Source: Nanobdellota archaeon (GTDB lineage: Archaea; Nanobdellota; Nanobdellia; SCGC-AAA011-G17; JACPNG01). Taken from it: a DNA stretch of 14,324 nt. The stretch covers positions 1 through 14,324 of the forward strand of contig JBBSWJ010000020.1 in the NCBI GenBank assembly GCA_038046345.1. Reading direction: 5' to 3'. Of the stretch, positions 1 to 14,324 are shown piece after piece (positions within the stretch are counted from its first letter, which is position 1; each line of letters starts with the position of its first letter). The notes under the pieces are model-generated. The model was not told where the DNA came from and searched no databases. It worked only from the letters and a program-made list of their open reading frames with translations. The position numbers and the translations under genes are program-made.

Positions 1-1049
1 CCTGGAGCATATCCGCAGTCAGGATTTAACCAAATTCTTTCAGGATCAATATAATCTGAAATCTTTCTTACTTTTGTTATTATACCGTCTACTGTCTCAA
101 TTTTTTTATTTCTTACATCAATCACACCATAACCAATTTGTAAGTTTTGGGGATAATGCTTTACAAGCTCTATTGGATCACCAGAACCAGGAGTCGCATA
201 TTCTAAAACCAATTGATTAACATTGATGTCAAATAAACCGTCTAAAAATCTTTCGACTCCTACTCCATAAAAAGGAGAATCCGCGTTAGGCCAATGGCAA
301 ATATGCATTGATATGTGCAAATCCTTGATACCTTCAACAGCTTTATTCACCATATCTATCGCAAGTTCTAATTCTTCTTTGAAGCCACGGTATTCTTGTT
401 CATTAAGAATTCCAAAAATTCTTCTATACCTATCAGGCTCTTTGGGAGTAGCTTCCAATAAATTTCCTATCATTGGTTCATCTATTTGGACAGTACTCAC
501 ACCTTTGTCACGTAAGCGGACAAGTTCCTGCCTAATAAGTTTTGCATATACATACCCCAATTCTTCTGGTTCGCGATAAACCGGCCCAGACAATTTCTTA
601 TGCCACGTTTCCCACATTAGCAGATACGGAGAAGGCAGAGTTATCTTTACTGGTTTTGAAGAATATTTTCTTATTCTCTCAAGTTCATCAATAGTAAGCA
701 CTACGTCGTCAGGTAAGCGTTCTACTGGAATAGCTCTTGTGTACGGAATATGTGTATTGAGTTGCCTTAAAATTTTCAATGCATCTGGGTGCACTTCCCT
801 TATGTGCTTCATTTGCATGCCTGGGATTTTTTGACCAACAAAAGTAACAAAACTTACTCTTCCCTGTTCTCCATCGGTTATTACATCCAGACCAATTTTC
901 TCTTCCTCTTCTATGGTTTCTTGGATAGCATGATCAATTTGTAAATCTAATTCGTCTTTAGGGGCTTGACCCTTATTATATCTATTAAATGTATCTATCA
1001 ACGTCTTGGAACGAGGAAAGCTACCAACGACGGAAGTTGTAAATTTCAT
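1..1049 (-). CDS. metE: Cobalamin-independent methionine synthase II family protein, single catalytic barrel (core-MetE type); 3' end runs off the window
   Basis: Hand-translated from ATG at 1049; open to base 1: MKFTTSVVGSFPRS...DVITDGEQGR...VQIDEP...MHICHWP...LVLEYA...GVIDVR...IWLNPDCGYAP. The Zn-ligand pattern HxC, E, C is present. Missing from the ORF track, presumably because there is no stop in the window. Confidence 0.88.
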   Translation of the reverse strand, partial: MKFTTSVVGSFPRSKTLIDTFNRYNKGQAPKDELDLQIDHAIQETIEEEEKIGLDVITDGEQGRVSFVTFVGQKIPGMQMKHIREVHPDALKILRQLNTHIPYTRAIPVERLPDDVVLTIDELERIRKYSSKPVKITLPSPYLLMWETWHKKLSGPVYREPEELGYVYAKLIRQELVRLRDKGVSTVQIDEPMIGNLLEATPKEPDRYRRIFGILNEQEYRGFKEELELAIDMVNKAVEGIKDLHISMHICHWPNADSPFYGVGVERFLDGLFDINVNQLVLEYATPGSGDPIELVKHYPQNLQIGYGVIDVRNKKIETVDGIITKVRKISDYIDPERIWLNPDCGYAP

Positions 1050-1071
1050 AGATTAAACAGTTTCACGATTA

Positions 1072-1079
1072 TATTTAAA
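1072..1079 (-). promoter_or_regulatory. TATA box of the metE-like gene
   Basis: TTTAAATA on the minus strand, centred ~26 bp upstream of ATG 1049, preceded by purine-rich BRE-like GGAAGAA. Confidence 0.55.
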
Positions 1080-1166
1080 TTCTTCCTTAATTGCAGGATA
1101 ATTCCTTGTTTTATTTAGCCTAATAAAAAGTCCATACAACGCAACAAATCACAACCCCCAAAACCC

Positions 1167-1188
1167 TTATAAATAAGACACTTGTCTT
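1167..1188 (+). promoter_or_regulatory. TATA box plus palindromic operator candidate for the HTH-topA unit
   Basis: TTATAAAT (1167-1174) centred ~25 bp before ATG 1196, immediately followed by AAGACA-CT-TGTCTT (1175-1188). Confidence 0.5.
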
Positions 1189-1195
1189 GAGCACC

Positions 1196-1399
1196 ATGAA
1201 ACAAAAGCAACCCGATCAAAAAAAACTTGAACTAATCCTAAAAACACTAAAAGCACACCCACAAGGACTTTGGATAAGAGAAATAGCAAGAAAAACAAAC
1301 CTTGACAAATCTTTAGTATCCAGATACATAAATGAACACCTAAAAAACCATGTAAACCTATCTACAAACCTACCAATTAAACTGGTGAAACTAAAATGA
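1196..1399 (+). CDS. Small (winged) helix-turn-helix DNA-binding protein
   Basis: LWIREIARKTNLDKSLVSRYIN is a typical HTH. ATG 1196 is preferred to TTG 1187 because of TATA spacing. The stop overlaps the topA start (ATGA, 1396-1399). Confidence 0.75.
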   Translation: MKQKQPDQKKLELILKTLKAHPQGLWIREIARKTNLDKSLVSRYINEHLKNHVNLSTNLPIKLVKLK

Positions 1400-4300
1400 C
1401 CCAACTAATAATCTGTGAAAAACCATCAGCAGCAGAAAGAATTGCAAACGCACTTGCAGAAGGAAAAATAGAAAAGAAAACCATAGAAAAAGTATCATAC
1501 TATATCATCAACAGAAATAAAAAAAAGATAATCATTGGATGCGCAGTAGGCCATTTATACAATATCGCAGAAAAAGACAAAAAAGGATGGACATATCCTG
1601 TGTTCTCTGTAGAATGGAAACCATCATCTGAAGTATCAAAAACAGCAGCATTTTCAAAGAAATATTTAGATTTAATATTAAAACTCGCAAAAGAAGCAGA
1701 CTCCTTCATCGTGGCCAGCGTTGATTATAATGAACCAACCCCTATACTCGAAAATGGAGTCATGAAGATAGTAAGAATTGGGGAAATAATAGAAAATATA
1801 ATCGACAACAAGAAAAACATCGAAGACTATTGGGTACCAGCATTTGGTGATGATGGAATAATTTCTTTCAGGCCTTTGAAACGTGCGATAAGGCATAAAA
1901 TCAAAGAAGATTTATATGAGGTAAAACTAAATTACGGAAGAACGATCAAGCTGACCTCTTCTCACAATGTGTTTATTCTAGAAAATGGCAGAATAAAGAA
2001 TGTCAAAACTACTGATCTAAAACATGGCATGAAAGTACTCTGCCCATCAATCATCCCTGCATTTTCTAGTACAAATAAAGAGCTTAATTTCTTGGAACTT
2101 TTGGACCACAATAGTTCAAGAGATATTTTTGTTGAAGGCCAAGATATCGCAAAAATCATTAAAGAAAGGACGTTCAATAAAGAACGATCTAAATCCCCGC
2201 TTAGTGAGGAAAGACTTGCATTAACAGAAGCAGGAGCCATGAAATTAAAAAGATCAAGGCTGTCAAAAGGATTCCCAACAAGCGTTGTTGCTAGATTAGC
2301 AGGTGTTTCACAGCCAACAATAGTCTGCTGGGAGAATCATAGAAACAACCCGACAATCTCGAATCTATCAAGGTATCTCCCGGTTATTGGAATTAGTTCT
2401 GAAGGATTTTTAGAGAATAAGGATTACTGCAGACGCTTACTACCATCTTTTACTAATTTACTTCAACATGTTTATAATACCCAATTCAAAAATTACAGTA
2501 ATTTTTCTAGAGCCACAATCCAATTAAAAGACTTGAAGCAAGAGGATTTGGCAAGGATAAAAAATGCCTATATTTATGGTTCAAAAAATAAGAGAAACAA
2601 ATTACCGATAAAGATCTCATTCGATATGAACCTAGTTAGAATTTTAGGATATTATTTAGCTGAAGGAGACATTAATCAAAACTATCGTATTAGGTTTAGT
2701 TTAGGGCTCCCAGGATTTGGGCATGAAAGCAGGATAATTAAAGACGTGAAAAACTTTTGTAACTTTTACAACATTCATTATAACGAGTACCTGAACAAAG
2801 GAAGTGGCAGTCAAATCATCACCGTTGACAACTCTGTTCTTGCTGCATCTTTCAAATTGTTACTAAATTTTGGCGGAGAGAATGCAAGAGAAAAAAGAAT
2901 ACCATCGATTATATATGGGTTGCCAGAAAAACTAAAGTTAGAGTTCTTACAAGCTTATTTTCTTGGAGATGGTTCAGTTTCAGAGAGTGGAATTAGTTTT
3001 AATACATCTAGTGAATGGTTAGCATATGATTTAAGGTATCTGCTCCTTCAATTTGGAATTTCTACTTCAATTTATACAGCAGAAAAGTCAGGCAAGAGTG
3101 ACAAACCATCTTGGCAAATTATCGTTACCGGCTCAAGTGATTTAGCAAAACTTAGAAAAGTATGGCAATATCATCACAAGAGTAACTTATTAAACATTTC
3201 TGCGCATCCAAAAGAAAAAAAATATATTAGCAACAAATTTGGGAATCTCATCCAGTTACCTATCAAAGAAATAAAAAAAATTAAGCCATCTAGCAGATAT
3301 GTTTATGATTTTTCTGTTGACGGAGAGAACTTTATCGCGGGAAATGGTGGTATCTGTTGCCATAATACAGATTATGATCTAGAAGGAGAAGTAATTGGAC
3401 TAAATGTAATACGCTTTGCTTGCAAGAAGAACGATGCAGACCGCATGAAATTTTCCACCTTAACAAAAGATGAGCTAATTGATGCTTATGAAAATCGTCA
3501 AAAACACCTTGACTGGCAACAAGCTGAAGCAGGAGAAACACGGCATATACTTGACTGGTTTTATGGAATGAACCTATCAAGAGCATTATCACTTTCAATA
3601 AAAGCAGCAGGGTCATTCAAAATCATGTCCTCTGGAAGAGTTCAAGGACCAACATTAAACATTCTTGCTGAAAGAGAAAATGAAATCAAAATATTTAAAC
3701 CAGAACCTTTCTGGCAAATTGAACTAAATACTACCAATAAAATTAATGCTTGGCATGTTGAAGATAAATTCTGGGATAAAGATAAAGCTACAAAAATATT
3801 CCAAAATACAAAAAATCATCCAGCTATTGTAAGCAAGATTTCAAAAAATGAATTTAGCCAACCACCACCTAACCCATTTGATCTTACAAGTTTACAGCTT
3901 GAAGCATATAAAACTTTAAAGATTTCTCCAAAAAACACATTACAGTTAGCTCAAAACCTATACTCTGCAGGTTGTATTTCATATCCACGAACAAGTTCTA
4001 ACCAGCTTCCACCTTCCTTAAACTATAAAAAAATTATTTCATCTTTGAAAAAACAAAAAGCTTATTCAAAAATTTGTGAAGATTTACTAAAACAAACTAA
4101 CTTAATGCCTAATAACGGCAAGAAAACAGATCCTGCTCATCCAGCAATATACCCTAGTGGAGAAACACCAAAAACCTCATCTCAAAAACAAAAACAACTT
4201 TATGACTTAATTGTTAGAAGAACCTTATCATCCTTTAGCACGCCTGCCTTTAGGGAAACTATCACTTTAGAAATTGATGTAAACAAAGAACTGTTTAAAG

Positions 4301-5127
4301 CTAAAGGAACAATCACAAAAATTCCAGGATGGCATTCTATTTATGCTCATTTTGTTAAATTAAAAGAAGAAGAACTTCCTAAGGTAGAAGAAGGACAAAA
4401 ATTAAATGTAAAATCCATTGACTTACACGAAAAAGAAACTCAACCACCAAAAAGATTTACTCCGGCTTCAATTATAAAAGAACTCGAAACTAAAAATTTG
4501 GGAACCAAATCAACGCGCGCATCAGTAGTAGACTCCTTATTTCAACGTAATTATCTAACTGGAGAATCTTCAATTGAAGTAACTGATCTTGGGCTAAAAA
4601 CAATTGATACCCTTAAAAAATACTGCCCTGAAATTCTTGATGAAGAACTTACTCGACATTTTGAACAAGAGATGGAACAAATTCGTGATAAAAAGAAAAA
4701 AGGTACAGAAGTTATACAAGAAGCTGAGATAGTACTTAAAAAATTATTAAAACATTTTAAACAAAATGAACTACAGATTGGCACCGCTTTACTAAAAGCA
4801 AATAGAGAAACTCAGGATAATGCAAGTATTCTCGGTAAATGTTATGTTTGTAATAAAGGAGAGCTCCGCCTTATGTCTTCAAGAAAAAGCAGAAAGAAGT
4901 TTGCGGCATGCAACCAATATCCTAAATGCAAAACAACTTATAGCATTCCTACTGGAAAGATTTTACCTAGCTCTAAAGAATGCGAATTCTGTAAAACCCC
5001 TATAATCAAAGTTATACGTGAAGGTAAACGCCCATTCAATATGTGCCTAACTTATGATTGTAAGTCTAAAGAAACTTGGGGCAAGAAAGATGACACTAAA
5101 AACCAACCCCAGACTGAAGAATCTTAA
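1396..5127 (+). CDS. topA: DNA topoisomerase IA (archaeal TopA/Top3 type), intein-containing; 1243-aa precursor, 693-aa mature protein
   Basis: TOPRIM LIICEKPSAA, GHLY, A|TDYDLEGE, SSGRVQGPTL, active-site ISYPRTSS (Tyr codon 3982-3984), AHPAIYP, LGTKSTRA, C-terminal Cys-rich zinc ribbons. Confidence 0.96.
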   Translation: MTQLIICEKPSAAERIANALAEGKIEKKTIEKVSYYIINRNKKKIIIGCAVGHLYNIAEKDKKGWTYPVFSVEWKPSSEVSKTAAFSKKYLDLILKLAKEADSFIVASVDYNEPTPILENGVMKIVRIGEIIENIIDNKKNIEDYWVPAFGDDGIISFRPLKRAIRHKIKEDLYEVKLNYGRTIKLTSSHNVFILENGRIKNVKTTDLKHGMKVLCPSIIPAFSSTNKELNFLELLDHNSSRDIFVEGQDIAKIIKERTFNKERSKSPLSEERLALTEAGAMKLKRSRLSKGFPTSVVARLAGVSQPTIVCWENHRNNPTISNLSRYLPVIGISSEGFLENKDYCRRLLPSFTNLLQHVYNTQFKNYSNFSRATIQLKDLKQEDLARIKNAYIYGSKNKRNKLPIKISFDMNLVRILGYYLAEGDINQNYRIRFSLGLPGFGHESRIIKDVKNFCNFYNIHYNEYLNKGSGSQIITVDNSVLAASFKLLLNFGGENAREKRIPSIIYGLPEKLKLEFLQAYFLGDGSVSESGISFNTSSEWLAYDLRYLLLQFGISTSIYTAEKSGKSDKPSWQIIVTGSSDLAKLRKVWQYHHKSNLLNISAHPKEKKYISNKFGNLIQLPIKEIKKIKPSSRYVYDFSVDGENFIAGNGGICCHNTDYDLEGEVIGLNVIRFACKKNDADRMKFSTLTKDELIDAYENRQKHLDWQQAEAGETRHILDWFYGMNLSRALSLSIKAAGSFKIMSSGRVQGPTLNILAERENEIKIFKPEPFWQIELNTTNKINAWHVEDKFWDKDKATKIFQNTKNHPAIVSKISKNEFSQPPPNPFDLTSLQLEAYKTLKISPKNTLQLAQNLYSAGCISYPRTSSNQLPPSLNYKKIISSLKKQKAYSKICEDLLKQTNLMPNNGKKTDPAHPAIYPSGETPKTSSQKQKQLYDLIVRRTLSSFSTPAFRETITLEIDVNKELFKAKGTITKIPGWHSIYAHFVKLKEEELPKVEEGQKLNVKSIDLHEKETQPPKRFTPASIIKELETKNLGTKSTRASVVDSLFQRNYLTGESSIEVTDLGLKTIDTLKKYCPEILDEELTRHFEQEMEQIRDKKKKGTEVIQEAEIVLKKLLKHFKQNELQIGTALLKANRETQDNASILGKCYVCNKGELRLMSSRKSRKKFAACNQYPKCKTTYSIPTGKILPSSKECEFCKTPIIKVIREGKRPFNMCLTYDCKSKETWGKKDDTKNQPQTEES
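1717..3366 (+). mobile_element. Intein in TopA (550 aa) with LAGLIDADG homing endonuclease and an XRE-type HTH insert
   Basis: Block A SVDYNEPTPI (Ser1), block B LTSSHNVF, block C LGYYLAEGD (2644-2670), block E FLQAYFLGDGS, block H LAYDLRYLLLQFGI, blocks F/G VYDFSVDGENFIAGNGGICCHN, +1 Thr. Removing it restores IVA-TDYDLEGE. Confidence 0.94.
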
Positions 5128-5707
5128 AAGGAATTTGTTTCTCTTCGGGTCTTTCTCTAAAAATCTTTCTTGGTTCTTTTTGTAAAAAAAAAATACTATC
5201 CGCCCAAGGTTTTAATATCTTTTCAGCAGTCATGTGCAACTTTCCTGTTTTCAAATCTTGATACACTTGATTTGTTAAAATTATTGGCAACTGTTTTGAT
5301 ATCTTCCTTAATGTTCTTATCTGCCAATCTAATAATTGTTGTAGTTTTTTTGGATCTTTCTTAACCTCCATTCTAAAATGCACCCCGATTGTATCAATTA
5401 CTATCAGACTGATATCTTTTAATTCAGATATTTTTTTAACAACCTTAACCTGCTGATAATAGTTTTTTGGAGAAAAAATTATCAAGTTGTCTATAAACTT
5501 ATCATGATCGGGAGCAAGCTGTTTTATACGTTCAATAGACAAACTGTTTTCTGCATCAACAAATACTACCTTTTTTTCTTTTCTTGCTTGTTCAAGCGCT
5601 GCAATTACTGCAAGAGTAGTCTTACCAGTAGCTGCCTCTCCGTAAACTATATTTAACCCATCATACTTAAAAAAAGAATCAAGATACCTGCTACCTGTAC
5701 TTATCAT
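5096..5707 (-). CDS. radB: DNA repair/recombination protein RadB (RecA-family paralog)
   Basis: 203 aa; ISTGSRYLD, Walker A GEAATGKTT, VVFVDAE, Walker B LIVIDTIG, IILTNQVY. No RadA N-terminal domain. Overlaps the topA 3' end by 32 nt (convergent). Confidence 0.85.
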   Translation of the reverse strand: MISTGSRYLDSFFKYDGLNIVYGEAATGKTTLAVIAALEQARKEKKVVFVDAENSLSIERIKQLAPDHDKFIDNLIIFSPKNYYQQVKVVKKISELKDISLIVIDTIGVHFRMEVKKDPKKLQQLLDWQIRTLRKISKQLPIILTNQVYQDLKTGKLHMTAEKILKPWADSIFFLQKEPRKIFRERPEEKQIPFKILQSGVGF

Positions 5708-5791
5708 AAACTAGGGGTATAAATGCCACTTTTTAAGGACTATTATCCCGCTTAAACTCCACACAAAACTTTTTATACACCCCCTAGTTTA
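5707..5791. promoter_or_regulatory. Divergent radB/cdc48 promoter region with an 11-bp inverted repeat
   Basis: radB TATA-like CTTAAAAAG (minus, 5729-5737) and cdc48 TATA TTTTTATA (5770-5777), each ~26 bp from its ATG. TAAACTAGGGG (5707-5717) and CCCCTAGTTTA (5781-5791) are exact reverse complements. Confidence 0.55.
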
Positions 5792-5798
5792 TTTTAAC

Positions 5799-8700
5799 AT
5801 GCCATCTGAAGCCAATCTAAAAGTTATGGAAGCCCTCCAAGAAGAAGCATATAAAGGAATTATCCGCATAGATGCAGAAACAATGAACCTAATAGGTGTA
5901 AGACCCGGAGAAATAGTAGAAATTGAAGGAGCAAGAATAACAGCAGGGATTGTAGACAGAGCATACCCCACTGATGTCGGCCAATCAGTAATAAGAATGG
6001 ATGGAATCATCAGAAGGAACGCCAAAACAGGGATTGGAGAATATGTCAAAGTAAGAAGAGCAGACGTAAAAGAAGCAAAAACAGTTCAAGTTGCACCTGC
6101 ACAAAAAGGAGTAATGATTCAAGCTGATCCTGAACTATTCAAAAGATCACTACTTGGAAGAGCCGTTCTTAAAGGAGATATCATAAGCCCTGGCGGAACA
6201 AAAAGAAGAAGAAGAACAATGAGTGACTCACCATACGGAGATATCTTTGAAGTTTTTGAACATGGATTTATGGGAAGCTTTGGTTTTGGCGGATTAAAAT
6301 TTGTTATAGTCAACTCAAATCCCAAAGGGGTGGTAATTATATCTGATCAAACAGAGATTACTCTATCATCTAAAGCTATTGAAGTATACGAAGAAAAAGT
6401 TCCAGATGTAACCTATGAAGATATTGGAGGATTAGATGATGAAATTAAAAAGATAAGAGAAATGGTTGAACTGCCCTTAAGACATCCTGAAATATTTGAA
6501 AGACTTGGTGTCCAGCCTCCAGGCGGTGTTTTATTACATGGGCTTCCGGGATCTGGAAAAACCTTACTTGCAAAAGCAGTTGCAAATGAATCTGACGCAA
6601 ACTTCTTACTAATCAATGGTCCAGAAATTGTAAATAAATTCTACGGGGAGAGCGAACGAAAACTTCGCGACATCTTTGAAGACGCCGAAAAAAACTCACC
6701 AAGTATTATTTTTATTGACGAGATAGATGCAATAGCACCAAAAAGAGAAGACACACATGGAGAAGTAGAAAGAAGAATTGTTTCAACATTGCTAGTATTA
6801 TTGGACGGACTTAAGTCACGCGGAAAAATTATTGTAATCGCTGCAACAAACAGACCTAATTCAATTGATCCAGCATTAAGACGCCCAGGAAGATTTGATA
6901 GAGAAATAGTGATAGGCGCACCAAACAGAAAAGGCAGATTAGAAGTTTTAAACGTTCATACAAGAAACATGCCTTTAGAAGGTGTTAGCCTTGAAGAACT
7001 TGCAGACATTACCCACGGATTTGTTGGAGCAGACTTACTTGCTTTATGTAAAGAAGCAGCACTGAGCGTGTTAAGAAGATTAATTGTTGAACTACGACTT
7101 GAACAAAAAGAAAAAATACCTCAAGAAACTCTTGAAAAAATTAAAGTCACAAAAAATGATTTCATGGAAGCACTGCGCCTTGTAAGACCTTCTGGATTAA
7201 GAGAAATACTAATTGAAACACCAAATGTTGGATGGAAAGATATTGGAGGTTTAGAAAAACAAAAACAGGAATTAATTGAAGCTGTTGAATGGCCAATAAA
7301 AAATCCTGAAGCATTCAAAAGAATTGGTATTAAAGCACCTAAAGGCATACTACTGTACGGCCCACCAGGCACTGGTAAAACCATGATAGCTAAAGCAGCT
7401 GCTAAGGAATCAGATGCAAACTTTATTTTAGTAAAGGGCCCTGAACTATTAGACATGTGGGTTGGACAGTCTTTACCTTATAATGAAGAGATTCTTATAA
7501 GAAAAAATGGTAATGTCATGCATAAAAAAATTGGCGATATTGTTGAAGGTAAAGAGGAAGTTGACGTGCTATGTTTTGACAAAGATCTTCGAGTTAATTT
7601 CTCACCTATTGAGGACTTTATCAAACACAAAACAAAATCTCAACTTGTAGAAGTAACAACAAAAACAGGCAGAAAAATTAAGGTTACCATGGATCATTCA
7701 CTATTTTCTTTTGTAAATGGTAAGATTGTAAGTACTCCTACTGGGTATCTTATCCCTTATGAAAGTTACATAGCAATACCAAGACGTTTAAATTTACCAA
7801 GAGAGCAGCTTAACCACCTTAATCTTTATAATGGGTTTAAGGAAGATCGTTCTGTTTTTATTGTAGGAGCATCTGACCACCTTAAAAGAGCTAAAAAACT
7901 CCTTGGAAATGATACTGTTGCAAAACTTCTTAACATTAGTAAAAAATACCTTAGCGATATTCTTTCTAGAGATCTTCCAGTTTCACTCCCTTGTTTTATT
8001 GATCTAATGACCAGAGCTAAGCTGGCAGTTGATCATGCTGAAATGAGAGTCAAGCTCAAAGGGAGCACTCACACATACCCAGCAAATTTTGCTATTGATA
8101 GTAACTTTTGGAGGCTTATAGGGGTTTGGGTTGCTGAGGGGGATTTTGAAGAATATATGGTGAGAATTCACAATAAACATCCAGAGATTCGTTCTGATGT
8201 AAAACAAATATGTAACCAATACCATTTCAACTTTTCTGAAAATGAAGATGGTATTTTCATTACGTCTAAGCTTGTGAAAAAGATCTTCCAGGAAATATTA
8301 TGTTTAGGCACTGGGGCATATGCAAAAAAAATACCAACATGCATGTTTACACTTGATAAAAAGAGTAAAGCTAATTTTCTCAAAGGATATTTTAGTGGAG
8401 ATGGAGCAAATTATCCAAAAGCTGATGGAAAATTTGGCATAGAATCTAGTACAATAAGCAAAACTCTTGCAAATGATCTTCTGTATATCCTTCTTGATTT
8501 TGGTATTATTGCAACTAACTATCTTGTTAATAAAGAACCTCACAACCAACAATATAGGCTTTCTATTTTAGGTGTAGAACACTTTAAACGTTTCTTAGAA
8601 ATTGGGTTTATTGACACATTACGGAATGAAAGGATAACTCAATATATCAAGTCAAGAAAATGGAGCCGTTCTGATTTGATACCCTTATCGGGGGGGGTTC

Positions 8701-9557
8701 TATCACTAGCGACAATATGTAATAATCCTATCAATAATGTAACAATTGGAAAGGACAGAATGAAGCAGATGTTGCAGATCTGTGATGCTGACCACTCGAA
8801 GTATAAAGAATATTGGGATATTGTAGAAGGAGATATATACTTTGATTTAGTAAAAGAAATAAAGACTATTGACAAAGAAGAGTTTGTTTATGATATATCT
8901 GTGCCTGATGGACAAAACTTTGTTGCTGGTTTTGGGGGAATATTCGCACATAACTCTGAGAAAGGAGTGCGCAAGATTTTTGAGAAAGCAAGACAAGTTG
9001 CTCCAACTATTATCTTCTTTGATGAAGTTGATGCAATTGCCCCAAGAAGAGGAATTGAAGTTGGAAATAAAGTTACTGAAAGAATGGTTAATACCTTGTT
9101 AGTTGAGATGGATGGTCTTGAAGAGCTAAATGATGTGGTGATTATTGCCGCATCAAACAGACCCGACATTATTGATCCTGCATTATTAAGACCTGGCAGG
9201 TTTGACAGACTGCTTTTATTAGGTCCGCCAGATACTCCAGCTAGAGAACAAATATTCAAGTTACACACTAAGAACATGCCTCTTGCAAAAGATGTTGATT
9301 TGCTAAACATGGCAGAACAAACTGAAGGATACGTTGGAGCAGATATTGAAGCTATTTGCAGAGAAGCAGGATTGCTATCATTACGAGCAGATATTAATAC
9401 TAAAGAAGTTACCAAGAAATTTTTTGACGAAGCTTTGACAAGAGTAACACCATCCGTTACTGAAGAAGCCATGAGCGCATACACTGAAATAGAAGGAGAA
9501 TACTTGAAAAAAGCACGCGCTGGACTAGTCAAAGATATTCCTAGTTATCTGGGATAA
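5799..9557 (+). CDS. cdc48: CDC48/VCP family AAA+ ATPase, intein-containing; 1252-aa precursor, 757-aa mature protein
   Basis: N-domain ([25 protein letters not shown]); D1 GLPGSGKT / IIFIDEID / [13 protein letters not shown]; D2 GPPGTGKT / IIFFDEVD / [10 protein letters not shown]. Confidence 0.96.
7470..8954 (+). mobile_element. Intein in the Cdc48 D2 domain (495 aa) with LAGLIDADG homing endonuclease
   Basis: Block [11 protein letters not shown] (Ser1), block B VTMDHSLF, block [11 protein letters not shown], block [11 protein letters not shown], block [15 protein letters not shown], blocks [25 protein letters not shown], +1 Ser. Removing it restores [14 protein letters not shown], parallel to D1 [10 protein letters not shown]. 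Confidence 0.94.
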
Positions 9558-9590
9558 ACCACAGACTGTTCTTCCTAAAAACAAAATATT

Positions 9591-10469
9591 CTAGTCATCA
9601 GTCTTTGTGGTAACTATAGGCTTATCTTTTATTAGAATAGTATGCTCTGCTTGACTTACTAATCCTTTTGATCTTTCCACTAACTGGGGGTATTGACTTA
9701 TTATTTTTTCTTTTTCCAAAACACTAAACGCATATTCCACCATCGGCATGTTTACTGCACGCATAGAAAATGGCAATGTCTTGTACTCTTTTTCTAAGTA
9801 TTCTAGTATTTTTTTTACTTGAAGGTTTCTTACTGGCTTTTTTTTATCGATTCTAAAAATTCCTGATCCTTTCCCTTCCATTATTATGCCTTCTCCTGTT
9901 GTTGCAAATGGCTCTATTGCTATCAACATCCCTTCTTCTAATATTCTTGGATCTTTGTTGTCATAATTTGGTATTGTTATTCCTGCATGCACTACATACC
10001 TCTCTATCAAATGTCCTGATAAATTTTTTATTGGAGAAAATCCAGCACGCGTTATTGTTTCTTGTATTACTCTTCCTATCTCTCTTACCTGTATGCCTGG
10101 TTTTAAAATTTTTATTGCAGAATTTAATGCGTTCCTTGAAGCGTTTACTAAATCCTTATGTTTATCACCAATACTAACCGTTAGAGCATTGTCTGCTATC
10201 CATCCGTCTATATGTACTCCTACATCTAACTTAACTACATCACCATCTTCAAATGTAGTTGTGTCTTTTAATAATGCAACATTATGTGCAGCTACATGAT
10301 TTCTGCTTATGTTTACTGGAAAACCTAACTTTCCGCCCATGCTGTATATTTTTTCTTCAACTTTCTTTGTAACTTCAAGTATACTTTTTCCTTCTTTGAT
10401 TAATGGTTTCCCTTGTTGTAAGGCCGCTTCGGCGATTTTCCCTGCTAATAATACTTTTTCTTCATCCAT
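9591..10469 (-). CDS. map: Methionine aminopeptidase, type II (archaeal)
   Basis: GFPVNIS..HVAAH, KLDVGVHIDGWIAD, NLSGHLI, AIEPFAT, SQAEHTILI metal-ligand motifs; type II helical insert present. Confidence 0.95.
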   Translation of the reverse strand: MDEEKVLLAGKIAEAALQQGKPLIKEGKSILEVTKKVEEKIYSMGGKLGFPVNISRNHVAAHNVALLKDTTTFEDGDVVKLDVGVHIDGWIADNALTVSIGDKHKDLVNASRNALNSAIKILKPGIQVREIGRVIQETITRAGFSPIKNLSGHLIERYVVHAGITIPNYDNKDPRILEEGMLIAIEPFATTGEGIIMEGKGSGIFRIDKKKPVRNLQVKKILEYLEKEYKTLPFSMRAVNMPMVEYAFSVLEKEKIISQYPQLVERSKGLVSQAEHTILIKDKPIVTTKTDD

Positions 10470-10519
10470 GATTCCATCACAAATAAGCTACACTATTTAA
10501 GTATTTTTATGAACAAGAT

Positions 10520-11536
10520 TTATTGTAATGGCAATGATTGTACTGCTTTCCAGTATTCAAATGCTTTTTTTTGTGTTCCATCATTGTTTAATAAACTAAT
10601 ATGATTAAATGTATCTGCAGCTTCCCCGAATTCAAAGTCGTGAGGAGCTACCCATATAATCCCTTCCACTTTAATATCATTTGCTTGCTTTGTTATTTTC
10701 TTAATGTAATCAACCTGCTCTTGTTCACTTCCTTTTACCCCGATTAATATTGATTGCGATGGCCATCCTGTTTCGGTTATAAACACCGGTTTGTTTGTAT
10801 ACTTTCTGATCTCTAGCAAGTAGTCTTCTGGTATTTCTTCCACAGTTTTATAATTTAAGTATGGGTAAACAGTAAACGATACTGCATCAAGTTTTTCTTC
10901 AAACATTTTTAATAAGTGCCAGTTAGGCTCAAAATTTTGCCCGGTAAATGCTGTTTCGCCTTTCATTCTGTCTAATTGAAAATTACTCATTACTTTGGTG
11001 TTTGGACTTACCTCTTTTATTGCGTCATATATCTCTTTGTAATAATTTACAACTATCTCAAAACTTGCTGGCTCGAAAAGATAAAATGAATTAAGTTCTA
11101 CTCCAATGGACATATAACCTGGTTTGTACTTTTTCGCGATTGAAACCGCAGCTTTTTTTAAATCATCCCCTTTTGTATTTGTGAATGGTCCATCTTTATA
11201 ATCAATTATTAATGCTACATAGGGCTCTATATCATTTATTGCTTGGTACGCAACATTTACCTGTTCTGGAATGCCATCAATATCAGGAGCTGCATCAATT
11301 CTTGTGTGTACCCCATAATATTTTCCGTATGAAGCAATCTCTTTTTTAAAAAAGTCTATCCAGTCATCTTGAGAAGGATTAGGAAAGTTTCGTGGGATGA
11401 ACCCTGCTGTTCCTGTTTCAAAGCTCCTGCTTGTGATAAGAAGCTCTTTTGTTAATGGGTTTTGTTCGTTTGTTTTGTTGCATGAAGTAAGAATTAAGAG
11501 AGTGAGCATGATCATTACTATATGTCTAGCCGCCAT
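10520..11536 (-). CDS. Secreted/lipid-anchored clan GH-A-like glycoside hydrolase (GH53/GH17-like TIM barrel)
   Basis: N-terminal signal with lipobox-like LILTS|C. Putative acid/base IGVELN, DAVSFTVYPY and putative nucleophile VFITETGWPS. The family assignment is pattern-based only. Confidence 0.62.
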   Translation of the reverse strand: MAARHIVMIMLTLLILTSCNKTNEQNPLTKELLITSRSFETGTAGFIPRNFPNPSQDDWIDFFKKEIASYGKYYGVHTRIDAAPDIDGIPEQVNVAYQAINDIEPYVALIIDYKDGPFTNTKGDDLKKAAVSIAKKYKPGYMSIGVELNSFYLFEPASFEIVVNYYKEIYDAIKEVSPNTKVMSNFQLDRMKGETAFTGQNFEPNWHLLKMFEEKLDAVSFTVYPYLNYKTVEEIPEDYLLEIRKYTNKPVFITETGWPSQSILIGVKGSEQEQVDYIKKITKQANDIKVEGIIWVAPHDFEFGEAADTFNHISLLNNDGTQKKAFEYWKAVQSLPLQ

Positions 11537-11944
11537 CTTATTTGTTAGAAATAAGTGTTTATAAGCTCTTGCGATTATTAAAATTGAACTAAAAAATTAA
11601 CAGCAAGAATATTTAAGCATAAATTAATTATTTTAAGCCATACTAAGATTAAAAGTTTTAATCAGTAGCTAATAATTATACCAATAATGATAGCTATATA
11701 TATTAATCAAAAATTAAAATATTTAGTGTTATATCTGTTTTAATAAAAAGTCTTAATTAGTCAGTTTATAGGTAACCAAAAATATTTAGTGATAGGTTTA
11801 TTCAGAAATCATTAAAAAATTAATTTAATTTATGAATGCGCTCATTAGAGTATACATCAAAATATGTTCAATTTTAAAGTAGAATGGAAGATTTTATCAT
11901 AAAAGATCTAGGGTTTATGAGCTCCATAATAAAAGTAACAAATA
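11537..11944. other. Very AT-rich non-coding tract
   Basis: Hand count gives 57 G+C in 300 nt (11581-11880), about 19% GC. No ORF in the track. AAAATATTTAGTG occurs at 11716 and 11779. Confidence 0.7.
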
Positions 11945-11955
11945 AGTTCGCATAA
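11945..11955 (+). promoter_or_regulatory. Extra Xer-binding half-site upstream of dif
   Basis: AGTTCGCATAA equals the reverse complement of the dif right arm and matches the left arm 10/11; it starts 21 bp before the left arm. Confidence 0.6.
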
Positions 11956-11965
11956 GTTAGCTAAT

Positions 11966-11993
11966 GGTTCGCATAATGTATCTTATGCGAACT
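11966..11993. other. dif: dif-like Xer recombination site (11-6-11)
   Basis: GGTTCGCATAA-TGTATC-TTATGCGAACT; arms 10/11 inverted; 23/28 identical to E. coli dif GGTGCGCATAATGTATATTATGTTAAAT. The palindrome extends to 11961-11998. It lies ~100 bp upstream of a Xer recombinase gene. Confidence 0.85.
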
Positions 11994-12065
11994 ATTAGTC
12001 TGATCTTTGAAAAAGACATTATATAACCAAGAAACCAATGAGTTATCAAGATTTTTACCAACTAA

Positions 12066-12073
12066 TTTATAAG
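12066..12073 (+). promoter_or_regulatory. TATA box of xerA
   Basis: TTTATAAG centred ~26 bp upstream of ATG 12096. Confidence 0.5.
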
Positions 12074-12095
12074 TCATCACCTATACTAAAAGCAA

Positions 12096-12923
12096 ATGAC
12101 CGAGGTGATGCTAAATAATCTTGAAACAGAGCTACAATTAAGAGGATTTTCTGAAAATACCATAAAAACTTATAAAAATCATGTGAAACAGTTTATTAAA
12201 ACTTATAAGCAAGAACTAGAACATTTAGGTGAAGATGATATTAAATCATACTTTGCAGAACAAATTCGTAATAAAGTAGCACCTAGAACAATAATAGTTA
12301 AGCAAGCTGCATTAAAATTTTTTTATAGAGAAGTAATTAAGAAAGACATTGTAAAACTTAAAGCCCCAAAAATCCCAAAAACTTTCTTTGAAGTTCTTAC
12401 CAAAGATGAAATAAAAAAGATTATTGCATCAACAGGAAGCAGAAAAACAAGGTTAATAACAAAATTTCTTTATTCCACTGGTTTACGCGTGTCAGAATTA
12501 GTAAACTTAAAAATTAAAGATTTAGACCTAAATGAAAAAGCGGGGTGGGTAAGAATGGGAAAGGGGGCTAAAGATAGATTTTTTCCTTTATCTGATATAA
12601 TTGCCGTAGAACTAAAACAATATATACAACATTTGCCGTTGAATCAAGATTACTTATTTATGGGAAGGAATGGAAAATTAAGCGTGCGAAGTGTTCAAAA
12701 ATTTGTTAAAAATTCTGCAAAACGGGCCGGAATAACCAAACAGGTAACACCCCATAAGCTACGACATTCTTATGCAACCCACCTTATGGATAGTGGAATT
12801 GATGTAGTGATTATACAAGAACTTTTAGGACATAGCAATTTAAACACTACACAGATATACACTCATGTTAGCAAAGAACATCTAAAACGAGTAAAAAATC
12901 CATTAGATACTTTAGAGTTGTAG
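12096..12923 (+). CDS. xerA: XerA/XerC-like site-specific tyrosine recombinase
   Basis: SAM-like N-domain LRGFSENTIKTY; intact catalytic set R (TGLRVSE), K (GKGAK), HxxR (HKLRH), H (LLGH), Y (TQIYTHV); 275 aa with no integron-integrase insertion. Confidence 0.88.
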   Translation: MTEVMLNNLETELQLRGFSENTIKTYKNHVKQFIKTYKQELEHLGEDDIKSYFAEQIRNKVAPRTIIVKQAALKFFYREVIKKDIVKLKAPKIPKTFFEVLTKDEIKKIIASTGSRKTRLITKFLYSTGLRVSELVNLKIKDLDLNEKAGWVRMGKGAKDRFFPLSDIIAVELKQYIQHLPLNQDYLFMGRNGKLSVRSVQKFVKNSAKRAGITKQVTPHKLRHSYATHLMDSGIDVVIIQELLGHSNLNTTQIYTHVSKEHLKRVKNPLDTLEL

Positions 12924-12979
12924 ACTACGCTCAAACAAGATAACATAAAACTTATTAAGCTCTTACTCTATTTTAAATT

Positions 12980-13609
12980 ATGCCATTTTGGATATTTAAA
13001 AAGAGGGATGAATTATCTAAACATATGGATGGAATTCAAACTTCTCTTAAGATTTCTTTTAAACACATTAAAAGTGATATAAAGATTTTAACTGAATGGA
13101 TTGACCATTTTAATAATAAGCATGATAAACACGAAGAAGAAGTCGAAAAGATAAATCTTAATGTGCTAAGCTTAAATAAACGGATAATTGATATTGAGAA
13201 GGTTATTAGCAGCCTGTCCAAACAACAAACAGCTGTCCAAACACCTGTCCGTTTTAAACAGCCTCAAACGGACAACCGTTTTAAACAGCTGTTTGAACCT
13301 GTCCAAATCAAACAAGCGGGAGATACTTTTACGAAGAATATGACCCCAATGGAAAGGGCAATAATAAGTGTACTTCTCAATACAGACCTAAAGTTGAGTT
13401 ATGATGATTTAAGAGTAGCTATTGGGAGAGATAAGAGCACGATACGGGGTCAAGTAAATAATATCAAACAAAAAAACAGCAAACTCTTAAAAGAAGTTGC
13501 TGAGTCAACAGGTAGAAAACGATTTTATATTGATGAACCAACCAAAAATAGTATACTAAAAGAGCGGAACAGCCTAATAATTAATGCGGAGAACAAAAAA
13601 GGCGCATAA
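12980..13609 (+). CDS. Hypothetical protein: N-terminal coiled coil, Q/T-rich linker, C-terminal winged HTH
   Basis: Heptad-like N-half; HTH-like LSYDDLRVAIGRDKSTIRGQVNNIK followed by a wing-like ESTGRKRFYI. TATA-like TTATTAAG at 12952-12959. Confidence 0.75.
   Translation: MPFWIFKKRDELSKHMDGIQTSLKISFKHIKSDIKILTEWIDHFNNKHDKHEEEVEKINLNVLSLNKRIIDIEKVISSLSKQQTAVQTPVRFKQPQTDNRFKQLFEPVQIKQAGDTFTKNMTPMERAIISVLLNTDLKLSYDDLRVAIGRDKSTIRGQVNNIKQKNSKLLKEVAESTGRKRFYIDEPTKNSILKERNSLIINAENKKGA
13214..13307. repeat. Intragenic cluster of direct and inverted repeats in the linker-coding DNA
   Basis: CTGTCC at 13214, 13233, 13245 and 13299 (CTGTCCAAACA twice); CCGTTTTAAACAGC at 13249 and 13276; TGTCCGTTT (13246) / AAACGGACA (13266) inverted; palindrome AAACAGCTGTTT at 13283-13294. 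Confidence 0.7.
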
Positions 13610-13611
13610 TC

Positions 13612-14202
13612 CTATAAATTATCAGATAACATTTTTTGAGTTGGGTCTATCTTGTAGAAATGATTTACTAGCAAATGTTTAATATTAAGCTCTCTAAAAT
13701 CTCTGGAGATATGTAAAAAGACTGTTTTGTGATGAGCCTCTTTTGATAATGGCGCCCCTTTTTTGATAAGCGAAGAAAGGTATGATCTTACGCCCCCTTC
13801 TGATATACCAAGCTTCTTCGAGATGATAGGGTATGTAACTACCTCTTTTTCATCTTCTAACTGATATACTGTTAGTAAAATAAGCAGTTCTTTGCGAGTC
13901 AGTATTTCTAGCCAATTTGCTAATTGATTGTGAGTGAGTGAGTGAGTGAATGAGTGAGTGAGTGAGTGAGTGAGTGAATGAGTGAGTGAATGGTCCCCAT
14001 TATTGCTTATGGAAACTGTTGATTTTGGTTGTAATTGGCTGTTACTGCTTATTACATCGCTTTCTGATTTGATTTGACCCTTAACCTCAATAATAAGATT
14101 ATTAAGCTCAATAATCCTGTTTTGTAAGGCAGATATATCCTCTTTTACTTTTTTAAAGGCATTTTTTACGTTTTCTTCTATTTGATCTGTGTTTTCGGGC
14201 AT
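13612..14202 (-). CDS. Hypothetical protein: N-terminal coiled coil, (HSLT)n linker, C-terminal winged HTH
   Basis: HTH-like VTYPIISKKLGISEGGVRSYLSSLIKKG. ATG 14202 is preferred to TTG 14211 because TATA-like TTAAATAT (14223-14230) is centred ~25 bp upstream of it. Confidence 0.75.
   Translation of the reverse strand: MPENTDQIEENVKNAFKKVKEDISALQNRIIELNNLIIEVKGQIKSESDVISSNSQLQPKSTVSISNNGDHSLTHSLTHSLTHSFTHSLTHNQLANWLEILTRKELLILLTVYQLEDEKEVVTYPIISKKLGISEGGVRSYLSSLIKKGAPLSKEAHHKTVFLHISRDFRELNIKHLLVNHFYKIDPTQKMLSDNL
13930..13989 (+). repeat. Tetranucleotide microsatellite, 15 units (13 GTGA + 2 ATGA), within the CDS
   Basis: Read directly from the sequence; 60 nt, encoding HSLTHSLTHSLTHSFTHSLTH on the minus strand. 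Confidence 0.95.
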
Positions 14203-14258
14203 TTTATACAAGAAGGTTAAAGATATTTAATGATTATTGTGTTAAAATACTCAACAAG

Positions 14259-14324
14259 GAGTGAGAAGTGAGTGAGAAGTGAGTGAGAAGTGAGTGAGAA
14301 GTGAGTGAGAAGTGAGTGAGAAGT
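14259..14324 (+). repeat. Perfect 11-bp tandem array (GAGTGAGAAGT) x6, running off the window edge
   Basis: Six exact copies starting at 14259, 14270, 14281, 14292, 14303 and 14314; no spacers. Confidence 0.95.

Follow-up and report, generated by a model that had tools for sequence, protein, structure and literature searches.

In phage lambda (O/ori-lambda) and in the RepA_N plasmids the iterons are located inside the initiator gene, and in B. subtilis a parS site within spo0J places a binding site in the gene of its own binder. The bacterial XerS/difSL and XerH/difH systems are single-recombinase units with dif beside the recombinase gene. In archaea, the dp1 gene of Pyrococcus and Thermococcus, which encodes the small subunit of PolD, carries an intragenic ORB3/mini-ORB cluster a few kb from oriC that is conserved and bound by Cdc6 in vivo (PMC1904270). 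Both core motifs are required for the binding of Cdc6 to an ORB (PMC1904270). At Sulfolobus oriC1 a non-initiator DNA-binding protein, UBP, acts at an origin-associated motif, ucm (PMC12141716). The dif site is close to xerA in Sulfolobus (PMC2958812) and upstream of the xerA operon in haloarchaea (PMC11840125).

We analyzed a 14.3-kb window (the whole stretch of DNA considered here, 14,324 nucleotides), which is the start of a 55.7-kb scaffold in an 821-kb genome. In the best explanation, the stretch forms the margin of a gene block conserved beside the origin in Nanobdellota (DPANN) chromosomes and contains two separable parts; we assign a probability of about 0.5 to this explanation as a whole. 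An initial annotation had read the same region as one chromosome-maintenance module. The linked and conserved gene pair, the constrained linkers and the tie to replication stand from that interpretation, while the Orc1-independent origin, the terminus organiser and the AT-rich tract as a part of the module do not.

Origin-side setting and the xerA/dif unit

The sole orc1/cdc6 gene of the genome is located on the same scaffold, approximately 7.3 kb from dif and approximately 5 kb from the gene termed P2. Upstream of orc1 (scaffold ~19.2–19.7 kb) three ORBs flank an unwinding region of 16% GC, and the genes for PolD DP1 and DP2 come after orc1. The features of an archaeal oriC-type origin, i.e., inverted ORBs, an AT-rich element and an initiator gene, were found here, and this region is the predicted oriC on the basis of these features; the same combination was not found at the P1/P2/xerA locus. 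The gene order oriC/orc1, PRC-barrel, LonB, ArgRS, h140, P2 converging on P1, and xerA is shared across the order. About 20 genomes of the order keep it from orc1 to xer, as do further Woese- and Pacearchaeota loci. The P1/P2 pair has h140, ArgRS, LonB, the PRC-barrel protein, xerA and a glycosyl-hydrolase-like gene as neighbors; h140 had no family match. In the complete 711-kb chromosome of a relative, for which the skew is weak, the block is located 15–18 kb from oriC.

The xerA gene (positions 12096–12923, + strand) encodes an archaeal Xer-type tyrosine recombinase of 275 aa. It scored 263.1 bits against the NCBIfam equivalog NF040815 (recomb_XerA_Arch; cut-off 220) and was below the respective cut-offs of the XerC, XerD, and XerS models. 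Pfam Phage_integrase matched with an E-value of 1.6e-46 (domain match 100–262), together with a SAM-like N domain, and the translation shows the catalytic residues R, K, H-x-x-R, H, and Y within the Phage_integrase match. No other full tyrosine recombinase is encoded in the genome.

The dif site (positions 11966–11993, unstranded) has an 11 + 6 + 11 structure with perfect 10-bp inverted arms (10/10 positions) and a 6-bp spacer. It begins 130 nt upstream of the xerA start codon and ends 103 nt before this codon. The site is unique, the next best candidates in the genome having 5 mismatches, and its inner arm bases and spacer are similar to the T. kodakarensis dif printed in PMC11840125. A repeat search identified an extra half-site (positions 11945–11955, + strand), a direct copy of the left arm located 21 nt upstream (start to start). 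These findings bear out the intact Xer recombinase and the dif with an extra half-site that had been described initially. Extra half-sites were also found to flank the dif-like sites of relatives G005 and G037. A dif-like palindrome was located 11–150 nt upstream of xer in 10 loci, and in some relatives a segment of 3–5 kb contains two or three dif-like sites.

According to the bacterial and Thermococcales model dif should be located in the replication terminus region. Here it was found 7.3 kb from the orc1-adjacent oriC, and in the complete 711-kb relative 18 kb from oriC; a terminus location is likewise not observed in Sulfolobus (PMC2958812). The arrangement of dif upstream of xerA is already known from Sulfolobus and haloarchaea. 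We predict xerA and dif to be an ordinary single-recombinase unit that would resolve chromosome dimers. Since dif stands before the gene, binding of XerA may also regulate xerA, and the third half-site could recruit an additional XerA protomer.

Between the divergent glycosyl-hydrolase-like gene and xerA the composition profile revealed an AT-rich spacer (positions 11537–11944, unstranded). Windows across 11526–11901 dropped to 18.7% GC per 300 nt, in agreement with the tract of about 19% GC reported before. It is one of only five stretches with at most 21% GC (300-nt windows, 821-kb genome), the oriC unwinding region being another, but part of this rarity merely reflects a long spacer because few intergenic spacers in this genome exceed 300 nt. 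The spacer contains a 16-nt direct repeat (copies at 11716 and 11779) and gave no match in Rfam and tRNA searches. Since a comparable tract upstream of dif was found in only one of 10 relatives examined, we do not count it as part of a module.

P1, P2 and the DNA encoding their linkers

P1 (209 aa, positions 12980–13609, + strand) and P2 (196 aa from the ATG at 14202, positions 13612–14202, – strand) are convergent with stops 2 nt apart; the open frame of P2 extends to a TTG at 14211. P1 consists of a long N-terminal helix, a disordered linker (approximately aa 85–120) and a C-terminal MarR/ArsR-like winged helix. P2 has the same architecture of helix, disordered linker and wHTH, with a pLDDT below 50 for linker residues 54–84. 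The AlphaFold2 models (mean pLDDT 85 for P1 and 78 for P2) display the three helices and beta-hairpin wing of a MarR/ArsR-type wHTH. Foldseek matched P1 to MepR (5.8e-5), SmtB, and MarR, and P2 to SmtB, AdcR, and NolR at about 1e-2, while the Pfam HTH models stayed below their cut-offs. Aligned profile to profile with hhalign, the P1 and P2 families gave a probability of 97% (E-value 9.5e-11, 162 columns), and P1 and P2 are by this comparison paralogs. They probably dimerise through the long helix and bind DNA through the MarR-like winged helix.

For P1, 101 homologs were found, the named ones being from Pace- and Woesearchaeota, and its atlas clusters are Nanobdellota-specific. The convergent pairing of P2 and P1 was found in most relatives. 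A xer gene was present at 32 of 53 P1/P2 loci within the 8–14 kb fetched, often with dif just upstream. The earlier observation of two convergent genes of shared architecture thereby extends to a conserved pair, and its proposed synteny with xerA and a dif-like palindrome to these 32 loci.

The linker-encoding DNA of P1 contains a cluster of short words (positions 13205–13320, + strand) with a 9-mer present three times in two reading frames, a 14-mer present twice and an inverted pair of 8-mers at 13247/13266. The cluster holds 27 identical 8-mer pairs compared to 1.5 in simulations, and 7 of 2000 simulations reached 27. The top 7-mer occurs in more than one frame or orientation in 25 of 27 P1 orthologs. 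Two rare codons, GTC and TCC (genome-wide usage 5% each), are fixed in the linker. In the repeated VQ(T/S) tripeptide of P1 linkers valine is encoded by GTC 37 times, by GTT 16 times and never by GTA or GTG, compared to a genome-wide usage of 5, 43, 39, and 13% for GTC, GTT, GTA, and GTG, respectively. Linker words are kept across genera in which the proteins are only 25–50% identical. Judged by the use of several reading frames and both orientations and by the fixed rare codons, the linker DNA is conserved as DNA.

The P2 linker DNA of relatives carries a canonical ORB, i.e., a dyad core followed by a G-string, and then lineage-specific 4-nt words that recur upstream of P2. The exact 23-nt pattern of this box is also found at orc1-adjacent sites in many archaeal phyla; it was present at no fewer than 120 loci among 185,579 species compared to about one expected by chance, and all but one of the loci are archaeal. 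Matches outside DPANN adjoin orc1, often as inverted pairs, and those of Nanobdellota lie inside P2. In the complete 711-kb chromosome, oriC and P2 are the only places where the pattern occurs without mismatch. One ORB or two direct ones are present in P2 of relatives, never an inverted pair around an AT-rich core as at real origins. Translated, the box gives one peptide in 37 genes; in four genes, within open P2 frames, it gives a very different one. Of the 43 copies examined, 41 fall within an open frame of 160 aa or more, in either of the two P2 reading frames. The box of G006 is one base short, and the reading frame of P2 is interrupted at this point. The box in P2 of relatives is identical in sequence with the origin ORBs and is a candidate site for Orc1; because relatives carry this canonical ORB inside P2, the locus is tied to replication.

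The P2 gene of the focal genome has no dyad core followed by a G-string. A decayed ORB was recognized from its position and its alignment with the boxes of relatives (positions 13993–14016, – strand). Of the dyad only the first half remains, there are two mismatches in the 13-nt core, and 14 of 20 specified positions of the pattern are matched. The link to Orc1 may be lost in this genome because the ORB is degenerate. The relic is accompanied by a tetranucleotide repeat of 15 units, (TCAC)n on the coding strand (positions 13930–13989, – strand, TRF score 106), and orthologs have other 4-nt units at the same place in P2. One sibling assembly reads the tract as in the window and two end inside it, one of these with base variant(s); no change in unit number was found among the sibling assemblies, two of whose contigs end in the tract.

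Between h140 and P2 an 11-bp tandem array (positions 14259–14324, – strand) was found by TRF to have six exact copies; the initial annotation had listed such an array. One end is about 57 nt upstream from the start codon of P2; at the other end the array extends past the window into a scaffold gap of 100 N, after which it resumes with at least four copies. It has no further occurrence in the genome. In another assembly, which spans the site, about five copies are present, so the counts differ between assemblies. As read from the sequence, the array and the P2 linker repeat have a 9-nt word in common. Across loci, the mean longest word common to the stretch after the box and the region upstream of P2 was 10.1 nt compared to 3.8–4.6 nt for three control regions, and a common word of at least 9 nt was found in 17 of 33 loci compared to 2–5 of 33 for the controls. 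The words of P1 and P2 cluster nowhere else in the focal genome. Read from its sequence, the focal genome has a decayed ORB and words expanded to (TCAC)15 and to the 11-bp array before the promoter. Repeat clusters in both linkers, claimed from the outset, are located at 13205–13320 and 13930–13989, and the expectation that orthologs keep arrays of lineage-specific sequence agrees with nucleotide-level constraint in linkers whose words are lineage-specific.

Proposed function and competing readings

From the observed gene identities, synteny, nucleotide-level conservation and identity of the box with the origin ORBs we infer binding and its consequence, with the following as the most likely mechanism. 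The DNA encoding the P2 and P1 linkers would do double duty by carrying short cis-acting words, which dimers of P1 and P2 would bind as operators. In relatives, Orc1/Cdc6 would bind the ORB in P2. Together the three proteins might form a small nucleoprotein complex over the 5′ half of P2, and this complex could autoregulate the P1/P2 pair and couple it to initiator availability near oriC. The chance that the locus is such an undescribed origin-side control locus, and not a new origin or terminus organiser, we consider about even. It is possible, but doubtful, that P1, P2 and their linker DNA with its Orc1 box and lineage-specific words constitute an undescribed Nanobdellota system for origin control or origin marking. 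The initiator and the two wHTH proteins might then, tentatively, assemble on dual-coding DNA a few kb from oriC, beside the single dif of the chromosome, and the focal genome could perhaps represent a natural variant in which the Orc1 box was lost and protein-binding words were amplified. Some observations count against the main explanation: words upstream of P2 agree with those of the linker in no more than about half of the lineages, the P2 units vary by lineage and are mostly of period 4, as slippage-prone simple sequence would be, and the correspondence between type of recognition helix and type of word is confounded by phylogeny. To our knowledge, no function has been established for an ORB that occurs singly or as two direct copies.

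The variation just described raises the question of whether the repeats are simple sequence prone to slippage that the disordered linkers tolerate, serving at most as a phase-variation switch that would put the P2 winged helix out of frame. With 15 units the tetranucleotide tract is long for coding DNA, assemblies break inside it, one with a base variant, the 11-bp array has about five copies in one assembly and at least six plus four in another, and the one-base deletion in the G006 box breaks the P2 frame. Against this, rare codons are fixed and words persist across genera despite the protein divergence, the words recur upstream of P2, the box survives a change of reading frame and stays in an open frame in nearly all copies, and unit number did not change between sibling assemblies (two of which end inside the tract). 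We find slippage improbable as the explanation. A similar low probability is given to an origin-proximal centromere, where P1 and P2 would bind direct repeats as in ParR/parC or Spo0J/parS and mark the origin region for segregation. The conserved position beside oriC, the word clusters being unique in the genome, the resemblance of the 11-bp direct repeats to parC and the precedent of parS in spo0J for a site inside the binder's own gene all suit it, but no ParA-, ParM- or SegA-type NTPase was found beside the pair, where h140, ArgRS, LonB, and the PRC-barrel protein are located. Short words but no 11-bp array were found upstream of P2 in G005, the closest relative, and in the other relatives examined, and words around the P2 promoter fit regulation equally well.

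That the locus is its own replication origin, with P1 and P2 as initiators having iterons in their own genes like lambda O and the AT-rich tract as the unwinding element, is very unlikely. It would account for iteron-like clusters in the linker-coding DNA of both genes, for a tract among the five most AT-rich stretches of the genome and for the ORB inside P2 of relatives. However, a complete canonical oriC with three ORBs, unwinding region and orc1-PolD is located 5–7 kb away, and the element embedded in P2 of relatives is itself an Orc1 box; the Orc1-independent origin suggested earlier is for these reasons not supported. Moreover, the tract is next to dif in a single relative of 10 and 2 kb from the P2 box, the ORBs of P2 are not arranged as an inverted pair around an AT-rich core, P1 and P2 resemble no Rep or initiator family beyond a generic wHTH, and the ORB is decayed in the focal genome. 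Finally, P1 and P2 could be accessory factors of XerA at dif or terminus organisers, as PepA/ArgR at cer or MatP at matS, which we regard as extremely improbable. The pair has xerA/dif 0–7 kb away in most loci that reach far enough, and the third half-site adjoins dif, but words of P1 and P2 are absent at dif and up to 7 kb of variable DNA separates xer from the pair in relatives. The block is located beside oriC rather than opposite to it, in about 20 genomes of the order and in the complete chromosome, and the terminus organiser proposed initially is not supported on these grounds.

Significance and comparison with described systems

An initiator box kept letter for letter in a regulator gene beside the origin provides a concrete handle on replication control in DPANN, and sister genes with linkers conserved as DNA, not as protein, provide a second. 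Orc1, P1, and P2 are purifiable and their DNA targets short and defined, so that the proposal is directly testable. The locus is also a clear case of dual coding: conserved "peptide motifs" of disordered linkers can be DNA signals that are translated along with the gene, a point relevant to annotation and to analyses of evolutionary rate. The origin-side dif/xerA adds to the observation made in Sulfolobus that the resolution of dimers in archaea does not have to depend on the terminus.

Compared to ParR/parC of plasmid R1 and Spo0J/parS, the locus has in common 11-bp direct repeats before the gene of a small DNA-binding protein, a site in the own gene and an origin-proximal position. It differs in having no partner NTPase, in an array that is lineage-specific and in a wHTH fold instead of ribbon-helix-helix or ParB. 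UBP differs in being a general nucleoid protein that has hundreds of sites and a motif within the origin (PMC12141716); the words of P1 and P2, as putative binding sites, are confined to their own locus. As in lambda O and the RepA_N initiators, clusters of short repeats resembling binding sites lie in the part of a DNA-binding-protein gene that encodes an inter-domain linker. The differences are that P1 and P2 are not homologous to these initiators, that no unwinding element is conserved next to them, that the genome has its own canonical origin elsewhere, and that the P1/P2 locus is a chromosomal core block and not a mobile replicon.

The xerA/dif unit resembles XerS/difSL and XerH/difH of bacteria and the units of Sulfolobus (PMC2958812) and haloarchaea (PMC11840125) in having one Xer protein and a unique 28-bp site (11 + 6 + 11) directly upstream of the gene. 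Unlike in all of these, dif and xerA are here a few kb from the predicted oriC across a whole order of DPANN archaea, and an extra half-site flanks dif. With respect to the dp1 cluster of Pyrococcus and Thermococcus, the host gene here encodes a lineage-specific wHTH regulator and not a polymerase subunit, and the P2 box is located in the segment for a disordered linker, is usually single and followed by short words recurring at the promoter, and has decayed in the focal genome. The two agree in having Orc1/Cdc6 boxes within a coding region, a few kb from oriC, that are kept among relatives.

Position of the locus relative to oriC

Scaffold C20, which opens with the window, is 55,676 bp long and belongs to an 821 kb assembly of 35 contigs (97% complete). 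The relatives of its proteins point to an archaeon of Woese/Pacearchaeota type (Nanobdellota, DPANN). A scaffold gap of 100 Ns follows directly after the window. The single-copy orc1/cdc6 gene was found at 19.7-20.9 kb of the scaffold, followed by the genes for PolD DP1 and DP2. The spacer upstream of orc1 (scaffold positions ~19215-19698; 5016-5499 of L001, the scaffold part beyond the window) carries three Orc1/Cdc6 origin recognition boxes (ORBs) in inverted arrangement, two on one side and one on the other of a 16% GC stretch that is the most AT-rich of the genome. This spacer is predicted to be a textbook archaeal oriC. It is located ~7.3 kb from dif and ~5 kb from P2, one of two convergent winged helix-turn-helix (wHTH) genes, P1 and P2, downstream of xerA.

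About 20 genomes, representing many families of the order, share the arrangement orc1, oriC, PRC-barrel, LonB, ArgRS, h140, P2 converging on P1, with xer following within 0-7 kb; it was found again in further Woese- and Pacearchaeota loci. In a complete Pacearchaeota chromosome (710,724 bp) xer, P1 and P2 are located at 507-510.5 kb and oriC/orc1 at 525 kb. Its conserved synteny and position near oriC and orc1 make this a core chromosomal block on the origin side. We also considered xerA with P1/P2 as an integrated mobile element; this was rejected because the block has a single copy, lies among core genes and keeps its synteny throughout the order. The h140 gene (scaffold 14530-14949, minus strand; L001 328-750), encoding 140 amino acids, immediately precedes P2 throughout the order, with ArgRS on its other side, and no relative of its product was found in Pfam, NCBIfam or PDB searches. 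On the P2 side, no gene is closer to oriC than the small PRC-barrel gene (scaffold 18879-19214; L001 4677-5015), both in the focal genome and in those relatives that were examined.

Cumulative GC, AT, purine and keto skews and gene-strand bias of the complete Pacearchaeota chromosome gave weak and mutually inconsistent extremes, the detrended GC skew having its minimum at 436 kb and its maximum at 102 kb compared to oriC at 525 kb. These extremes neither place nor exclude an origin or a terminus.

The xerA gene (12096-12923) scored 263 bits against the NCBIfam XerA equivalog cut-off of 220 and is the sole full tyrosine recombinase gene of the genome. The dif site (11966-11993), with perfect 10-bp arms and a 6-bp spacer, occurs only once in the genome and is accompanied by a third half-site at 11945-11955; extra half-sites are also present in the relatives G005 and G037. 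Both the intact recombinase and the dif site with its extra half-site were thus correctly recognized in the initial annotation. The window dif resembles the experimentally confirmed dif of T. kodakarensis in the inner arm bases and spacer (PMC11840125). A dif site adjoining xerA was already described in Sulfolobus (PMC2958812) and haloarchaea (PMC11840125), so that the pairing is a known arrangement and its distinctive part here is the fixed position near oriC. The linkage of the wHTH pair to xer and a dif-like palindrome, which the initial annotation had suggested examining, extends to relatives: xer is present in 32 of the 53 loci holding P1/P2 (within the 8-14 kb fetched), and in 19 of these 32 a dif-like palindrome accompanies xer at a distance of up to 1.5 kb, located 11-150 nt upstream of the xer start in 10. 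Several relatives have two to three dif-like sites within 3-5 kb of xerA (L045 of G012 at 8194, 10496 and 11307; L047 of G016 at 9855 and 12789; L050 of G022 at 12532 and 13133), which small elements may have left behind after XerA-mediated insertion at dif.

The AT-rich tract noted earlier at ~19% GC was found again (minimum 18.7% GC per 300 nt, windows over 11526-11901) and is one of five genome stretches at or below 21% GC per 300 nt. The others are C11:36326-36751, C35:476-951, oriC and the start of dp1. No ORB motifs were found in the tract, and ORB-core matches with up to two mismatches were no more frequent across the window than in shuffled sequences. The tract is most plausibly a long spacer particular to this lineage, because a counterpart upstream of dif was seen in just one of ten relatives examined. 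Rfam and tRNA scans of the region revealed no RNA gene and a single sub-threshold chance match. Elsewhere in the window the genes for a type IA topoisomerase (1396-5127) and a CDC48-like AAA ATPase (5799-9557) are each split by a LAGLIDADG-containing intein, the two intein regions being ~25% identical to one another.

P1, P2 and the repeated words in their linker DNA

P1 (12980-13609, plus strand) and P2 (13612-14202, minus strand) have stop codons 2 nt apart on opposite strands (13607-13614), and convergent transcripts would therefore overlap unless terminated inside the partner gene. Both proteins are predicted to fold into a long N-terminal helix, a disordered linker and a MarR/ArsR-like winged helix. 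Pairwise BLASTP between them was barely significant; that they are paralogs was shown by comparing the family profiles (162 columns aligned, 97% probability). Beyond generic wHTH proteins, no relatives were found in Pfam, NCBIfam, PDB sequence, Foldseek or Atlas searches. The shared architecture proposed for the two genes, with repeats in each linker, is in agreement with these results.

The P1 linker DNA (13205-13320) contains 27 pairs of identical 8-mers, compared to 1.5 in simulations. The 9-mer of the window's clade encodes Val-Gln-Thr or Ser-Lys-Gln, depending on the frame, and its reverse complement encodes Phe-Gly-Gln. P1 genes of a second clade have a 7-mer of their own, present in each of the three frames and also inverted. 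Of 27 distinct P1 genes, 25 have their most frequent linker 7-mer in at least two frames or orientations (both strands in 15). The Val codon of the repeated tripeptide is GTC in 37 cases, GTT in 16 and never GTA or GTG, whereas genome-wide GTC accounts for 5% of Val codons and GTA plus GTG for 52%. The linkers are conserved as DNA. Since the P1 and P2 linkers are both predicted to be disordered, their peptide would most simply be a passenger. No P1 word clusters were found elsewhere in the genome, oriC included.

An ORB within P2 and its variant in the focal window

Across the order, the P2 genes of relatives share a 23-nt element at a constant position. Its translation is a single octapeptide in 37 genes; four genes with open P2 frames read it in another frame as an unrelated peptide, and consequently it is the DNA, and not the peptide, that is kept. 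The exact pattern specifies 20 bases, and a scan of one genome per species (185,579 species), for which ~1 chance match was expected, identified at least 120 loci, with a single non-archaeal one among them. In Methanosarcinales, Thermoplasmata, Methanomicrobia, Nitrososphaeria, and Thor- and Hermodarchaeota the box adjoins orc1, often as inverted pairs around the gene; in the Woese-, Pace- and Nanoarchaeota loci it is located inside P2. Judged by its sequence, the element is a canonical ORB. In the complete Pacearchaeota genome the pattern occurs without mismatch at oriC and in P2 and nowhere else. Some lineages have a second full box upstream of P2. In G006 (L043, ~6513) the P2 box lacks one spacer base and the P2 frame is broken there, which reflects a genuine frameshift or else a mistake in the assembly.

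The box is followed by short words, mostly of period 4 and lineage-specific, which recur upstream of the P2 start. This bears out the expectation of lineage-specific repeats at orthologous loci. The longest word shared between the post-box and upstream regions averaged 10.1 nt compared to 3.8-4.6 nt in three size-matched control regions, and 17 of 33 loci share a word of at least 9 nt, compared to 2-5 of 33 for the controls.

The focal P2 has a relic of the box (13993-14016) in which the first dyad half and the G-run are kept and the second half is lost. In Pyrococcus, mutagenesis found the second dyad half to be essential for binding (PMC1904270). The P2-linker tract (13930-13989) comprises 15 tetranucleotide units. 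The 11-bp tandem array reported before is present as six exact copies in the window and resumes beyond the gap in the same register with at least four copies; the scaffold join is supported because no second such array is present in the genome. It ends ~57 nt before the P2 start codon, just upstream of a putative TATA-like element, and its unit shares a 9-nt word with the P2-linker tract. In G005, the closest relative, the box is intact and the array is absent. We take the focal words to have expanded into 15 tetranucleotide units in the linker and an array in front of the P2 promoter.

Another assembly of the same population (L219, 3460-3530) bridges h140, array and P2 with ~5 copies of the 11-mer, so the copy number either truly varies or was collapsed by the assembler. 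Tandem repeats of ~5 x 11 bp are of a length that short-read assemblers tend to collapse. Among sibling assemblies one has an identical tetranucleotide tract and two end inside it, one of these with base variants.

Proposed function and alternatives

We propose, with a probability of about 0.5, that P1 and P2 are dimeric site-specific DNA-binding proteins with operators within and in front of their own genes, and that in relatives Orc1 would join them at the embedded ORB to form an origin-side regulatory complex. The focal window would then be a natural variant with a decayed ORB and amplified words.

A centromere-like role is unlikely: the position is right, but an NTPase partner is missing and the relatives examined are without the 11-bp array. 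About equally unlikely is tolerated slippage or phase variation of the repeats, which would suit the long tetranucleotide tract, although the words are kept from genus to genus and 41 of the 43 box copies examined in relatives are part of open frames. That the locus constitutes a separate origin is improbable. The Orc1-independent origin suggested in the initial annotation is not supported, given a predicted oriC and orc1 on the same scaffold, ~5 kb from P2, and the P2 element of relatives being itself an ORB. Least probable is a role of P1/P2 as Xer accessory or terminus proteins; the terminus organizer likewise suggested is not supported, given the origin-side position of the block in ~20 genomes, at 507-510.5 kb against oriC at 525 kb in the complete chromosome.

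The window contributes the fixed origin-side xerA/dif linkage, the multi-frame word analysis of P1 and the variant with decayed ORB and amplified words. Our literature searches did not reveal a published description. The ORB in P2 of relatives has a precedent in the Pyrococcus dp1 gene, where ORBs located within the coding region near oriC are bound by Cdc6 in vivo (PMC1904270).
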